NCBI GenBank assembly: GCA_038211965.1
Contig: JBBQVB010000001.1
Location: forward strand, 29,361-93,360
Reading direction: 5' to 3'
DNA: 64,000 nucleotides
Source of the DNA: Sphingomonadales bacterium
GTDB lineage: Bacteria > Pseudomonadota > Alphaproteobacteria > Sphingomonadales > Sphingomonadaceae
This document shows positions 1 through 64,000 of this stretch, piece after piece. Positions within the stretch are counted from its first letter, which is position 1; the number at the start of each line of letters is the position of its first letter. Both the position numbers and the translations under genes were made by a program. The notes below the pieces were generated by a model that saw nothing but the letters and a program-made list of their open reading frames with translations, did not search any database and was not told where the DNA came from.

Positions 1-26
1 GGCAACCCCCCGAGGACTGCCTGACG

Positions 27-2876
27 GTGCCGCTGCCGCTCGCGTCGGTGCTCGGCCCGCCCGATCCGGGTTACCCGCTGCGCGAGCGCCGTCGGGCCGA
101 AGTCGATACGCGCCACGCCAGCCTCGACAACCCGCAAGCCATCGCCGCGCACGACACGCTGCGCCTGCCGCCGCGCGAGTCGGCGTTCGTCGTCGGGCAG
201 GATGGGCAACTCTGGCCGGGGACGGCGATCAGCGCCTGCCGCTCGAACAACGGCGGTCGCCTCGATGTCGCCCCGCGCGCCTATTTCGGGCGCGCGCTCG
301 AAGGCGACACCGCCGTCCTGCCGACGCGCGCGCGGCCGCGCTGGCAGCGTCTGCGGCTGCCCGGCGCGGGGCGCGAACTCCTTGCCGCGCCGGCTTATGC
401 GATCGAGGAAGTGCGCAGCCAGAGCGACGGCATCGACAAGACGCTGGTCGCCTTCCCCGCCATCGTCGGGGAGCGCGTCCCCGGCCGCAGCCGCGAGCCC
501 GATGCCGTGCTGGTCAGCGCCGGGGTGCTGCGCAGCCTGCTGGTGCCGGTGCTGCCGCCGACCGAGCGCTTCATGGTCGTCGATCTCGGCGATCCCGGCC
601 TCGAAGTGCTCTTCCACTCCGACCGCCAGCGCGTCCACTTCGAACATGCCGCCCGCGAACTCAAATCGCCCAAGCTCGCCGCGATCCTGACGCGCCTGCG
701 CGGCCCGAAGGCAGCCGACGACGGCCCGCCGGCGCTGACCTCGACCTACGACGGTGCCCGCCAGCATTTCGGGCTGGCGCGGCTGCCGTTCACCAACTGG
801 GCGATCCTCGCGTGGCATTCGCACGACAGCGCCGACGCGGTGCCGGCGCAGGTATTGCTCGCGACGATGATGAGCTTCTCGGCGCTCGTCGTCGCGGTGT
901 GGGGCGTGCCCGCGCTGGTGCTCGCGGCGCTCGGCAAGGCGCGCTGGGGGTGGCTGTGGCCCGATGCGCGCATGCGGGGGGCGTACAACCGCCTGGGAGG
1001 CGCGCTGGCGCTGACGGCGGCATTGGGGGTGCTGTTGCTGCTGCTGTGGCCTGCCGGGCCGCTGTGGGCCGCGCTGGCGTGCTGGGCGGGGGGTCTGGCG
1101 AGTGGCATCGTCGTGCTGCGCGGGCCAAAGGGCGCGGGTGGACCGCTGCGTCCCGATACCGCGCGCGCCTATCGCAACGCCGTCGTCGCCGCACTGGTGA
1201 CGATGGTCGCGGTGCCGATGATCGCCGTCCACGCCGACGCGGCGCGCTTCGGGCGGCGCAGCGTCGACACCGATGCGCGCATCGGCCTCGATGCCGGGCT
1301 GGCGGCGCGCACGGCGGCAACGGCGGCGATCTCGAACGTCTATTTCTCCGACCTGCGCGCCGCGCGCCGCCGCGTCCTCGCGCCGACCGATCTGACCGGG
1401 GTCGCGGCGGGGTGCTGGCGACCGCTGCCCGATGCCGAGCGCGACACCGGACTGGCGCAGCGGCTGTTCAGGGGCCTGTATCACGGTCCCGCGCCCGGCG
1501 CATCGACGGTGACCCCGGCGCTCGCGGCGCTGGCGTGTCCCGGCACGTCGCTCGCGCTCGGCAGCCTGGCGACCTTCGCCGAGCCGAAGATCGAATGGGA
1601 GTCGGGGTCGCTGGCGCGCGTCGTGTGGATCGTCGTCGTCGTCGGCCTCGGTCTCGGGTTGCTGGGTGCGGCACTGGCCGTGATCCTCGAGCGCCTGTTC
1701 GGCCTCGCGACGCCGCTCGAAGCCGTGACCTACCCGCCGCTGGCGCTGTCGGACGATTTCGCCGCGCTCGTGCTACCGCCCAAGGTGATGATCGTCCGTC
1801 CGCCGCTGGGCCTCAGGAACCAGCTGTTCGACCACGGCCACCGCATCGACCTGTCCGACGAGACGCTGACGCCGATCGCCGGGCCGCAGGTGACGCCCGC
1901 CTGGGCACCGCCGCGCCACTACATCCTCTACAATCTCGAGCTGACGCTGCGCGAGCCCGAGCGGCGGCGCGCGGCGCTGCGGTACATCGAGAAGCTCGTC
2001 GAGAAGCCGGGGGTGCGCGACGGCACGACGACCCTCGTGCTCGTCGCCGAACTGACCCCGCTCGAGCGCCTGCTGCAGGCCTATGAGCACGAGAAGATCG
2101 CCGCGCAGACCGACGAGGGCCGCGACCTCGAAGCGATCCGCCGCCAGCGCGAGGACATCCGCTGGTCGAAACTGCTCGAGGATTTCCAGACCTTCATCTT
2201 CGGCTCGGTGGACAAGCTGATCCGCGCGCCGCGCACGGGAGAAACCGCGGTCGAGACGGCGGTGATCGGCGAGCTGGCGGGGCTTCCCGAACACGTCATC
2301 GCGACGCTGCTGCCGGCGGGAACGCCGATTCCGGTGTCGATGTCCCTGCGCACCACCGCCGCTTATGACGCGCTGTACCGCGACCATGTGCTCGGCTTCG
2401 CGCGCGACCTGCATGCCGCCAGCCCACAGGCGGCGATCGATTTCATCGGGCTGATGCTGATCGAACATTATCAGCAGCTGTGGTCGGCCTCGTCGCGCGC
2501 CGAGCAACTTGTGCTGCACAACCTGAGCATGCGGCGCATCCCGAGCATCGCGGCGCGCGACGCGCTGAAGTCGCTGATCCGGCGCGGGCTGGTTGCCTAC
2601 GATCCCGTGCCGCGCCTGTTCAACGCGAGCTTCGCGGCGTTCGTCCAGCACGCCGAGCGGCCCCAGACGTTGCAGCGCTGGAAGGCCGATGCGCCCAAGG
2701 GTGGCTGGCGTTTCGCGGTCTGGCCGCTGCTCATCATCTTGCCGCTCGGGCTGCTGCTCCTCGGCGGCGCGATCCTCGACTCCGGGCAGCCGCTGGTTGC
2801 GCTGCTGCCGCTGCTCGTTGCCACCGGCCCGGCTTTGTTGCAGGCTCTGGGTGTCTTCCGAAAGGCTACGACGTGA
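27..2876 (+). CDS. Large multi-pass membrane protein with a Cache-like N-terminal sensor region; function unknown. First gene of a 3-gene cassette and probably 5'-partial.
   Basis: The ORF starts with GTG at 27, but the frame stays open to the window edge. Residues ~75-260 resemble a Cache fold (DVAPRAYFGRALEGD, YAIEEVRSQSDGIDKTLVAFP, VLFHSD). There are about five hydrophobic helices between aa ~274 and ~555 and two more at aa ~894-945. The soluble region at aa ~560-890 ends in a wHTH-like stretch (LSMRRIPSIAARDALKSLIRRGLV). No GxxxxGK[ST] motif was seen. Confidence 0.6.
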   Translation: MPLPLASVLGPPDPGYPLRERRRAEVDTRHASLDNPQAIAAHDTLRLPPRESAFVVGQDGQLWPGTAISACRSNNGGRLDVAPRAYFGRALEGDTAVLPTRARPRWQRLRLPGAGRELLAAPAYAIEEVRSQSDGIDKTLVAFPAIVGERVPGRSREPDAVLVSAGVLRSLLVPVLPPTERFMVVDLGDPGLEVLFHSDRQRVHFEHAARELKSPKLAAILTRLRGPKAADDGPPALTSTYDGARQHFGLARLPFTNWAILAWHSHDSADAVPAQVLLATMMSFSALVVAVWGVPALVLAALGKARWGWLWPDARMRGAYNRLGGALALTAALGVLLLLLWPAGPLWAALACWAGGLASGIVVLRGPKGAGGPLRPDTARAYRNAVVAALVTMVAVPMIAVHADAARFGRRSVDTDARIGLDAGLAARTAATAAISNVYFSDLRAARRRVLAPTDLTGVAAGCWRPLPDAERDTGLAQRLFRGLYHGPAPGASTVTPALAALACPGTSLALGSLATFAEPKIEWESGSLARVVWIVVVVGLGLGLLGAALAVILERLFGLATPLEAVTYPPLALSDDFAALVLPPKVMIVRPPLGLRNQLFDHGHRIDLSDETLTPIAGPQVTPAWAPPRHYILYNLELTLREPERRRAALRYIEKLVEKPGVRDGTTTLVLVAELTPLERLLQAYEHEKIAAQTDEGRDLEAIRRQREDIRWSKLLEDFQTFIFGSVDKLIRAPRTGETAVETAVIGELAGLPEHVIATLLPAGTPIPVSMSLRTTAAYDALYRDHVLGFARDLHAASPQAAIDFIGLMLIEHYQQLWSASSRAEQLVLHNLSMRRIPSIAARDALKSLIRRGLVAYDPVPRLFNASFAAFVQHAERPQTLQRWKADAPKGGWRFAVWPLLIILPLGLLLLGGAILDSGQPLVALLPLLVATGPALLQALGVFRKATT

Positions 2877-2886
2877 GGCAGCGCTC

Positions 2887-5800
2887 ATGATGAGTCTCGA
2901 CGCCGCGAAGCCCGTCGACGGCCTGCTGGTCAAGCTGCGCCGCGCCGACGCTGCCGGGTTCGCCGTGGCCAACCGGATGGCGATGGGCGGCAGCGCGACG
3001 CCCGAGGTCATCCTGACCGTCCCCGCCGCCGCCGCTGCCGAGCGCGGTTTCGCCGATCACCCGAACGACGCCGTGTGGGCGCGGATGGCGAGTGGGGCCA
3101 ACGCGTGGGACGACGCGCACCGCATCATGCGGCAGGGCTTCGCCGCGGCGAGCGGGGTCATCGCCGCCGAGCCCGATCTCGGGCAGGTCTGGCGGAACGG
3201 CGAGGCAGATGCGCCGGGGCTGGGCGTGGCAGCCGACGACCGCTGCTCGCTCCGGCTCCAAACCGACGCGGGCGGGCGCGCCATCGGCCCCGGCTCGGCA
3301 TGGCACCGCGGCGACGCCTTCTCGGGACTGGCGAGCGCGGCGGCGCAGGTCGGCGACGCGGCACAGCGCGGGGTGCGGATCGCGCATCTCGATACCGGCT
3401 ACGACCCCGCGCACAGCGCGCGCCCGGCGCACCTGCTGACCGGGCGCGAGGCGAATTTCGTGACGGGCGAGGGCGCCGCCAACTCCGCTGCCGACGTGAC
3501 GCCGACGGGCGGCATCCCCTTCACCCGCGCGCGCGGCCACGGCACCGGCACCTTGTCGATCCTCGCCAGCCCGCAGTTCGGCGGCGCGCCGGGGGCGGAG
3601 ATCGTCGCCGTCCGCATCGCCGACGGCGTCGTGCGCTTCTCGACCTCGACGATGGTGCAAGGCATCGAGCACGCGCTGGCGAACGGCGCGCAGGTGCTGT
3701 CGATGAGCATGGGCGGGTACGCCGGCGGCGCGCTCGCCGATGCGGTCAACAAGGCCTACGAGGCCGGACTGACGATGGTCACGGCAGCGGGCAACAACTT
3801 TGCCGGGCTGCCGATCCGCTCGGTGGTCTATCCGGCGCGGATGCGGCGCGTCATCGCCGCGACGGGCACGATGGCCGACGGGCGGCCCTATTTCGATCTC
3901 GTCGCGCCGACGATGCAGGGCTGCTGGGGTCCAGACCTCAAGATGGCGACGGCGCTCGCGGGTTTCTCGCCGAACATCCCCTGGGCGGCGTTCAAGTGCG
4001 GCGATGTTGTCCACGAAGACGGGCAGGGCACCAGCGCCGCGACGCCGCAGGTCGCCGCGGCGGCCGCGCTGTGGATCGCGCTGCACCAGGGCGATCCCGT
4101 TTATCAGAGCTATTCGCAGGGTTGGATGCGTGTCGAGGCGGTGCGCCGCGCACTGTTCGCCGCAGCACGCAAGACGACTGCCAAGCTCGATGCGGCGGGG
4201 GTGCTTCATTTTCTCGGCACCGGCGCGCTCGATGCGCTGGCGGCGCTCGCGGTCGGGCCCGCCGCTGCGTCGGGTCTGCGCGCGGAGCCGCCCGCCAGCG
4301 CGGCATGGGCATGGGTCAAGCTGCTGTCGGGCGAAGGCGTCGGCTTCGCGCTTGCCAGCGCGCCGCGCGCCAATGCGCTCGGTCTCGAACTGATGCAGCT
4401 GGCGCAGCGCACGCCCGAGATCGAGGCGGCGCTGCTGGGCGGCGGCGGCGACCCCGACGGCGCGCTGCCCGAGGCGAACCGCAAGGCATTCTTCGAAGCC
4501 GTCCTCGATAGCGGCGCGGCCTCGCAGTTGCTGACCACCGCGCTGACGCGGAGCCTCGGGCTGCGCGACGCGGCCCCGCCGCCGGCACCGCCGCCGCTGC
4601 CCGGCACCGCGCCGTTGCCGGGGCAGGTCCGCATGGCGCGCCGCGACCCCGTCCCCGCGCAGCGCCGCCTGCGCGTCTTTGCGCTCGACCCGAGCCTCGG
4701 GGCGTCGCTCGATACCGTCGCGATCGGCCTCGCCACGGTGAACATTCCCTACGAGACCGGCGAAGACGGCAAGTCGATCCTGCGCCCCGGCCCAGTCGGC
4801 GAATATCTCGAGGTCGTCGATGTCGATCCGGCGTCGGACCGCGCCTACGATCCCGTCGATCTCGACCACCCGCACCTGCTGATCTCCGACGGGCTCGAGC
4901 CGTCGGAGGGCAACCCGCGCTTCCACCAGCAGATGGTCTACGCCATCGGCATGAAGACCATCGGCCACTTCGAGGCCGCGCTCGGGCGCAAGGCGCTGTG
5001 GGCGCCGCGCCGCTACCGCCGGGGCATCGCGTCGCGCTTCGAATATGTCCAGCGCCTGCGCATCTACCCGCACGCGCTGCGCGCCCAGAATGCCTATTAC
5101 AGCCCATCCAAGGTCGCGCTGCTGTTCGGCTATTTCCCCGCCGCGTCGGCGCGCACCGACGCGACGGTGCGCGGCTCGATGGTGTTCTCATGCCTCAGCG
5201 CCGACATCGTCGCGCACGAGATGACCCACGCGCTGCTGGACGGCGTCCACCGCCACTACCAGGAGGCGTCGAACCCCGACGTCGGGGCGTTCCACGAAGG
5301 TTTCGCCGACATCGTCGCGCTGTTCCAGCATTTCACCTACGGCGACATCGTCAGCGCCGAGATCGCCCGCGCGCGCGGCGAGATCGGCGCAGCGCGGCTG
5401 CTGTCTGGCCTCGCGCGCCAGTTCGGCGAGGGGGCGGGCAAGGCGGGGCCGCTCAGGGACTATATCGACCCGGCAACCGGCACGCTCGACTATAGCGCGA
5501 CCACCGAGGTCCACAGCCGGGGGTCGATCCTCGTCTTCGCGATCTACGAAGCCTTCGTCGCCATCGTCGAGCGTCGCACCGGCGACCTCATCCGTCTCGC
5601 CACCGGCGGCACCGGCGTGCTGCCGGCGGGCGACCTCCATCCCGGCCTCGTCACGCGGCTGACGCGCGAGACTTGCAAGGCCGCGTCGCAGGTCCTGCGG
5701 ATCTGCATCCGCGCCATCGATTATTGCCCGCCCAACGACATCACTTTCGGCGAGTATCTGCGCGCGCTGCTGACCGCCGATGTCGACCAGGTGCCCGACG

Positions 5801-6528
5801 ACCGGCTCGGCTACCGCACCGCGCTGCTGCAGGCGTTCCGCAAGCACGACCTGCTGCCGCCGCGCCTGCGTACCGTTTCGATCGAGTCGCTGGTCTGGCG
5901 GCACCCGATCGATCCCCACCCGCCATGGTTTGCCGACGCGGTGCGCGACTTCGCGATCGACTGGGCGAATAATTCCGACCGCTGGACGTCGTTCAAGCTC
6001 GTCGAGCAGCGCCGCTTCGACCTGCAGCTGCGGCTGAAGCAGGTGTTCGCCGACGACCCCGGCGTCGCCGCGAGCTTCGGGCTGCAGCACGGCCTGCCGC
6101 GCTACGGCGAGGACGGCATCGCGATCCCCGGCGAGACCGAAACCTGCTTCAGCGTCCACAGCCTGCGCCGCGTGCGTCGAGTCCGTCCCGACGGCGAGGT
6201 GGCGAACCAGATCGTCGCAGTGATCGCGCAGCGCCGCGCCGAACCCGTCGATCCGGCAGTCCCGATCGACAAGGACGACCCCAACAGCTTCTTCTGGTTC
6301 CGCGGCGGCGCGACGCTGATCATCGATCCCGCCGTGTCGGGCAGCTACCCGCCGCGTGCCGAAATCCGCTATTGCGTCGTCAAGCACATGCTCAGCACCG
6401 ACCGGCTGGCGCGCCAGCGCGCGATGGCGGGCGGCCCGGCGACCGGCCTGCGCGCGCAATATTTCGACACCCGCGCGCTCGCCCGCCGCGAGCCCTTCGC
6501 GATGCTCCACGCGGAGGACCCGGCATGA
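2887..6528 (+). CDS. Fusion protein: subtilisin-like S8 serine peptidase domain plus thermolysin-like (HEXXH...E) zinc metallopeptidase domain. No signal peptide.
   Basis: ATG at 2887 with GAGG 8 nt upstream, 10 nt after the previous stop. S8 motifs: HLDTGYD (Asp codon 3391-3393), GHGTGTLS (His 3538-3540), GTSAATPQVAA (Ser 4033-4035). A Pro-rich linker (APPPAPPPLPGTAPLPG) follows. The metallopeptidase motifs are HEMTH (5215-5229) and HEGFAD (Glu 5296-5298). Confidence 0.8.
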   Translation: MMSLDAAKPVDGLLVKLRRADAAGFAVANRMAMGGSATPEVILTVPAAAAAERGFADHPNDAVWARMASGANAWDDAHRIMRQGFAAASGVIAAEPDLGQVWRNGEADAPGLGVAADDRCSLRLQTDAGGRAIGPGSAWHRGDAFSGLASAAAQVGDAAQRGVRIAHLDTGYDPAHSARPAHLLTGREANFVTGEGAANSAADVTPTGGIPFTRARGHGTGTLSILASPQFGGAPGAEIVAVRIADGVVRFSTSTMVQGIEHALANGAQVLSMSMGGYAGGALADAVNKAYEAGLTMVTAAGNNFAGLPIRSVVYPARMRRVIAATGTMADGRPYFDLVAPTMQGCWGPDLKMATALAGFSPNIPWAAFKCGDVVHEDGQGTSAATPQVAAAAALWIALHQGDPVYQSYSQGWMRVEAVRRALFAAARKTTAKLDAAGVLHFLGTGALDALAALAVGPAAASGLRAEPPASAAWAWVKLLSGEGVGFALASAPRANALGLELMQLAQRTPEIEAALLGGGGDPDGALPEANRKAFFEAVLDSGAASQLLTTALTRSLGLRDAAPPPAPPPLPGTAPLPGQVRMARRDPVPAQRRLRVFALDPSLGASLDTVAIGLATVNIPYETGEDGKSILRPGPVGEYLEVVDVDPASDRAYDPVDLDHPHLLISDGLEPSEGNPRFHQQMVYAIGMKTIGHFEAALGRKALWAPRRYRRGIASRFEYVQRLRIYPHALRAQNAYYSPSKVALLFGYFPAASARTDATVRGSMVFSCLSADIVAHEMTHALLDGVHRHYQEASNPDVGAFHEGFADIVALFQHFTYGDIVSAEIARARGEIGAARLLSGLARQFGEGAGKAGPLRDYIDPATGTLDYSATTEVHSRGSILVFAIYEAFVAIVERRTGDLIRLATGGTGVLPAGDLHPGLVTRLTRETCKAASQVLRICIRAIDYCPPNDITFGEYLRALLTADVDQVPDDRLGYRTALLQAFRKHDLLPPRLRTVSIESLVWRHPIDPHPPWFADAVRDFAIDWANNSDRWTSFKLVEQRRFDLQLRLKQVFADDPGVAASFGLQHGLPRYGEDGIAIPGETETCFSVHSLRRVRRVRPDGEVANQIVAVIAQRRAEPVDPAVPIDKDDPNSFFWFRGGATLIIDPAVSGSYPPRAEIRYCVVKHMLSTDRLARQRAMAGGPATGLRAQYFDTRALARREPFAMLHAEDPA

Positions 6529-7916
6529 CACACGTCAGCGCGCGCCTCTATTGCCACGGCCTCGGCGACTGTTCGCTGCTCGGGGTCGCAAAACCCGACG
6601 GCGGGACCTTCTGGATCCTCATCGATTGCGGCATCCACACCTCGGCGAAGGGCGGACCGGCGATGATCGACCGCGTCGTCGCCGATATCGCGACCCATGT
6701 CTCGGTCGGGCTGGCCCCCGGTGTCCGCCCGCGCCTCGATGTCGTCGTCGCGACGCACGAGCATTGGGACCATATCTCGGGCTTCACCACGGCGGCAGAG
6801 GGCTTCGCAAAGTTCGATGTCGGCGCGGTGTGGCTGGCGTGGACCGAGAATCCCATCGACCCGCAAGCGCAGGCGCTCGACAAGTTCAAGGGGGAGGGGC
6901 TGGCGGCGGTCGCGCAGGCTGCCGACCGGCTGCGCGCCGACCCCCGCTCCCAGGCGCTCGCCGACGGCCTCGAGGCCCTGCTCGGCTTCAACTTCGGTGT
7001 CCGGGGCGAACGCTCGCGCGACGCGCGCAATGCCGTCGTCGCGCTCGCGCCGCTGAATTTCCACTATCTCGAACCCGGCAGCGTCGCGCCGCTGCCCCCC
7101 GAGCTCGGCGTTACCGCCTATGTGCTGGGACCGCCGCGCGATGCCGCGCTGCTCGGCATCAAGGACAGCGTCAGCGACACCTACGGCTTCGGGCTGAGTC
7201 TCAACAACAGCTTCGCGCTGGCCGACGGCGACATGGGCGTCGATGACGACCCCGGTGCGCCGTTCGACGAGACCGAGGGTGTCGCGCTGTCGGCGCTGGG
7301 TAACGCACCGGCCAAAGTCGGCAGCGTCGCGGCGTTCGTCCGCGATCACTATAGCGGTCGCACGCGCCCCGACATGCTGCCGCCGATCAAGGAGGACGAC
7401 CCCGACAAGCCGACGCGCGACCAGGCATGGCGGCGCATCGACAGCGACTGGCTGGGGGCGTCGGCCGAACTGGCGCTGCAACTCGACGCGCGGACCAACA
7501 ACACCAGCCTCGTGCTGGCGTTCGCGCTAGCACCGCCGCCGGTGCCGCCCGCTGGCGGGACCGGCGACGTGCTGCTGTTCGCCGCCGACGCGCAGGTCGG
7601 CAACTGGCGCAGCTGGGCCAAGGTAGTGTTCGCCGACGGCACCACCGGCCCCGACCTCGTCCGCCGCACGCGCTTCTACAAGGTCGGCCACCACGGCAGC
7701 GCCAACGCGACCCTGAAGCCCGGCGGCCTCGAAGCGATGGTCCACCCGGCACTCGAAGCTTTCATCCCGACCGACGAGGCGATGGCCAAGCGCGTCGGCT
7801 GGGGCGCGATCCCCGAACCCGCGCTGCTCAAGCGGCTCGGCGAGAAGGCGAGCGGTCGGGTGGTGCGCTCGGATGACGTGGGGGGCGTGCTCTTCGTCGA
7901 TAGGGAGTTCACCTAA
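6525..7916 (+). CDS. Metallo-beta-lactamase-fold hydrolase, ComEC/Rec2-like subtype (putative nuclease/hydrolase).
   Basis: The ATG at 6525 overlaps the upstream TGA (ATGA). Motifs: ILIDCG, the THEHWDH metal motif (His 6756, His 6762, Asp 6768, His 6771) and the late motif YKVGHHGS (7689-7700). No signal peptide. Confidence 0.75.
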   Translation: MTHVSARLYCHGLGDCSLLGVAKPDGGTFWILIDCGIHTSAKGGPAMIDRVVADIATHVSVGLAPGVRPRLDVVVATHEHWDHISGFTTAAEGFAKFDVGAVWLAWTENPIDPQAQALDKFKGEGLAAVAQAADRLRADPRSQALADGLEALLGFNFGVRGERSRDARNAVVALAPLNFHYLEPGSVAPLPPELGVTAYVLGPPRDAALLGIKDSVSDTYGFGLSLNNSFALADGDMGVDDDPGAPFDETEGVALSALGNAPAKVGSVAAFVRDHYSGRTRPDMLPPIKEDDPDKPTRDQAWRRIDSDWLGASAELALQLDARTNNTSLVLAFALAPPPVPPAGGTGDVLLFAADAQVGNWRSWAKVVFADGTTGPDLVRRTRFYKVGHHGSANATLKPGGLEAMVHPALEAFIPTDEAMAKRVGWGAIPEPALLKRLGEKASGRVVRSDDVGGVLFVDREFT

Positions 7917-7918
7917 CT

Positions 7919-7960
7919 CTCTTCCCCCTCCCCGCGCAGCGGAGTGGGGGGAGGGGAGGA
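7919..7960. repeat. REP-like C-run/G-run hairpin between convergent genes; likely a bidirectional terminator.
   Basis: CCCCTCCCC (7925-7933) pairs with GGGGAGGGG (7948-7956) around a 14-nt GC loop. It sits in the 48-nt gap between the MBL gene stop and the cysS stop. A related copy lies at 29581-29625. Confidence 0.55.
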
Positions 7961-7964
7961 ATGA

Positions 7965-9284
7965 TCAGGCCCGCCGCCAGCTCGTGCCCTGCGGCCCGTC
8001 CTCGAGCACTATCCCCTGCGCCGCGAGGTCGTCGCGTATCCGATCGGATTCGGCAAAATCCTTGCGCGCGCGGGCGGCGGTGCGGGCGCCGACGAGGTCG
8101 TCGATCCCTGCGTCCGGCGCCGCTCGCGTCGGTTCGAGCAACCCCAGCATCGCCAGCGCCGCGCGCATGCCGCCGATATCGCCGAGACGCGACAGGCGCG
8201 CGATAGCGGCGACGACGGCGGGCGTGTTGAGATCGTCCGCCAGCGCGGCGATGACGCGCTCCGGCACCGCCGCCTCGTCGTCCTCCGAGCGGCGCACGAA
8301 GCCCTGCCAGCGGTCGAGCGTCGCCTTGGTCTGTTCGAGGAGCGTTTCCGTCCACTCCAGCGGCTGGCGGTAATGCGCGCTGAGCAGCGCCAGCCGTAGG
8401 ACTTCCCCCGACCACCCCGCCGCCAGCAAATCGCCGACCAGCGCAACATTCCCCAGCGACTTCGACATCTTCTCGGTCCCCATGCTGAGGAAGCCGTTGT
8501 GCATCCAGACCTGCGCGAGCGGTGCGCCGTGGTTGGCGCAGGCCGATTGCGCGAGTTCGTTCTCGTGGTGGGGGAAGATCAGGTCGAGCCCGCCGCCGTG
8601 GATGTCGATGGTTTCCCCCAGCACGGCGCGGATCATCGCCGAGCACTCGATATGCCACCCCGGTCGTCCGCGCCCCCACGGGGATTCCCACCCCGGCTGG
8701 TCGTCGGCACTCGGCTTCCACAGCACGAAATCGGCGGCACCGCGCTTGTACGGCGCAACCTCGACGCGCGCGCCAGCGATCATCTCGTCGAGGCGACGGC
8801 CCGACAGCCTGCCGTACTCGGGAAAGGCCGCGACATCGAACAGCACATGGCCCTGCGCCGCATAGGCGACGCCGCGCGCGATCAGCTCGCCGATCATCGC
8901 GACCATGCCGTCCGCGCCCTCGACGAACGCGGTGGCGTGGGGTTCGATGTCGGGGGCCTCGACGCCGAGTGCTGCCATATCGGCGCGGTAGTGGTCGGCG
9001 TAGCGCGCGGTGACCTCGCCGATCGGCACGCCCTCGGCCTCGGCCTTGGCGATGATCTTGTCGTCGATGTCGGTGATGTTGCGCGCGTAGACTACCTGGC
9101 GCTCGGGGTAGGTGTGGCGCAGCAGGCGGCGCAGCACATCGAACACCACGGCGGGGCGGGCGTTGCCGATGTGCGCGCGATTATAGACCGTCGGGCCGCA
9201 GACATACATCGTCACGCGGCCGGGCTCGCGCGGCGTGAAGTCCTCCTTGCGGCGGGTCAGCGTGTTGTAGAGGCGTAGGCTCAC
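7965..9284 (-). CDS. cysS: Cysteine--tRNA ligase.
   Basis: [19 protein letters not shown] (HIGH-type motif) and KMSKSLGN. I chose the GTG start at 9284, which overlaps the cvpA stop (GTGA). The longer ORF N-terminus looks spurious. Confidence 0.9.
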
Positions 9285-9877
9285 GTCGCCGGCTTCTCGC
9301 GCGCCGCCTCGAGCAGGCGGTCGAAGGCGCTGCGCTGTCTCGGAGCGTCCGCGTCGGGCTTCGCGGGAACACCCTTGGGGTGCCGCCGCGTCTCGACGAA
9401 ATCGACCATCGCCTTGCTCGTCGCCTCGACGAGCGGCGCGGTGCGCGCGGCGCGCAGCCATTCGGGACGCGGATTGGCGGGGTCGAGGACGTCGAACACC
9501 ATGCTAGCGAGGAGAAACAGTACCGCCGCGCCGAGCAGCCCCTTGAACGCCCCGAAGCCGAAGCCGAGCAGGCGGTCGAGCGGCCCGACGATCGAGTTGC
9601 GCGTCCGCGCGCCGAGCGCCCCCGCGACGCCCTTGAACACCACGAAGGTCACCGCGAAGATCAGCACGAAGGCGAGGATCGACCCGCCGCTCTCGGTACC
9701 CGTCAGCCTGGTCGCGAGCAGCTTACCCGCCGGGTAGAAGAAGCGCACCGCAAAGATCGCCGCGACCCACGCGAGCAGCGACAGCACCTCGGTGACGAAG
9801 CCTCGCGCCAGGCCGGCCAGCGAGCCGAAGCCGATCAGCAGCAGGACGACGATGTCGATGGCGGTGAGGGCGGTCAT
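9281..9877 (-). CDS. cvpA: CvpA-family membrane protein (colicin V production protein family).
   Basis: [42 protein letters not shown] is a typical CvpA N-terminus. The protein has four hydrophobic helices. ATG at 9877. Confidence 0.7.
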
Positions 9878-9923
9878 TGCGGCGGGTGTAGGGGAGGCGG
9901 CGGGGGCGGGGCAAGGGCGGGGG

Positions 9924-11308
9924 TCAGGACCGGGATTTGCGCGAGCCCCCGCCCCCCAGGTAATCCACCAGCGCCGCGACCGTCCGGAAGCCCTGCACGC
10001 GCACCCCACCCCCTACCGTCGAGGCGGGGGCGAGCGCGCTGCCGAATCCCAGCTTCGCCGCCTCCTTGAGGCGCAGGCCCGCGTGGCCGACGGCACGCAC
10101 CTCGCCCGACAGCGCGATCTCGCCGAACGCGATGGTGTCGGCGGGGACGACGGCCTCGGTCAGCGCGGAAATCAAAGCCGCTGCGACGGCGAGGTCGGCG
10201 GCGGGGTCCTGGACGCGCAGGCCGCCCGCGACGTTGAGATAGACCTCGCACGCCGAAAAGCTCAGCCCGCAGCGCGCTTCGAGGACCGCGAGGATCATCG
10301 CCAGTCGCCCGGCGTCCCAGCCGACGACCGCGCGCCGTGGCGTCGCGCCGCTCGCCAGCCGCACGACGAGCGCCTGGATTTCGCACAGCACGGGGCGCGT
10401 GCCTTCGAGTGCCGGGAAGACGACGGTGCCGACGACGGGCCGGTCGCGGTCGGTGAGGAACAGGCTCGACGGGTTGGCAACTTCGGCCAGCCCCTCGGTG
10501 CCCATCGCGAAGACGCCGATCTCGTCGGTGCCGCCGAAGCGGTTCTTGACCGCCCTGAGGATGCGGTACTGGTGGCTGCGCTCGCCTTCGAAATACAGCA
10601 CGGTGTCGACCATGTGCTCGAGGACGCGCGGCCCCGCGATCTGGCCGTCCTTGGTGACGTGGCCGACCAGCACCACCGCGGCACCGCTCGTCTTGGCATA
10701 GCGGATCAGCTCCTGCGCGGCGGCGCGGACCTGGCTGATGGTCCCGGGTGCGCCTTCGAGCGTGTCCGAGTGCATCGTCTGGATCGAGTCGATGATCAGC
10801 AGCGCGGGCGGCGGACCGGCGCTCAGCGTCGTCAGGATATCGCGCACCGAAGTCGCGGCGGCGAGCTGCACGGGAGCCTTCGCCAGCCCGAGCCGCCGCG
10901 CGCGCAGGCGGACCTGATCCGACGCTTCCTCGCCGGTAACATAGGCGACGCGGTGGCCGTCCTGCGCCATGCGCCCCGCGGCCTGCAGCAGCAGCGTCGA
11001 CTTGCCGATGCCGGGGTCGCCGCCGATCAGCACCGCGCTCGCCGCGACCAGCCCGCCGCCCAATGCCCGGTCAAGCTCGGCGATGCCCGTCGACAGCCGC
11101 GCCGGGATCGCCACGTCGTCGTCGAGCCCCGCCATCGCGAGGCGCGTGCCGCCGCCGCTCAGCGAGTGCTTCGCGCTGAACGGCGTGACGACCGCGCTCG
11201 CTTCCTGCTGGATCGTGTTCCACTGGCCGCAGTCGCCGCACTGCCCCGCCCAGCGTGCCGCGACCGAGCCGCAGCCCTGGCAGACATAGCGGACGGCAGC
11301 GCGGGCCA
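9924..11308 (-). CDS. radA: DNA repair protein RadA/Sms.
   Basis: Zinc ribbon YVCQGCGSVAARWAGQCGDCGQWNT, Walker A GGDPGIGKSTLLLQ and a Lon-like C-terminus. GTG at 11308 is preceded by GGAAGGAAA. Confidence 0.9.
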
Positions 11309-11352
11309 CGGGTTTCCTTCCAGGAACGGAAGGCGAACATAGCGAGGTGCCG

Positions 11353-11997
11353 TCAGGTCGGCAAGCCCGTGTCGACATTTCTGCCCAAGCGAAATAGCCG
11401 CACCAGCAGCGGGCTGGCCATCAGTGGCACGAGCCCCGCCAGCGGTATCCACATCGCCGCCGCGAAGGCGAGGCTCGCGATGACGATCGGCGACCACGCG
11501 CGGCGCACCCACAGGCGGCGTTCGGCGACCCCCACCGCCGGATCGAGCCGCGTGCCCTGTGTCAGCGTCAGCGCGAGGCGCAGATTGAACAGCCCCGATA
11601 TCGCCAGCCACACCGCATAAAAGCCGACGCCCGTGCGGCTGCTGGCAAAATTGCTGATGATCGCCGTTGGGAACGGCATGAACGCGATGGTCAGCAGGAA
11701 CAGCAGATTATGCCAAACCAGCTTCTCATCGGCGCGCAGCAGATAGCCGAACGAACGGTGATGGACGATCCAGAAACGGCCGATGACAAAGAAGCTGACG
11801 AGGAAACCGATATACTGCGGGATGTTCTCAAGCAGTGCTTGGTTGAGTTGTGTGCTCGTGTAGCCGTTGGGAAATCGCGGCACGTGGATTTCGATAACGA
11901 GCAGGGTGATGGCGATCGCAAAGATTGCATCGCTGAAAAACACCATGCGGTCGATCTGGCGCCGGTCGTGCTCTTGGGCGGTTTCGCGAGCAGTCAT
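11353..11997 (-). CDS. TMEM175/DUF1211-family membrane protein (putative K+ channel).
   Basis: RMVFFSDAIFAIAITLLVIEI is the signature N-terminal helix. The protein is multi-pass and hydrophobic. Confidence 0.65.
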   Translation of the reverse strand: MTARETAQEHDRRQIDRMVFFSDAIFAIAITLLVIEIHVPRFPNGYTSTQLNQALLENIPQYIGFLVSFFVIGRFWIVHHRSFGYLLRADEKLVWHNLLFLLTIAFMPFPTAIISNFASSRTGVGFYAVWLAISGLFNLRLALTLTQGTRLDPAVGVAERRLWVRRAWSPIVIASLAFAAAMWIPLAGLVPLMASPLLVRLFRLGRNVDTGLPT

Positions 11998-12132
11998 GAT
12001 TGCACGCTATGCGGCACAGGGGCGTAATGGAAGGCGCGAACTGCCAGCGTCACGTGCTTGCAATGTCGCGGCGCAATTGATGCCGATGGTGGCGCCGCCT
12101 AAACGGACTGCGGCTGCATGGGGAGAAGCGCG

Positions 12133-13794
12133 ATGGCGCAATTTTGGCTGAAAATCATCGGCGTCGCTGCGCTGGCGCTGGACATCGCCGCTCCAGCCGC
12201 CGCATCGCCGCCGCCCCGCCCGAAGCTCGTCGTCGCGATCTCGCTCGACCAGTTCAGCGCGGCGCTGTTCGAGCAGTATCGCGGGCGCTTCACCGGCGGG
12301 CTGAGGACGCTGCAGGACGGCGTCGTCTACCCCAGCGGCTATCAGAGCCACGCCGCGACCGAGACCTGCCCCGGCCATTCGACGATCCTGACCGGCCGCC
12401 ACCCGGCCGCGACGGGCATTGTCGCCAACCAGTGGTACGACAGCGACCAGGGCGCGCAGGTCTATTGCGTCACCGATCCCGCCGGTCCGGTGCCGGGGCG
12501 CGATAGCGTCGCGCGCGGCCCCGCCAACCTCAAGGTCCCGACGCTCGGCGAGTGGCTCAAGGCGGCGAGCCCCGCCAGCCGCGTCTACGCCGTGTCGGGC
12601 AAGGACCGCGCCGCGATCACCATGGCGGGGCACAACCCCGACGGGGTGTTCTGGTGGGACGACGAGCTGGCGTTCACGACCTCGGTTCCGGCCGGTACGA
12701 CGGCGGCGAAGCGCCTCGAACCTGTCGCGGGCTTCAATGCGGCGCTGATCAAGCGCTGGCAGGTCAAGCCGCCGGTCTGGACCAGGCTCGACGCGCGCTG
12801 CGTCGCCAGCGGCACCGACAAGTTCGGCGACCTGACGATCGCGCACAGCATTCCGCCGATGGGCTATGAGGGTAGCTGGAACGATCCCGCCAACCTCAGA
12901 TATTTCCGCGCCTCGCCGGGCATGGACGAGGTGACGCTCGACATGGCGACGGTGCTGCTCGACCGCTTTAAGCTCGGGCGCGGGACCGCCCCCGACGTGC
13001 TGGCGATCAGCTTGAGCGCGACCGACTACGTCGGTCACCGCTACGGCAACGAGGGCGTCGAGATGTGCGACCACCTCGCCCACCTCGATCGCGCGCTCGG
13101 GGTATTTCTGGCGAAGCTGACCGCGCTTAAGATCCCCGTCGTCGTCGCGCTGACCGCCGACCACGGCGCGGTCGATGCCGCCGAACGCGTCGCGGCGCGC
13201 GGCGTCGCGGCCAAGCGGCTGGGCGGCGAAGCCTTCGCCGACATCGGCAAGGCGCTGCAGGAAGAATTCAAGCTCGACTATTTCCCGCTCGCGGGCGACG
13301 CGCAGCAGGTCAGCATCGCCGGCTTCGGCGAGCGCGACGCGGCGCTCGATGCCAGGATCGCTGCGTCGGCGTTGGCGCGCTTCAAGGCGCGGCCCGAGGT
13401 CTACGCCGCCTTTTCCCGCGCCGAGGTGGTCGCCGCCGCGCCACGCCCCGGCACGCCGGTCGACGAATGGACGCTCGCCGAGCGCTTCCATGCCAGCTTC
13501 GACGCGCAGCGTAGCGGCGATATCGCGGTCGCCTACCGCCCCTATTCGACGGGCTCGCTACCGCAGGCGTTCGGCGACACCGTCGCGGGCCACGGCTCAC
13601 CATGGAACTACGATCGCCGCGTGCCGATGATCTTCTGGTGGCCGGGCGCGAGCGGCTTCGAACAGCCGCTGCCCGTCGAGACGGTCGATATCGCACCGAC
13701 ACTCGCGGCGCTGCTCGGGGTGAAGACGACGACGGTGGACGGGCGATGTCTCGATCTCGACGTCGGGGCGGGGGACAGTTGCGCGGCGAACTGA
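12133..13794 (+). CDS. Alkaline phosphatase superfamily / nucleotide pyrophosphatase-phosphodiesterase-like secreted enzyme.
   Basis: ATG at 12133 with GGGAGA upstream. Signal peptide MAQFWLKIIGVAALALDIAAPAAA. Motifs ISLDQF..., TETCPGHSTILTGRHP and LTADHG are typical of the NPP/AlkP family. Confidence 0.75.
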   Translation: MAQFWLKIIGVAALALDIAAPAAASPPPRPKLVVAISLDQFSAALFEQYRGRFTGGLRTLQDGVVYPSGYQSHAATETCPGHSTILTGRHPAATGIVANQWYDSDQGAQVYCVTDPAGPVPGRDSVARGPANLKVPTLGEWLKAASPASRVYAVSGKDRAAITMAGHNPDGVFWWDDELAFTTSVPAGTTAAKRLEPVAGFNAALIKRWQVKPPVWTRLDARCVASGTDKFGDLTIAHSIPPMGYEGSWNDPANLRYFRASPGMDEVTLDMATVLLDRFKLGRGTAPDVLAISLSATDYVGHRYGNEGVEMCDHLAHLDRALGVFLAKLTALKIPVVVALTADHGAVDAAERVAARGVAAKRLGGEAFADIGKALQEEFKLDYFPLAGDAQQVSIAGFGERDAALDARIAASALARFKARPEVYAAFSRAEVVAAAPRPGTPVDEWTLAERFHASFDAQRSGDIAVAYRPYSTGSLPQAFGDTVAGHGSPWNYDRRVPMIFWWPGASGFEQPLPVETVDIAPTLAALLGVKTTTVDGRCLDLDVGAGDSCAAN

Positions 13795-13877
13795 TCGCGG
13801 CGCCCCCACCGCCTTGAAACCGTTGCGCCGCCGCCGCCGAAACGCCTAGCATCGGTACCTGCCCGGGGGCTTCGGCG

Positions 13878-16193
13878 ATGCGCGAGAAGGAATTGCGGCT
13901 GGCGCTCGTCTGCTACGGCGGCGTCAGCCTCGCGATCTACATGCACGGCATCACCAAGGAGGTGTGGAAGCTGTTGCGCGCCTCGGCCGCGCGCGCCGCA
14001 CCGGGTGAGGCGATGCCGGTGCCCGATACCGAGGCGGTCTACCGCGACCTGCTCGACGCGCTCAGCCCGCATCTCGAACTGCGCGTCCTGACCGATATCG
14101 TCGCGGGCGCGAGCGCCGGGGGGATCAACGGCATATTGCTCGCGCACGCTATCGCGGGCGGGCACGACATGGAGCCGCTGCGCGACCTGTGGCTCGGCGG
14201 CGCCGATATTGAAAAGCTGCTCGAGCCGATGGGGGCCGCGACGCGCTTCAGCAAATGGTGGGCGGGGCCGCTGGTATGGTGGGCACGGCGGCGCGGTATC
14301 GGCCTGAATGACATGAGCGAGCCCGAGGTGCAGACCGAGGTGCGCGCCAAGCTGTCGAAGCTGATGCGCTCGCGCTGGTTCCACCCGCCGTTCTCGGGCG
14401 CGGCGTTCACTGCGATGCTCTACGACGCGCTGGCGGCGATGGAGGCGGGCAAACGCGGCCCCGCACTGCTCCCCGCCAGCCAGCCGCTCGACCTGTTCGT
14501 CACCGTCACCGATTATCACGGCGCGCCCGACCATCTGCGCCTCCACTCGCCCCCCGACATCGTCGAGACCGAACACCGGCTGGTCATCGCATTCAACGCC
14601 CCCGGTGCGGCGGCGGGAGAGGGTGGTGCGCCTCGGCGCAGCCTCGGCCACCGCGCCGAACTGGCGTTCGCGGCGCGCGCCACGGCGTCGTTCCCGGGCG
14701 CGTTCCCGCCGGCACGGGTCGCCGAGGTCGATACCGTCGTCGCGACGCGCGGCGACCGCTGGCCGGGGCGCGAGGCGTTCCTGGCACGGTTGTTCCCGCA
14801 GCGCGGCGGCGACTATGCGGGCGCAACGCTGATCGACGGCAGCGTCCTCAACAACCGCCCGTTCGGCCCCGCGATCGAAGCGCTGCGCCATCGCCCCGCG
14901 CATCGCGAGGTCGATCGCCGCTTCGTCTACATCGACCCCAAGCCCGGCGGCCACGACCCCGGTATGGGCAGCGACTCCGCGCTGCCGGGGTGGTTCTCGA
15001 CGGTGCTGCGCAGCCTTGCCGACATCCCGCGCGAACAGCCGATCCGTGACAACCTCGCGGCGATCGAGGCGCTGTCGGCAAAGGTCCGCCGTCTGCGCTT
15101 CGTCGTCGACGGCATGACCCCGGCGGTCGACGCGGCAATCGAGGGCGCGGTCGGGGCACGTTTCTTCCTGTTCAAACTGACCCCCGAACGCCTGTCCGAC
15201 TGGCGCTCGCGGACCCAGACGGTGGCGGCGCGCGAGGCGGGTTTCGCCTACGCCGCCTATGGCCAGCTCAAGCTCAGCCATGTCGTCGAGAGCGCTGTCG
15301 AGCGAATCGTCGCGCTCGGCGGGCATCTCCCCGCCGGGACCGACCGGGGGGTGCGCGCGGCGCTGTGGTCGACCGTCCATGCGCAGGGCGTCGATGCCGT
15401 CGATGCCGCGACCGGGCGCGACGGAGCATCGTCGGACTATGTGCTGTTCCTGCGCAATTTCGATCTCGGCTTCCGCATCCGCCGCCTGCGCTTTCTGATC
15501 CGGCGTCTCAACATGCTCGGCGTTGCCACGGCCGCGCTCAAGGAGCGACGTGCGGTCGAAGGCGTGAAGGCCGTGCTGTACACGATCCTCGCGCCCTATC
15601 TCGAGCGGCGGCGCGAGGCCTTCTACGACGATGCAGCACGGGCGGCGGCCAGGGACGCGGCGGCGGAACCGGCGGCGGCGCTCAAAGCGCTCGCAGCGGC
15701 AATGGACCTGCGTGCGCTCGACACCGCGAGCGACGCGGCGCTGGTCGGCCTGCTCGGTCCCGATCTGCCGACGCCGCTGCGCCGCGCGCTGCTGCGCGCC
15801 TATCTCGGCTTTCCGTTCTACGACATCGCGATGCTGCCGCAGCTCGAAGGCGACGGCATCGACGAATTCGATGAAATCCAGGTCGACCGCATCTCCCCCG
15901 ACGACGCCGTGGCGATCCGCAAGGGCGGGGCCGCTGCGACGCTCAAGGGCACGCAGTTCAACGCCTTCGGGGCGTTCTTCAGCCGCGCCTACCGCGAGAA
16001 CGATTACCTTTGGGGCCGTCTCCATGCCGCCGATCGGCTGATCGACATCGTCGTCTCGACGCTCCCCGAAGGCGTGTCATTCGATAGCGCGCCGTTCAAG
16101 CAGCGCGCCTTCCGCGCCGTGCTCGAGGCCGAACGACCGTTTCTGACAACGGTACCCGAGTTGCTCGCGAGCCTCGAACGCGAGATCGGCTAG
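13878..16193 (+). CDS. Patatin-like phospholipase with a long C-terminal extension (DUF3376-type architecture).
   Basis: LALVCYGGVSLAIYMHG (oxyanion region), GASAGGINGILLA (GxSxG serine) and IDGSVLNNRPFGP (DG dyad). Confidence 0.8.
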   Translation: MREKELRLALVCYGGVSLAIYMHGITKEVWKLLRASAARAAPGEAMPVPDTEAVYRDLLDALSPHLELRVLTDIVAGASAGGINGILLAHAIAGGHDMEPLRDLWLGGADIEKLLEPMGAATRFSKWWAGPLVWWARRRGIGLNDMSEPEVQTEVRAKLSKLMRSRWFHPPFSGAAFTAMLYDALAAMEAGKRGPALLPASQPLDLFVTVTDYHGAPDHLRLHSPPDIVETEHRLVIAFNAPGAAAGEGGAPRRSLGHRAELAFAARATASFPGAFPPARVAEVDTVVATRGDRWPGREAFLARLFPQRGGDYAGATLIDGSVLNNRPFGPAIEALRHRPAHREVDRRFVYIDPKPGGHDPGMGSDSALPGWFSTVLRSLADIPREQPIRDNLAAIEALSAKVRRLRFVVDGMTPAVDAAIEGAVGARFFLFKLTPERLSDWRSRTQTVAAREAGFAYAAYGQLKLSHVVESAVERIVALGGHLPAGTDRGVRAALWSTVHAQGVDAVDAATGRDGASSDYVLFLRNFDLGFRIRRLRFLIRRLNMLGVATAALKERRAVEGVKAVLYTILAPYLERRREAFYDDAARAAARDAAAEPAAALKALAAAMDLRALDTASDAALVGLLGPDLPTPLRRALLRAYLGFPFYDIAMLPQLEGDGIDEFDEIQVDRISPDDAVAIRKGGAAATLKGTQFNAFGAFFSRAYRENDYLWGRLHAADRLIDIVVSTLPEGVSFDSAPFKQRAFRAVLEAERPFLTTVPELLASLEREIG

Positions 16194-16208
16194 GCCGGCC
16201 GAACGCGC

Positions 16209-16985
16209 TCAGGTCAGGCCGCGCCGTTCGCTGCGGTAATAGGCGTAGCTGCAGGCGATCGCGGTGGCACCCAGCAGATGCCAGACGGCGTGGCCCTGGA
16301 CGAGGCTGTCGGGCGCGCAGACCTGCCGGGTATTGTCGAGGATCCAGATCCCGAAGGCGACCGCCTTCGCGGCGATCCCGGCGACGAACAGCCAGACGAT
16401 GACACCGGGCCGCCGGGGTCGCGCCAGCGCCATCTCGACGATGATCGCGACGATCAACAGAACGAGGAACAGGTAACGCCGCGCGTCGGGGACGACGTAG
16501 AGCAACGCGATCAACGCGGCGCAGAGGGCCACGTAGAAGATCACCGCCTGCTGCACCGTCAGGCTGCGCCACCGCGCCACGGCATACGTCAGCGCGAAGC
16601 CCGTCAGCAGGTACATGCCGACGACGTCGGCGAACTGCCCCCACAGGGTCAGCGTCGCGTGCAGCAAGGCGCTGCCGACGCCGATGACCACCGCGCTGAG
16701 ACCGTACCAGACGACTCCCGGCCCCGCGAATGCCGTTGCTGCGGCGGAACGCGTTGCCGACAGCATGATCCAGCTGCCGACCGCGACATAGCCGAACGAC
16801 GACCAGGTGTTCGCGGGCTGGAGCAGCAGGTCGCCACGCCGCGGCAGCTCGCAGAAACAATGCGTGGCGGTACACGACGCAGGCAAGTAGCGCGTCCAGT
16901 CGGGGCCGAGCAGACTGAGCACCGCAAGCGTCGCGGCGATCCACAGGATTGTCAGAACGGCGGTCTGCAGGGCGCGGCTGGTCAT
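16209..16985 (-). CDS. Seven-TM alkaline-ceramidase-like (CREST superfamily) membrane hydrolase.
   Basis: Multi-pass protein with conserved His/Asp positions (LLHATLTLWGQFADVVGMY, GHAVWHLLGA HxxxH). The assignment rests on motif resemblance only. Confidence 0.5.
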   Translation of the reverse strand: MTSRALQTAVLTILWIAATLAVLSLLGPDWTRYLPASCTATHCFCELPRRGDLLLQPANTWSSFGYVAVGSWIMLSATRSAAATAFAGPGVVWYGLSAVVIGVGSALLHATLTLWGQFADVVGMYLLTGFALTYAVARWRSLTVQQAVIFYVALCAALIALLYVVPDARRYLFLVLLIVAIIVEMALARPRRPGVIVWLFVAGIAAKAVAFGIWILDNTRQVCAPDSLVQGHAVWHLLGATAIACSYAYYRSERRGLT

Positions 16986-17025
16986 GCGCTGGAGTTAGAC
17001 GCTGTTGGCGTGCGGAAGGAAAGGG

Positions 17026-17046
17026 CGACGCGGCAAAGCCGCGCCG
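17026..17046 (-). terminator. Candidate intrinsic terminator after rplS.
   Basis: GC hairpin cgacgcggc-aaa-gccgcgccg (6 bp, one mismatch, then 2 bp). On the minus strand it is followed by CCCTTTCCTTCC. The T-tract is weak. Confidence 0.35.
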
Positions 17047-17151
17047 TCGGACGGGTTCGGCGGGCTTGCCGCCGACCCGCCGCCCGCGCCTGCGCGAGTC
17101 CGCAGCGCAGGCCGCGAACGCAAGCGCGTTCCCGACCTCCGCGGGGCCGCG

Positions 17152-17532
17152 CTACGCTTCGCGCGCCGGCCGCGGATCGCGCTTCTCGACGATGCGCGCC
17201 GACTTGCCCGAACGCCCGCGCAGATAATAGAGCTTGGCGCGCCGCACGATGCCGCGCCGCACGACCTCGATCGAATCGATGTTCGGCGAATAGAGCGGGA
17301 AGACGCGCTCGACGCCCTCGCCGAAGCTCGTCTTGCGGACGGTGAAATTGCTGCCCATGCCCTTGTTCGAGCGGGCGATGCAGACGCCCTCGTAGTTCTG
17401 GACGCGCGTGCGCTCGCCCTCGACGCCGCGGACGCCGACGCGCAGGGTGTCTCCGGCGCGGAACTGGGGGATGGCCTTCGCCTCGACGTATTTGGCGATC
17501 TGCTCGGCTTCGATCGTCTGGATGAGATTCAT
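17152..17532 (-). CDS. rplS: 50S ribosomal protein L19.
   Basis: [11 protein letters not shown]...[33 protein letters not shown] is a canonical L19 sequence. Confidence 0.95.
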
Positions 17533-17533
17533 C

Positions 17534-18262
17534 TCATTCGCTTTCTTCGACGTGCGCGCCAGAGGGCGACTGGACCCGAGCGCCGGAATGGCGCTCCCAC
17601 AGGTCCGGCCGCCGTAGCCGTGTGTCCGCTTCGGAACGCGCCTGTCGCCAGGCCGCGATCTTCGCGTGATCCCCCGATCGCAACACTTCGGGGATCGCCA
17701 GACCCTCCCATACGGGCGGTCTGGTATAGTGCGGATGTTCGAGAAGACCGCTTTCGAAGCTCTCGTCGTCCCCGCTCAAGGGCGCGCCCATTACACCGGG
17801 GAGCAGCCGCACGCAAGCATCGAGCAGCACCAGCGCCGCCGTCTCGCCGCCCGACAGAACATAGTCGCCGATGCTGATCTCCTCGATGCCGCGCGCGGCG
17901 AAGATCCGCTCGTCGAAGCCCTCGAAGCGCCCGCACAGGATCGTCACGCCCGGTCCGCGCGCGAGGCCGCGCACCCGCGCCTGCGTCAGCGGGGCCCCAC
18001 GCGGCGTCATCGCGACCACCGGCGTACCGTTTGCCACCGCATCGAGCGTTGCCGCCACCACGTCGGCGCGCAGCACCATACCCGGTCCGCCGCCCGCCGG
18101 GGTGTCGTCGACCGACCGATGCCTGTCGGTGGTGAAGTCCCGAATGTTGTGCGCGGCGCACGACCAGAGCCTGTCCGCCAGCGCGCGCCCGGCGAGGCTG
18201 ACGCCCAGCGGCCCGGGAAACATCTCGGGATAAAGCGTAAGCAGGGTGGCGGACCAGGTCAG
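17534..18262 (-). CDS. trmD: tRNA (guanine37-N1)-methyltransferase.
   Basis: [19 protein letters not shown]... is the conserved TrmD N-terminus. No in-frame ATG or GTG lies near it. CTG at 18262 overlaps the vapC stop (CTGA), and the alternative CTG is at 18274. The 5' end is uncertain. Confidence 0.8.
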
Positions 18263-18642
18263 GGGAGCGTCCAGTTCTCGACCCGCAACCCCGGCACATC
18301 GGCGAAGTCGGCCACGTTGTTCGTTATGACCGTTGCGCCGATACTGATCGCATGCGCCGCAAGCAGCCGGTCGAACCGCGCCCGCTTGAACGGCAGGCGA
18401 GCATAGGCGCGTGCCGCCGCCTCGTCGAATGCGACCAGCGGGATTGCCGAGATGAATGCCTCTAGCACGTCGGGCGCGGGTGGCTTGCCCGCCACGGTAC
18501 CATAGGCAATTTCGGCGAAGCTTATCGTCGAGATGGCGATCTCGCCCGGAAAGCATTTGTTGATCCGTGCCGTCAGCGCGTCGTGTCCCTCGTCCATCGA
18601 ATAGACCGCAGCATCGGCATCGATCAGGTACCGGATGATCAC
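18259..18642 (-). CDS. vapC: PIN-domain toxin VapC.
   Basis: [14 protein letters not shown] (N-terminal acidic residue) and the C-terminal [20 protein letters not shown]. Its start overlaps the vapB stop. Confidence 0.85.
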
Positions 18643-18911
18643 GCCCGCGCGGCGGCCGTGCGCGCTGTCATCGTGCTGGGCCGCTCGTCGAAGTCCTCGC
18701 GAGGTCCCAAGCGTGCGCCCGGTGCCTTGCCCGCGAAGCCGCTGACATCGATCGTGCGGCGTCGGGCGTTGTCGATCGCCTCAACGATCCAGCGGCCCTG
18801 CTCCTCGCGGACTTCGACTGGCGTACCTGCGACCGCGCCGAACGACGCGGGCAGGCGCACCGCCATCGAATTTCCCGACTTGAAAATCCTGGTCGCGCGA
18901 CGGGTCGACAC
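18639..18911 (-). CDS. vapB: AbrB/SpoVT-type antitoxin VapB.
   Basis: [18 protein letters not shown] is the swapped-hairpin AbrB motif. GTG at 18911 has GGAGG 7 nt upstream. Confidence 0.8.
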
Positions 18912-18920
18912 GGCAGCCTC

Positions 18921-18942
18921 CGTATATCCGCAGCGTATATAC
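18921..18942 (-). promoter_or_regulatory. Putative vapBC operator/promoter.
   Basis: This is the only AT-rich patch in the region. Inverted repeat GTATAT (18922-18927) N9 ATATAC (18937-18942), plus a direct repeat CGTATAT x2. It lies immediately upstream of vapB and overlaps the rimM stop. Confidence 0.45.
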
Positions 18943-19481
18943 TAAGCGACGAAATCGGCGTCAATCACCACCGTTGCCCCGACCTCGGGGACCGCGGCGG
19001 GGCTGAACGGGACCATGAAGGTTCGGCCATCGGGCCGCGCGATCTCGATGATGTCGCCCGCGCCGAAATTCTCGACCGCGACAACGGCTCCCAGCGCGGC
19101 TCCCGCCGTATCGACGCAGGGCCGCCCGATCAGGTCGCTGACATAGAATTCACCGTCGTCGAGCGCGGGCAGGTCGGTACGCGCGACGGTCAGCGGCGTG
19201 CCGCGCAGCGCCTCGGCGGCGGTCCGGTCGGCGACTTCGGCGAACTTGGCGACGGCCATGCCGCTCCTCGGCCCCTTGTCGGGGCGGATGCGGACGAGCG
19301 CCAGCGTGCGGCCGCCCGCTTCGAACACCTTGTGGCGTTCGAGGCTGGCGATGGACTCGGCGAACAGCTTGAGGCGGACCTCGCCGCCGATGCCCTGCGC
19401 GCCTGCGACGACGGCGAGGGTGACGCGGTCGCCACCGGACGCTGGGGTGGCGCGACCGTCGGGCCGGTCACCCCCCGCCAT
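18942..19481 (-). CDS. rimM: 16S rRNA processing protein RimM.
   Basis: VTLAVVAGAQGIGGEVRLKLF...PDKG...EFYVSDLIG. The position between rpsP and trmD is typical for RimM. Confidence 0.85.
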   Translation of the reverse strand: MAGGDRPDGRATPASGGDRVTLAVVAGAQGIGGEVRLKLFAESIASLERHKVFEAGGRTLALVRIRPDKGPRSGMAVAKFAEVADRTAAEALRGTPLTVARTDLPALDDGEFYVSDLIGRPCVDTAGAALGAVVAVENFGAGDIIEIARPDGRTFMVPFSPAAVPEVGATVVIDADFVA

Positions 19482-19483
19482 GC

Positions 19484-20095
19484 TCAGACCACCGGACCGG
19501 CGGGCGAAGCGTCGGTTTCGGTCGCCGTTTCGAGGTCGGATGCCGGGGCGGGATCGCCTGCCGGGGCATCGGCCTCGACCGCGGCTTCGGCTTCGGGTGC
19601 AGCGGCATCGACGACCGGCTCGGCCTCGGGCGCAGCCGCCTCGACGGCAACCTCGGGCTCGGGCGCAGGGGCCGCAGCGGCCTCGGCAGCAGCGGCCGCC
19701 GCAGCGGTCGCGGCCTCGGCGGCAGCGACCTTGGCGGCCTCGGCGGCTTCGATTGCTTCGCTTGCCTTGGTTGCCTTCACTTCGGCGCGTTCCTTGGCGT
19801 TGGCGCCGGGTTCGCCCTTCTTGAGGTTCGACTTGGCGGCGCGGGTGCGGATACCCATCGCGTCGAGAAAGCGCGCGACGCGGTCCGACGGCTGCGCGCC
19901 GACACCGAGCCAGTGCGCCGCGCGCTCGGCATCGAGCTTGATGCGCTCGGGCGAATCCTTGGGCAGCAGCGGGTTGTAGGTGCCGAGCTTCTCGAGGAAG
20001 CGCCCGTCGCGCGGCTGGCGCGAGTCGGTGACGACGATGCGGTAAAACGGGCGCTTCTTCATGCCGCCGCGCGCGAGGCGAATTGCCAGTGCCAT
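19484..20095 (-). CDS. rpsP: 30S ribosomal protein S16 with a ~115-aa Ala/Glu/Pro-rich C-terminal tail.
   Basis: [43 protein letters not shown] is canonical S16. The remainder is low complexity ([22 protein letters not shown]). Confidence 0.9.
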
Positions 20096-20119
20096 TCAGT
20101 CAGTCCTTTTAAAAATTCA

Positions 20120-21589
20120 TTAGCGTTTGAGAAATTTGTCGAAACCCGGCGGCAGGCCGCCCTGGCCACCGCCCAGCATCTTGCCGAAATCGGGCATGCC
20201 ACCGCCACCCATGCCGCCAGCACCGGGCATGCCGCCCATCTTGCCGAGCATCGCCGCCATGCCCTTCATGCCGCCCATCTTCCTGAGCTTCTTCATGGCA
20301 TTGGCCATTTCCATGTGCATCTTGAGGACCTTGTTGACCTCCTGCACATTGGTCCCGGCGCCCTTGGCGATGCGGATACGGCGCTTGGCCGAAATGATCT
20401 CGGGCTTGCTGCGCTCCTTGGGGGTCATCGAACAGATCACCGCCTCCATGCGCCCGAGCACCTTGTCGTCGACCGCCCCGCCCGCCATCGCCGCCTTGGC
20501 CTTGGCGAGCCCGGGAATCATCCCGGCGATCGCGCCGAGGCCACCCATCTTCTTCATCTGGCCGAGCTGCGTGCGCAGGTCCTCCATGTCGAACTGGCCC
20601 TTGGCCATCTTCGCGGCCATCTTCTCGGCGGCTTCCGCCTCGAAGGTTTCCGCCGCGCGCTCGACGAGGCCGACGACGTCGCCCATGCCGAGGATGCGTC
20701 CCGCAACGCGGACCGGATCGAACGCCTCGAGCGCGTCGAGCTTCTCGCCGGTCCCGGCGAACTTGATCGGCTTGCCCGTCACCGAGCGCATACTGAGCGC
20801 CGCACCGCCGCGCGCGTCGCCGTCCATGCGCGTCAGCACGACACCGGTCAGCGCGACCTGCCCGCCGAACGCAGTGGCGACATTGACCGCATCCTGTCCC
20901 GTCAGCGCATCGACCACGAGGAGGATTTCTTGCGGGGCACCCTCGCGCGCGACCGCCTGCATCTCGCCCATCAGCGCGTCGTCGACGTGAAGGCGACCGG
21001 CGGTGTCGAGGAGCAGCACGTCGAAACCCTGCAAGCGCGCTGCCGTCTTCGCGCGCTTCGCGATGTCGACGGGCGATTGCCCCGCGACGATCGGCAGCGT
21101 CGCGACGCCGGTCTGCTCGCCAAGGATTCGCAGCTGCTCCTGCGCGGCGGGGCGCGCGACGTCGAGCGACGCCATCAGCACCTTCTTGCCCGATTTTTCG
21201 GTCAGGCGCTTGCCGAGCTTCGCGCACGTCGTCGTCTTGCCCGACCCCTGCAGCCCGACGAACATCACGACCGCAGGCGGCGTCACGTCGAGGTTGAGAT
21301 CGACGCTCTCGCTGCCGAGCATCTCGACCAGCGCGTCGTTGACCAGCTTGACGACCTGCTGCCCCGGCGTCACCGAGCGCACGACATCGTGACCGATGGC
21401 GCGTTCGGTCAATTGTTCGATGAAGGTCTTGACGACGGGCAGCGCGACATCGGCTTCGAGCAGCGCGATGCGCACCTCGCGCATCGCCGCGCGCACGTCG
21501 AGCTCGGTCAACGCGCCGCGCCCGCGCAGCTTGTCGAAAACGCCGCTCAGGCGATCGGATAGGGTGTCGAACAGAAGAACCGGCTCCAA
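20120..21589 (-). CDS. ffh: Signal recognition particle protein Ffh.
   Basis: FDTLSDRLSGVFDKLRG, GLQGSGKTTTCAKL, DTAGR and a Met-rich M domain. The start is TTG at 21589, or CTG at 21574 (which would give MFDTLSD with GGAG 9 nt upstream). Confidence 0.9.
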   Translation of the reverse strand: MEPVLLFDTLSDRLSGVFDKLRGRGALTELDVRAAMREVRIALLEADVALPVVKTFIEQLTERAIGHDVVRSVTPGQQVVKLVNDALVEMLGSESVDLNLDVTPPAVVMFVGLQGSGKTTTCAKLGKRLTEKSGKKVLMASLDVARPAAQEQLRILGEQTGVATLPIVAGQSPVDIAKRAKTAARLQGFDVLLLDTAGRLHVDDALMGEMQAVAREGAPQEILLVVDALTGQDAVNVATAFGGQVALTGVVLTRMDGDARGGAALSMRSVTGKPIKFAGTGEKLDALEAFDPVRVAGRILGMGDVVGLVERAAETFEAEAAEKMAAKMAKGQFDMEDLRTQLGQMKKMGGLGAIAGMIPGLAKAKAAMAGGAVDDKVLGRMEAVICSMTPKERSKPEIISAKRRIRIAKGAGTNVQEVNKVLKMHMEMANAMKKLRKMGGMKGMAAMLGKMGGMPGAGGMGGGGMPDFGKMLGGGQGGLPPGFDKFLKR

Positions 21590-21729
21590 TAACGCGCAAC
21601 TAATCGAGCGCCGGCGAGCGCACCCGCGCCGACCGACGTGCGCCCTCGGGCGCTTCGCCCCCCACCGGGGAACGGGGGCGCTGTAGGGGATGGGGGGGCG
21701 GGGGTCAAGCTGGGGGATCCCGCGCGAAG

Positions 21730-23724
21730 TCAGCGTTTGATCTCGAAGTTGATCCCCTTTTGCTGCCCCGAGCAGCCGATGCTGCGACCACCACCGAAGA
21801 TCGGCTGATACCGCGAGGCGCGATAGACGTGCTCAGCGCTGTCGTCGAAGACCAGCGGCGGGCTCGCGAGCACGGTGCGAACCCCCGTTGGCTTGCCTTC
21901 GGCGTCAATGTCGAAGGCGACGCGAACGCTGCCCTCGAATCCCCAGCGCAACGCCTCGCGCGGAAAATCATTCTCGCTGAAGCTGTTTCTCGTCGTCACC
22001 GGCGTCACGGCGACCGCCGAGCATTGCTCGGGGGACAGTCCGGTCGCCGCGACAAGGGCGTTGGCGGCGTCGAGGTTCCGGTCTGCGGCCTCGAGCGAGG
22101 CGAGCTGGAGCCGCGCCGCCTGACGCAGGAAATCGCCCTCGGGCAGCACCGCGACGGGCGTCGCGAGGACGCGGGCGTAGGCCTCCCGCATGCGAGCGTT
22201 ATCGCGCGGCACCGCCGCCCAAGCGGCGAGGCGTGACGCCGCCTGCGCCGCGCTAAAGCTCTGTCCCTCGCCCTCGGCGTCGAAGCGCGCGAGCAGCGCC
22301 GCGAGCCGTTGAATGATGAGGTCGGCAGTCCGGGCATAGTTCAGCTTAGCCGGCATATCCGCCTGTAGCTGCTCGATACGCAGGTAGCCGGTCAGGTCGT
22401 GGGGCGCGCGCGCGGTCTCGGCGATGGCCAGCGCGTTCGACAGCGCCTCGCTGCTCTCGCGCACCGATTGGGCGGGATTCGCCGCGATCCGCAGCAGCAC
22501 CGGCAGCAGCTGTGGCGACGCGACGCCGAACGCCGCCTGCCGCCGCGCCAGTTCGGCCCGCAGCGCGGGCAGCGCGGTCGCGGACGCCGCAGGCAGCGGC
22601 GGCAGCGGCTCGGGGGCATGCGTCGCCAGCCATTCGACCGCCTTGGGTCCCAGGGTCTGGCGCGACACGCGGTTGTCGCGCCCGTCGACGCAGCGCAGTT
22701 CGAGACGCACCGCCTGCCGCCAGAACGCGTCTAGCTTGGCGACGCTGGCGGCGCTCCACGACCACTCGCGCACCGCGCGCGCCATCTCGACCGCGGCGCC
22801 CGCGCGCGTCGCGAAGATCGGCGTGACGCCGTTGACGCGCCCTTCCTTGTCGATCGAAAACTCGACGATCGCCATATCGTCCTTCGCCAGCGGTCCGGCG
22901 GGCGCGCACTGCGGCAGCGGCGTCTCGGCACCCAGCACGAAGCCCATCGAGCGCAGCGTGCCCGCGCCGCTGTAGGCGAGATATTTCCGCGCCGCATCGA
23001 GATCACCCGTCTGGAACGCGGCAATCGCCAAATCGCCGCGATTGCGGACATCGGCAATCGACACTTTGCTGTTGTTCAGCGAGCGACCGTTGGTGAGCGC
23101 CTTGTCGAACCACGGCCGCGCGGCGGCGGGCTTGCCATCGTTGAGCTCGATGCGACCGCGCAGCGACAGCAGCTGGGCGTATTGCGCGCGCGCCGCCGGG
23201 GTGCCTGTCGGGGACATTGCCGCGAGCGCGGCATCGGCGGCGGCGCGCGCGGCGGGCGCGTCGCTGAACATCAGGACGCGCGCGAGGCCGATCCGCGCGG
23301 TCAGCCCCAGCGTATTGCCGGGGTCGACCGCGGTCAGCGCAGCGCGGTAGGCGCGCGCGGCGGTGTCGTAGTCGACCGCGAGCTCGGCGGCGAGGCCGAG
23401 GTCGAGCTGCGCCTCGGTCCAGCCCGCAGATTTCTCGGGCAGCGCGGCGAGTGCGGCGGTGAGCAGCGCGATTCCGGTTTCGGGCTCTGCGAGCGCGGTC
23501 GCCGCGCTGCCCATCCGCGCCCGCACCAGCGCCGCCTGCACGCGCATCTTCGGGTTGGCGTCGAGGCGGGGCAGGATGGCGGCAAAGCCGGCGCGCGCTT
23601 CGGCCATGCGACCGGCGTCGAAGGCGGTCTGCGCGGCGGTGTATTGTTCCTGCAGTGTCGCCGCGCCTGCCGTGCCGCTCGCGAGCAACAGGCTCAGCGC
23701 AACCGCGACTGATCGAATCGACAT
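21730..23724 (-). CDS. Secreted TPR-like repeat protein with a TonB-C-like C-terminal domain.
   Basis: Signal peptide MSIRSVAVALSLLLASGTAGAA and Ala-rich helical repeats. The C-terminus FPREALRWGFEGSVRVAFDIDAEGKPTGVR resembles the TonB C-terminal fold. Confidence 0.55.
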   Translation of the reverse strand: MSIRSVAVALSLLLASGTAGAATLQEQYTAAQTAFDAGRMAEARAGFAAILPRLDANPKMRVQAALVRARMGSAATALAEPETGIALLTAALAALPEKSAGWTEAQLDLGLAAELAVDYDTAARAYRAALTAVDPGNTLGLTARIGLARVLMFSDAPAARAAADAALAAMSPTGTPAARAQYAQLLSLRGRIELNDGKPAAARPWFDKALTNGRSLNNSKVSIADVRNRGDLAIAAFQTGDLDAARKYLAYSGAGTLRSMGFVLGAETPLPQCAPAGPLAKDDMAIVEFSIDKEGRVNGVTPIFATRAGAAVEMARAVREWSWSAASVAKLDAFWRQAVRLELRCVDGRDNRVSRQTLGPKAVEWLATHAPEPLPPLPAASATALPALRAELARRQAAFGVASPQLLPVLLRIAANPAQSVRESSEALSNALAIAETARAPHDLTGYLRIEQLQADMPAKLNYARTADLIIQRLAALLARFDAEGEGQSFSAAQAASRLAAWAAVPRDNARMREAYARVLATPVAVLPEGDFLRQAARLQLASLEAADRNLDAANALVAATGLSPEQCSAVAVTPVTTRNSFSENDFPREALRWGFEGSVRVAFDIDAEGKPTGVRTVLASPPLVFDDSAEHVYRASRYQPIFGGGRSIGCSGQQKGINFEIKR

Positions 23725-23790
23725 GGTGGCTCCCCGGGTTTGGCGGGACTTTACAACGCTCTGCGGCGGCGGGAAACCGCCATTCAGGCT

Positions 23791-24696
23791 TCACTGGCCG
23801 CCAACACCATCCCCCAAAGGGTGTTTCGCGTTGACCAGCTCGACCAGCGCCTTGGTCTGGACGTGGGTGTAGATCTGCGTCGTCGCGATGTCGGCGTGAC
23901 CCAACAAGGTTTGCAGCGTGCGCAGGTCGGCGCCGCCTTCGAGGAGGTGGGTGGCAAACGCGTGACGCAGGACGTGCGGGCTGAGGCGCGCGGGCGGGAT
24001 GCCGGCGTCGGCCGCGAGCGCCTTGATCAGCTGGAACAGCCGGACGCGCGACAGATGCCCGGTACCGCTGGGGAACAGGTAGCGCGCGTCCTTGGGCACA
24101 TGCGCGGCATGAGCGGTTACGGCGGCCTCGGCGGCGGCACCGATGGGGACAAGGCGCTGCGTGCCGCCCTTGCCGGTCAGGATAGCGTGACCGCGCCCCG
24201 GCTGAACGGCGTGGCGCGGCAGGCCGACGAGCTCGGTGGCGCGCAGCCCCGCGCCGTAGAGCAGCTCGACGAGCGCGGCGAGGCGCAGCGTGGCGGGCGT
24301 CGGGTCCGCCGCCAGTTTCTCGGCGAGCACCGCGAACAGCCGCGCGACATCGCCCTCTGCAAGGCTCTTGGGCAAGGGGCGCGCAGGGGCTGGGGCATCG
24401 ACGCCGTCGGCGGGGTTGTCGGCGCGGTGCCCCTCGGCGGCGAGGAAGGCGTAGAAACGCCGCAGTGCCGAGCCCTTGCGCGCCACCGTCGCGCGCGCGA
24501 GGTCGCCCCAGCCCGCGAACAGCCGCGCGAGGTCGTTCGGGGACGCGGTCGCCAATCCGCCGCTCAAGGCCTCGCTCGCCAGCCGCAGGTCGCGCCCATA
24601 GGCGAGAATGGTGTTGCGCGCCGCGCCCTGCTCGGCGGCGAGCATGTCGAGGTAAAGTGCGATGGCGCGGGGGTCGGGGAGGGGGGTACTGCTCAC
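23791..24696 (-). CDS. xerD: Site-specific tyrosine recombinase XerD.
   Basis: [39 protein letters not shown] is the catalytic R-H-R-Y region. I chose the GTG start at 24696. It sits divergent from aroK, as in many alphaproteobacteria. Confidence 0.85.
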
Positions 24697-24711
24697 CGAA
24701 ACGGTACAGAA

Positions 24712-24727
24712 TGTTCCACGTGGAACA
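24712..24727. promoter_or_regulatory. parS-like centromere site (ParB binding).
   Basis: TGTTCCACGTGGAACA is a perfect 16-bp palindrome. Each half equals the TGTTCCAC half of the classical parS consensus TGTTNCACGTGAAACA. It is intergenic. Confidence 0.55.
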
Positions 24728-24745
24728 CTACAAGGGTTATCTCGG

Positions 24746-26557
24746 TCACCCCCGCGTCGCCGCTTCGGCGACGAGCAGCCGTGCTTCGGCAACACGTCCG
24801 GTGGCCATGTACGCCGCGACGATCGCGCCGAAATGCGCGGGTGGGACGGCGATCCAGTCGCATTGCAGCGCCGTCGCCGCGAGCACTGCGACCTCGCCGC
24901 CGCGTCCCGCCGCCGCCGCCGCGCGGATTGCCGCCGTCCAGCTGTTCGCCGCGGGCGTCAGCGCGAGATCGGTGCGCAGCCCGTCCCAATCGGCGCCGCG
25001 CGCGACGCCGAGGCCGCCGAGGCCCGCGAGCAGCAGCCGCACGCGGTGCTCGCTGCGCTCGACGCGCCGCCATGCGGTGAACTGCGCCGGATCGACCGCG
25101 ACCGCGCCGCTGCTCGCGAGCAGCGCCCAGGTGCGCGCGCGCGCCGCGTCGTCGTTGTCTGCCACCACCGGCCACCAGCGCGCCGCCTCGCGCGTCAGAC
25201 CCGCGCTGAGCAGCGCCGCGACGAGCGTCGGGGCCTCGCTGGCATAGGCGCGGTCGGGCGCGATGCGCGCGGCGGGCAGCGCGGCCTCGATCAGCGCGGC
25301 ATAGCGCAGGCGCGGATCGTCGGAGCCGCGTGCCTGGAGGATATCGCGGATCGCGGCGAGGCGTGCGCTGGCGCGGGTCGCGGTGAAGGCGGTGGTCAGC
25401 GGCGCGGCGGGCGACGCGGCAAGCGCATCGCCGTCGAGGCCGACCGCCGCCGCCCCGATCGTCGAGACCATCTCCTGCGCCGATGCGATGCCGAGCGCGG
25501 CGGCAGGCATCAACGCCGCCAGCCGCGCGGTCGCGCCGATCCCCGGCGCGCGCAGCACCCAGCCGCTCGCCGCGACGCCCAGCCCCGCCAGCCGCGCGTC
25601 GGGCACCCTGACCCCCGCCGCAACCGCGATACCGAAGCGGTACGGCGTCAGGCGCGGGGCCTCGTCCCAGTCGATGTTGGCGGCGCGGCCTGCGCCCCCC
25701 GAGACGGTGGCGACGCGCTCGGCGAGCTGGACGTCGAACGGATCGACGCTATCGCCGTCGCGCAAGCGGTCGAAGACGCCCGCCGAAGTCAGGTCGTCGC
25801 CCGTCATCGCGCCGCACATTGCGGTCGCGAGCTTCCACAGTGGGTCGGCGGACACCGCGACGGCGTTGGGCGCGAGCGGGCACAGGCCGGCCAGGTCGGC
25901 GGCGGCGAGGTGGACCTGCCCGCTGGCGCGGTACAGCGCCGGGGTGAAGCGGTCGACGGGCACCGCGTCGACCAGCGCCACCGCGCCGTCGGCCTCGCCC
26001 ATGCGCAACAACAGCCGCGCGCGCGCCGCGATCCAGTCGGCGGGCGCAAGGCCGCGTGGGGCGGCGCTCTGGCTGAGGAGCGCGCGGCGCAGCACGATAT
26101 GCGCCCAGCGCGACGCCAGCGGGGTGCGGAGGCGCTCGGCGAGACCGGCGACGAAGCGCCCGTCGGAGCCGGCGAAGATGCCGGGTCCATAGCCGCCCAT
26201 CGCGGGGGTCAACGGCCCGGCGATGTCGATCGCCGCGCCGGTCGCGGCGGGCAGGTCGAAGGGGTCGATGGCGGCGCCGGCGTCGGTCGGCGCACCGGGC
26301 GTGCCCGGCGGCGGGGTCGTGCCCGGGGCGGGCGGCGGCGCGACGTACGGCGGCGGCGCGACGGTCACCGGGGCCGCATCGGGGCCGAAGCCTTCGGGCA
26401 GGATCGAGCGCGGCGCGCTCTGTGCGACGGGCGGCGGCGTGGCGGGCGGTGCGGCAGCGGGCTGCGGTTGCTGCCCGGTGACGGGCCACGCCGCCACGAG
26501 GGCGACCGCTGCCGTCAGCAGCGCGGCGGCACCGGCGTCACGATACCGACGGGCCAT
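24746..26557 (-). CDS. Hypothetical exported protein with a Pro-rich N-terminal region.
   Basis: Long ORF with a hydrophobic N-terminus ([17 protein letters not shown]) followed by a P/A-rich stretch. I recognised no motifs. Start at 26557 or 26578. Confidence 0.55.
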
Positions 26558-26684
26558 CCGGCAGCACCTTCTCGACATGCGACTGCGGCGGATCGAGGTC
26601 GATGTTGGCGAGCAGGATCATGCCGCCGACGACCAGCAGGATGATGACGATGAAAATCCAGAACCCTGCACTGCGCATCGTCAT
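26538..26684 (-). CDS. Unannotated 48-aa single-pass membrane protein.
   Basis: Hand translation: [48 protein letters not shown]. Its 3' end overlaps the ATG (26557) of the downstream gene. It is below the ORF-track size cut-off. Confidence 0.4.
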   Translation of the reverse strand: MTMRSAGFWIFIVIILLVVGGMILLANIDLDPPQSHVEKVLPDGPSVS

Positions 26685-26757
26685 CCCATCGCCTGAGGCT
26701 CACGTCGCCGCGCCGCGCTGTTGGCGGCCCGTCCGCGCGGTGTATAGCGCGGGTGTC

Positions 26758-27402
26758 ATGAAGTGCGACGATAAAATGGTCCCGGCCGAGACGGTGCCGT
26801 CCCCGCCGCCACGGCGCGCCCGCGGCGGTGACGGACGTGCAGGCGCGCGCGCGGGCGGGCGCACGATCGTCCTCGTTGGCCTGATGGGGGTCGGCAAGTC
26901 GACCGTCGGGCGACGCCTCGCGGCGCGCCTCGGCCTGAAATTCGTCGATGCCGATGCCGAGATCGAGCGGGCCAGCGGCCTTAGTATCGCCGAAATCTTC
27001 GAGCGCTACGGCGAAGCGCATTTCCGCGACGGCGAGCGACGCGTCATCGCGCGGCTGATCGACGGTGCGCCGAAGGTGCTGGCGACCGGCGGTGGGGCGT
27101 TTATCGACGGCGCGACACGCGCGCTGATCCTCGAACGCGCTGTCGCGGTGTGGCTCGACGCCGATCTGCAGACGCTCGTCGACCGCGTGGCGCGACGGGA
27201 CACGCGGCCGCTGCTCAACGGGCGCGACCCGGCGGCGGTGCTCGCCGACCTCGCGGCGGTGCGCAATCCGATCTATGCCGAGGCACCGATCCACATCTCG
27301 TCGAAGCCGTCGCCGCACGAAGTGACGGTCAGCGCGATTCTCACCGCGCTGGCGCGGCACGACGACAACGCTGCGCGGCGCGATTCCGAGGCGGCGGCAT
27401 GA
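26758..27402 (+). CDS. aroK: Shikimate kinase.
   Basis: IVLVGLMGVGKSTVGRRLAARLGLKFVDADAEIE. ATG at 26758, with an alternative at 26776. Confidence 0.9.
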   Translation: MKCDDKMVPAETVPSPPPRRARGGDGRAGARAGGRTIVLVGLMGVGKSTVGRRLAARLGLKFVDADAEIERASGLSIAEIFERYGEAHFRDGERRVIARLIDGAPKVLATGGGAFIDGATRALILERAVAVWLDADLQTLVDRVARRDTRPLLNGRDPAAVLADLAAVRNPIYAEAPIHISSKPSPHEVTVSAILTALARHDDNAARRDSEAAA

Positions 27403-28505
27403 TCGTCGTCGATGTGACGCTCGGCAGCCGGTCATACCCGATCCACATCGGTGCCGGCCTGATCGCCGGGGTGGGGGCGATGGTCCGCCCGCTGACCGGC
27501 AATGCCCGCGTCGCGGTGGTCAGCGACGCGACCGTCGCGCCGCTATATCTCGATGCGCTGCGGACAAGTTTCGCCGCCGCCGGACTGACGCTCGTCGAGA
27601 TTGTCGTGCCGTCGGGAGAGACGAGCAAGGACTGGGCGACCCTCGAACACGTCGTCGAGACCCTGCTGGCCTTGGGTGTCGAGCGCGGCGACGCGGTGGT
27701 GGCGCTCGGCGGCGGCGTCGTCGGCGACCTGACAGGCTTCGCCTGCGCGATCCTGCGCCGGGGTTGCCGCTTCGTGCAGGTGCCGACGACGCTGCTCGCG
27801 CAGGTCGACAGCGCGGTTGGCGGCAAGACGGCGATCAACGCGCGCGCCGGCAAGAACCTCATCGGCGCGTTTCACCAGCCGAGCCTCGTCGTCATCGATC
27901 CGCAGGTGCTCGCGACGCTGCCCGACCGCGAGCTGCGCGCCGGTTACGCCGAAGTCGTCAAATACGGGCTGATCGGCGACGCGGCATTCTTCGACTGGTG
28001 CGAGGCGAACGTCGCGGCACTGCTGGCGCGTGATCCTGCGATCCTCACGCAGGCGATCGCGGCAAGTTGCCGTGCCAAGGCGGCGACCGTCGCCGCCGAC
28101 GAGCACGAGACGAGCGGGGTGCGCGCGCTACTCAACCTCGGCCATACTTTCGGCCACGCCCTCGAAGCCGAAGCGGGATTCTCCGATCGGCTGCTGCACG
28201 GCGAAGCGGTCGCCATCGGCATGGCGCTGGCGTTCGGCTTTTCCGTCGAGCGGGGCCTGTGCAGCGCTGCCGATGCGGTGCGTGTGCGCGCGCACCTCGA
28301 GGCGGCGGGGCTGCCGGTCGACCCGCGCGCTGCGGGGGCAACGGACGCCGCGCCGCTGGTGCTCCATATGCGGCAGGACAAGAAGATGGCGGCGGGCGCA
28401 CTGTCGTTCATCCTCGCGCGCGGCATCGGGCAGGCGTTCGTCGCCAAGAATATCGACCTCGGCCTCGTCGAAACGTTTCTCGACCGCGCTCTTAACCCTA
28501 ACTGA
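27399..28505 (+). CDS. aroB: 3-dehydroquinate synthase.
   Basis: The ATG at 27399 overlaps the aroK stop (ATGA). Motifs GGGVVGDLTGFA, VPTTLLAQVDSAVGGKTAIN and NLGHTFGHALE. Confidence 0.9.
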   Translation: MIVVDVTLGSRSYPIHIGAGLIAGVGAMVRPLTGNARVAVVSDATVAPLYLDALRTSFAAAGLTLVEIVVPSGETSKDWATLEHVVETLLALGVERGDAVVALGGGVVGDLTGFACAILRRGCRFVQVPTTLLAQVDSAVGGKTAINARAGKNLIGAFHQPSLVVIDPQVLATLPDRELRAGYAEVVKYGLIGDAAFFDWCEANVAALLARDPAILTQAIAASCRAKAATVAADEHETSGVRALLNLGHTFGHALEAEAGFSDRLLHGEAVAIGMALAFGFSVERGLCSAADAVRVRAHLEAAGLPVDPRAAGATDAAPLVLHMRQDKKMAAGALSFILARGIGQAFVAKNIDLGLVETFLDRALNPN

Positions 28506-28572
28506 AGCCTGAATCTGCGAAGCTTTCCACGTCGGCGGTCGTCAACGACTCGGGTGCCGCGGCGGGAGTAGC

Positions 28573-29061
28573 GTGATGCGTAGGTTGAGTTTGGGGTTTG
28601 CAGTGGCCGTTTTCGCGATGGCGGGGGTCGGGGCGAGCGCCGGACGGGCGGGCGTCGTCTGCCGGTCGAACGCCATTGCCGGTTTCGAGGTCGAGGCCCG
28701 CGCCGCGCATGTCGCCCTCGCCGCCGCGACTAGCGATTCGCAGGGAATCGAGGTCTTCGTCGCGCACACGCCGTTCGGCTATTATTACGAATCGAACTAT
28801 GTCGCGCCGGGCGCCAGATATCCGGCGAAAATCTACACCGCTGCGCCGCTGACGCTGCGGGCACTGGTCGAGAACCTGCTGTTCACGTCGCGCGCCGCTG
28901 CCGATGCGGGGCGCGCGCGGACCGATGCCGTGGCGGGGCAGGTCGTCGTTTATCTCGACGCCGCGCTCTATGATGCGCGCGAGCCGACGGGCCTCGACGA
29001 CGCGACGGTGGTCCGGCGCGTCACGCCGGCGTTGCCCGTCGTTGCCAGCGCGGCACCCTGA
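28573..29061 (+). CDS. Hypothetical secreted protein.
   Basis: Signal-like N-terminus MMRRLSLGFAVAVFAMAGVGASA. No recognisable motifs. Confidence 0.45.
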   Translation: MMRRLSLGFAVAVFAMAGVGASAGRAGVVCRSNAIAGFEVEARAAHVALAAATSDSQGIEVFVAHTPFGYYYESNYVAPGARYPAKIYTAAPLTLRALVENLLFTSRAAADAGRARTDAVAGQVVVYLDAALYDAREPTGLDDATVVRRVTPALPVVASAAP

Positions 29062-29155
29062 CGCTGCGCCGTTTCGTCCCGGTTCAGGAACATTGCGGCA
29101 CTATCCCGATTGTGTAATGTCCGGCGGCGCTTGTTTACCGCCTTGGGGAGAGACG

Positions 29156-29578
29156 ATGACCGATTTCCGACTTGCTGCTGCCGCTGTTGCCCTGATCGCC
29201 GCGGGACTTACCGTTCCGGCCGTCGCCGCACCCGGGCCGACGCCTGCTAACGCCGCCGCCTATGCCAAGCTGAAGGGCATCGCCGCCAACGGTGCCAAGG
29301 TCTTCGTTCAGTGCAAGACCTGCCACGTCACGACCGCCGGCGTGAACCGCATCGGGCCGTCGCTCCACGCCGTCGTCGGGCGCAAGTCGGGGTCGATCCC
29401 CAACTTCAATTATTCGGCGGCGAACAAGAACAGCGGCATCGTCTGGACCGAGGCCGAGCTCTTCCAGTATCTCGAATCGCCCAAGGCGACGATTCCGGGC
29501 ACGAAGATGACCTTTGCGGGCCTCAAGAAGCCGCAGGACCGCGCGGATGTCATCGCTTATCTGAAGACGCAGGGCTGA
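29156..29578 (+). CDS. Class I c-type cytochrome (cytochrome c2-like), exported.
   Basis: ATG at 29156 after GGGGAGAGA. Signal peptide, heme motif CKTCH and distal GTKMTFAGL Met ligand region. Confidence 0.85.
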   Translation: MTDFRLAAAAVALIAAGLTVPAVAAPGPTPANAAAYAKLKGIAANGAKVFVQCKTCHVTTAGVNRIGPSLHAVVGRKSGSIPNFNYSAANKNSGIVWTEAELFQYLESPKATIPGTKMTFAGLKKPQDRADVIAYLKTQG

Positions 29579-29580
29579 AT

Positions 29581-29625
29581 TCTCTCCCCTCCCCTCCCGC
29601 TCAGCAGCGAGAGGGGAGGGAGCAG
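29581..29625. repeat. Second copy of the REP-like C-run/G-run hairpin between convergent genes.
   Basis: CTCCCCTCCC (29589-29598) pairs imperfectly with GGGAGGGAG (29614-29622). It shares the CTCT-CCCCTCCCC...GC.CAGC.G...GGGGAGGG layout with 7919-7960. Confidence 0.5.
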
Positions 29626-29630
29626 AAGGG

Positions 29631-29876
29631 CTAGTTTTTCGCCAGCCGCCGCCGCAGATCGAACAGATGCGCTGGAAACGATAGCGCCAGCCACAGCGCG
29701 ACGACCGGCCATTCCGCTCCGGTCAGCGCCGCGCGGAGGCCGATCAGGATCAGCGCCCCCGGCACCAGCGCGGCGATGATATCACGTCGCCCGCGCGACC
29801 ACAGCCAACCCGCCTCGACCGCCAGCACGGCCAGCACCACGTCGACCGCATGGCCGCTGGCAAAGAACCGGTCCAT
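29631..29876 (-). CDS. 81-aa two/three-helix membrane protein, translationally coupled to bchP.
   Basis: MDRFFASGHAVDVVLAVLAVEAGWLW...ALILIGLRAAL...VVALWLALSFPAHLF. The ATG at 29876 overlaps the bchP stop. Confidence 0.5.
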   Translation of the reverse strand: MDRFFASGHAVDVVLAVLAVEAGWLWSRGRRDIIAALVPGALILIGLRAALTGAEWPVVALWLALSFPAHLFDLRRRLAKN

Positions 29877-31081
29877 CACGCGGCGGGTGCAGCTTTGCCG
29901 ATCGAGCGCAGCAGGTGGACCGTGTCCTTCACGAAGATGCGGACGTGCGCCATCGGATCGCGGCGGACCAGCGCCTTGTTCATGTACGCTTCCCACGTCA
30001 GCCGCTGGACGTCCGGATCGCGGCACATCTTGACGAAGCGCTCGCGGCGCTTGTCGCTCGAATACCAGAAATATTGCATGATCCCGAGGACGCGGAACAC
30101 CGTGCCGTGCGCGCGCATGAAGTCGCGGCGCGCCGCCTTGAGGGCGCTCGCCTTGCCGGTGGCGAGGTACACCCCGACGGCGTTTGCGGCAAGCTCGCCG
30201 CACGCCATGGCGTAATAGATGCCCTCGCCCGAGGCCGGCGCGACGACCCCCGCCGCATCGCCCGCGACGACGATGTCGCGGCCGTTGTCCCAGCGTTTCA
30301 GCGGCTTGAGCGGGATCGGCGCGCCCTCGCTGCGGATCGTCGGCTGGCTATCGAGGCCGGTATCGCCGCGCAGTCGCTTGACTGCGTCGCGCAGCGGGAA
30401 GCCCTTGTCGGCGCTGCCGACGCCGATCGAAGCCTGGTCGCCGTGCGGGAAGATCCACGCATAGAAATCGGGCGACAGGCGGCCCTGGTAGTAAACGTCG
30501 CAGCGCGCGTGATCGAAGGCGTCGGTGTCACCTTGCGGAGACGCGACGACCTCGTGGTAGGCGAAGACGCACGGCATGCGCTCGGCCCCTTTGAGCGTCT
30601 GGCGCGCCACCGCCGAGCGCGCCCCGTCGCAGCCGATGACGGCGCGCGCGCGGACCTGCTCGAGCGGGCCGCCGCGCGTCCGCCGGTAGCCGACGAGCGC
30701 AGTGCCGTCGGTATCGCGGGCAATCGCGTCGAAGGTGCCGGTGCGGCGCTCGGCCCCGGTCTCGGCGGCGCGGGCGCGCAGCCATTCGTCGAAATGCTCT
30801 CGGTCGAACATGCCGACTGTGCCTTCGCCGACGGGCATGTCGACGGTCTTACCCGACGGCGCGATCATCCGTGCGAGGCTCGCCTTGCCGACGATCAGGT
30901 GGTCTGGAATCGCGAAATCGCGGATGGCGCGCGGCGGCACCGCGCCGCCGCACGGTTTGATGCGACCGGCGCGGTCGAGCAGCAGGACCTTCTTGCCCGC
31001 GCGCGCCAGCGCCGTCGCGGCGGTCGCCCCCGACGGCCCGCCGCCGACGACCACCGCGTCGAAGGTCTCGAAATCGCTCAT
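29876..31081 (-). CDS. bchP: Geranylgeranyl diphosphate/bacteriochlorophyllide reductase.
   Basis: FDAVVVGGGPSGATAA, LLDRAGRIKPCGGAVPPR, GAPIPLKPLKRWDNGRDIVVAGDAAGVVAPASGEGIYYAM and DVQRLTWEAYMNK all resemble BchP/ChlP closely. The ATG at 31081 overlaps the upstream stop. Confidence 0.85.
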   Translation of the reverse strand: MSDFETFDAVVVGGGPSGATAATALARAGKKVLLLDRAGRIKPCGGAVPPRAIRDFAIPDHLIVGKASLARMIAPSGKTVDMPVGEGTVGMFDREHFDEWLRARAAETGAERRTGTFDAIARDTDGTALVGYRRTRGGPLEQVRARAVIGCDGARSAVARQTLKGAERMPCVFAYHEVVASPQGDTDAFDHARCDVYYQGRLSPDFYAWIFPHGDQASIGVGSADKGFPLRDAVKRLRGDTGLDSQPTIRSEGAPIPLKPLKRWDNGRDIVVAGDAAGVVAPASGEGIYYAMACGELAANAVGVYLATGKASALKAARRDFMRAHGTVFRVLGIMQYFWYSSDKRRERFVKMCRDPDVQRLTWEAYMNKALVRRDPMAHVRIFVKDTVHLLRSIGKAAPAA

Positions 31082-32394
31082 GCTGATGCCCCGATCATCG
31101 CTTGCGTATCCGCTCTGGGCAGCGTGCCGATCCTGAGCGCCAGCATCGCCGCGACACCAAACAGCACTGCCTCGGCGCCGAAGACCAGCGCGAAGGCCTG
31201 CGGCGCGTTGCCGCTGAGCGCGCGCAGCGCATCGACCCCCGCCGCGCCGAGGAAGCCGCCGCACGCGAAGCCGACCGCCTGTGCTGCGCCCCAGACGCCC
31301 ATCCGCACCCCTTCGCGCCCCGGCCCGTCGGCGCCCGCCAGCCCCATCATCGAGCCGATCGCGGCGACCGCGAAGATTCCGTTGGCAAAGCCCAGCGCGG
31401 CGACGTTCCAGCTCAGCGGCCACCCCGGACCCGCTTCGGCGGCGAGTACCAGCCCGGCGAGCGCGAGCGCCGAGCCGAGGCAGCCTGCGACGATCCAGCC
31501 GCGCATCCACGCATTGGTCTTGGTGAAGGCATTGCCGCCGACGCCGACGAGGATCATCCCCGCCAGCACGCCGCCGTGCTGCACCCCCGACAGGCTGGTC
31601 GACTCACCCGGCGTGAAGTTGAAGCGCAGCCCCGCGAACGGTTCGAGGATCAAATCCTGCGCGCTGTACGCGAGCATCGAGACGAGGACGAAGATCGTGA
31701 AGCGCCGCGCGCGGTCGTCGGCCCAGATCTCGCCGAGGACCTGCCCGAACGGCGCGCTCGGCGTGCCGTGGAGGATTTCGCCGCGCTCGCGCTCGACGCC
31801 CCACACCGCGACGCAGGCGACGACGAGCGCCGCCAGCGCGACGCCCGCGACGACCTCGACGAGGCGCTCGGGGCTGAACGGGTCGATGAGCCTGCCGGCG
31901 ATGCCTGCGGTGACGACGATGCCCGCGATCATCATGATCCACGTGATCGCCGCGGCCGCCGGACGCCTTGATGGCGCGACCTCGCTCGCCAGCAGCGCGA
32001 GCAGCGACGTGCCTGCTGCGCCCACGCCCGCACCGATGGCGCTGAACGCTAGCAGTGCGAGGATCAGCCCGCTCGTCGGGCGCGTCGACAGCATCAGCGT
32101 GGCGTCCGCCGCGCCGACCGCGCCCAGCGCCAGCATTGCCATGCCGCCTGCAATCCACGGCGTCCGCTTGGCGCCCTGATCCGAACCATGCCCCCAGCGC
32201 GGCCGCGACAGCTGCACCGCGTAGTGCCACGCGACCAGCCCGGCGGGTAGCATCGCGGGCAGCGCGTACTCGACGACCATGACGCGGTTGAGCAGCGACG
32301 TCGCCAGCATGACGATCGCGCCGATCGACGACTGCACGAGCCCGAGGCGGACGATCCCCGGCCAGCCGAGGCCCGGACGAGCTTGCGCGGTCAC
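31078..32394 (-). CDS. PucC/LhaA-family (BCD) MFS protein; equivalent to the orf428-type gene between bchG and bchP.
   Basis: The GTG at 32394 overlaps the bchG stop (GTGA). LGLVQSSIGAIVMLATSLLNRVMVVEYALPA...WHYAVQLSRPRWGHGSD is typical of the PucC family. Confidence 0.75.
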   Translation of the reverse strand: MTAQARPGLGWPGIVRLGLVQSSIGAIVMLATSLLNRVMVVEYALPAMLPAGLVAWHYAVQLSRPRWGHGSDQGAKRTPWIAGGMAMLALGAVGAADATLMLSTRPTSGLILALLAFSAIGAGVGAAGTSLLALLASEVAPSRRPAAAAITWIMMIAGIVVTAGIAGRLIDPFSPERLVEVVAGVALAALVVACVAVWGVERERGEILHGTPSAPFGQVLGEIWADDRARRFTIFVLVSMLAYSAQDLILEPFAGLRFNFTPGESTSLSGVQHGGVLAGMILVGVGGNAFTKTNAWMRGWIVAGCLGSALALAGLVLAAEAGPGWPLSWNVAALGFANGIFAVAAIGSMMGLAGADGPGREGVRMGVWGAAQAVGFACGGFLGAAGVDALRALSGNAPQAFALVFGAEAVLFGVAAMLALRIGTLPRADTQAMIGASA

Positions 32395-33284
32395 GAGGCC
32401 AGCCCGAACGCGGCGGCGAGCATGCCGCTGACGTACAGCGTCACCCCCGTGCCGTTGTACCACGGCGCGTATTTGCGCGGATCGCGCACGAGGCGAACCA
32501 TGCACGCCAGCTGCGCGATCAGCACCGCGACGACGACCGCCGCGGCGCGCGGATGGCCCCAGTCGTAAAGCAGTACCGCGACGGGCACCTGTGGCACCGC
32601 CATGACGACGCACGCGACCCGCGCGGCGTTCTCGACGCCGAGCGTCACCGGCAGCGAGCGCACCCCCATGACGCGGTCGCCCTCGACCGCCTTGAAGTCG
32701 TTCAGCGTCATGATCCCGTGCGCGCCGAGGCTGTAGAGCGCGATGACGATCAGGATATGCGTCCCCGGAAGCGTTCCCGACATTGCCGCTGCGCCGGTGA
32801 ACCACGCCAGCCCCTCATAGCTCAGCGCCACCGCTGCGGGACCCCACCAGCCGCTGAGCTTCAACCGCACCGGCGGCGCGCTGTACGCCCAGCCCGACAG
32901 CAGGCCCACAGCGGTGGCGAGCAGCACCCACGGACCAATGGCTGCGCCGACGCCGAGCGACACGCCCGAGCCGATCAGCGCGATCCACAGCCCCCAGCGC
33001 CCCGGAATCCGCCCCGATGGGATCGGCCGCTCGGGCTCGTTGATCGCATCGACGTGCCGGTCGAACCAGTCGTTGACCGCCTGGCTCGTGCCGCACACCA
33101 GCGGCCCCGCGAGCAGCATCCCCGCCACCATGAACGGCCAGCGCTCGGCGAACGATCCCCCCGACGACACCACCCCGCACATGAACGCCCACATCGGCGG
33201 GAACCACGTAACCGGCTTCAACAATTCGAGAATGTCGCGCGGCGCGGGTGCTGCGGGGACGGTCGTGACGAGCGAGCGGGCCAT
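32391..33284 (-). CDS. bchG: Bacteriochlorophyll/chlorophyll synthase (UbiA prenyltransferase).
   Basis: ELLKPVTWFPPMWAFMCGVVSSG, GTSQAVNDWFDRHVDAINEPERPIPSGRI and NDFKAVEGDRVMGVRSLPV. Confidence 0.85.
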   Translation of the reverse strand: MARSLVTTVPAAPAPRDILELLKPVTWFPPMWAFMCGVVSSGGSFAERWPFMVAGMLLAGPLVCGTSQAVNDWFDRHVDAINEPERPIPSGRIPGRWGLWIALIGSGVSLGVGAAIGPWVLLATAVGLLSGWAYSAPPVRLKLSGWWGPAAVALSYEGLAWFTGAAAMSGTLPGTHILIVIALYSLGAHGIMTLNDFKAVEGDRVMGVRSLPVTLGVENAARVACVVMAVPQVPVAVLLYDWGHPRAAAVVVAVLIAQLACMVRLVRDPRKYAPWYNGTGVTLYVSGMLAAAFGLAS

Positions 33285-33346
33285 GCGGGGAGGCTATGCG
33301 GGGCGGGTTGGAGCGTCAAGCGCCCGGATGCCCCATCGCGCGCAGC

Positions 33347-35263
33347 CTATTTGAGCGGCATGATCTCGCGGACGATATGGGCTGCCGCCTCCGCCGGGGT
33401 CATCTCGACCGTGTTGACGCGAATTTCGGGCCGCTCGGGCGCTTCGTAGGGGCTGTCGATACCGGTGAAATTCGCAAGCTCGCCGGCGCGCGCCTTGCGG
33501 TACAGTCCCTTGACGTCACGCGCCTCGGCGACTTCGAGCGGCGTATCGACGAAAATTTCGATGAATTCGCCGACGGGCAGCATGGCGCGCACCATCTCAC
33601 GTTCCGCTCGGAACGGCGAGATGAAAGCGGTCAGCACGATCAGCCCCGCGTCGGCCATCAATTTGGCGATTTCGCCGACACGCCGGATATTCTCGATCCG
33701 GTCGGCCTCGGTAAAGCCGAGGTCCTTGTTGATGCCGTGGCGGATATTGTCGCCGTCGAGCAGGAAGGTATGGCGGTTCATCAGCGCCAGCGCTTTCTCG
33801 ACCTCGTTGGCGATCGTCGACTTGCCCGACCCCGACAGGCCGGTGAACCACAGCACGCGCGGTGTCTGGTTCTTCAGCGCGGCGTGCGCTTCGCGGCTGG
33901 TGTCGGTTGCCTGCCAGTGGACATTCTGGGCGCGGCGCAGGCTGAAGTGCAGCATCCCGGCACCGACCGTGCGGTTGGTCGCCTTGTCGATCAGGATGAA
34001 GCCGCCGAGCGTGCGGTTGTCGGCATAGGGCTCGAAGACGATCGGTCGCTCGGTCGACAGCTCGACGACGCCGATCGCGTTGAGGTCGAGCGTCTTCGCC
34101 GCCAGATGCTCCATCGTATTGACGTTGTACGTGAACTTCGGTTCCTGCACGGTTGCCGCGACGGTCTGCGTCGCGAGCTTGAGCCAATAGGACCGCCCGA
34201 CGATCAGCGGATCGTCGTCCATCCAGACGAGCGTCGCCTCGAAGCGACCGGCGGCCTGCGGCGGGTCGGCAGCGGCAGCGATAACGTCGCCGCGCGAACA
34301 GTCGATCTCGTCGGCGAGGCACAGCGTCACCGACTGGCCCGCGACCGCCTCGTCGAGATCGCCGTCGTGCGTGACGATGCGCGCGACGGTCGTGGTCCTG
34401 CCCGACGGCAGCACCCGCACCGCGTCGCCCGGCCTGACCGCACCGGTCGCGATCAGCCCGGCGAAGCCGCGAAAGTCGAGATTGGGCCGGTTGACCCACT
34501 GGACGGGCAATCGAAACGGTTTCCGCGCATCGGCGTCGATGTCGAGTGCCACGGTCTCGAGATGCGCGATCAGGGACGGGCCGCGGTACCACGGCGTGTT
34601 CGCCGACGGTGCCGCTATGTTGTCGCCCCGGAAGCCGGAGATCGGCAGGGCCGTGAATGCCGCGATGCCGATCGACGCGGCGAAGGTCGCATAATCGGCG
34701 ACGATCGCGTCGAACAAATCCTGCGCATAGCCGACGAGGTCCATCTTGTTGACCGCCAGGACGATGCTGCGGATGCCGATCAGGTGCGCGAGGAAGCTGT
34801 GCCGCCGCGTCTGGGTCAGCACGCCCTTGCGTGCATCGACGAGGATGACCGCGAGGTCGGCGGTCGATGCGCCGGTGACCATGTTGCGCGTGTATTGCTC
34901 GTGGCCGGGCGTGTCGGCGACGATGAACTTGCGCGTTTCGGTGGCAAAGAAGCGGTAAGCGACGTCGATGGTGATGCCCTGCTCGCGTTCGGCCGCAAGA
35001 CCGTCGACGAGCAGCGCGAAGTCGATCTCCTGCCCCTGCGTGCCGACGCGGCGGCTATCGGCTTCGAGCGCCGCCAGCTGGTCCTCGAAGATCGACTTCG
35101 AATCGTACAGCAGACGCCCGATCAGCGTCGATTTGCCGTCGTCGACCGAGCCGCAGGTGATGAAGCGCAGCAGCGACTTGTGTCGGTGCCGGTCGAGATA
35201 GGCGTCGATGTCGGCCGCGATGAGCGCGTCGGGCCGGTAGACGGGCGGCAGGGGGGCGTCCAT
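33347..35263 (-). CDS. cysNC: Bifunctional sulfate adenylyltransferase subunit 1 / adenylylsulfate kinase.
   Basis: GTPase motifs [16 protein letters not shown] and [12 protein letters not shown]. The C-terminal APS kinase region contains [14 protein letters not shown]. The ATG at 35263 overlaps the cysD stop by 1 nt. Confidence 0.9.
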
Positions 35264-36168
35264 CAGAAATAGCCCTCCTGCTTCTTGCGCTCCATGCTGG
35301 CGTCGCCGCCGTCGCGGTCGATGACGCGACCCTCGCGCTCGGAGGTGGTCGTCAACAGCATTTCCTGGATGACCTGTGACAGCGTCGTCGCTTCGCTTTC
35401 GACCGCGCCGGTCAGCGGGTAGCAGCCCAGCGTGCGAAAGCGGATCGAGCGCAGCACGGGCACTTCGCCGGGCCGTAGCCGGAAACGCGCGTCGTCGACC
35501 ATCAGCAGCACGCCGTCGCGGACCACCGTCGGGCGCGGCGCGGCGAGATACAGCGGCACGACGGGGATGTCGTTGAGCTGGATATATTGCCAGACATCGA
35601 GTTCGGTCCAGTTCGAGATCGGGAAGACGCGGATGCTCTCGTCCGGCGCGCGGCGGGCATTGTAGAGGTTCCACAATTCGGGGCGCTGGCGCTTGGGGTC
35701 CCAGCCGTGGCTGGCGGTGCGGAATGAAAAGATGCGTTCCTTGGCGCGGCTCTTCTCCTCGTCGCGCCGCGCCCCGCCGAACGCCGCATCGAAGCCGTAG
35801 TTGTCGAGCGCCTGCTTGAGCCCCTCGGTCTTCCACATGTCGGTGTGGCGAGCGCCGTGGTCGAACGGATTGATACCCTGCGCCTCGGCCTCGGGGTTGC
35901 GGTGGACGAGGAGCGTCATGCCGCTGTCGCGCGCGACGCGGTCGCGCATCGCGTACATGTCGCGGAATTTCCACGTCGTATCGACGTGCAGCAGCGGGAA
36001 GGGCGGCGGCGAAGGGTGGAACGCCAGCCGTGCGAGGTGCAGCATCACCGCCGAATCCTTGCCGACCGAATACAGCATCACCGGGCGCGCCGCCTCGGCG
36101 ACGACCTCGCGAAGGATATGGATGCTCTCGGCCTCAAGGCGCTCGAGGTGGGTCAGGGTTCGGGACAT
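35263..36168 (-). CDS. cysD: Sulfate adenylyltransferase subunit 2.
   Basis: [31 protein letters not shown] and [12 protein letters not shown] prefer the ATG at 36168 over the TTG at 36177. Confidence 0.9.
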
Positions 36169-36202
36169 GGCGCGCAAACCCTAGCAGACGATCCTCGCAA
36201 GG

Positions 36203-37303
36203 TCAGACGTTGAACCGGAAATTCAAGACATCGCCGTCGGCCACGACATACTCCTTGCCCTCCGAGCGGAATTTGCCCGCGTCGCGTGCGCCGGCCTCGC
36301 CGTTGCATGCGACATAGTCGGCATAGGCGATGGTTTCGGCGCGAATGAAGCCCTTCTCGAAGTCGCTGTGGATCGCGCCCGCCGCCTGCGGGGCCTTCGA
36401 TCCGGCGGGCACCGTCCACGCCCGCGTCTCCTTGGGACCGACGGTGAAATAGGTCAGCAGGCCGAGCAGGTCGTACCCGGCCCGCACGACGCGCGCGAGG
36501 CCGGTCTCGGTCAGCCCGAGTTCGCTCAGGAAGTCGGGCCGGTCGGCGGGGTCCATCTGGGCGATCTCGGACTCGATGGCGGCGCTGATGACCACCGAGC
36601 GCGCGCCCTCGCGCGCCGCACGCTCGGCGACGGCACGGCTCAGCGCATTGCCTTCGGCCGCATCGGCTTCGGCGACGTTGCAGACGTAGAGCACGGGCTT
36701 GGCAGTGAGCAGTTGTGCGGCGTGGAGCGCCTTGGCCTCCTCCTCGTCCCCCGGGATCGCGAGCCGCGCGGGCTTCCCCTCGCGCAGCAGGTCGAGCGCG
36801 CGGCCGAGGACGGCGGCGGCGACCTTGGCCTCCTTGTCGCCCTGCATGCCCTTCTTGGCGAGCGCGGGGACGCGCTTTTCGAGGCTCTCGAGGTCGCTCA
36901 GCATCAGTTCGGTCTCGACCGTCTCGGCGTCCGACAGCGGGTCGATCCTGCCCTCGACGTGGGTGACGTCGTCGTCCTCGAAGCAGCGCAGGACGTGGAC
37001 GACGGCGTCGACCTCGCGGATATTGCCGAGGAACTGGTTGCCCAGCCCCTCGCCCTTCGACGCGCCGCGCACCAGCCCCGCGATATCGACGAAGCCGAGC
37101 TGCGTTTCGATGATCTTCGCCGAATGGCCGATCTTGGCCAGCACGCCGAGGCGCGGGTCGGGGACTGGCACGTTCCCGACGTTGGGCTCGATCGTGCAGA
37201 ACGGATAGTTCGCCGCCGCCGCGCTCGCGGTCTCGGTCAGCGCGTTGAACAGCGTCGACTTGCCGACGTTGGGGAGGCCGACGATACCGCAGCGGAAACC
37301 CAT
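36203..37303 (-). CDS. ychF: Ribosome-binding ATPase YchF.
   Basis: MGFRCGIVGLPNVGKSTLFNALT...ANYPFCTIEPN. Confidence 0.9.
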   Translation of the reverse strand: MGFRCGIVGLPNVGKSTLFNALTETASAAAANYPFCTIEPNVGNVPVPDPRLGVLAKIGHSAKIIETQLGFVDIAGLVRGASKGEGLGNQFLGNIREVDAVVHVLRCFEDDDVTHVEGRIDPLSDAETVETELMLSDLESLEKRVPALAKKGMQGDKEAKVAAAVLGRALDLLREGKPARLAIPGDEEEAKALHAAQLLTAKPVLYVCNVAEADAAEGNALSRAVAERAAREGARSVVISAAIESEIAQMDPADRPDFLSELGLTETGLARVVRAGYDLLGLLTYFTVGPKETRAWTVPAGSKAPQAAGAIHSDFEKGFIRAETIAYADYVACNGEAGARDAGKFRSEGKEYVVADGDVLNFRFNV

Positions 37304-37878
37304 TATTCGTCTCCTGAGGTGCGACGTGCCACCTCGTTCATGAACCGCGCATCGTCGCCCGCGACGAGCCACGGCAACTCCGCCGCGACCGCGCCGAGCA
37401 TGTCTGCCAACCAGTCGTGATCGGCCTTCGCGAAATTGCCCAGCACATGGCCGGTGACGCGGTCCTTGTGCCCCGGATGACCGATGCCCAGCCGGACGCG
37501 GCGGTACTCAGCCCCGACATGCGCGTCGATCGAGCGGATGCCGTTGTGGCCCGCCGCACCGCCGCCGGTCTTGACGCGTACTTTGCCGGGCGCGAGGTCG
37601 AGTTCGTCGTAGAACACCGTCAGCGCATCGCTCCCGAGCTTGAAGAAGCGCAGCGCCTCGCCGACCGAGCGCCCGCTGTCGTTCATGAAGGTCGCGGGCT
37701 TGAGCAACAGCAGCTTCTCGCCGCCCACGACGCCCTCGGATGCGAAGCCCTGAAAGCGTACCCGCCACTTGTCGAAGCGCCACGACGCGTGGACCGCATC
37801 CGCTGCCATGAAGCCGACATTGTGACGATGCAGCGCGTGGGTCGCTCCGGGGTTGCCGAGGCCGGCGAAGATTTGCAC
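37303..37878 (-). CDS. pth: Peptidyl-tRNA hydrolase.
   Basis: MQIFAGLGNPGATHALHRHNVGF...GGAAGHNGIRSI. Confidence 0.9.
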   Translation of the reverse strand: MQIFAGLGNPGATHALHRHNVGFMAADAVHASWRFDKWRVRFQGFASEGVVGGEKLLLLKPATFMNDSGRSVGEALRFFKLGSDALTVFYDELDLAPGKVRVKTGGGAAGHNGIRSIDAHVGAEYRRVRLGIGHPGHKDRVTGHVLGNFAKADHDWLADMLGAVAAELPWLVAGDDARFMNEVARRTSGDE

Positions 37879-37902
37879 TTCACCGGCCCCGGCAAGTCAG
37901 GC

Positions 37903-38544
37903 TCAAGCGGGCGTCGCGGTCGCGGCAGCAGCGGCTGCGGCCAGCGCGTCGTCGGCGTCGGCGTCGGCACTGCGCAGCGCCGACGGTGCGACCACCGTCG
38001 CGATGGTGAAGTCGCGGTCGGTGATCACCGGCGTCACACCGGCGGGCAGGACGATCGCCGAGATGTGGATCGAGTCGCCCAGATCCTTGCCAGCAAGGCT
38101 GATCTCGAGCTGATCGGGGATCGCGTCGGACGGGCAGTTCAGCTCGACCTCGTGGCGGACGATGTTGAGCGTGCCGCCGCGCTTGATGCCGGGCGACTTG
38201 TCCTCGTCGGTGAAGTGGACGGGGACCTGCACGGTGATCGTGCCGCCCGCGGCGAGGCGCAGAAAATCGACGTGGATCGGACGGTCGCTGACGACGTTGA
38301 ACTGGACGTCGCGAGGCAGCGTGCGATGAACCGTGCCGTCGAGATCGAGCTCGACGACCGAGTTCATGAAATGGCCGGTGTGGAGGAGCTTGGTCAGCTC
38401 CTTTTCGGGCACGTGGATCGTCACCGGGGTCTGCTTGTCGCCGTAGATCACGGCGGGAACGCGTCCGGTCAGTCGCACGGCACGAGAGGCTCCCTTGCCT
38501 GCCCGTTCGCGCACCGCCGCCGCGAGTTGCATCGCTTGGCTCAT
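37903..38544 (-). CDS. rplY: 50S ribosomal protein L25 / general stress protein Ctc.
   Basis: [27 protein letters not shown]...VHFTDED. ATG at 38544, with an Ala/Asp-rich tail. Confidence 0.85.
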
Positions 38545-38799
38545 GTTGGTGCTCCTAGTGTTGTTGCCCCGCGCGCCTCCAGGGATGCGGGCGCGGGAGC
38601 GGGGCCTATAGGGGTGGCCGCGCGCGAAGGCAACCCGCTGCAAAGTTTCATGTCGCAAAGGTTAACAAAACGAAAAGATCGCTTGCCTGTCGTCGTCGAG
38701 ATCGTTACGCATACGATGCAGGTCATCGCGCGCCGTCCCATACGGTGCGTCGGGTGGGCAATGCAGCGGATGATTTTTGCAATCGAGGGGCAAGTCACA

Positions 38800-39498
38800 A
38801 TGAAAACATCGGGTTACATACTGGCGTCGGCGCTCGCGCTGATCGCCGCCGCCGCACCGGCGACCGCCGCCAATCTCGTCGTCAACGGCTCGTTCGATGC
38901 CGATGCGACCGCCACGAAGATCGGCTTCCAGGGCAATGTCACCGGCTGGAGCGGCGGTGGCGGACTGACCTTCCTCGCCCCGCCCGGTTCGGCAGATGAT
39001 CTCAACCAGTATCTGGCGGTTTACGGGCCGTTTCCTGTCACGAGCCCCGACGGCGGCAACTTCATTCTCGCCGATGGCGATCCGAACTACGCTGGCGCGT
39101 TCTCGCAGACCATCTCGGGCCTGACGATCGGTCAGAATTACACGCTCAACTTCTACCAGGCAGCGGGGCAGCAGGCTGGCTTCGGCGGTCCGACCACCGA
39201 GCGTTGGTCGGTGAGCTTCGGCGGCGACAACTGGCTGTCGAACGAATTCCAGCTGCCCCAGGGCGGCGTCGGGCCATGGCAGGCGCAGTCGCACACCTTT
39301 ACGGCGACGGCGACGTCGCAGGTGCTGAGCTTCCTCGCCAGCGGCACACCGGGCGGCGCGCCGCCGATTTCGTTCCTCGACGGCGTCAGCCTCGAAGCCG
39401 CGGTTCCCGAGCCGGCGACCTGGGCGCTGATGCTCGGTGGCTTCGGCCTCGTCGGTGGCGCGATGCGTCGCCGGACAGTGGCGACCGTCGCGGCCTGA
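38800..39498 (+). CDS. PEPxxWA-CTERM sorting-domain surface protein.
   Basis: Signal peptide MKTSGYILASALALIAAAAPATA. The C-terminus VPEPATWALMLGGFGLVGGAMRRR is a PEP-CTERM/exosortase sorting signal. Confidence 0.8.
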   Translation: MKTSGYILASALALIAAAAPATAANLVVNGSFDADATATKIGFQGNVTGWSGGGGLTFLAPPGSADDLNQYLAVYGPFPVTSPDGGNFILADGDPNYAGAFSQTISGLTIGQNYTLNFYQAAGQQAGFGGPTTERWSVSFGGDNWLSNEFQLPQGGVGPWQAQSHTFTATATSQVLSFLASGTPGGAPPISFLDGVSLEAAVPEPATWALMLGGFGLVGGAMRRRTVATVAA

Positions 39499-39522
39499 TC
39501 TCGGGATCGAGGCAAACGTGAG

Positions 39523-39550
39523 CGGCGGCGCGGGGCAACCCGCGCCGCCG
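39523..39550. terminator. Bidirectional intrinsic terminator hairpin.
   Basis: Perfect 12-bp GC stem CGGCGGCGCGGG / CCCGCGCCGCCG with a GCAA tetraloop, followed by TTCGCGTTGTT. It lies between the convergent PEP-CTERM and TraB/GumN genes. Confidence 0.6.
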
Positions 39551-39559
39551 TTCGCGTTG

Positions 39560-40414
39560 TTAGGGCAGCCGCTCGACCTGCAGCCCCTTCCCCGTCAGCA
39601 TCGCCTGCACCGAATCGGGACCCGCGAGGTGCGCCGCGCCGACCGCGACGAAGACCTTGCCGGGCTGCGCCAGTCGCGCCGCGATCCAGTCGGCCCAGCG
39701 CGCATTGCGCTCCTTGAGCAGGACGCGCGCCAGCACCGGCGTGGCGCGCAGCGAGTCGCCGAAATCGGCAGCGATCGCGTCAGTGTCGCCCGCCTGCCAC
39801 GCCGCGATCAGCTTCGCGGTATCGGCACGCGCCGTCGCGACATCGTCGACGGTCGCGTCGAGCAGCGCGCGCTGATCGGTCTCGGGCAAGGTGTCGAAAT
39901 AGCCGAGCTGTTGCGCCGGGGTCTCGAGCCCGACGACCGGCTTGCCCGCACGCCCTGCACGCGCCGTCAGCGTCGCCTCGACCCCGTCCTCGGGGGCAAG
40001 GCCGAGCTTACCCAGCGTCGCGTCGCCGAGGACGATCGCCGCGTACCACGTCTCCTCACGGTCGAGCGCGTCGATCGCGAGGCCGGTGTCGCGCACCGCC
40101 TGCAGCAGATTGGCCCGGCGCGAGGGCGCGACGCGCGTCTCGAGCTTGGGCAGCTTCGGCGAATAGGCGAGGCTGGCGATCAACTGGCCGAGCACGCCGC
40201 GATCGTCGGGGATTACGGTCTCGAGCACGAGCGTGTCGGCAGCATCCACGCGCGCGCCGATCCGCGGCGTCAGCCACGCAGTTGCGGCGGGCAGCGCGTG
40301 GACGGTACCGAACAGGACGATCTCGGTGTCGGCATCGGCGATCCGCCAGAGCCCCGGCGCGGCGGTCGCCGAGCTGGCGGCAACGAGGGCGAATACGGCG
40401 GCGAGCGTGCGCAT
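39560..40414 (-). CDS. TraB/GumN family protein (periplasmic).
   Basis: Signal peptide, then LWRIADADTEIVLFGTVHALP and VAVGAAHLAGPDSV, both typical of the TraB/GumN family. Confidence 0.7.
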   Translation of the reverse strand: MRTLAAVFALVAASSATAAPGLWRIADADTEIVLFGTVHALPAATAWLTPRIGARVDAADTLVLETVIPDDRGVLGQLIASLAYSPKLPKLETRVAPSRRANLLQAVRDTGLAIDALDREETWYAAIVLGDATLGKLGLAPEDGVEATLTARAGRAGKPVVGLETPAQQLGYFDTLPETDQRALLDATVDDVATARADTAKLIAAWQAGDTDAIAADFGDSLRATPVLARVLLKERNARWADWIAARLAQPGKVFVAVGAAHLAGPDSVQAMLTGKGLQVERLP

Positions 40415-40507
40415 CGCGTCGCTCTAGTCGCATCGCCGCGGCGGCGCGAGAGCAGCGGCGATTTCGGCGTTGCGGAACCTTGGACCGCCGCGCCGCTTTT
40501 CGGGGTA

Positions 40508-41440
40508 ATGTTCGATCCCTCCGCTGATGGCGCGCTGCTCGACCTGCTTACGGCGCTCGAGGCCGTCCGATATGAGTTCGTCACGCCGACGCCCGCGACG
40601 CATGCGCGTGTCCTCGCGCGCAGCAACCGCGGGCAGACGGTGCGCGACCTGCTCGGTTGGAACCGGATCGTGCCGCCCGCGTGCTTCGACGGCGGGTTGC
40701 GTGTGGCGATCGAGCGTGCGGGAATCGTCGAGGAGACCGGAGACGGCTGGCGCAGCAAGATCCGCGTCACCCGCGCGCGCGGGCGCCTGTTCGTCCACTC
40801 GGCGTTCCCGACCGATGCCGCCGACGCGGTCTTCTTCGGCCCCGATTCGTACCGCTTCGCCGATTTCATCGTCGCGGAGCTGGCGCGCGACTCGGTGTGC
40901 CGCAACGTCGTCGATGTCGGCACGGGAAGCGGCATCGGGGTGATCGTCGCAGCGGGCCTCGCCAGTCCGGCGGCGCTGGCAATGACCGACATCAACCCCG
41001 CCGCGCTGGCGTGCGCGCGGATCAACGCCGCGCACGCCGGGCTGCGCGTCGACGCGCTGCTCGGGGCCGGCCTCGCTGGGTTCGCCGGACAAGTCGACCT
41101 TGCGCTCGCCAACCCACCCTATCTGATCGACGAGAGCGAGCGCGCCTATCGCCACGGTGGCGGGATGCTCGGGGGGCAGTTGTCGCTCGACCTGAGCGTC
41201 GAGATCGCCGCGCGGCTCAGCCCCGGCGGACGGCTGCTACTCTACACCGGCAGCGCGATCGTCGATGGCCGCGATGCATTTCAGGGCGCGCTGCGCGCTG
41301 CGGCAACGGCCGCGGACTGCACGCTGCGCTACCGCGAACTCGATCCCGACGTATTCGGCGAGGAACTCGACCGCCCCGCCTACCGCGATGCGCGCGTCGA
41401 GCGCATCGCGGCAGTGGGGGCGGTGCTGACGCGGCGCTGA
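40508..41440 (+). CDS. Class I SAM-dependent methyltransferase with an NPPY motif.
   Basis: VVDVGTGSGIGVIVAA (SAM motif I) and LALANPPYLID (N6-adenine/N5-glutamine type motif IV). Confidence 0.7.
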   Translation: MFDPSADGALLDLLTALEAVRYEFVTPTPATHARVLARSNRGQTVRDLLGWNRIVPPACFDGGLRVAIERAGIVEETGDGWRSKIRVTRARGRLFVHSAFPTDAADAVFFGPDSYRFADFIVAELARDSVCRNVVDVGTGSGIGVIVAAGLASPAALAMTDINPAALACARINAAHAGLRVDALLGAGLAGFAGQVDLALANPPYLIDESERAYRHGGGMLGGQLSLDLSVEIAARLSPGGRLLLYTGSAIVDGRDAFQGALRAAATAADCTLRYRELDPDVFGEELDRPAYRDARVERIAAVGAVLTRR

Positions 41441-43330
<1,890 letters not shown>

Positions 43331-43420
43331 GCGGACAAGCCTTCACAAAGACGGGCACTGACCCGTCGTCGTAACATAGATAAGCGTCCTGCGCAGCGGC
43401 GCAATCCGCGGTCGTTCGAC

Positions 43421-44362
43421 TTAACGGCCGGAATGGCGTGGTGCGACGTTGCGGAACGTCCAATGGAGCGTCCCGCGCGCCTCGACGCGCCCGAGTGTCG
43501 CTGTCGCGCCGCGATCGAGGCGCGCGATCAGCCGCGTGACCTCGGGTCCATCGGGCGGCGCGCCGAGCTGGCGCAGCGCGCGTTCGGCAAGTCGGCGGCG
43601 CAACGCGGCAGGCAGGCCGACGGCATCGACTACCACACCGTCCGTGGTGATTTCGACGCGACTGTCCCATGCGAGATCTGCGGCCCAATCGAGTGCGGCT
43701 TCGGCGTCGCCAAGGTGAGCGGCTGCCCCAGCCAGTCGCACCGGGTCGAGCCACGGTGTCGCAGCGAGGAGCGCCCGCGCCTGCGTCCGGTCGTGGCGCG
43801 GATCGCGATTGGCGGGGTCGTCGACAGGCACAAGGCCCGCCGCCGCGACGACCGCCGCGAGTTCGGCACGCCGCAAAGTGAGCAGCGGGCGCAGCAGCGT
43901 CACCCCGCGCCCGATAGCGCGCGAGGGCCGGATACCCGCCAGCCCGCCGATGCCACTGCCGCGCGCCAGCCGGAGCAGCAGCGTCTCGGCCTGATCGTCG
44001 GCGTGGTGTGCCGTCAGCAGCCACGCGACGTCGTGATCGGCGCACCAGTCGCGCATCAGGGTATAGCGGGCGTCGCGCGCCTCGGCTTGCAGGTTGGCGA
44101 CAGGCTTCGGCCCCGTCCAAGCTAGCGTCGCGTGAGGAATGCTGCGCGCCGCGCAGACCCCCGCAACCAGCGCCGCCTCGTCCGCCGACCCCGCGCGCAG
44201 CACATGATCGACGGTCAGCGCGCGGACCCGCGCGCCGTACGCCGCGTGTGCGAGGAGGAGGAGCGCCAGGCTGTCGGGACCGCCCGACACGGCGATGGCG
44301 AGCGCTTCGTCCGACCCGACGGCAAGCGACGCGACCGATGCAGCGAAAGCGACAGGCGTCAC
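43421..44362 (-). CDS. tilS: tRNA(Ile)-lysidine synthase.
   Basis: LAIAVSGGPDSLALLLLA is the PP-loop. The GTG at 44362 overlaps the upstream stop (GTGA). Confidence 0.85.
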   Translation of the reverse strand: MTPVAFAASVASLAVGSDEALAIAVSGGPDSLALLLLAHAAYGARVRALTVDHVLRAGSADEAALVAGVCAARSIPHATLAWTGPKPVANLQAEARDARYTLMRDWCADHDVAWLLTAHHADDQAETLLLRLARGSGIGGLAGIRPSRAIGRGVTLLRPLLTLRRAELAAVVAAAGLVPVDDPANRDPRHDRTQARALLAATPWLDPVRLAGAAAHLGDAEAALDWAADLAWDSRVEITTDGVVVDAVGLPAALRRRLAERALRQLGAPPDGPEVTRLIARLDRGATATLGRVEARGTLHWTFRNVAPRHSGR

Positions 44363-45741
44363 GCCGCCGCCGGTACTGCCGCGCTATTCAATCGCGACGC
44401 GAGCGAGAATTTGAGGACGACGAACACCAGCCCCGCACCCCCCGCCAGCGCCGCGTGAAGCAGCCAGAAGGTCGTCGCGGGCATCGTCTCGAACAGTCCG
44501 CCGACCCAGCCGACGGTCGCATTGGCGAGGAAGAAGGTCATCGAGAACAGCCCGATGACCGTCGCCTCGATCGGCTTGGGGGCAAGCCGCGCGAACAACG
44601 CGAGGCCGACCGGCAGGACATGCGCGAAGGCGATCGAATTGACGAGGTGAAAGGCGAACGGCCAGAACAGCCCGATCTTGCCGCCCGGCGGCTGCGTCGC
44701 GGCGGCCATGTACAGGCACAGCATGCCGCCGACCGCGAAGCCGCAGCCGATGACGATCTTGGTCAGCTCGTCGGGCTCGTGCCAGCGCTTGCCGTACCAG
44801 CGGTAGAACAGCGCGACGATGGCGAGAAAGCTTACCGAGACGATCGCGTCGAGGGTGATCAGCCATGTCGTCGGCAGCTTCTCGCCCATTAACGACAGCG
44901 CGAAATCGCGGTCGCCCCACAGCAGGTAGGCGTTGAAAATCTCCTGATTGGGGAGCAGCGACACCGCCAGCACGGGGATGATCAGCAGGATGATCCCCAG
45001 CATCGTCCAGTCGTCGCGCGTCATCTTCGGTCGCGGCGCGGCATCGCGGACCTTCGCGTCGAAATGCTCGGGCGGCAAATACCGCTGTCCGGCGAGGTAG
45101 ATCGCGATGCCGATCAGCATCCCGACACCCGCCGCGCCGAACCCCCAGTCCCAGCCGATCTTCTCGCCGAGTGTGCCCGTCACCAGCGGCGAGATGATGA
45201 CGCCGGCATTGATCGCGAGATAATAAATCTGGAAGGCGTCGGCGCGGCGCAGGTCGTCGGGTCGGTACAGTGCACCGATCTGGCTGGCGAGGTTGCCCTT
45301 GAACAGCCCCGAGCCGAGCACCAGCGCGAGCAGCGCGAACAGGAAGCTGACCTCGAAGGCCATCAGGAAATGGCCGAGCGCCATCAGCAGCGCGCCCGCC
45401 AGCACTGCGCGGCGCTTGCCGAGCCAACGGTCGGCGATCATCCCGCCGAGCGTCGGCGTAAAATAAACCAGCGCCGCGTAGGTCCCGAAAATCGCCGACG
45501 CCAGTGCCGCGCCATCGAGATTACCGAACAGCGCCCGGAAGCTGGCGAAAAAGGCGATATTCTCGACATGGCCGGGCAGCAGCAGTTGCTTCGCCATGTA
45601 GAGGACAAGCAGCGACTGCATGCCGTAGTAGGAAAACCGCTCCCACGCCTCGGTGAACGCCAGGTAGCCGAGCCCGCGCGGGTGGCCGAGAAAGGCGCGG
45701 TCGTGTGGCGGTGCGTCGCCCAGGGCCTCGGCGGCGGTCAC
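44359..45741 (-). CDS. POT/PTR2-family peptide:proton symporter.
   Basis: HPRGLGYLAFTEAWERFSYYGMQSLLVLYM is the PTR2 signature. Multi-pass MFS fold. Confidence 0.85.
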   Translation of the reverse strand: MTAAEALGDAPPHDRAFLGHPRGLGYLAFTEAWERFSYYGMQSLLVLYMAKQLLLPGHVENIAFFASFRALFGNLDGAALASAIFGTYAALVYFTPTLGGMIADRWLGKRRAVLAGALLMALGHFLMAFEVSFLFALLALVLGSGLFKGNLASQIGALYRPDDLRRADAFQIYYLAINAGVIISPLVTGTLGEKIGWDWGFGAAGVGMLIGIAIYLAGQRYLPPEHFDAKVRDAAPRPKMTRDDWTMLGIILLIIPVLAVSLLPNQEIFNAYLLWGDRDFALSLMGEKLPTTWLITLDAIVSVSFLAIVALFYRWYGKRWHEPDELTKIVIGCGFAVGGMLCLYMAAATQPPGGKIGLFWPFAFHLVNSIAFAHVLPVGLALFARLAPKPIEATVIGLFSMTFFLANATVGWVGGLFETMPATTFWLLHAALAGGAGLVFVVLKFSLASRLNSAAVPAAA

Positions 45742-45745
45742 GCGC

Positions 45746-46651
45746 TCACGCCTTGCACTTCGCCGTCACACGCGCCTTTGCCGCCGTGTCCTTGAGCGCG
45801 GGGCTGAGCTTCTCGCCGTATACCGCGTCGAGCTCGTTGAGCGACCGGCACGCCTGCTCGGGCTTCTTGAGGTCGATCAGCGCCTGGCTGAGACCGAGCA
45901 GGCTGTCGGGTGCACGCGTGCCCTTGGGGTATTTCTGGTAGCCGTCGAGGTATGCCTTCGCGGCCTGCGCCGGAGCCTTCTTGCCGGCGTAGGTCTTGCC
46001 CAGCCAGTACTGCGCGTCGGAAGCGCGGGGCGACTTCGGGTGCGCCGCGAGGAAGTCAGTCAGCGCGCTCTCGGCATCGTCCCACGCCTTCGCCTGAACG
46101 AGCGCGTAGGCGACCTTCCACTGCGCGTCGGGCGAGGCAGGGGGCGATGTGGCAGGCGACGGGACCGGGTCGGCGGCGATGCTCTTTTGCGCGGTACGCG
46201 GCGGCTTGCCAGTCGGAGTCGCGGTGGCGGGCGTTGCCGCATCCGACACCGCCGCAGCGGAAGGCGGCCGCGCGCCGCCCTCGAGCGCCCCGATCCGGAA
46301 CTCGGCATCGCCGCGAAACTTGGTCAGCGCCTCGTCGAGCTGGCGCAGCTTGTTCTGATTCGCCTCGACCTGCCCGGTCAGCGTGCGCAGCTGGCCTTCC
46401 AGCTCGCCGACGCGCGCTGTCAGGTCGGTCAGCGGCGCGCTCGCGGGTGTACCCTGCGGCTCGGCGGGGGCGGGCGCGGCAGGCGCGATCTCGGGCTCGA
46501 AATAGCGCGCATCGCCGCCGGGGAAGACCTTGCGCTGCACCGCCTTCATCTCGGATTCGAGGCGCCCGACGCGCTTGTCGACCGCGTCGGCGGATTGCGC
46601 CGCGGCGGGCACGGCGAGCAACAGCGCCAGCGCGCCGAACAGTAATTTCAT
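45746..46651 (-). CDS. cpoB: Tol-Pal system protein CpoB/YbgF.
   Basis: Signal peptide, coiled-coil region (VGRLESEMKAVQRKV) and C-terminal TPR (AQYWLGKTYAGKK...YQKYPKGTRAPDSLLGLSQAL). Confidence 0.8.
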   Translation of the reverse strand: MKLLFGALALLLAVPAAAQSADAVDKRVGRLESEMKAVQRKVFPGGDARYFEPEIAPAAPAPAEPQGTPASAPLTDLTARVGELEGQLRTLTGQVEANQNKLRQLDEALTKFRGDAEFRIGALEGGARPPSAAAVSDAATPATATPTGKPPRTAQKSIAADPVPSPATSPPASPDAQWKVAYALVQAKAWDDAESALTDFLAAHPKSPRASDAQYWLGKTYAGKKAPAQAAKAYLDGYQKYPKGTRAPDSLLGLSQALIDLKKPEQACRSLNELDAVYGEKLSPALKDTAAKARVTAKCKA

Positions 46652-47664
46652 CTTGGCATGGCTCCGGCAGCGGGCGGCGCGAGGCGCGCGAGCAAGGCGT
46701 CGGGGGCGAGGCTGACGTTCTTGACGGTTTCGACAGGTCCGCCGAGCGGCGGTACGGCGCGTCCCGCAACGGTGATGCGCAGCGCCCCCGCGCGGCCCGT
46801 CCACAGTCGTGCGCCGGCTTCTCCCGGCGGCACGTCGTAGCGCTCGCCCTTGGCGAGCACGCCGGTCTTGAGCGACGCGACGCGCCCGGTCGCGGGGTCG
46901 ATGTGCGTGATCCTGATCCAGGCGTCGTCGCCGGCAACGATGGTGACGCCGCTACCGGTCGCAACGCGCGCGGCGGGGTTCGCTGCGACGGCAGGCGCGA
47001 CGGGCGGCGGTGCGAGGCCGACGTCGGGAACGGCGGTGGTCGTGGGCTTGGCATGAGCCGGGGCGACGCTTGCACTGTCGGCGAGCGCCGTCGTCGGGTC
47101 GGCAGCGCCAGCGGCGGCGGAAGCGTCGACCGATGGCGGCGCGACCGAAGGCGTCGCGACCGGCGGTGCCGGGGTCGTCGCCGGCGCGACCGCAGTCTCG
47201 GCGGGTGTCGACTCGTCGAACCACCCCGCACCGTACGCACCCAGTCCGCCGAGCAGCAGCACCAGTGCCGCGACGCTCAGCGCCACCAGTCCGCGCGGCG
47301 GTAGGCGGCGCTCGTCGAGCGGCTGAAGCGGCACCATCGCGGGCGTGTGCGGGGTCTTCGAGGTTTCGGCCTTGAAGCGTGCCGAAGCATCGCCGGGGTC
47401 CATGCCGACAGCGCGTGCGAACGACTTCACGAAGCCGATCGCATAGGGCAGCGCGGGCAGTTCGTCGTGTGCGTCGGTTTCGATGGCGCGCAGATGGCGC
47501 AGCGGGACGCGCGTCTCGCGCGCGATCTCGGTCAGGTCGAGGCCCGCCGCCACGCGCGCCGCCGCCAGCCGTGCCCCGATCCGCTCGGGTGCGCGGCCAT
47601 AGCCCGACGGCCCCTCACGCGCCTCGACGTTCGTCGCCGAACCGTCCGCTTCCGCTGTTTCCAC
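46648..47664 (-). CDS. RodZ-like HTH membrane protein (HTH plus TM plus DUF4115-like C-terminus).
   Basis: IGARLAAARVAAGLDLTEIARETRVPLRHLRAIE (HTH), one TM segment, a P/A/T-rich linker and a beta-rich C-terminus (IVAGDDAWIRI...LWTGRAGALRITV). Confidence 0.7.
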   Translation of the reverse strand: METAEADGSATNVEAREGPSGYGRAPERIGARLAAARVAAGLDLTEIARETRVPLRHLRAIETDAHDELPALPYAIGFVKSFARAVGMDPGDASARFKAETSKTPHTPAMVPLQPLDERRLPPRGLVALSVAALVLLLGGLGAYGAGWFDESTPAETAVAPATTPAPPVATPSVAPPSVDASAAAGAADPTTALADSASVAPAHAKPTTTAVPDVGLAPPPVAPAVAANPAARVATGSGVTIVAGDDAWIRITHIDPATGRVASLKTGVLAKGERYDVPPGEAGARLWTGRAGALRITVAGRAVPPLGGPVETVKNVSLAPDALLARLAPPAAGAMPR

Positions 47665-47875
47665 GCACGTATCCTCTGGCCCCCGCCGCGCTGACCCAAG
47701 CCAAAGCTTCCACCGCAGGGGCTAACGGAGGCACCGTCGCGCGGGGGCCGCGCCAAGTCAACGGTACCCGCCCCTGCGACGAACCGTTTGGGCGCGTTTC
47801 TCGGTAAACCTTGTTGCGCCGCACAAACCCCGCTATGGCCCCGCGCACATTCCCTGTTATTCGAAAGTCCCCCGC

Positions 47876-49714
47876 ATGCGCTTGCGCAACATTGCGATCA
47901 TCGCGCACGTCGATCACGGCAAGACGACGCTTGTCGATCAGCTCTTCCGCCAGTCGGGGACGTTCCGCGACAACCAGCGCGTCGCCGAGCGCGCGATGGA
48001 CTCGAACGACCTCGAGAAAGAACGCGGCATCACGATTCTCGCCAAGTGCACGTCGATCGAGTGGACCGACAAGACGACCGACGTGACGACGCACATCAAC
48101 ATCGTCGATACGCCGGGCCACGCCGATTTCGGCGGCGAGGTCGAGCGCATCCTGTCGATGGTCGACGGCGTCGTGCTGCTCGTCGATGCCGCCGAAGGCC
48201 CGATGCCGCAGACCAAGTTCGTCACCGGCAAGGCGCTGGCGCTCGGTCTGCGCCCGATCGTCGTCGTCAACAAGATCGATCGTTCGGACGCCCGCGCGCA
48301 GGAGGTCCTCGACGAGGTCTTCGATCTGTTCGTGGCGCTCGAGGCGTCGGACGAGCAGCTCGACTTTCCGGTGATCTTCGCGTCGGGCCGCAATGGCTAT
48401 GCGGGGCGCGATGCCGAGGTGCGTTCGGGCAACCTGACGCCACTGTTCGAGACGATCGTCGCGCATGTCCCGCCGCCCGCCGCCGACGTCGACGGCGAGT
48501 TCAAGATGCTCGTGTCGCTGCTCGACCGCGATAATTTCGTCGGGCGCATCCTGACCGGGCGCATCCTTTCGGGGACACTCAAGCTCAACACGCAGATCCG
48601 CGCGCTGCGTCCCGACGGCACCATCGCCGAGGAAGGTCGCGCCTCGAAGATTTTCGCGTTCCGCGGCCTCGAGCGTGTTCCCGTCGAAGTCGCGCACGCC
48701 GGCGACATCATCGCGCTGGCGGGCTTCTCGAAGGCGACCGTCGCCGACACGATCGCCGATATCAGCGTCACCGAGCCGCTGCACGCCCAGCCGATCGACC
48801 CGCCGACGCTCAGCATGACGTTCGCGGTCAACGACTCGCCCTATGCGGGGCGCGACGGCAGCAAAGTCACCAGCCGCATGATCATCGATCGCCTCAACCG
48901 CGAAGCCGAGGGCAATGTCGCGGTCAAGGTCACCGAAAGTGCGTCGAAGGACGCTTTCGAGGTCGCGGGTCGCGGCGAACTTCAGCTCGGCGTGCTGATC
49001 GAAACGATGCGCCGCGAGGGTTTCGAACTGTCAATCAGCCGCCCGCGCGTCATCTATTCGACCGACGCCGACGGCAAGCGCACCGAGCCTTACGAAATCG
49101 TCGTGATCGACGTCGACGAGCAATATTCGGGCACCGTCGTCGAGAAGATGGCGGGCCGCAAGGCCGAGATGACCGACATGCGCCCGAGCGGCGGCGGCAA
49201 GACGCGGCTGACCTTCTCGGCCCCGGCGCGCGGGCTGATCGGCTATCACGGCGAGTTCCTGTCGGACACGCGCGGCACCGGGATCATGAACCGCCTGTTC
49301 GAGAAATACGGACCGTTCAAGGGCAACGTCTCGGGGCGCGGCAACGGCGTGCTGATCTCGACCGAGACCGGCGAGGCGGTCGGGTATGCGCTTGGTTATC
49401 TCCAGCCGCGCGGCACGCTGATGATCGAGCCCGGCGAGGCGGTCTATCAGGGCATGGTCATCGGCGAGAACGCCCGCGACGAGGATCTGGAAGTCAACCC
49501 GTTGAAGTCGAAGGCGCTGACCAACTTCCGCGCCAGCGGCACGGATGACGCGATCCAGCTCAGCCCGCCCAAGCGCCTGACGCTCGAGCAGGCCATCGCC
49601 TACATCGACGACGACGAACTCGTCGAGGTGACGCCGAACTTCATCCGCCTGCGCAAGATCCATCTCGACCCCAACGAGCGCAAGCGCGCGTCGCGGGCGA
49701 AGAACGCGGCGTAA
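47876..49714 (+). CDS. typA: Translational GTPase TypA/BipA.
   Basis: [37 protein letters not shown] and NKID. Confidence 0.95.
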
Positions 49715-49717
49715 GCG

Positions 49718-50416
49718 TTAGCCGAGCCGTAGCCGACCCTTGGGGCCGGCAACGACGACGGCAATCCGTGCCGCGCCGGCGGCGACCCGCAGCGCGACGC
49801 CCAGTGCAGCGAACTGGCGCGTCGTTGCGGCGGCGTTCGGGAGCGTGACATCGAGCCGGTCGAGATGCAGCCCGGGCGGCGCGGTCGTGCCGGGATGTCG
49901 CCCCCGCCGCCATTCGATCAGGAAGAAGCCCTTGTCGTCGTCGGGGTTGAGATCGAACGTCGTCCATTCGAGCATCTCACCGTCGGCGGCGGTGCGGCTG
50001 CCAGGTTGCGGCGCGCCGCCGGGGGCGACCGCGCCCAGCTTGCTGACGGCCGCCGCAATGCCGCCCGGTGCAGCGAGCGCGACCGCGAGCGGCGTCGCCT
50101 CCCGCAGCGCCCTGAGTTGGGCGGGAAAGCCGTCGCGCTGCGCGGCAGGGGCATCGGGATCGGCGGCGATCAGTTCGAGATAAGCGCGCGAACCGAGGCT
50201 CGCGAGCGCGTCATGGGTGCCGAGCCCAGGGTGCCGGCCGCCGGCCGCCGGGCGAACACCGGTTGCGGCCATTACCAGATCACAGGCGGCAGCGAGGTCT
50301 GCGACGCCGACCATGACGTGATCGACCGCCGTCGCAGCGTCGGCATGACCGCTCTTGAAGCCGGTCAACGCGACCGCGCCCAGGGTCGCGAGACCCTCCC
50401 GCCGTGTCCAGCGCAT
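49718..50416 (-). CDS. Glyoxalase-like (VOC) domain protein with a Tat-like signal.
   Basis: MRWTRREGLATLGAVALTG, then DHVMVGVADLAAACD. The start was chosen at M12 of the ORF. Confidence 0.5.
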   Translation of the reverse strand: MRWTRREGLATLGAVALTGFKSGHADAATAVDHVMVGVADLAAACDLVMAATGVRPAAGGRHPGLGTHDALASLGSRAYLELIAADPDAPAAQRDGFPAQLRALREATPLAVALAAPGGIAAAVSKLGAVAPGGAPQPGSRTAADGEMLEWTTFDLNPDDDKGFFLIEWRRGRHPGTTAPPGLHLDRLDVTLPNAAATTRQFAALGVALRVAAGAARIAVVVAGPKGRLRLG

Positions 50417-50528
50417 CGCGTCTCTGCTCTCCGTTTCACCTGACACCATCAGTTATTCCTTTCGGCGAAGCAACCTTTTGCCGGTCGAGCTGTTGATCGC
50501 GCGCTATATCCCAACAGGAGTTTGTTAC

Positions 50529-50873
50529 ATGGCCGAGTTCGAAACCACCCGCGATGCTGCCGGAAACCCCGTCGTCGTCGAACGTCGTTCCAACAACATG
50601 GGCTGGCTCGTCGCCTTGCTGATCGTCGTCGCGCTGGTCGTCGCGGCCTTCGCCTTCGGCCTGATCGACATCGGCCAGACGAAGGGGGCCAAGCTGCCCG
50701 AAGTCAGCGTCAGCGGTGGTCAGGCCCCGGCGTTCGATGTCAACACCGCCAAGGTCGACCTGGGCACCAAGGAGACGACCGTCGACGTTCCGACCGTCGG
50801 TACCAAGGAAGAGACGATCAAGGTCCCGACGATGAGCGTCGAGAAGGCCGACAAGGTCGACGAGAAGAAGTAA
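50529..50873 (+). CDS. Hypothetical single-pass membrane protein with short GTKE-T-x-VPT repeats.
   Basis: ATG at 50529. TM segment WLVALLIVVALVVAAFAFGLI. Repeats DLGTKETTVDVPT and VGTKEETIKVPT. Confidence 0.5.
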   Translation: MAEFETTRDAAGNPVVVERRSNNMGWLVALLIVVALVVAAFAFGLIDIGQTKGAKLPEVSVSGGQAPAFDVNTAKVDLGTKETTVDVPTVGTKEETIKVPTMSVEKADKVDEKK

Positions 50874-51046
50874 TGCCGGTGCTGCAGATCATTGCAGCAC
50901 TCCTGGTGCCGCCGCTCGGGGTCTTCCTGGCGCGCGGCATCGGGAGCGAATTCTGGATCAGTCTGCCGCTGACCATTCTCGCGTTCCTGACGGGGATGAT
51001 CTACGCGCTCTACATCGTCGCGACGACCGGGCGCACCGCGACCTGA
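50873..51046 (+). CDS. YqaE/Pmp3-family small membrane proteolipid (57 aa).
   Basis: MPVLQIIAALLVPPLGVFLARGIGSEFWISLPLTILAFLTGMIYALYIV. The ATG overlaps the upstream TAA (TAATG). Confidence 0.7.
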   Translation: MPVLQIIAALLVPPLGVFLARGIGSEFWISLPLTILAFLTGMIYALYIVATTGRTAT

Positions 51047-51090
51047 CGCATCGGGATGACATTTGCGGTGCGGCATGTCACCCGCATCGC

Positions 51091-51549
51091 ATGTCCGCGT
51101 TTCCCGACTCTCCCGGCATGGCGCGGGCCTTCGTCGAGGCGCACAAGGCCGGTGCGCGCGGCGAGGTTCCCATCGGTGCGGCGATCGTCGCCCCTGATGG
51201 CTGGATCGTGGCGAGTGCGGGCAATCGCACGCGCGAGGACCATGATCCGACCGCCCATGCCGAGATTCTCGCCATCCGGGCCGCCTGTGCGGTGCAAGGG
51301 TCGGAACGTCTGCCGGGGCATTCGCTCTACGTCACGCTCGAACCCTGCGCGATGTGCGCGACGGCGATCGGTTTTGCGCGCCTCGGCCGATTGTATTTCG
51401 GCGCGAGCGATCCGAAGGGCGGCGGCGTCGAGCACGGCGCGCGCGTCTTCACGCATGCAACATGTCATCATGTGCCGCAGATCTATGGCGGAATTGGCGA
51501 GAGTGCGGCGGTGGCGCTGCTGCGCGACTTCTTCGCGGCACGGCGCTAG
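51091..51549 (+). CDS. tadA: tRNA-specific adenosine deaminase.
   Basis: HAEILAIRAA and LYVTLEPCAMCATAI (CDA zinc motifs H-A-E and PC-x2-C). Confidence 0.85.
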   Translation: MSAFPDSPGMARAFVEAHKAGARGEVPIGAAIVAPDGWIVASAGNRTREDHDPTAHAEILAIRAACAVQGSERLPGHSLYVTLEPCAMCATAIGFARLGRLYFGASDPKGGGVEHGARVFTHATCHHVPQIYGGIGESAAVALLRDFFAARR

Positions 51550-51552
51550 GCG

Positions 51553-51969
51553 TTACTGGACGTCGACGAGCTCGACGTCGAAGATCAGCGTCGCATTCGG
51601 CGGAATGACGCCGCCCGCACCGGTCTCGCCGTAGCCCATTTCAGGCGGCACGGTCAGCGTGCGCTTGCCGCCGACCTTCATGCCCGCGACACCTTCGTCC
51701 CAGCCCGCGATGACGCGCCCGGCGCCGAGCGGAAAGCGAAACTTGCCGTCGCCGCGATCGAGCGACGAATCGAACTTCGCGCCGCGCTTGCCGCCGTCGG
51801 CGAGCCAGCCGGTGTAGCGCACCGTCACTTGCGTGCCGGGCGTCGCGACCGCGCCGGTGCCGACGTGAACCTCGACGATGCCGAGGCCCTGCGGGGTGGC
51901 AGGTGCAGTCGTCTGTGCCGCAAGCGGGGCGGCGGCGAGGCCAAGCGCCATTATAAGTTTCCTGAACAT
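51553..51969 (-). CDS. FKBP-type peptidyl-prolyl cis-trans isomerase, secreted.
   Basis: VTVRYTGWLADG..FDSS......FPLGAGRVIAGWDEGVAGMKVGGKRTLTVPPEMGYG. Confidence 0.85.
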   Translation of the reverse strand: MFRKLIMALGLAAAPLAAQTTAPATPQGLGIVEVHVGTGAVATPGTQVTVRYTGWLADGGKRGAKFDSSLDRGDGKFRFPLGAGRVIAGWDEGVAGMKVGGKRTLTVPPEMGYGETGAGGVIPPNATLIFDVELVDVQ

Positions 51970-51998
51970 GGCGGTCGCTATAGCTGCGGTCGGCGAAC

Positions 51999-52916
51999 TT
52001 AGGAATAGTGCGCCAGCCGCAGCCCGGCGCGCGGCCACCGGCATTTCGCCAGTCGGCCCGTCGTCGACAGGCAGACCCAGGCGTCCATCATGTCGTCGCC
52101 GCCGAAGGCGATGTTGGTGGTCAACAGATCGGGGAAGTCGAAGAATTCCTGCGCGCCGGTCGCGGGATCGACGCTGCAGATACCGGGGCGCTCGACGAGC
52201 GTCGCCTGCGCGATGTTGCCATTCGCCTCGACGGCGAGACTGTCGAGCAGGATGCGACCCGGCCAGCTCGTCACGACACGCCCCGGCAGCGCGGGCAGCG
52301 GCGACGGCGCGACGTCGCCCGGATCGGTCACATCCCAGGCCAGCAGTAGCCTCTCCTGCGTGTGCGCGGCATAGACGGTGCGCCCATCGGGCGACAAACC
52401 AACACCGTTGAGATTGGGCCCGCGCACCGCGCAGACGATGCGGCTGCCGTCGGCACGCGCGTAGAACAGCCCGCCGTGGCTGGTGTGGCCGGGAAAACGC
52501 TTGCCGAGGTCAGTGAACCAGAACCCACCGTTTGCGTCGAAGACGATGTCGTTGGGACCCGACAGCGGGATGCCGTCGCAGCTGTCATAGACCCGCTCGA
52601 CCGCGCCCGTCGCAAGGTCGATGCGCTCGATGCGGCCTGTCGTGTAATCACGCGCCGCGCCGCCGGGCAGCGACAGGTCGCCCATGTCGCTCCATTCGAA
52701 GCCGCCGTTGTTGCAGACATACAGCGCGCCGTCGGGGCCGATCGCGGCACCGTTGGGGCCACCACCGGGGGTCGCGACGACCTCGACCCGCCCGTCGGGG
52801 CGGACGCGCGAAATGCGCCCGGCGCGGATTTCGACGACCACGACCGAGCCGTCGGCCATCCACACCGGCCCCTCGGGGAAGGCTAGGCCCTCGGCGACGA
52901 TGTCGTGCGAATACAT
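51999..52916 (-). CDS. SMP-30/gluconolactonase/LRE-family beta-propeller protein.
   Basis: EGLAFPEGPVWMADGS, GGPNGAAIGPDGALYVCNNGG, PNDIVFDANGGFWFTD and LNGVGLSPDG. Confidence 0.8.
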   Translation of the reverse strand: MYSHDIVAEGLAFPEGPVWMADGSVVVVEIRAGRISRVRPDGRVEVVATPGGGPNGAAIGPDGALYVCNNGGFEWSDMGDLSLPGGAARDYTTGRIERIDLATGAVERVYDSCDGIPLSGPNDIVFDANGGFWFTDLGKRFPGHTSHGGLFYARADGSRIVCAVRGPNLNGVGLSPDGRTVYAAHTQERLLLAWDVTDPGDVAPSPLPALPGRVVTSWPGRILLDSLAVEANGNIAQATLVERPGICSVDPATGAQEFFDFPDLLTTNIAFGGDDMMDAWVCLSTTGRLAKCRWPRAGLRLAHYS

Positions 52917-52981
52917 GCGCGTTCCCTCCCCGGTGTTTCGCGCACCTTGCCGCGTCGCGGGGCGGCGGGAAAGCGCCGCGT

Positions 52982-53092
52982 TCAGCTCGGCTTGATCGTC
53001 CCCTTGGTCGACGGATTGGCGGCGATGGTCTTGACCTTTGCCGCCTTGGGTTTGCGCGTTTCCTTGCCGGGTTTCGATGCGCCCTTGGCCAT
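52982..53092 (-). CDS. Unannotated 36-aa Lys-rich small protein.
   Basis: MAKGASKPGKETRKPKAAKVKTIAANPSTKGTIKPS*. The ATG at 53092 has AAGGAGA 7 nt upstream. An in-frame ATG two codons further upstream (53098) abuts the SD. Confidence 0.45.
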   Translation of the reverse strand: MAKGASKPGKETRKPKAAKVKTIAANPSTKGTIKPS

Positions 53093-53130
53093 ATTCATTC
53101 TCCTTGCCGGTTCGTGACTATCGCTGCCGC

Positions 53131-54153
53131 TTACCCGGCTTGGCAAGTCCCCGCGAGCCGGTCGATGGCGGCGACCATCGCGGCGGGCGCGCTGTGGTGA
53201 ACCATATGGCCGATCCCCGGCAGGAGGCTGAGCTGTGCACCCGGCAGTCGTTTGGCGAGGACCATCGATTGGCTCGCTGGATCGACGATCCGGTCGCTGT
53301 CGCCGGCGACGATCGCCACCGGCACCGCGATGTCCGCATAGCGGGCGGCCATGGCGGTAGCGGCGGGGTTCATCGCGGCGGTATCGGCGGCACTGGCGTC
53401 GAGCTGCGACCGGCGCAGCGCAAGGTCGGCGGGGAAGCCGGCCAGCCACGCGGGCGTTGGCGCATTGGGGGCGAACAGCTTTGCCGCGACGCTCGGGCCG
53501 AGCATCCGGCCAAGGCCGCCCGCCATCGACGCGCGCAGCGCCGCGCCGACACCGGGCAAGGCACCGAGGCTGTTGTCGATCGCGAGTTGGGTCGAGGGGA
53601 AATAGAAGCCCGAAACGAGCACCAGCCCGAAAAGCGCGTGCGGGTGATCGAGTGCCCAGGCGGCAGCGACCATCGCCCCCCAGCTGTGGCCGACGACGAG
53701 CGGCTTCTCGGCCTTGAGCCGCGCCGCCGCCGCAACCAGCAGCGTCGCCTGCGCGGCGGGCGACCAGTCGCGCCGCGCTGGGCGCGCCGAATGGCCGAAA
53801 CCGGGGCGGTCGAACAGGATGACGCGGTAGCGCTGGCTCAGCGTCGCGACGATGTCGCTCAGCGCGAAATCCTCGATCATCGCGCCGTTGCCGTGGATCA
53901 GCACGAGCGGCCGGCCGCGCCCGTGGATCGCGTAGCGCAGCCGCACGCCCTCCACGGTGACGAAGCGGTTGCGAGGCTGCGCCGAACGCGGTTTGCGCCC
54001 GCGCGCCGCCTTGGCCTTGGCAGGGGGCTTGGCGGGGGTCGCAATACGCTTCAGCGTCGCGCGGGTCCGCACCAGCGACCGCGTCGTCAGCTTTGCGGAG
54101 CGTCGCCAGTCGGCCAACGCGCGTGTGAAGCTAAAGCCTGCCAATCGGCGCAC
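53131..54153 (-). CDS. Alpha/beta-fold hydrolase.
   Basis: PLVLIHGNG and the nucleophile elbow VVGHSWGAMVA. The ATG at 54153 gives a ~65-aa basic K/P/A-rich N-terminal extension. An internal GTG (~53960) is an alternative start. Confidence 0.75.
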   Translation of the reverse strand: MRRLAGFSFTRALADWRRSAKLTTRSLVRTRATLKRIATPAKPPAKAKAARGRKPRSAQPRNRFVTVEGVRLRYAIHGRGRPLVLIHGNGAMIEDFALSDIVATLSQRYRVILFDRPGFGHSARPARRDWSPAAQATLLVAAAARLKAEKPLVVGHSWGAMVAAAWALDHPHALFGLVLVSGFYFPSTQLAIDNSLGALPGVGAALRASMAGGLGRMLGPSVAAKLFAPNAPTPAWLAGFPADLALRRSQLDASAADTAAMNPAATAMAARYADIAVPVAIVAGDSDRIVDPASQSMVLAKRLPGAQLSLLPGIGHMVHHSAPAAMVAAIDRLAGTCQAG

Positions 54154-54232
54154 TCCGCCGGGGTCGCTCCGGCAGATCTATTGTGCACTGCAGCATCGAT
54201 TCGCGGCAAGCCGCGCTCGGGGGATTGTTTCC

Positions 54233-54526
54233 CTAGTGAAGCAACTGCCCGCGCCGCGCGCCCGTGCGGAAAGCATGGAGCAGCTTGAGAATCGCCACAG
54301 CACGGTTCGACAGCCCGCCGCGCGCGCGCAGCTCGTCGGGGTCGCTGGCGAGGATCATATCGACATCGCCGAACTCGGCGAGGAGCTGCGCGGCGACCGG
54401 CGCGACCTGGCATTGGCCCGCGAAGCCGAGCGCGAAGCTGAGCAGGTCATCGTCGGCGATATCGGCATCGTGGGGCTCGTTGCCGGACAGCGTCCGCGCC
54501 CCGACCGGAAATTGTGCAACGCTCAT
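54233..54526 (-). CDS. RadC-like N-terminal (helix-hairpin-helix) fragment lacking the JAB/MPN domain; possibly a gene remnant.
   Basis: LLSFALGFAG...AAQLLAEFGDVDMILASDPDELRARGGLSNRAVAILKLLHAF resembles a RadC N-terminus. The ORF is only 97 aa and I saw no JAB motif downstream. Confidence 0.4.
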   Translation of the reverse strand: MSVAQFPVGARTLSGNEPHDADIADDDLLSFALGFAGQCQVAPVAAQLLAEFGDVDMILASDPDELRARGGLSNRAVAILKLLHAFRTGARRGQLLH

Positions 54527-54624
54527 CTTCGGCCCCCCGGCGCCCCCTGTGTATAACATGCGCCAGACGCGCCATTTTGCAAGCGCAAAGGCGGGCGTCG
54601 GCGAAACAATCGGGCCTGAAACGG

Positions 54625-56211
54625 TCACCCGATGAGGCGGATCAGCGTCGCAATCGTGTCGGCTTCGGCGGCGGGTTTGTCGCTCCGGATGCGCGACACG
54701 CGCGGAAAGCGCATTGCGATGCCCGATTTGTGACGCGTCGAGCGGTGCAGCGAATCGAACGCGACTTCGAGCACCAGCGCTTTCTCGACCTCGCGCACCG
54801 GGCCGAACCGCCCTGTGGTGTGCGCGCGCACCCAGCGGTCGAGCCAGCCGAGCTCGACATCGGTGAAGCCGCTGTAGGCCTTGCCGACGGGCAACAGCGT
54901 GCCGTCCTCGGTCCAGCAGCCGAAAGTATAGTCCGAATAGAAGCTCGAGCGTTTGCCGTGGCCGCGCTGGGCGTACATCATCACGCAATCGGCGACCAAG
55001 GGATCGCGCTTCCATTTGTACCACAGTCCGGTGCGCCGCCCCGCGACATAGGCCGAGTCGCGGCGCTTGAGCATCAGGCCCTCGATGGCGGCATCGCGCG
55101 CGCCGTCGCGCAAGCGCTCGAGCGCGGGGAAGTCGGGGGCCACGATCACCGTCGACAGGTCGAAGCGTGCCGCGTCGAGACTCGGGACGAGGGCTTCGAG
55201 GCGCGCGCGGCGTTCGGACCACGGCAGCGCGCGCAAATCTTCGGGCCCGTCGAACAAGATGTCGTAGAGGCGTACGAACGCGGGGAATTCGGCGATTGCC
55301 TTGGCCGTCACGCGCTTGCGGCCGAGGCGCTGCTGGAGCGCGTTGAAGCTCGCCGCGCCGTCGTGTTCGACCCCGCCACCTTGCGCCTCACCGCGCACGA
55401 GCAGTTCGCCGTCGAGGACGCACGGCGTCGTGAACGCGGCTGCCACCTCGGGAAAGCTGCCGGTGATGTCGTCACCCGTGCGGCTGAACAGCTTGGTGAC
55501 GCCCGCGACATGGACGAGCTGGACGCGGATGCCGTCCCATTTCCACTCGGCGGCATAGTCGGCGAGGTCGAGCTTCAGATCCTCGAGCGGATGCGCGAGC
55601 ATGAACGGGCGGAAGGTGGCGACGTCCTGCGCGGTCGGCTGCACGCCGCCGCCGACCCACGCGAACAGTTCGGGGTAGGGCGCCGCGATGCCGTGCCAGA
55701 CCTCCTCGACCGCCTCGACCTCGACGCCGAAGCCCTGCGCGAAGGCGGTCTTTGCCAGCCGCGCCGAAATGCCGATGCGCAGCGCACCCGTCGCCAGCTT
55801 GAGCAACGCATAGCGCGCCTGCGCGTCGAGCCGGTCCATCAACTCGGCCATGACCTTCGGCGCATCGGCGCGCGCGAGGCCGTGCAGCCGGTCGACGACC
55901 TCGGCAAGCGACGGCGGGGGGCGCGTCTCGGGAACCGGGGGATCGGGCCACAGCAGCCCGACGGTCTCGGCGAGATCGCCGACATAGTCGTAGCTCATGT
56001 TGAACAGCACGGGATCGACGCGGTCCTCGATCAGCGTGCGGATCAGCTTGGGCTGCACCGCCTTGAGGTCGAGCCCGCCGGTCAGCGCCGCCAACGCCCA
56101 GCCGCGATCGGGGTCGGGGGTGGCGCGCAGATAATCGCCGATCAGCCGCAGCTTGGCGTTGCGCGACCGCGTGTAGAGCAGGGCATCGAGGAGCGCGGCG
56201 AAACCTTGCAT
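54625..56211 (-). CDS. ATP-dependent DNA ligase (alphaproteobacterial 'cisplatin damage response' / LigC-like type).
   Basis: AEWKWDGIRVQLV contains the adenylation KxDG lysine. Also LDGELLV, EGLMLKRRDSAY and WYKWK. Confidence 0.85.
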   Translation of the reverse strand: MQGFAALLDALLYTRSRNAKLRLIGDYLRATPDPDRGWALAALTGGLDLKAVQPKLIRTLIEDRVDPVLFNMSYDYVGDLAETVGLLWPDPPVPETRPPPSLAEVVDRLHGLARADAPKVMAELMDRLDAQARYALLKLATGALRIGISARLAKTAFAQGFGVEVEAVEEVWHGIAAPYPELFAWVGGGVQPTAQDVATFRPFMLAHPLEDLKLDLADYAAEWKWDGIRVQLVHVAGVTKLFSRTGDDITGSFPEVAAAFTTPCVLDGELLVRGEAQGGGVEHDGAASFNALQQRLGRKRVTAKAIAEFPAFVRLYDILFDGPEDLRALPWSERRARLEALVPSLDAARFDLSTVIVAPDFPALERLRDGARDAAIEGLMLKRRDSAYVAGRRTGLWYKWKRDPLVADCVMMYAQRGHGKRSSFYSDYTFGCWTEDGTLLPVGKAYSGFTDVELGWLDRWVRAHTTGRFGPVREVEKALVLEVAFDSLHRSTRHKSGIAMRFPRVSRIRSDKPAAEADTIATLIRLIG

Positions 56212-56357
56212 CGGGAGGCGTAACGTAGCGCGCGGCGGGTCGGCAGCAAGGGAGGGCTTTCACGCCTCTCCAGGATTTACCGGCCTGCGAGCAGAGTCGC
56301 GCGCGGGATGCCGTGCCCGCGATGACGCGCTAGTCTCCGCCAGCTGAGGTACGCGCT

Positions 56358-57749
56358 ATGGACTTCGAGATCGGCGTCCCCATCCTGATCGTCGGCGGCG
56401 GGGCGTGCGGTGCGGTCGCGGCGCTCGCGGCGCACGACTTGGGCGTCGCGCCGCTGGTCATCGAGCAGGATGCCGACCCGGCAGGCTCGACCGCGATGTC
56501 GCAGGGGCTGATCGCGGCGGCAGGGACCAAGTCGCAGGTGGCGCGCGGGGTCGTCGACAGCGGCGCGATCTTCGAGGCCGATATTCTCGCCAAGACCAAC
56601 GGGCTGACCGACCCGGTGCTGGCGCATGCCGTCGCATTCGAGTCGGGGCCGACGCTCGACTGGCTGGTCGAAGCGCACGGGCTGCCTTGGGAACTCGATA
56701 CCGCCTTCCGCGCGGCGTACGGCAATAGTCGCCAGCGCGTCCACGGCTGGCCGGGGCATGGCGGCAGCGACCTGATCCGGCTGCTCCACCGCAAGCTCGC
56801 CGACCTCGGCATCGACGTGTTGACCGAGGCGCGGCTGGTCGAGATCATCGCCGACACCGACGGGCGGGCGTTGGGTGTCGAGATCGAGCGGCCCGGGGGC
56901 GCGCGCGAGCGCATCGGCTGCGACACGCTGATCTTCGCCAACGGCGGTTTCGCGGACAATGCGGCGATGGTCGCGGCACACATGCCCGAGGCGGCGGCGG
57001 CGCGGCACAACGGGCATCCGGGCAATCGCGGCGACGCGGCGCGGCTCGGTGCGCGGCTCGGCGGTGCGCTCGCCGACATGGGCAGCTATCAGGGCTATGG
57101 CATGCTCACCGATCCGCAGGGCATCACCGTGCCGCCGGGGGTGATCCTCGAGGGCGGCATCATCGTCAACGTGGCCGGCGCGCGCTTCACCGACGAGACC
57201 GACGACATCGGCGGCATGGTGCATCCGGTGCTGGCGCAGCCAGGGGGCCATTGCTGGGTCGTCTACGACGCGGGCATCGAGGCGCGCTGCGCGCACATTC
57301 CCGAAGTGCGCGCGTTGCTCGACCTCGCGGCGGCGCGCCACGGCGACACGCTCGAGGCGTTGGCGGCACGGCTGGCGGTCCCGGCCGAGGCGCTCACGGC
57401 GACGCTCGATGCGGCGCGCGCGGCGCAGGCGGCGGGGTGCGCCGACGCCTTCGGACGCGTCTGGGGGGCCGACCTGCCGCCTGCCGCGCCGTTCCGTGCG
57501 CTCAAGGTCGTCGGCGCGCTGTACCACACGCAGGGCGGCTTGCAGATCGACGCCGACGCGCGGGTACTGCGGGCCGACGGCAGCGGTCTGCCCAATGTCT
57601 TTGCCGGTGGCGGCGCGGCACGCGGCCTGTCGGGGCCGTCGTCATGGGGCTATCTGCCGGCAATGGGGCTGTGCGCGGCGGTGACACTCGGGCGCATCGC
57701 GGGGCGGTCGGCGGCGCGTCAAATGCTCTCGTCGGGGTACACGCGGTAG
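56358..57749 (+). CDS. FAD-binding flavoprotein of the fumarate reductase/succinate dehydrogenase flavoprotein-like family.
   Basis: ILIVGGGACGAVAALAA (dinucleotide fold) and LYHTQGGLQIDADARVL...NVFAGGGAA. ATG after GAGG. Confidence 0.7.
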   Translation: MDFEIGVPILIVGGGACGAVAALAAHDLGVAPLVIEQDADPAGSTAMSQGLIAAAGTKSQVARGVVDSGAIFEADILAKTNGLTDPVLAHAVAFESGPTLDWLVEAHGLPWELDTAFRAAYGNSRQRVHGWPGHGGSDLIRLLHRKLADLGIDVLTEARLVEIIADTDGRALGVEIERPGGARERIGCDTLIFANGGFADNAAMVAAHMPEAAAARHNGHPGNRGDAARLGARLGGALADMGSYQGYGMLTDPQGITVPPGVILEGGIIVNVAGARFTDETDDIGGMVHPVLAQPGGHCWVVYDAGIEARCAHIPEVRALLDLAAARHGDTLEALAARLAVPAEALTATLDAARAAQAAGCADAFGRVWGADLPPAAPFRALKVVGALYHTQGGLQIDADARVLRADGSGLPNVFAGGGAARGLSGPSSWGYLPAMGLCAAVTLGRIAGRSAARQMLSSGYTR

Positions 57750-58957
57750 CGCCCAAGCAGCAGCAGCGCCGCCGCACTGGCCAGGAGCGCCGCAAACGCC
57801 CCGTACAGCGCGACGCGGTAGCTTCCGGTGCTGTCATAGGCCCAGCCAAACAGCAGCGGCCCCAGCCCCGCCCCCAGCGCAAAGGCGACGTAGAGCACAC
57901 CGTAGATCGCGCTGTAGCTCCGCAGCCCGAAATAGCGCGCGACGAAGAACGCCATCAGATCGTACTCGACGCCTAGCGCGAAGCCGATCAGCAGGATTCC
58001 CGCCGCCGCCTGCCCGAACTCGAGCGTCGGCTGTGCGAGCAGCCAGCACGAGATGCCGGGCAGGCTGAGGATGACGAAGCCCACCGCCGGACCCCAGAAG
58101 CGGTCGAGCAGCCACCCCCCGACGATCCGCCCGGTCAGCGCCGACAGGCCGATCAGCGGCGTCAGGCGCAGCACGTCGCCAGGCGTGACGCCGCCGTGCG
58201 TGAGGATGTTCTCCATGTTGGGCACCGGCCCGCCGAGCGCCAGCGACACCGGCAGCAGCGCGCCCGCGAGCAGCCAGAAGCGCCAGTCGCGGAACGCCTG
58301 CCTCAGCGTCAGCCCGCCCGGCTGGAGCGCGGCGCGCGTCGCTGCCTGTGGGTGCGCCGTGTCGGTATCGCGGAACAGCGCGAACGCCACCGGCCATGCG
58401 ATCAGCAGCGGCAGCAGCCCGAGCCCGACATACGCCGCGCGCCACCCCCAGCCGCCGATCAGCCACGCCGTCAGCGGCTTCGACACGACGCCGAATACCC
58501 CCGTCCCCATCAACGCGATGCCGAGCGCCAGCCCCTTGCGCGCGTCGAACCACGCATTGACCGCGCGCGTCCACGTGATCGGCAGCGTGCCTGCACCGAG
58601 GATCGCGATCGCCGCCCACGTCAGGTAGAATTGCATCAACGAAGCAGTCGACAGCGCCAGCGACATGAAGGCGAGCGAGAACAGCACGAGCGAGGTCAGC
58701 GCCACCCGCCGCGCGCCGAAACGCACCGCGAGCATGCCCACCACCGGTCCCGCCCACAGCGTCATCAGCGACGTCACCGTGATCGCCGCCATGATCTGGC
58801 TGATCGACCAGCCGAACGCCTTGGTCAGCTGCGGCGCGAACACCCCCATGGTGTAGAAGGGCAACGGCGACAGCCCGAGGCCGATGCCGAGCAGCGACGC
58901 CAGCACGACCGTCCAGCCGCGCCGGAACTCGCCGTAGCCGCGCGCTGCGTCCGCCAT
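57719..58957 (-). CDS. MFS transporter.
   Basis: Twelve-helix hydrophobic profile. Its convergent 3' end overlaps the upstream flavoprotein gene by ~31 nt. Confidence 0.75.
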   Translation of the reverse strand: MADAARGYGEFRRGWTVVLASLLGIGLGLSPLPFYTMGVFAPQLTKAFGWSISQIMAAITVTSLMTLWAGPVVGMLAVRFGARRVALTSLVLFSLAFMSLALSTASLMQFYLTWAAIAILGAGTLPITWTRAVNAWFDARKGLALGIALMGTGVFGVVSKPLTAWLIGGWGWRAAYVGLGLLPLLIAWPVAFALFRDTDTAHPQAATRAALQPGGLTLRQAFRDWRFWLLAGALLPVSLALGGPVPNMENILTHGGVTPGDVLRLTPLIGLSALTGRIVGGWLLDRFWGPAVGFVILSLPGISCWLLAQPTLEFGQAAAGILLIGFALGVEYDLMAFFVARYFGLRSYSAIYGVLYVAFALGAGLGPLLFGWAYDSTGSYRVALYGAFAALLASAAALLLLGRYRVYPDESI

Positions 58958-59125
58958 CGCTGTCTCCTTGTGTCTTCGCGTCGCTGACGAGCGGGCCGCA
59001 GCGCCGATCGGAGGACAAGCGGCAGCCGCTACGCATCCGAGAGGCGGATAGTCGCGCGCGTCGGTTTCGCTTGGCAGGCCGGAGGCGTATCAGCGCCGCA
59101 AGCGATCCCCAGGCGGAGCCGAGCG

Positions 59126-60742
59126 ATGCAGGCGAACACGGCGTTGCGCGTCAACTCGCGCGAGGCGGAACTCAAGGCGGTGCTCGAGGGCCTCGTCGGC
59201 ATCGCCAACGTCACCGACAACGCGGCGCGGCGTGCGCTGCACAGCGAGGATATCTGGTCGGCATCGGCGCACGTCGTCGCGCTCGTCGTCACCCCCCACA
59301 CCACCGACGAAGTGGCCGCAGTGGTCGCGGCGACGGCAGCGGCGGGCTTCGCGCTCGCACCGCGCGGGGGCGGCATGGGCTATACCGGCAGCTACCTGCC
59401 GGCTGCCGACGAGACGGTGTCGCTCGACCTGTCGGCGATGAACCGCATCCTCCGTATCAGCCCCGAGGACATGACGGTGACCGTCGAGGCCGGGGTGACG
59501 TGGGCGGCGCTCCACACGGCGCTCGCCGGCCAAGGGCTGCGGACGCCGTTCTGGGGGCCGATGTCGGGGCTGACCTCGACCGTCGGCGGCGGGCTGTCGC
59601 AGTTGAACGCGATGCTCGGCGCGGGTCACCACGGCACCTCGAGCGAGAGCGTCATCGCGCTCACCGTCGTCCTTGCCGACGGACAAATCCTGCGCACCGG
59701 CGCGCGCGGTCCCGATGGCGACACGCCCTTCTATCGCCATTTCGGCCCCGATCTTGCCGGGCTGTTCTGCGGCGACAGCGGCACGCTTGGCATCAAGACC
59801 GAGATCACGCTCCGGCTGATCCGTGCCCCGGCGCACGAGGATTTCGCGTCGTTCTCGTTCAAGTCCGGCGGCGAACTGCTGCGCGCGATGGCCGAGATGG
59901 CGCGCGCCGAGGTGGCGAGCGAGATGTGCGCCTTCGACCCCGGGCTGACGCGCGTCCGCATGGCGCGCGCCTCGTTGGCGACCGACGTCAAGACGCTCGG
60001 CTCGGTGGTGGCGCGCGAGAAGAGCTTCGGCAAAGGGCTGATGGCGGCGGCGAAGATCGCGCTCGGCGGGCGCAATTTCGTCGAAGCGGACGAATATCCG
60101 CTACACGTCATCGCCGACGGGCGCTCGGCGGGCGGCGTCGCGCACGACATCGCCGCTGCGCGCCGCATCGCGAGCGAATGCGGCGGCGTCGAAATCCCCA
60201 ACACCGTCGCCAAGGTCATCCGCGCGGTGCCCTTCCCGCCGCTCAACTCGGCGCTCGGCCCGGCGGGCGAGGCATGGGTGCCGGTCCACGGCCACGTCTC
60301 GCTGTCGAACGCGCCCGCGCTGTTCGACGATATCCAGGCGCTGTTCGCGCGGCTCGCTCCCGACTTCGAGACGCACGGCATCAGCACCGGCTATCTGTTC
60401 ACGACGATGTCGACCAACGCGATCACCATCGAGCCGGTGTTCTTCTGGCCGCACGGTTGGCGACCGGTCCACGAAGCCACCGTCGAGACAAGCCACCTCG
60501 CGCGGCTGACGCAGCGCCCGCCCAATCCGGCAGCGACGGCGGTCGTCGCCCAGGCGCGCGCCGGTGTCATTGCGCTGTGCCGGAAATACGGCGCGGCGCA
60601 TTTCCAGATCGGGCGCGCCTATCCATACCGCGCCAGCCGCGACGCCGCGTCGATGGCGCTGCTCGACGCGGTCAAGGCGGTCGTCGACCCACACGGGCTG
60701 CTCAATCCCGGCGGTCTCGGCTTTCCGGCGGGGCCTGCGTGA
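59126..60742 (+). CDS. FAD-linked oxidase (PCMH-type FAD-binding domain, GlcD-like).
   Basis: VVTPHTTDEVAAVVAATAAAGFALAPRGGGMGYTG and VTVEAGVTWAAL. Confidence 0.75.
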   Translation: MQANTALRVNSREAELKAVLEGLVGIANVTDNAARRALHSEDIWSASAHVVALVVTPHTTDEVAAVVAATAAAGFALAPRGGGMGYTGSYLPAADETVSLDLSAMNRILRISPEDMTVTVEAGVTWAALHTALAGQGLRTPFWGPMSGLTSTVGGGLSQLNAMLGAGHHGTSSESVIALTVVLADGQILRTGARGPDGDTPFYRHFGPDLAGLFCGDSGTLGIKTEITLRLIRAPAHEDFASFSFKSGGELLRAMAEMARAEVASEMCAFDPGLTRVRMARASLATDVKTLGSVVAREKSFGKGLMAAAKIALGGRNFVEADEYPLHVIADGRSAGGVAHDIAAARRIASECGGVEIPNTVAKVIRAVPFPPLNSALGPAGEAWVPVHGHVSLSNAPALFDDIQALFARLAPDFETHGISTGYLFTTMSTNAITIEPVFFWPHGWRPVHEATVETSHLARLTQRPPNPAATAVVAQARAGVIALCRKYGAAHFQIGRAYPYRASRDAASMALLDAVKAVVDPHGLLNPGGLGFPAGPA

Positions 60743-61755
60743 GCGAAACCGCCCGCGCGATCCGGCTCGACCGCTTCGCCGCCTCGTTCCGCGCCGCGAC
60801 CTCGCTCGTCGACGTCCCGGTGCCGCTGCCCGGTCCCGGCGAGATCCGCGTCCGCAACCGCTGGTGCGGCGTCAACGGCATCTTCGACACACAGATCGCG
60901 CGCAATGCGGTCGACTATGTCACCGTCGTGCTGCCGAGTTTCACCGGCGTCGAGGCTGCAGGTGTCGTCGAGGCAGTCGGCGACGGGGTCGGCGACTTCG
61001 CGGTCGGCGACGCGGCCGCGACCCTGCGCTTCGGCGGCGGCTACCGCGAGGCCAACACCGGCCCCGCGAGCGGTTTCGTGCCGCTCCCCGCCGCGACGCG
61101 CGAGTGGCTGGCGCTCGCCTCGACGGGGGTTTCGGCGCTGCTCGCGCTCGAACATGTCGGCGCGGTGGCCGACGGCGAGACCGTCGCGGTCTCGGCGGCG
61201 GCAGGGGGCTTGGGCCATTTCATCGTCCAGCTCGCCTTGCTGCGCGGCTGCCACGTCGTCGCGGTCTGCGGCGGGCCGCGCAAGGCGGCATTCGTCCGGG
61301 GCCTCGGTGCACACCGCGTCATCGACTACCAGTCGGAGGACGTCGCCGCCGTCCTCGCCGCCGAATATCCCGACCGCCTCGATGTCGCGATCGATACCGT
61401 CGGCGGCGGAGTGTTCGACGCCTTTCTCGGCAATCTCGCGCGCCACGGGCGGCTCGTCGCGGCAGGGGCGGCGCAGGACCTTGATGGCAACCCCGAGATC
61501 GTCACCGGGCCGCGCGTCGTCCACCAGCTTTACTACAAGGGCGCGTCGCTGCGCGGTTTCATGAACGGCCTGCTCCCCGAGTTGTGGCCCGCCGCACGTG
61601 CGAAGCTGTTCGCGCTGCACGACGCGGGGCAGCTGCGGGTGACCTTCGACGACGTGCCGTTCACCGGGCTCGAGCAGGTCCCCGACGCCATCGAGCGCCT
61701 GTTGTCGGGCCAGTCGATGGGCAAGGTCGTCGTCGCGCTCGATCCCGCTACCTGA
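60739..61755 (+). CDS. Medium-chain dehydrogenase/reductase (quinone-oxidoreductase-like).
   Basis: The GTG at 60739 overlaps the upstream TGA (GTGA). PGPGEIRVRNRWCGVN and VAVSAAAGGLGHFIVQLA (NAD(P) fold). Confidence 0.7.
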   Translation: MSETARAIRLDRFAASFRAATSLVDVPVPLPGPGEIRVRNRWCGVNGIFDTQIARNAVDYVTVVLPSFTGVEAAGVVEAVGDGVGDFAVGDAAATLRFGGGYREANTGPASGFVPLPAATREWLALASTGVSALLALEHVGAVADGETVAVSAAAGGLGHFIVQLALLRGCHVVAVCGGPRKAAFVRGLGAHRVIDYQSEDVAAVLAAEYPDRLDVAIDTVGGGVFDAFLGNLARHGRLVAAGAAQDLDGNPEIVTGPRVVHQLYYKGASLRGFMNGLLPELWPAARAKLFALHDAGQLRVTFDDVPFTGLEQVPDAIERLLSGQSMGKVVVALDPAT

Positions 61756-61768
61756 AAGGAGACCGAAA

Positions 61769-62308
61769 ATGCCCGACCCCGCCCCGATGAGTCCCGAAAA
61801 ATGGGCCGAATTCCGTGCCCGCATGCCGCAGCTGATGGAGAGCGTCGGCGTCTGGGAGGGCTGGTACCGCTATTACGACGCCGCCACCGGCGCGCTCGTC
61901 GATCAGCACCGCTCGCGGCTGATCTGCCGCATCATGCCCGAGGATTCGCCGTTCCCCTACTACCAGACCAACCAGTATTTCTGGGAGGACGGACGCACCG
62001 ACTTCCGTGAATTTCCGGCGTGGTACGACGACGGGCGGATCTGGTGGGACAACGACCTGATCACCGGCTGGGCGGCGCCGATGCAGCCCGACGACTTCCA
62101 CCGCACGACCTGCCTCAACTGGACGCGCAAGGGCGAGCCCGACCTGTACCTCTACGAGATGATCCAGCATTCGGCGAACGGCCTCGACCGCGCGCGGACG
62201 TGGCAATGGTTCAAGGGCGACCGCTGCCACCAGCGCACGCTGATCGACGAGCGCCGCGTCAGCCGCGACTGGGCGAACTGGACCGAGAGCGGGCCGCCCA
62301 CCGGTTGA
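61769..62308 (+). CDS. Trp/Tyr-rich conserved hypothetical protein (possibly a DUF3598/lipocalin-like fold).
   Basis: ATG at 61769 after AAAGGAGA. VWEGWYRYYD...YYQTNQYFWEDG...WYDDGRIWWDNDLITGW. The family assignment is tentative. Confidence 0.5.
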   Translation: MPDPAPMSPEKWAEFRARMPQLMESVGVWEGWYRYYDAATGALVDQHRSRLICRIMPEDSPFPYYQTNQYFWEDGRTDFREFPAWYDDGRIWWDNDLITGWAAPMQPDDFHRTTCLNWTRKGEPDLYLYEMIQHSANGLDRARTWQWFKGDRCHQRTLIDERRVSRDWANWTESGPPTG

Positions 62309-62535
62309 GGCGGGCGGCGCCGCGCCTCGATACTTGATCATTCCCGCCACCCGACGCGCATCCGCCGCGACGCCCTGCGTGATCGCCGATGCACGAAGAT
62401 TGCAGACCCGCAGCACAGCGCGCCGATACGCGGAATATTATCCGACGTGCGACTAGACGTTGGAGGCGAGCGCCGCGTGCGCGGCGTGCAAGCGCTATAG
62501 GCGCGTCAGCCCGCCGCATGCGGGCCGGAGAATTT

Positions 62536-63555
62536 ATGAAGGCCTACCGCATCGGCGCACAGACCGGCCTCGCCGCGCTCGAACTCGGTGAGCGCCCCGA
62601 TCCGGTCGCGGGCCCCGGCGAGGCGCTGCTGCGCGTCCGCGCCGTCTGCCTCAATCACCGCGACCTCAAGATCGTCGGCGGCGAATATGGCCCGCGCCGC
62701 GCCGAGGACCGCGTGCCGGTGTCCGACGGCATCGGCGAGGTCGTCGCAATCGGCGATGGCGTGAAGAGCGTAGCGGTCGGCGACCGGGCAATCTGCGGAC
62801 ATTTCGTGACATGGCTCGACGGTGCATTCAGCCAGTCGGCCTTCGGCAGCGACCTCGGCGTGACGCGCGACGGCTGGCTGGCGGAACTGATCGCCGTTCC
62901 CGCTGCGGCCTTGGTCAAGGTGCCCGACAGCGTATCGGACGCGCGCGCTGCGGCCCTGCCGGCAGCGGGGCTGACCGCGTGGCATGCCGTCGTCGAAGTC
63001 GGCAAGGTGCGGGTGGGCGATACGGTGCTGGTCCTCGGCACCGGCGGCGTGTCGATCCTCGCGCTGCAGATCGCCAAGGCGGCCGGCGCGCGTGTCGCGG
63101 TGACCTCGTCGAGCGACGCCAAGCTGGCGCAGGCGCGCGCGCTGGGGGCGGACATGACCGTCAATTACACGACCACGCCCGACTGGGCGGCGGCGGTGCT
63201 CGCGGCAACGGGCGGTGCGGGGGCCGACATCGTTGTCGAGACCGGCGGACAGGCGACGCTGGCGCAGTCGATCGCCGCCGCCGCGGTCAACGCACGGATC
63301 GTCATCATCGGCGCGCTGGCGGGTCAGGCGAGCGAGGGCCTCGCCAATTTCTCTACGATCATCGGCAAGAACCTGACGCTGCGCGGCATCGCCGCGGGCA
63401 GCCGGGCGATGCTCGCAGCGCTAGTCCGCGCCGTCGACGCGAACGGCATAGAACCGGTGATCGCGCGGAGCTTCGCCTTCGCCGACGCGCCCGCCGCCTA
63501 CGCGTACCTGAAAGCTGGCGACGCGGTCGGCAAGGTGCTGATCACGGCGCCTTAG
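62536..63555 (+). CDS. NAD(P)-dependent alcohol dehydrogenase / MDR family oxidoreductase.
   Basis: ATG at 62536 after GGAG. GEALLRVRAVCLNHRD and VLVLGTGGVSILALQIAKAAGA. Confidence 0.75.
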   Translation: MKAYRIGAQTGLAALELGERPDPVAGPGEALLRVRAVCLNHRDLKIVGGEYGPRRAEDRVPVSDGIGEVVAIGDGVKSVAVGDRAICGHFVTWLDGAFSQSAFGSDLGVTRDGWLAELIAVPAAALVKVPDSVSDARAAALPAAGLTAWHAVVEVGKVRVGDTVLVLGTGGVSILALQIAKAAGARVAVTSSSDAKLAQARALGADMTVNYTTTPDWAAAVLAATGGAGADIVVETGGQATLAQSIAAAAVNARIVIIGALAGQASEGLANFSTIIGKNLTLRGIAAGSRAMLAALVRAVDANGIEPVIARSFAFADAPAAYAYLKAGDAVGKVLITAP

Positions 63556-63727
63556 CCACGATCCGTGTCGCCGGCGGGGGCGGCGGGGGTATAGCGCTCG
63601 TCGACCTCGATGAACTGATCGGAGATGACGCTCCAGCCGAACACCGCGGTGTAGAAGTCCGCCGCCTTGTCGATGGCGGCGACGATGAACGCGGGCGCAG
63701 CAGGACATTGTCGAGGCCCGGTGTCAT
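63552..63727 (-). pseudogene. Possible frameshifted remnant of a glyoxalase/VOC-family gene.
   Basis: The ATG at 63727 gives MTPGLDNVLL. A shifted frame then reads PAFIVAAIDKAADFYTAVFGWSVISDQFIEVDERY...*. The fragment is only ~58 codons in total and resembles a VOC N-terminus. Confidence 0.2.
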
Positions 63728-64000
63728 GCGTCGCGTCCCCAACGCGCGAAAATCAGCGCGGCGATCAGGTTGAGCGCGGCGGGAACGATGCCGAACGCGA
63801 GCATGACGCCGGTCAGCGCCTGCGCGGTCTGCGGCAGATGCGCGACGGCGCGCGCCGCATCGAAGCCGAAGCCCGACAGCACCAGCCCGACGATCAGCGT
63901 GCCGCCGAGCGCGAAGCCGATCTTGTCGGCGGCGACCCATGCGGCGGCATAGAGTCCGGCGTGGGGCGCGTCATCGCCGGCGATGTCCGACAGCATCGAG
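63724..64000 (-). CDS. MFS (GPH-like) transporter, 3' end only; the gene continues beyond the window.
   Basis: C-terminal hydrophobic helices (...AAWVAADKIGFALGGTLIVGLVLSGFGF...MLAFGIVPAALNLIAALIFARW). Confidence 0.5.
   Translation of the reverse strand, partial: SMLSDIAGDDAPHAGLYAAAWVAADKIGFALGGTLIVGLVLSGFGFDAARAVAHLPQTAQALTGVMLAFGIVPAALNLIAALIFARWGRDA

Follow-up and report, generated by a model that had tools for sequence, protein, structure and literature searches.

A dual protease paired with a ComEC-type MBL enzyme: a candidate conflict module with a putative gated pro-nuclease

What do three closely packed genes in a 64-kb window (the whole stretch of DNA analysed) form together? An earlier note on this DNA described a three-gene cassette, consisting of a Cache-like membrane sensor, an S8 and M4-like dual protease, and a ComEC-type MBL hydrolase, and read it as a candidate conflict or signalling system. 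Our analysis narrows the unit to genes 2 and 3, a pair that belongs to a large unnamed family present in anti-phage defence islands. We propose, with a probability of about one half, that this pair is a two-gene conflict module acting by abortive infection, in which the protease would activate a gated pro-nuclease.

The operon and its boundaries

The two junctions described in the earlier note, a 10-nt gap with GAGG before gene 2 and an ATGA overlap of genes 2 and 3, can both be read in the sequence (Table 1). The GAGG at 2875-2878 overlaps the stop codon of gene 1 (2874-2876), and is followed by an 8-nt spacer and the ATG of gene 2 at 2887. The stop/start overlap at 6525-6528, preceded by GGAGG at 6513-6517, couples the translation of the last two genes. 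All three are real genes rather than chance GC-rich ORFs, because they have relatives in the database: 1509 for gene 2, more than 6000 for gene 3, and 9 for gene 1.

On the left, the frame of gene 1 stays open, with no in-frame stop between position 27 and the window edge. Its full-length relatives measure 1342-1375 aa (1375 aa in L006), and therefore about 423 codons of gene 1 lie to the left of the window; position 27 is not its true start, and the left boundary is indeed beyond the window. On the right, the operon is bounded by the convergent cysS and a GC-rich hairpin, as the earlier note had it, with the arms CCCCTCCCC/GGGGAGGGG (inverted repeat of 9 nt at 100% or 12 nt at 83%). The label "REP-like" is unsupported, because the arm occurs only once in the 64-kb window; the hairpin is probably a bidirectional terminator. 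The neighbours of genes 1-3 are the housekeeping genes cysS, cvpA, and radA, in the same order as in the annotated relative L001.

Table 1. Features of the locus and their positions in the window
Feature	Position	Strand	Basis or remark
Gene 1 ORF	27..2876	+	ORF reading of the window
Gene 1, 3' part	3..2876	+	949 of ~1372 codons; 5' end beyond window edge
Gene 1/gene 2 junction	2875..2889	+	read straight from sequence
Gene 2 ORF	2887..6528	+	1213 aa
Gene 2 N-terminal region, residues 1-160	2887..3366	+	precedes S8 domain; no Pfam match
Gene 2 subtilase (S8) domain, residues 161-446	3367..4224	+	Pfam PF00082
Gene 2 linker, residues 447-589	4225..4653	+	helical segment and proline-rich part, low confidence
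Gene 2 thermolysin-like (M4-fold) zinc protease, ~residues 590-1060	4654..6066	+	Foldseek
Gene 2 C-terminal beta-rich domain and tail, ~residues 1061-1213	6067..6528	+	AF2 model
Gene 3 ORF	6525..7916	+	463 aa
Gene 3, ComEC-type MBL-fold hydrolase, predicted pro-nuclease	6525..7916	+	Pfam Lactamase_B
Gene 3 insertion 1, ~residues 108-195	6846..7109	+	between VWLAW strand and YVLGPP; pLDDT 54-70
Gene 3 insertion 2, ~residues 207-323	7143..7493	+	pLDDT 46-69, <50 at 303-316
GC-rich hairpin	7917..7958	.	between convergent gene 3 and cysS
cysS	7965..9461	-	convergent with gene 3, hairpin in between

The conserved unit

Which of the three genes stay together in other genomes? In at least 60 of 85 S8-M4 loci, genes 2 and 3 are neighbours, the MBL gene following directly; these loci come from many phyla, over which the S8-M4 family is patchily distributed. 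The junctions in nearly all loci are start/stop overlaps or gaps of at most 13 nt. When the M4-like protein stands alone, the MBL gene directly follows it in all eight loci. An MBL of the gene 3 type is missing from about 20 of the 80 S8-M4 loci with enough flanking sequence, and therefore the S8-M4 protein does not need it to function. The conserved unit is the gene 2-gene 3 pair, not the trio, and its deeper core consists of the thermolysin-like protein and the MBL. No Pfam, NCBIfam 20.0, or PADLOC v2 model covers or names this system, in agreement with the earlier note.

The three-gene cassette as a unit was not borne out. While the gene-neighbourhood check confirmed the co-occurrence of genes 2 and 3, gene 1 adjoins the pair in only 2/85 loci, within one small Sphingomonadales clade. 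Could gene 1 still be a Cache-type sensor in the membrane, with genes 2 and 3 under its control, in an obligate trio? Its tight coupling to gene 2 (the 10-nt gap here, and a 4-nt overlap in L001 and L087) would fit, as would the large loops, predicted to be extracytoplasmic, that separate several TM segments in the Kyte-Doolittle analysis. The other 83 loci, however, lack gene 1, which has only nine homologues among 5.8 billion (5.8e9) proteins, and a distant relative of gene 1 stands in a locus with neither a protease nor an MBL gene. Moreover, gene 1 has no Cache or other domain match: it matches no Pfam, NCBIfam, or PADLOC family at E<=0.1, a full-length relative matches no PDB sequence at E<=1, and none of the nine homologues carries a Pfam domain. 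The "wHTH" part likewise found no support in any search run. Effector-like enzymes hold its slot elsewhere. We regard the obligate trio as very unlikely. Gene 1, predicted to be a membrane protein with about 10 TM segments and large loop domains, is a lineage-restricted add-on to the pair; this clade-specific upstream addition may serve as a sensor or act as an effector at the membrane.

The dual protease and the MBL enzyme

How is the 1213-residue protein of gene 2 built? The Pfam Peptidase_S8 model covers its subtilase domain with an E-value of 4.3e-25, and the domain matches subtilisin BPN' in the PDB (E 2.6e-13). In the second half, the sequence models gave only sub-threshold matches and the Pfam M4 models were not reached, while the Foldseek search assigned the thermolysin fold with a probability of 1.0 (vibriolysin 3nqz_B, E 7.7e-5, TMt 0.60; thermolysin 5fxn, E 1.9e-3). 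The catalytic residues of the S8 domain (D169, H218, N303, and S383) and of the metalloprotease (H777-E778-xx-H781, E804, D808, and H876) are invariant in 86/86 sequences from many phyla, except that N303 is kept in 84/86. The dual-protease assignment of the earlier note is thereby upheld, and both centres are predicted to be live. Gene 2 shares with thermolysin and vibriolysin (MEROPS M4) the fold, the HExxH motif, the downstream Glu ligand, and the conserved Asp and His; its Glu-ligand motif, xEGFAD, matches NEAISD of thermolysin. Unlike the M4 enzymes, it has neither a signal peptide nor an FTP/PepSY propeptide, is not secreted, and carries the S8 fusion and an extra C-terminal beta domain. 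A hydrophobicity scan of genes 2 and 3 detected neither a hydrophobic N-terminal segment nor a TM segment, and both lack a signal peptide, as the earlier note had stated for gene 2. Pfam likewise recognised no M4 propeptide or PepSY domain in gene 2, whose product is predicted to be cytoplasmic.

The remaining parts of gene 2 are less familiar. The N-terminal 160 residues, which contain W/H/D positions conserved in an alignment of relatives, could be a pro-domain. In the AF2 model of a gene 2 fragment, the linker falls below pLDDT 50 at fragment residues 90-112, and the stand-alone M4-like homologue starts at gene 2 residue 590. The C-terminal region forms strands at fragment residues 618-695 with a pLDDT of ~90, and is kept in the stand-alone homologues. 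No relative of this beta-rich domain was detectable, and it is a candidate for a regulatory or sensing part.

The MBL motifs of gene 3 (H78-x-H80-x-D82-H83, D355, and H389-H390-G-S) are invariant across relatives. For its AF2 model (pLDDT 80), Foldseek ranks the nuclease domain of ComEC first (9ic4, E 1e-8, TMt 0.67), confirming the ComEC-type assignment. The metal-binding motifs, including HHGS, are shared with the ComEC/Rec2 nuclease domain (PDB 9ic4; TIGR00361), the best structural match; gene 3, in contrast, has no competence channel or OB domain, and is soluble and paired with a protease. Pce is among the other strong PDB fold matches (E<=0.001), and the same structural neighbours have been reported for the trypsin-MBL nucleases (bioRxiv 10.1101/2025.09.03.673762). 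A phosphodiesterase activity like that of Pce, acting on lipids or teichoic acids, may be an alternative to nuclease activity. Profile searches consistently pointed to defence nucleases, though weakly: the PADLOC LmuA-MBL model matches gene 3 at 8e-7 and its plasmid relatives at 1e-11 to 9e-14, and NCBIfam Avs1a matches one relative at 8e-11. The hhalign probabilities were 94.5% for CanC and 80% for HamM, with the likeness confined to the N-terminal ~100 residues and far below the NCBIfam cut-offs.

A further difference from the ComEC domain is about 185 additional residues, split over two insertions. The span from H83 to H389 is 306 residues in gene 3, as compared to equivalent spans of ~122 in ComEC 9ic4, 231 in HamM, and 210 in CanC. 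In insertion 1, residues 152-155 form a conserved LLGF, with F155 kept at a level of 90% or more; it aligns with the HamM cleavage site LIGY, cut between LI and GY. Insertion 2, with the conserved P246-F247 and W302-R-R-I-D, occupies the topological site of HamM loop 2 (PMC12799240). Parts of the insertions are helical rather than disordered in the AF2 model. HamM, Avs1a, and CanC are proven pro-nucleases with autoinhibitory loops cleaved by proteases (PMC12799240), and the gene 3 insertions sit at the same two sites as these gating loops. By this analogy, gene 3 is predicted to be a pro-nuclease.

Genomic context, proposed mechanism, and related systems

The thermolysin-like plus MBL core also occurs without S8, on plasmids of Rhizobium, Agrobacterium, Bradyrhizobium, Deinococcus, and Hymenobacter, where it adjoins patatin, PLD, S1/P1 nuclease, or cell-wall hydrolase genes. 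Across the relatives, the variable slot holds these enzymes or DUF2235 lipase-like genes, GDPD, Amidase_2, or TPR-S domains in fused versions, and an M15 peptidase with a PG-binding domain as another partner. Sister loci on conjugative plasmids are surrounded by CBASS, Hachiman, Septu-like, SIR2, REase, integrase, and IS elements. This modularity is typical of conflict systems. The pRle248a plasmid carries a trio related to the gene 2-gene 3 operon.

The defence-island association was seen for the S8-less plasmid loci, but is weak for the S8-fused chromosomal loci: in only 2/33 does an evident defence gene lie at most two genes away, and the surroundings are mainly metabolic. Two chromosomal loci adjoin Wadjet and PifA. 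Do the genes instead encode accessory intracellular or exported hydrolases with a housekeeping or nutritional role, for example in scavenging or in turning over protein and DNA during starvation, with gene 1 as a membrane partner or exporter? The metabolic and transport genes around most S8-fused loci, the housekeeping flanks in the window, and the classically nutritional exoproteases of the S8 and M4 families would accord with this. Yet the absence of signal peptides and TM segments from genes 2 and 3 and of an M4 propeptide or PepSY domain, the patchy spread, the sister loci within CBASS, Hachiman, Septu, and SIR2 islands, and the kinship of the MBL with defence pro-nucleases argue otherwise, and we consider this explanation quite unlikely. 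A third possibility is an interbacterial competition arsenal, in which the hydrolases would act as toxins on neighbouring cells, with the thermolysin-like protein as the processing protease. The patatin, PLD, DUF2235/Tle1-like, M15 peptidase, Amidase_2, and S1/P1 nuclease partners resemble known antibacterial effector classes; nevertheless, the loci inspected contained no secretion-system genes, PAAR/VgrG/Rhs-type delivery domains, or adjoining small immunity genes, and genes 2 and 3 have no export signals, making this proposal most improbable.

The conflict-system reading of the earlier note is therefore retained for the pair, based on the kinship of the MBL with proteolytically gated pro-nucleases and the plasmid defence islands of the sister architectures. 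From the domains, catalytic residues, synteny, and insertion positions, we propose the following steps.

Resting state: The two large insertions flanking the active site would hold the ComEC-type MBL nuclease of gene 3 inactive.

Activation: Upon an infection or stress cue, one protease centre of gene 2 would cut the insertions. The cutting centre is most likely the thermolysin-like half, because it is the constant partner of the gene 3-type MBL in all architectures. No separate sensor domain was recognised in the pair.

Execution: The freed nuclease would degrade DNA, leading to death or arrest before the phage cycle ends. The S8 half occupies the variable slot, and therefore probably acts as another executioner, or as a protease that amplifies the response, with the same event licensing it.

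Could the roles be reversed, with the thermolysin-like protein and the MBL as the sensing or activating core (for example, the MBL processing a nucleic-acid or nucleotide cue) and the variable enzyme, here the fused S8, as the killer? It is normally the effector position that is swapped, classic effector enzymes fill the variable slot, the M4-like/MBL pair is constant in 8/8 stand-alone loci, and the S8 triad is invariant. However, the nearest characterised MBL relatives are effector DNases (PMC12799240; bioRxiv 10.1101/2025.09.03.673762), the insertions at the gating-loop sites suit a zymogen better than a sensor, and the ~20 S8-M4 loci without an MBL mean that it is not an obligatory core. 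We therefore consider the reversal unlikely, and retain activation of the pro-nuclease by the protease.

The closest known logic is that of the trypsin-MBL and caspase-MBL (canu) pro-nuclease modules. Trypsin-MBL modules occur in Hachiman (HamMAB), AVAST (Avs1a/Avs1b, Avs2), Lamassu, and DRT systems (Tuck et al., Science 2025, PMC12799240; Huang et al., bioRxiv 10.1101/2025.09.03.673762). They share with the pair the ComEC-like MBL with two insertions between the HxHxDH-type and HHGS motifs, the operonic partner protease, and, as proposed for the pair, the abortive-infection logic. In the present pair, a zinc enzyme of the thermolysin fold, joined to a subtilase, takes the place of the trypsin-like domain, the MBL gene lies downstream rather than upstream of the protease, the insertions are about twice as long, and a HamB, STAND, or LmuB-type sensor is lacking. 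The canu system (CanABC) combines a caspase/MALT1-like protease, with Ig-like or TPR parts, with a CanB partner and a nuclease (PMC12799240). Similarly, the pair has a stand-alone protease gene followed by the gene for a putative gated MBL nuclease, with varying accessory genes, and CanC is the best profile match of gene 3 (over the N-terminal 80 residues); the caspase fold is absent.

S8 proteases have other precedents. IetAS, attributed to Gao et al. 2020, is reportedly an S8 protease defence pair, and thus resembles gene 2 in its (candidate) defence operon. The partner here is an MBL enzyme rather than an IetA-type ATPase, no gene for which was seen adjoining the pair, and the PADLOC models, among which any IetS model would be, gave no match to gene 2 at E<=0.1; the ietAS analogy drawn earlier consequently fails. 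In fungi, the HET-Q2 (S8) protease activates the HET-Q1 gasdermin, a cell-death executor, by cleavage (PMC8851545). The likeness is one of logic only, as the HET pair is eukaryotic and its executor is a pore-former, not a nuclease.

In the parts consulted of Tuck et al., "subtilase" is listed among the operonic protease families tied to MBL nucleases, and a "subtilase-associated" clade appears in a figure legend only (Fig. S2), without accessions, experiments, or mention of a thermolysin-like domain (PMC12799240). Both this clade and our pair combine a subtilase and a ComEC-like MBL nuclease in an operon; the clade could be the same family, or another such as the set in L089, which consists of S8, MBL-like, and ThiF genes.

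The conserved unit and its setting

Three co-directional open reading frames occupy the first 8 kb of the window, in a Sphingomonadales-like genome with a GC content of ~70–73%. Their junctions, read from the sequence, agree with the earlier note: a GAGG motif precedes the ATG of gene 2, and genes 2 and 3 share an ATGA stop/start overlap with GGAGG upstream (see the table). The closest relatives of gene 2, which encodes the 1213-aa double protease, are found in an uncultured Sphingomonadaceae MAG (91%) and in Glacieibacterium frigidum (68%). Downstream of gene 3, which encodes a 463-aa metallo-β-lactamase-fold (MBL) protein, the cysS-cvpA-radA order is the same as in G. frigidum, which places the cassette in a housekeeping neighbourhood. 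The GC-rich hairpin in front of the convergent cysS had been called REP-like. However, its arm is present as a single copy in the 64-kb window, which speaks for a bidirectional terminator and against a dispersed REP element. No tRNA or tmRNA was found in the 64-kb window, nor any Rfam family at the gathering score.

The database relatives of gene 2 number 1509, the best 120 of which are all full length, and full-length relatives are encoded by no fewer than 595 GTDB species genomes. Among 85 loci carrying a gene 2 homologue, gene 3 lies directly 3′ in 62 by tblastn and in 60 by an HMM search of complete ORFs, and the two genes usually overlap by 4–8 nt; five of the loci without a downstream match are truncated contigs. 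About 20 loci, mostly from Acidobacteriota and Gemmatimonadota, have no gene 3-type MBL; one of them carries an unrelated MBL, one a 1044-aa patatin, and several a GMC-family oxidoreductase. The oxidoreductase is a repeated neighbour of MBL-less S8-M4 genes in Pyrinomonadaceae, and in most such loci a ~850-aa protein without a Pfam domain is encoded upstream of it; the two are candidate substitutes for the MBL. A GMC oxidoreductase was also observed beside a PLD/M4-like/MBL trio on a Bradyrhizobium plasmid.

Gene 1 is cut by the window edge, with ~423 codons missing, since no in-frame stop precedes position 27 and its full-length relatives have 1342–1375 residues. It is predicted to have ~10 transmembrane (TM) segments and three large soluble regions. 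Only nine homologues were found among 5.8 billion proteins, and 0/9 has a Pfam domain. The Cache and wHTH labels previously attached to gene 1 gained no support, as Pfam, NCBIfam and PADLOC returned no family at E ≤ 0.1 and a full-length relative had no sequence match in the PDB. Gene 1 accompanies gene 2 in only 2 of the 85 loci, so that the proposed three-gene unit contracts to genes 2 and 3. A system in which all three genes are obligatory and gene 1 acts as the sensor would suit the close gene 1/gene 2 junction, and is very unlikely given this rarity. Gene 1 has a single distant relative (29% identity, 1251 aa), whose gene lies between a Y_Y_Y/HisKA_3 histidine kinase gene and several small genes without Pfam domains, with no protease or MBL in the locus.

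As exact-sequence look-ups with genes 1 and 2 of the window gave no match, the context upstream of the window was inferred from three loci of relatives (L006, L001 and L087). In both annotated relatives, L001 and L087, a gene of 498–503 codons is located between a GST gene and gene 1. It has no Pfam domain in the contig annotations, and the L001 copy has no NCBIfam match. This gene may belong to a clade-specific cassette, and would then sit just left of the window.

Coordinates of the features in the window and in the loci of relatives (L numbers)
Feature	Coordinates	Position or context
Gene 1 ORF	27–2876 (window)	stop 2874–2876
GAGG motif	2875–2878 (window)	before gene 2
Gene 2 ORF	2887–6528 (window)	ATG at 2887
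GGAGG motif	6513–6517 (window)	upstream of the overlap
ATGA stop/start overlap	6525–6528 (window)	gene 2/gene 3 junction
Gene 3 ORF	6525–7916 (window)	
GC-rich hairpin CCCCTCCCC/GGGGAGGGG	7917–7958 (window)	between gene 3 and convergent cysS
Convergent cysS, then CvpA/colicin V-family membrane protein, then radA	7965–11378 (window)	downstream of the cassette
498–503-aa gene	L001 4153–5664; L087 8202–9698	5′ of gene 1
Distant gene 1 relative	L086 10001–13756	
GMC oxidoreductase	L043, L048, L059, L065, L077	upstream of S8-M4 gene
GMC oxidoreductase	L071	downstream of S8-M4 gene
GMC oxidoreductase	L093 3373–5280	Bradyrhizobium plasmid, beside PLD/M4-like/MBL trio
Two SIR2-family genes with IS5 element, by S8-fused pair	L096 12480–19511	Methylorubrum pCMU01
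DUF2235 (lipase-like)	L096 5615–6835; L089 6522–7565	directly upstream of the pair; pCMU01 and Hymenobacter plasmid
DUF2235	L094 1–509	edge of pRL1 locus
Wadjet JetB/JetA	L007 7566–9717	by S8-fused pair, Azorhizobium
PifA	L063 4822–7065	by S8-fused pair, deltaproteobacterial MAG
S8 peptidase, 394-aa protein and ThiF set	L089 1–5837; also L092 13953–15932	L089: beside M4-like/MBL pair
M4-like gene and partial gene 3-like MBL	MT836994.1 3768–5880	9.5-kb "Bacteriophage sp." contig

Two proteases in one chain

The N-terminal half of the gene 2 protein is a peptidase of family S8 by Pfam gathering score, catalytic triad and oxyanion asparagine. Peptidase_S8 (PF00082), the sole Pfam domain in the protein, covers residues 161–446 with 89 bits against a cut-off of 21.8 (E 4.3e-25), and subtilisins in the PDB match at E 2.6e-13. 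The triad Asp169/His218/Ser383 is invariant in 86/86 sequences, and Asn303 is conserved in 84 of them; the set spans Proteobacteria, Acidobacteriota, Gemmatimonadota, Chloroflexota, Deinococcota and Verrucomicrobiota.

For the C-terminal 740 residues, no sequence model scored above threshold. Peptidase_M4 (PF01447) reaches 12.5 bits, below its gathering score of 22.4 (E 0.21), and a profile comparison with thermolysin in the PDB gives a sub-threshold E of 1.5. Because the sequence profiles remain sub-threshold, the fold assignment relies on AlphaFold2 and Foldseek. The model of residues 472–1213 (pLDDT 82.6) matched vibriolysin MCP-02 (3nqz_B, E 7.7e-5, TMt 0.60, probability 1.0) and thermolysin (5fxn, E 1.9e-3, probability 1.0), and Foldseek returned no others. 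The residues His777, Glu778, His781, Glu804, Asp808 and His876 are invariant in all 86 sequences. The predicted fold, the HExxH motif, the glutamate as the third ligand and the Asp/His helper residues of the thermolysin family are thus all present, and the sequence around Glu804 and Asp808, "HEGFAD", is the counterpart of "NEAISD" in thermolysin. The second protease therefore appears to be M4-like by fold and motif, and not by the sequence model of the family. Unlike the M4 family, whose members are secreted zymogens with a signal peptide and an FTP/PepSY propeptide, gene 2 has no hydrophobic N-terminus, signal peptide, TM segment or Pfam propeptide domain. These observations bear out the earlier description of a cytoplasmic protein with two complete protease active sites. 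A proline-rich, low-confidence linker connects the two halves, and the β-rich C-terminal domain has no detectable relative.

Neither gene 2 nor its stand-alone M4-like relatives, which correspond to the metalloprotease half without S8, matched any model above threshold in PADLOC-DB 2.0 or NCBIfam 20.0, and the PADLOC run on the locus, suggested beforehand, thus named no system for the protease component. The analogy with ietAS was abandoned, since gene 2 has no PADLOC match even at E ≤ 0.1 and no adjacent ATPase gene was seen. We also rejected a role as a RiPP or quinohemoprotein maturation protease: the weak NCBIfam matches to QhpE and PatA fall far short of the cut-offs, and the vicinity holds neither precursor nor radical-SAM genes.

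Insertions in the gene 3 hydrolase

By its fold and its HxHxDH-type and HHGS motifs, gene 3 appears to carry a ComEC-type MBL nuclease domain. Its Pfam MBL matches are weak, and the motifs His78-x-His80-x-Asp82-His83, Asp355 and His389-His390-Gly-Ser are invariant. The best Foldseek match of the AlphaFold2 model (pLDDT 80) is the β-lactamase-like nuclease domain of Moorella glycerini ComEC (9ic4, E 1e-8, TMt 0.67), followed by AHL lactonases and the phosphorylcholine esterase Pce. While the ComEC/Rec2 competence protein has a membrane channel domain, gene 3 has no TM segment; TIGR00361 (ComEC/Rec2) does not match it, and on a relative this model reaches 19 bits, where the cut-off is 190. The only PADLOC match below E 0.01 is the MBL-type "LmuA" (8e-7), and the only NCBIfam match is the "6A-MBL" protein (5e-6); the Avs1a and 6A-MBL models of NCBIfam score far below their cut-offs on gene 3 and its relatives. 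The span between the two histidine motifs is 306 residues in gene 3, as compared to ~122 in 9ic4, and the excess forms two blocks of low pLDDT, at residues ~108–195 and 207–323.

What might these insertions do? ComEC-like MBL proteins of Hachiman, AVAST, Lamassu and DRT variants, as well as that of the CanABC caspase-nuclease system (canu), are pro-nucleases whose active site is blocked by two insertions that ComEC lacks; once a trypsin-like or caspase partner has cut these insertions, an indiscriminate DNase is set free and abortive infection follows (Tuck et al., Science 2025, PMC12799240; Huang et al., bioRxiv 10.1101/2025.09.03.673762). Such activation was first established in 2025, exclusively for trypsin-like and caspase-like proteases attached to known sensors. 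As BLASTP of gene 3 against HamM, one of these pro-nucleases, was uninformative (E 0.12), a profile comparison was needed: in hhalign, the gene 3 family profile matched CanC with 94.5% and HamM with 80% probability, over the N-terminal 80–100 residues only. In an alignment anchored on the motifs "VW..W", "vLGP", "N.SS", "GDa" and "HHGS", both insertions of gene 3 fall exactly at the gating-loop sites of HamM and CanC. The conserved "LLGF" (residues 152–155) aligns with the mapped HamM cut "LI|GY", which could be fortuitous. The conserved "PF" of insertion 2 was discarded as a cleavage site: it aligns with "QPF" of HamM, 17 residues past the mapped cut, and is thus more likely structural.

Gene 3 shares with the HamM/Avs1a/CanC class a conserved operonic partner protease, which is a metalloprotease with S8 here and a trypsin or caspase there. 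A subtilase association of MBL nucleases was noticed in Fig. S2 of PMC12799240, but neither described nor tested there, and its "subtilase" clade may be the gene 2/gene 3 family or another one. Beyond this one figure legend, the literature searched describes no subtilase, thermolysin or patatin partner of an MBL. Trypsin-MBL and caspase-MBL modules already exemplify the logic. The libraries and literature searched contain no description of the thermolysin-fold protease class with its frequent S8 fusion, of a self-contained form with two genes, or of a third enzyme that is exchanged between loci, and a thermolysin-like initiator class has so far not been reported in prokaryotic immunity.

Modularity, defence context and proposed mode of action

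An exhaustive phmmer search with the metalloprotease half yielded 3710 representative clusters, and 1015 of these lie at E ≤ 1e-30. The clusters have a bimodal length distribution (~620–750 aa for stand-alone and ~1100–1350 aa for S8-fused proteins), with rarer fusions to TPR-S, Amidase_2 and GDPD. A gene 3-type MBL lies immediately 3′ of the stand-alone M4-like gene in 8/8 loci, and the stand-alone proteins and their MBLs gave only weak MBL matches in PADLOC and NCBIfam (LmuA-MBL, RTasMBL, Avs1a and 6A-MBL).

The nucleotide search of plasmids returned matches to the metalloprotease half only. On Rhizobium leguminosarum pRle248a, a patatin gene is followed by genes for a 629-aa protein (44% identity to gene 2 residues 590–1208, E 5e-162) and a 527-aa MBL (35% identity to full-length gene 3, insertions included); a CBASS cyclase operon and Hachiman border the trio. 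In R. rhizogenes the patatin/M4-like/MBL trio is adjacent to CBASS and to a Septu-like PtuAB pair, and in A. tumefaciens to Hachiman and a restriction enzyme. The partner of the M4-like/MBL pair varies among the other plasmids: a PLD-like gene in Bradyrhizobium, where the protease is annotated "peptidase M4"; an S1/P1 nuclease beside a distant pair on R. leguminosarum pRL1, adjoining a Hachiman-like DUF1837 gene; a peptidoglycan-binding M15 peptidase and a patatin in R. phaseoli; a patatin and an integrase in Deinococcus; and DUF2235 in Hymenobacter. On Methylorubrum pCMU01, an S8-fused pair has a DUF2235 gene on one side and, on the other, two SIR2 genes with an IS5 element. DUF2235 may be a further occupant of the variable slot.

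This exchange of partners would also fit a reading in which the M4-like/MBL pair does the sensing and the effector role falls to the variable enzyme, which we consider doubtful given the gating-site insertions of the MBL. A toxin set directed against bacteria might explain peptidoglycan-directed partners such as the M15 peptidase, and is the least likely of the readings weighed, with gene 2 bearing no signal peptide.

The defence-island signal is strong for the plasmid and stand-alone forms, which neighbour CBASS, Hachiman, Septu-like, SIR2, restriction enzyme, IS and integrase genes. Among 126 immediate neighbours scanned in 33 diverse chromosomal S8-fused loci, in contrast, clear defence genes (Wadjet JetB/JetA and PifA) lie within two genes in 2/33 loci and the other neighbours are mostly metabolic, as they are beside the cassette of the window, so the signal is weak for this form. 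An SMC-like neighbour in locus L046, with matches to mad3 and LmuB, is probably a housekeeping Smc and was left uncounted. A hydrolase operon without an immune role would accord with the metabolic neighbours, and is unlikely in view of the plasmid-borne trios.

From the folds, the invariant catalytic residues, the coupling of the two genes, the insertion topology, the modularity and the context of the sister loci, we infer, with a probability of about 0.5, that the two genes together make up an abortive-infection module of a protease and a pro-nuclease; the cleavage, its substrate, the trigger and the phenotype are all part of that proposal. The thermolysin-like half, as the constant partner of the gene 3-type MBL, most likely cuts both gene 3 insertions and would thereby unleash the DNase. 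The S8 half takes the exchangeable position of the "third enzyme" and probably serves as a second executioner or as an amplifier. The earlier proposal of an uncharacterised conflict-type protease-nuclease system is thus retained, stripped of its third gene, its Cache sensor and its ietAS parallel.

More tentatively, the family could be a bacterial "executioner cascade", in which a thermolysin-like initiator protease licenses several different zymogens at once. The ComEC-type DNase would be one of them, joined, according to the locus, by a subtilase, by phospholipases (patatin, PLD, DUF2235 or GDPD), by an S1/P1 nuclease or by peptidoglycan hydrolases. DNA, protein, membrane and wall of the infected cell would all be taken apart, much as by caspases in apoptosis, and the very rare 10-TM protein of the Sphingomonadales clade would add membrane-level sensing or killing.

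The locus suggests that protease-activated MBL pro-nucleases have a third branch, which is much larger and lacks annotation; its activator is a zinc metalloprotease, often subtilase-fused, and its third enzyme is exchangeable. Confirmation would bring a protease class new to bacterial immunity, in a self-contained two-gene module whose sensor must reside inside the protease protein, and would let annotation pipelines name thousands of proteins whose present labels are "S8 family serine peptidase", "hypothetical protein" or "MBL fold metallo-hydrolase". The locus is also a test case for whether a chain with two proteases works as a cascade or as an AND gate.

A phage origin was rejected, as only 2/50,697 phage records match. 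One of them is a 9.5-kb contig from a human faecal metagenome with an M4-like gene (42% identity) and a partial gene 3-like MBL gene, either a misassigned bacterial fragment or a rare copy borne by a mobile element. Finally, on the Hymenobacter sp. DG01 plasmid, an S8 peptidase, a 394-aa protein that weakly matches the gene 3 HMM (3.6e-9) and a ThiF-family adenylyltransferase are encoded as a separate set beside the M4-like/MBL pair. ThiF recurs on the Deinococcus plasmid. The set may be a further candidate system, or the clade that Fig. S2 of PMC12799240 labels "subtilase".

Follow-up and report, generated by a model that had tools for sequence, protein, structure and literature searches.

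A predicted cytoplasmic fusion of subtilisin and thermolysin-like protease domains encoded next to a homologue of protease-gated nucleases

Protease-gated pro-nucleases of the MBL fold were described in 2025 as anti-phage death effectors (Tuck et al. Science, PMC12799240; Evans et al. bioRxiv, PMC12642450). The gated modules include HamM with trypsin-HamA-HamB, the MBL associated with Avs1/2/4 and the caspase-nuclease CanABC, all of them abortive-infection effectors (PMC12799240, PMC12642450), and the nuclease HMM seeds of Tuck et al. were HamM, Avs1a and LmuA (PMC12799240). An uncharacterised, 'subtilase-associated' MBL clade is present in two independent phylogenies (PMC12799240, PMC12642450). 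The main texts of both papers and supplementary files of Tuck et al. make no mention of a metalloprotease (PMC12799240, PMC12642450).

Here we describe a locus from a Sphingomonadales bacterium, lying in a 64,000-nucleotide stretch of contig JBBQVB010000001.1 (the window, i.e. the whole of the DNA analysed), in which a gene for two fused proteases is followed by a gene for an MBL-fold protein. As in the HamM, Avs1a and CanABC modules, a ComEC-related MBL homologue shares an operon with a dedicated protease, is co-inherited with it and carries two insertions positioned like gating loops, which are longer and mostly helical here. In contrast to the published gated modules, the constant partner appears to be a thermolysin-like zinc metalloprotease. 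As with the published subtilase clade, the protein encoded beside the MBL contains an S8 domain, and the two may be the same family. The gene order, protease followed by nuclease, is that of Canu and not that of HamMAB. The coupled MBL homologue would place the fusion among the immune modules that have a protease-gated nuclease. On balance we consider the locus to be probably a nuclease module of the cytoplasm that is gated by the metalloprotease, with the S8 domain as a second effector or cascade tier that can be swapped.

The fusion gene and its two protease domains

Features of the fusion gene are as follows.
2887..6528, + strand: fusion gene, 1213 aa (N-terminal extension, S8, linker, M4-like metalloprotease, C-terminal domain)
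2887..3351, + strand: N-terminal extension, aa 1-155 (fold without match; conserved LLVK, W, PWDxAH, AEPD)
3352..4236, + strand: S8 catalytic domain (Pfam PF00082, triad)
3391-3393, + strand: S8 D169, in HLDTGYD
3538-3540, + strand: S8 H218, in GHGTG
3793-3795, + strand: S8 oxyanion N303, in AAGNN
4033-4035, + strand: S8 S383, in GTSAATP
4237..4686, + strand: helical linker, aa 451-600, with a Pro-rich tether at its end
4573-4623, + strand: Pro-rich tether APPPAPPPLPGTAPLPG, aa 563-579
4687..5886, + strand: M4-like gluzincin core, aa 601-1000 (AF2 model, Foldseek, conserved residues)
5089-5106, + strand: NAYYSP edge strand
5215-5229, + strand: HEMTH, aa 777-781
5296-5298, + strand: E804 in HEGFAD, the third-ligand Glu, 23 residues past H781
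5308-5310, + strand: D808, in HEGFAD
5512-5514, + strand: H876
5887..6525, + strand: C-terminal beta-rich and helical domain, aa 1001-1213 (AF2 model)

The ORF runs unbroken on the + strand from ATG 2887 to TGA 6526-6528 and encodes 1213 aa, and the identical product has been called independently in the public protein collection. The frameshift that the preliminary description had named as a possible objection is absent: single BLAST segments span the domain junction in homologues (for example query residues 12-1014 for P0130 and 148-1208 for P0163). Its reading that one polypeptide carries two intact endopeptidase sites of different mechanism holds. The catalytic residues are invariant in an alignment of 67 full-length homologues from many phyla; the positions given in that description for the triad, the Pro-rich linker, HEMTH and E804 are all correct. 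The absence of an export signal was also confirmed: neither a signal peptide nor a transmembrane segment was found in the fusion protein, whose Kyte-Doolittle hydropathy reaches at most 1.61 over 19 residues, and 13 homologues have hydrophilic N-termini. The protein is described here as cytoplasmic by prediction.

The N-terminal half is, by its sequence, a genuine S8 subtilase. Pfam Peptidase_S8 (PF00082) matches aa 161-446 with an E-value of 4e-25 over profile positions 2-288 of 288, and its score of 89 bits lies above the cut-off of 21.8. The catalytic residues follow the Asp-His-Ser order and are each present in 67/67 homologues (D169, H218, S383), while the oxyanion N303 is kept in 65/67. 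The best PDB sequence match of the domain is subtilisin BPN' (E 1.3e-13), with Carlsberg also among the best. The full Pfam match, the triad order and the oxyanion Asn are thus shared with S8 enzymes including subtilisin BPN' and the intracellular subtilisins; however, the protein described here has no signal peptide and no Inhibitor_I9 match, and a second protease is fused to its C-terminal side. No PADLOC model matched the S8 domain. The N-terminal extension gave no match in Pfam and PDB profile searches, Inhibitor_I9 included, and contains an invariant L, two invariant W and an invariant E-P-D (alignment A5); possibly it serves the S8 domain as a pro- or regulatory segment. The linker is poorly conserved (0.29-0.33) and is found as well in proteins of about 750 aa that have no S8: an HMM of the linker matches 5 representatives that consist of linker and M4-like domain, and the start of one S8-less protein (P0082, locus L004) falls within the linker region.

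Domain scans identified the S8 half but remained silent on the other one, for which neither Pfam (PF01447 and PF02868 included) nor NCBIfam gave a match at E up to 0.1, and for which the PDB profile search found no M4 entry. The claim of a thermolysin-like C-terminal half is nevertheless upheld by structure prediction. The AlphaFold2 model of this half (pLDDT 83, pTM 0.89) has a thermolysin-like two-lobed fold, and the sole significant Foldseek match in the PDB is the M4 vibriolysin MCP-02 (3nqz_B; E 2.5e-4, probability 1.00, target TM 0.60). A weak single-sequence match to aureolysin (E 0.64) spans HEMTH to HEGFAD, and a match to ECE-1 spans NAYYSP to HExxH. One HExxH is observed in the fusion protein where 0.03 are expected from composition, and N735, H777, E778, H781, E804, D808 and H876 are present in 67/67 homologues. 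This invariance, the low HExxH expectation and the PF00082 E-value together indicate that both active sites exceed chance, and both are, as judged from the alignment, under selection.

The M4 enzymes compared (vibriolysin MCP-02, aureolysin and thermolysin) have in common with this half the two-lobed gluzincin fold, HExxH with a downstream Glu in ExxxD and an N-A-aromatic edge strand preceding HExxH. The spacing between the second His and the Glu differs, being 23 residues here and 20 residues in thermolysin. The invariant H876 in the helical lobe may correspond to thermolysin His231. Unlike the M4 pre-pro-enzymes, which are secreted, the protein is predicted to be cytoplasmic and is encoded in an operon with a nuclease homologue; Pfam and hydropathy analysis revealed neither a signal peptide nor an FTP/PepSY propeptide family in the M4-like protein. 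A further difference from M4 is the presence of about 210 additional C-terminal residues. They form a domain with strands at model residues 489-566 of high pLDDT, for which Foldseek found no PDB fold match, and in which conservation is lower than anywhere else in the metalloprotease module (0.25-0.37 identity to the window residue, compared with 0.6-0.68 for the catalytic core, 67 homologues). It is a candidate sensor or specificity domain.

The MBL partner and the protease that accompanies it

The gene directly downstream has the following features.
6525..7916, + strand: partner gene, 463-aa ComEC-like MBL-fold protein, predicted protease-gated pro-nuclease
6756-6773, + strand: MBL motif HEHWDH
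6843-7049, + strand: MBL insertion 1, aa 107-175
6978-6998, + strand: loop motif LLGFNFG in insertion 1
7137-7508, + strand: MBL insertion 2, aa 205-328
7257-7268, + strand: loop motif APFD in insertion 2
7689-7700, + strand: MBL motif HHGS

The start ATG of the partner gene overlaps the TGA of the fusion gene as ATGA, and the two genes are translationally coupled. This gene had been overlooked in the preliminary description. An MBL gene lies directly downstream of the protease in about 60 of 87 loci, while about one quarter of the fusion loci have no adjoining MBL, so the protease can exist alone. The MBL family is large, with at least 6021 clusters at 90% identity.

Among 65 MBL homologues, PADLOC models matched as LmuA in 65/65 (best E 5.8e-18), PDC-M48B in 56, RTasMBL in 52 and Avs1a in 47, and hhalign of the MBL with PflHamM gave a probability of 84% (E 8e-6). 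On these profile matches, the protein is a homologue of the gated nucleases LmuA-H and Avs1a and of the DRT-associated MBL. The top Foldseek match of its model is the MBL domain of ComEC (9ic4; E 1.8e-8, target TM 0.73), with about 200 residues inserted. The metal-binding motifs HxHxDH and HHGS are common to the partner and the C-terminal MBL nuclease domain of ComEC; however, the partner is soluble and stand-alone, carries the ~200 inserted residues and lies outside any DNA-uptake channel. No signal sequence was found in it. HamM can be aligned to the partner at the core motifs and at both insertion sites, the insertions being topologically equivalent to the HamM gating loops, and the mapped HamM cleavage sites align onto the conserved LLGF and APFD loops in a region of low similarity. 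The pLDDT of the model dips at these two loops, while the insertions are mostly helical and confidently modelled rather than disordered.

The S8 and metalloprotease domains are not equal partners. Standalone M4-like proteins with an MBL and no S8 are present at loci L001, L002, L004 and L089. At the syntenic locus L001 the M4-like protein is 69% and the MBL 59-62% identical, with S8 absent, and in Pseudomonas the S8-less locus L004 and the S8-fused locus L028 are 76% identical in the M4-like part and 71% in the MBL. The comparison of loci suggests that the M4-like metalloprotease, with or without S8, is the true partner of the MBL nuclease homologue, and a constant one across thousands of loci.

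It could also be assumed that S8 activates the MBL pro-nuclease and that the thermolysin-like module is a sensor or regulator, whose catalysis is used only for self-processing or for S8 activation. The MBL clade lies beside subtilisin-like proteases in both published phylogenies, in the characterised systems the MBL is cut by a protease domain at the N-terminus of a larger sensor protein, which is the domain order found here, and the S8 triad is invariant. However, the same MBL family accompanies the S8-less proteins, including close relatives of S8-fused systems, its loop motifs are the same for both partner types, and a genuine S8-only locus with an MBL was not found among the sampled loci. 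Invariance of seven M4-like residues, zinc ligands and catalytic Glu included, would also be unexpected in a pure sensor. We therefore regard activation by S8 as unlikely. Domain-wise mirror-tree correlations did not discriminate between S8 and the M4-like domain as the co-evolving partner of the MBL. Apparent S8-only cases were rejected, being frameshifted fusions or a deletion remnant.

The variable N-terminal slot and a possible order of events

The preliminary description had called the architecture unusual. Searching other genomes for the same domain order, as it had suggested, revealed that the architecture is not rare, with the full-length fusion present in at least 80 species genomes of many phyla (out of 595 confirmed candidate stretches) and in 57 of the best 150 cluster representatives (~38%) of the metalloprotease family. 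This family is large, with about 5,000 clusters, and carries no annotation. Other members have, instead of S8, an alpha/beta-hydrolase (DUF7379, Tle3-like or lipase-like), a peptidoglycan amidase (Amidase_2) or TPR-S in the N-terminal slot, which is empty in some. Patatin genes are located directly upstream in 5 loci. As read from these domain arrangements, the metalloprotease and MBL pair is the conserved core, while the N-terminal module is interchangeable, S8 being one of several.

An intracellular proteolytic cascade or dual output, the idea put forward in the preliminary description, remains the most plausible kind of function. The fusion gene would provide the protease component of a two-gene cytoplasmic module of protease and pro-nuclease. 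Its metalloprotease would be the cognate activator, which cuts the MBL insertions and so yields a non-specific DNase, with the flexible-loop motifs LLGFxFG and APFD as candidate cut sites. Thermolysin-type enzymes favour bulky hydrophobic P1' residues, a preference that is compatible with both motifs. Sensing of the trigger is likely to fall to the C-terminal domain of the metalloprotease, which is poorly conserved. Because S8 occupies a variable slot, it most likely acts as another death effector that can be swapped, or as a second tier of proteolysis; the conserved 155-aa N-terminal extension and the Pro-rich tethering would keep it latent until the module fires, upon which it would be set free or activated. 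Through DNA degradation and broad proteolysis, the infected or stressed cell would then stop growing or die.

More tentatively, the locus could represent a fourth, metalloprotease-based class of gated pro-nuclease immune module, made of a sensor-initiator protease, an MBL DNase and a swappable N-terminal executioner, a proposal that we hold as possible and somewhat short of probable. If it is true, a thermolysin-like sensor-initiator activates the MBL DNase in trans, and the executioner slot is filled by S8 here and by a lipase-like hydrolase or an amidase elsewhere, giving a minimal death cascade of two genes and two proteolytic tiers. The nuclease clade published as 'subtilase-associated' would then really be metalloprotease-associated.

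Genomic surroundings and other explanations

The window locus sits among the housekeeping genes cysS, cvpA and radA, and the surroundings of most sampled loci are likewise housekeeping or heterogeneous. Only a handful of 138 flanking ORFs from 39 chromosomal loci match PADLOC models, and several of these matches look generic; association with defence islands is weak. No known sensor domain (STAND, Hachiman, Lamassu or other) is attached to the module here. It is possible to read such surroundings, together with the quarter of fusions that have no MBL neighbour, as those of a housekeeping or stress protease of the cytoplasm, engaged in turnover, peptide processing or RiPP-like maturation, beside an MBL of unrelated or metabolic role and with no part in immunity or cell death. 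The S8 domain has weak matches to NCBIfam maturation proteases and oxidoreductase genes recur upstream in some lineages. However, the scores are far below their cut-offs (QhpE 36 bits against 165, PatA/PatG 27 against 421), and conserved neighbours for a precursor peptide or for biosynthesis were not found in the sampled loci. The MBL consistently matches defence nuclease models, the distribution is patchy, with related genomes varying in presence and domain content, and swappable N-terminal modules (hydrolase, amidase, TPR-S) are a typical trait of conflict systems. We consider a housekeeping role improbable.

One further gene adjoins the fusion gene.
1..2876, + strand: upstream gene for a large multi-pass membrane protein, truncated at the left window edge, with at least 958 aa inside the window

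No stop interrupts its frame back to base 3 of the window, its own stop lies 10 nt before ATG 2887, and it is probably co-transcribed with the fusion gene. The protein has six TM-like segments (a 1375-aa ORF in L008) and no Pfam, NCBIfam or PADLOC match. Of 87 loci (L001-L087), only the 91%-identical relative L008 has a homologue, and the gene is absent at the syntenic L001 and in the plasmid collection; whether it belongs to the system is doubtful. Classical M4 enzymes, like most S8 proteases, are secreted, and the Tle3-like lipase and amidase domains of some family members occur also in secreted toxins, so a non-classically exported extracellular or inter-bacterial protease or toxin, possibly leaving through this membrane protein, might be considered, but it is very improbable, as the fusion protein, 13 homologues and the MBL partner carry no export signal, the membrane gene has a homologue in only 1 of the other 87 loci compared, secretion-system genes do not recur near the sampled loci, and the characterised MBL homologues degrade DNA inside the cell.

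A mobile or defence context in some loci, clear in L003 and L089, speaks for the metalloprotease-gated nuclease module that we favour. A homologue is present in 46 plasmid records, 29 of which are typed as conjugative, and the context of L003 is ICE-like. At L089, on plasmid pColt5.8d, the S8-less pair is located in an island with CBASS, ImmA/IrrE and AAA+HNH.

The fusion protein and its two endopeptidase sites

The preliminary description of the window had reported one polypeptide in which a subtilisin (S8) domain is joined to a thermolysin-like HEXXH metalloprotease domain, and on re-examination all of its coordinates proved correct. The features concerned are as follows:

8–9 nt 5' of ATG 2887, + strand: GAGG, preceding the fusion ORF
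2887 (ATG) to 6526–6528 (TGA), + strand: fusion gene, a single ORF of 1213 aa
3391, + strand: S8 triad Asp, D169
3538, + strand: S8 triad His, H218
4033, + strand: S8 triad Ser, S383
aa 563–579 of the fusion protein, + strand: Pro-rich tether (linker)
5215–5229, + strand: HEMTH, the metalloprotease motif
23 residues past H781, + strand: E804 of the metalloprotease half

An independent gene call in a public NCBI assembly, on a contig of 94 kb, gives an identical 1213-aa product. A frameshift, or two genes misread as one, was looked for and is ruled out by alignments running continuously across the junction and by 80 full-length homologues; frameshifted copies of the fusion do exist in other assemblies (loci L090 and L091), unlike the window. 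A scan of positions 2600–8200 for promoters and terminators found none, the GC content of the window (about 70%) making such a scan uninformative.

The N-terminal protease is a member of the S8 family. Pfam scanning places Peptidase_S8 at full length on residues 161–446 (E 4e-25), and subtilisins BPN' and Carlsberg are the nearest solved sequences. The triad is invariant in 67 full-length homologues and the oxyanion Asn is kept in 65 of them. Direct scans of the fusion protein and of its C-terminal half against Pfam, NCBIfam and PADLOC revealed nothing besides S8. Aureolysin, an M4 enzyme, gives a weak but correctly placed sequence match to the C-terminal half over HEMTH...HEGFAD. An AlphaFold2 model of this half, built from a 74-sequence alignment (pLDDT 83, pTM 0.89), has the M4 enzyme vibriolysin MCP-02 as its sole significant fold match in the PDB (probability 1.00, target TM 0.60), which bears out the thermolysin-like assignment made earlier. 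In the family profile, NAYYSP...HExxH also aligns with ECE-1, an M13 enzyme, over the corresponding strand and helix. Residues N735, H777, E778, H781, E804, D808 and H876 are invariant in all 67 homologues, and the chance expectation of an HExxH motif in the fusion protein is just 0.03. The module, residues 601–1213, resembles M4 in fold and active site; however, the M4 sequence models do not match it and it has none of the secretion and propeptide apparatus of M4, so it is referred to here as M4-like and not filed as an M4 member.

No signal-peptide-like or transmembrane segment is present in the fusion protein or in 13 homologues, in keeping with the lack of an export signal noted before. 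Taken with the conserved active sites and the fold, this confirms the observation: the fusion protein is real and a single chain, its two different endopeptidase sites are both intact, and its sequence suggests that it is probably cytoplasmic. The domain following the metalloprotease core is poorly conserved (identity to the window residue 0.25–0.37, as against 0.6–0.68 in the core). The N-terminal extension of S8 is conserved and contains an AEPD motif, which looked suggestive of an Inhibitor_I9 propeptide, but a Pfam scan of 54 members and a PDB profile search gave no support for one. A role in RiPP maturation was also considered and rejected, as the S8 matches to QhpE and PatA/PatG are far under the cut-offs and no biosynthetic neighbours recur.

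The partner gene encodes a gated-nuclease family protein

Directly downstream of the fusion gene lies a second gene, missed in the earlier reading, whose product matches Pfam Lactamase_B and Lactamase_B_2:

6525–7916, + strand: partner MBL gene, 463 aa, its ATG overlapping the fusion stop codon as ATGA
aa 107–175 and 205–328 of the MBL protein, + strand: two insertions that coincide in topological position with the gating loops of HamM (MAFFT)

HamM, Avs1a and LmuA-type MBLs are pro-nucleases in which two insertions block the active site, and double cleavage by a co-encoded protease turns them into a non-specific DNase (PMC12799240, PMC12642450). Tuck et al. seeded their nuclease HMM with HamM, Avs1a and LmuA (PMC12799240), and the same mechanism was reported by Evans et al. 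(PMC12642450). Both studies also mention a further MBL clade, as yet uncharacterised, "associated with subtilase/subtilisin-like proteases" (PMC12799240, PMC12642450).

The AlphaFold2 model of the window MBL protein (pLDDT 84) has its nearest fold match in the MBL domain of ComEC, which is of the nuclease type (9ic4; E 1.8e-8, target TM 0.73), and because the alignment occupies 471 columns against a 266-residue target, the core holds about 200 inserted residues. Searching the PDB with its sequence profile gives matches to ComEC, CPSF, RNase J and Integrator-11. All 65 sampled MBL family members match the PADLOC model LmuA (best E 5.8e-18), 56 match PDC-M48B, 52 RTasMBL and 47 Avs1a. With the PflHamM sequence taken from Table S1 of Tuck et al. 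(PMC12799240), hhalign relates PflHamM to the window MBL family at 84% probability (E 8e-6), and MAFFT aligns the core motifs GD(C/S), L(I/V)D(C/G)G, THxxxDH, (V/L)(L/I)GP(P/S)R and K(V/L)xHHGS. The MBL protein, which is translationally coupled to the fusion gene, belongs by sequence and fold to the same family as the nucleases of the HamM, Avs-MBL and Canu modules, and the window locus would work likewise. The mapped positions at which HamM is cleaved, I118|G and I218|S, align with LLGFxFG and APFD, short stretches that are highly conserved in the MBL family and lie in lower-confidence loops of the model, LLGFNFG at aa 152–158 and APFD at aa 245–248 of the window MBL protein; the alignment falls in a region of low similarity and is suggestive only.

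In about 60 of the 87 loci examined, the gene directly 3' of the protease gene is an MBL homologue; those without one are mostly from Acidobacteriota and Gemmatimonadota. A third conserved gene 3' of the MBL was considered and rejected, as the ~300-aa proteins found there in L002, L003 and L088 are mutually unrelated. A few kb 3' of the fusion and MBL genes in L088 (Rhizobium etli plasmid pRetIE4771e, 13147–16398), a second, different MBL-fold metallo-hydrolase gene adjoins a MoxR-family ATPase gene.

Family distribution and the apparent constant partner of the MBL protein

The fusion had been thought unusual. A scan of one genome per species gave 595 confirmed relatives, and the best 80 are without exception full-length fusions; the fusion is no curiosity. 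Their hosts include Alpha-, Beta-, Gamma- and Deltaproteobacteria, Acidobacteriota, Gemmatimonadota, Chloroflexota, Deinococcota, Verrucomicrobiota and others, and among them is a Sphingomonadaceae MAG (L008) whose fusion is 91% identical to that of the window. Relatives of the N-terminal half that are of adequate length nearly always run on into the metalloprotease, the shorter ones being contig-truncated. Viral contigs are essentially devoid of the system, and a phage origin was rejected: 2.9 million such contigs hold just 6 distant relatives, and there was no BFVD fold match.

Searching 1.84 billion representatives with the metalloprotease-module profile gave a family of 5183 clusters at 50% identity (family cut E ≤1e-3), or 1608 at E ≤1e-30. 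This large family is without annotation in Pfam, NCBIfam and PADLOC, and its proteins now carry no label beyond 'S8 family serine peptidase' or 'hypothetical protein'; their annotation would improve if the finding is confirmed. Among the best 150 representatives, about 75 are stand-alone M4-like proteins of ~650 aa, 57 carry S8, 5 have the linker and M4-like module without S8, and about 13 have another N-terminal region: lipase-like alpha/beta-hydrolases (weak matches to DUF7379, Abhydrolase_6 and Tle3), a peptidoglycan amidase (Amidase_2) or a TPR-S domain. The N-terminal slot is common to S8, hydrolase, amidase and TPR-S, and in five loci a patatin phospholipase gene directly precedes the module; such a variable-effector pattern is typical of conflict systems. 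Individual proteins with a DUF7379- or Tle3-like hydrolase, Amidase_2 or TPR-S in place of S8 are P0385, P0406, P0413, P0428, P0411 and P0389. Two thermolysin-like modules stand in tandem in some members: both P0358 (1194 aa) and P0359 (1202 aa) open with the M4-like N-terminal motif and have a second profile match at residues 567–1190 and 587–1201, respectively. Two HExxH motifs are also present in P0112.

A stand-alone M4-like gene followed by the same MBL is found in L001, L002, L004 and L089. In L001, as in the window, cysS, cvpA, radA, TMEM175, phosphodiesterase and patatin genes follow in synteny, but S8 is absent; the L001 M4-like protein is 69% and the L001 MBL 59–62% identical to those of the window. 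In Pseudomonas, the S8-less protein of L004 is 76% identical to residues 501–1253 of the S8-fused protein of the P. entomophila locus L028, and the two MBLs share 71% identity. The MBL loop motifs LLGF and APFD do not differ between the two types of preceding protease gene. M4-like module and MBL therefore form the conserved core, S8 being a variable N-terminal module, and the comparison of sequences indicates that the constant partner of the MBL is the thermolysin-like module. The M4-like family appears to be the real partner of the published subtilase-linked nuclease clade, which is putatively the same as the window MBL family.

It is conceivable, though unlikely, that S8 is the true activator of the MBL and that the M4-like module serves as the sensor. 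A mirror-tree test of co-variation with the MBL gave r ~0.6 for every protease domain and therefore does not discriminate between them, and no genuine case of S8 and MBL without the M4-like module was found among the loci examined. Three candidates were discarded, L090 and L091 as frameshifted fusions and the Beijerinckia indica copy as a deletion remnant. The latter (L006, CP001016.1, 8001–10150) is a seemingly decayed copy with an S8 gene of 474 aa, an apparently deleted metalloprotease module and a remnant matching only MBL residues 242–451.

Proposed mechanism and genomic neighbourhood

The best mechanism as a whole, which we favour with modest confidence, is a metalloprotease-gated MBL nuclease with S8 as a second latent output. 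A trigger, maybe sensed by the poorly conserved C-terminal domain, would lead the metalloprotease to cut both MBL insertions and release the DNase. S8 would be restrained by its conserved N-terminal extension and the tether, and set free when the module fires. The cascade or dual-substrate effector proposed in the preliminary description is retained as an idea and recast within the known protease-gated nuclease framework. The words metalloprotease, metallopeptidase and thermolysin are absent from the main texts of PMC12799240 and PMC12642450 and from the available supplements of Tuck et al., and full-text searches of the literature found no description of a metalloprotease partner for the MBL. 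Judging from these text searches of the available papers, both this partnership and the domain-swapping N-terminal slot appear undescribed.

Protease-activated nucleases are a recurrent effector logic of bacterial immunity established only in 2025, so far with trypsin-like and caspase-like proteases, the subtilase-linked clade being unexplored. The locus points to a very large family (~5,000 clusters at 50% identity) of intracellular thermolysin-like metalloproteases. If confirmed, it would bring a new protease class into the protease-gated nuclease paradigm, offer a compact two-gene system without a known sensor for dissecting protease triggering, and provide a natural case in which one polypeptide joins two different proteases, possibly a bacterial counterpart of the division of proteases into initiators and executioners.

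Neighbourhood evidence for an immune role is mixed. Pointing towards it, 46 plasmid records carry homologues, and 29 of these records are conjugative; the context of L003 is ICE-like, its genes including relaxase, VirD1, ParA, SSB and Toprim. The Rhizobium rhizogenes plasmid pColt5.8d has a trio of patatin, M4-like and MBL genes set between a CBASS operon, an ImmA/IrrE-HTH pair and an AAA+HNH pair. Pointing the other way, the window locus lies among housekeeping genes, and 138 flanking ORFs of 39 chromosomal loci gave no consistent signal of defence-island enrichment. A non-immune housekeeping role is considered improbable.

Export by a non-classical route, perhaps via the adjacent membrane protein, is very improbable. 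The genes in question are:

1–2876, + strand, cut by the window edge: upstream membrane-protein gene, at least 958 aa, multi-pass with six TM-like segments and no recognisable domain
L008, 3877–8004: homologue of the membrane-protein gene, a 1375-aa ORF

The upstream gene stops at 2876, before the fusion ATG at 2887, leaving a gap of 10 nt. Compared with the syntenic L001, this gene and the S8 N-terminal half jointly make up an indel of ~5.8 kb. The membrane protein was rejected as a conserved component of the system, being confined to the window and L008 among the loci compared and having no plasmid homologues.

About 6 kb downstream, in conserved synteny, the window has a 771-aa patatin-type ORF (13878–16193, + strand), 73% identical to a 766-aa Patatin+DUF3376 protein of L001. 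A link to the module is unlikely, though elsewhere the protease has smaller patatin genes as immediate neighbours. Lineage-specific conserved neighbours are present 5' of the fusion gene in several groups. L012 (458–7795) and 13 other Mesorhizobium loci have an adenylate-cyclase/TPR protein, a Crp-type regulator and a P450/Dyp-peroxidase-like protein of 1427 aa in this position; Acidobacteriota have a RoxA-like cytochrome c protein and a GMC oxidoreductase, in some cases accompanied by a patatin gene. Further such loci are L047, L050, L045, L067 and L079, and lipid- or oxidation-type enzymes recur beside the fusion gene.
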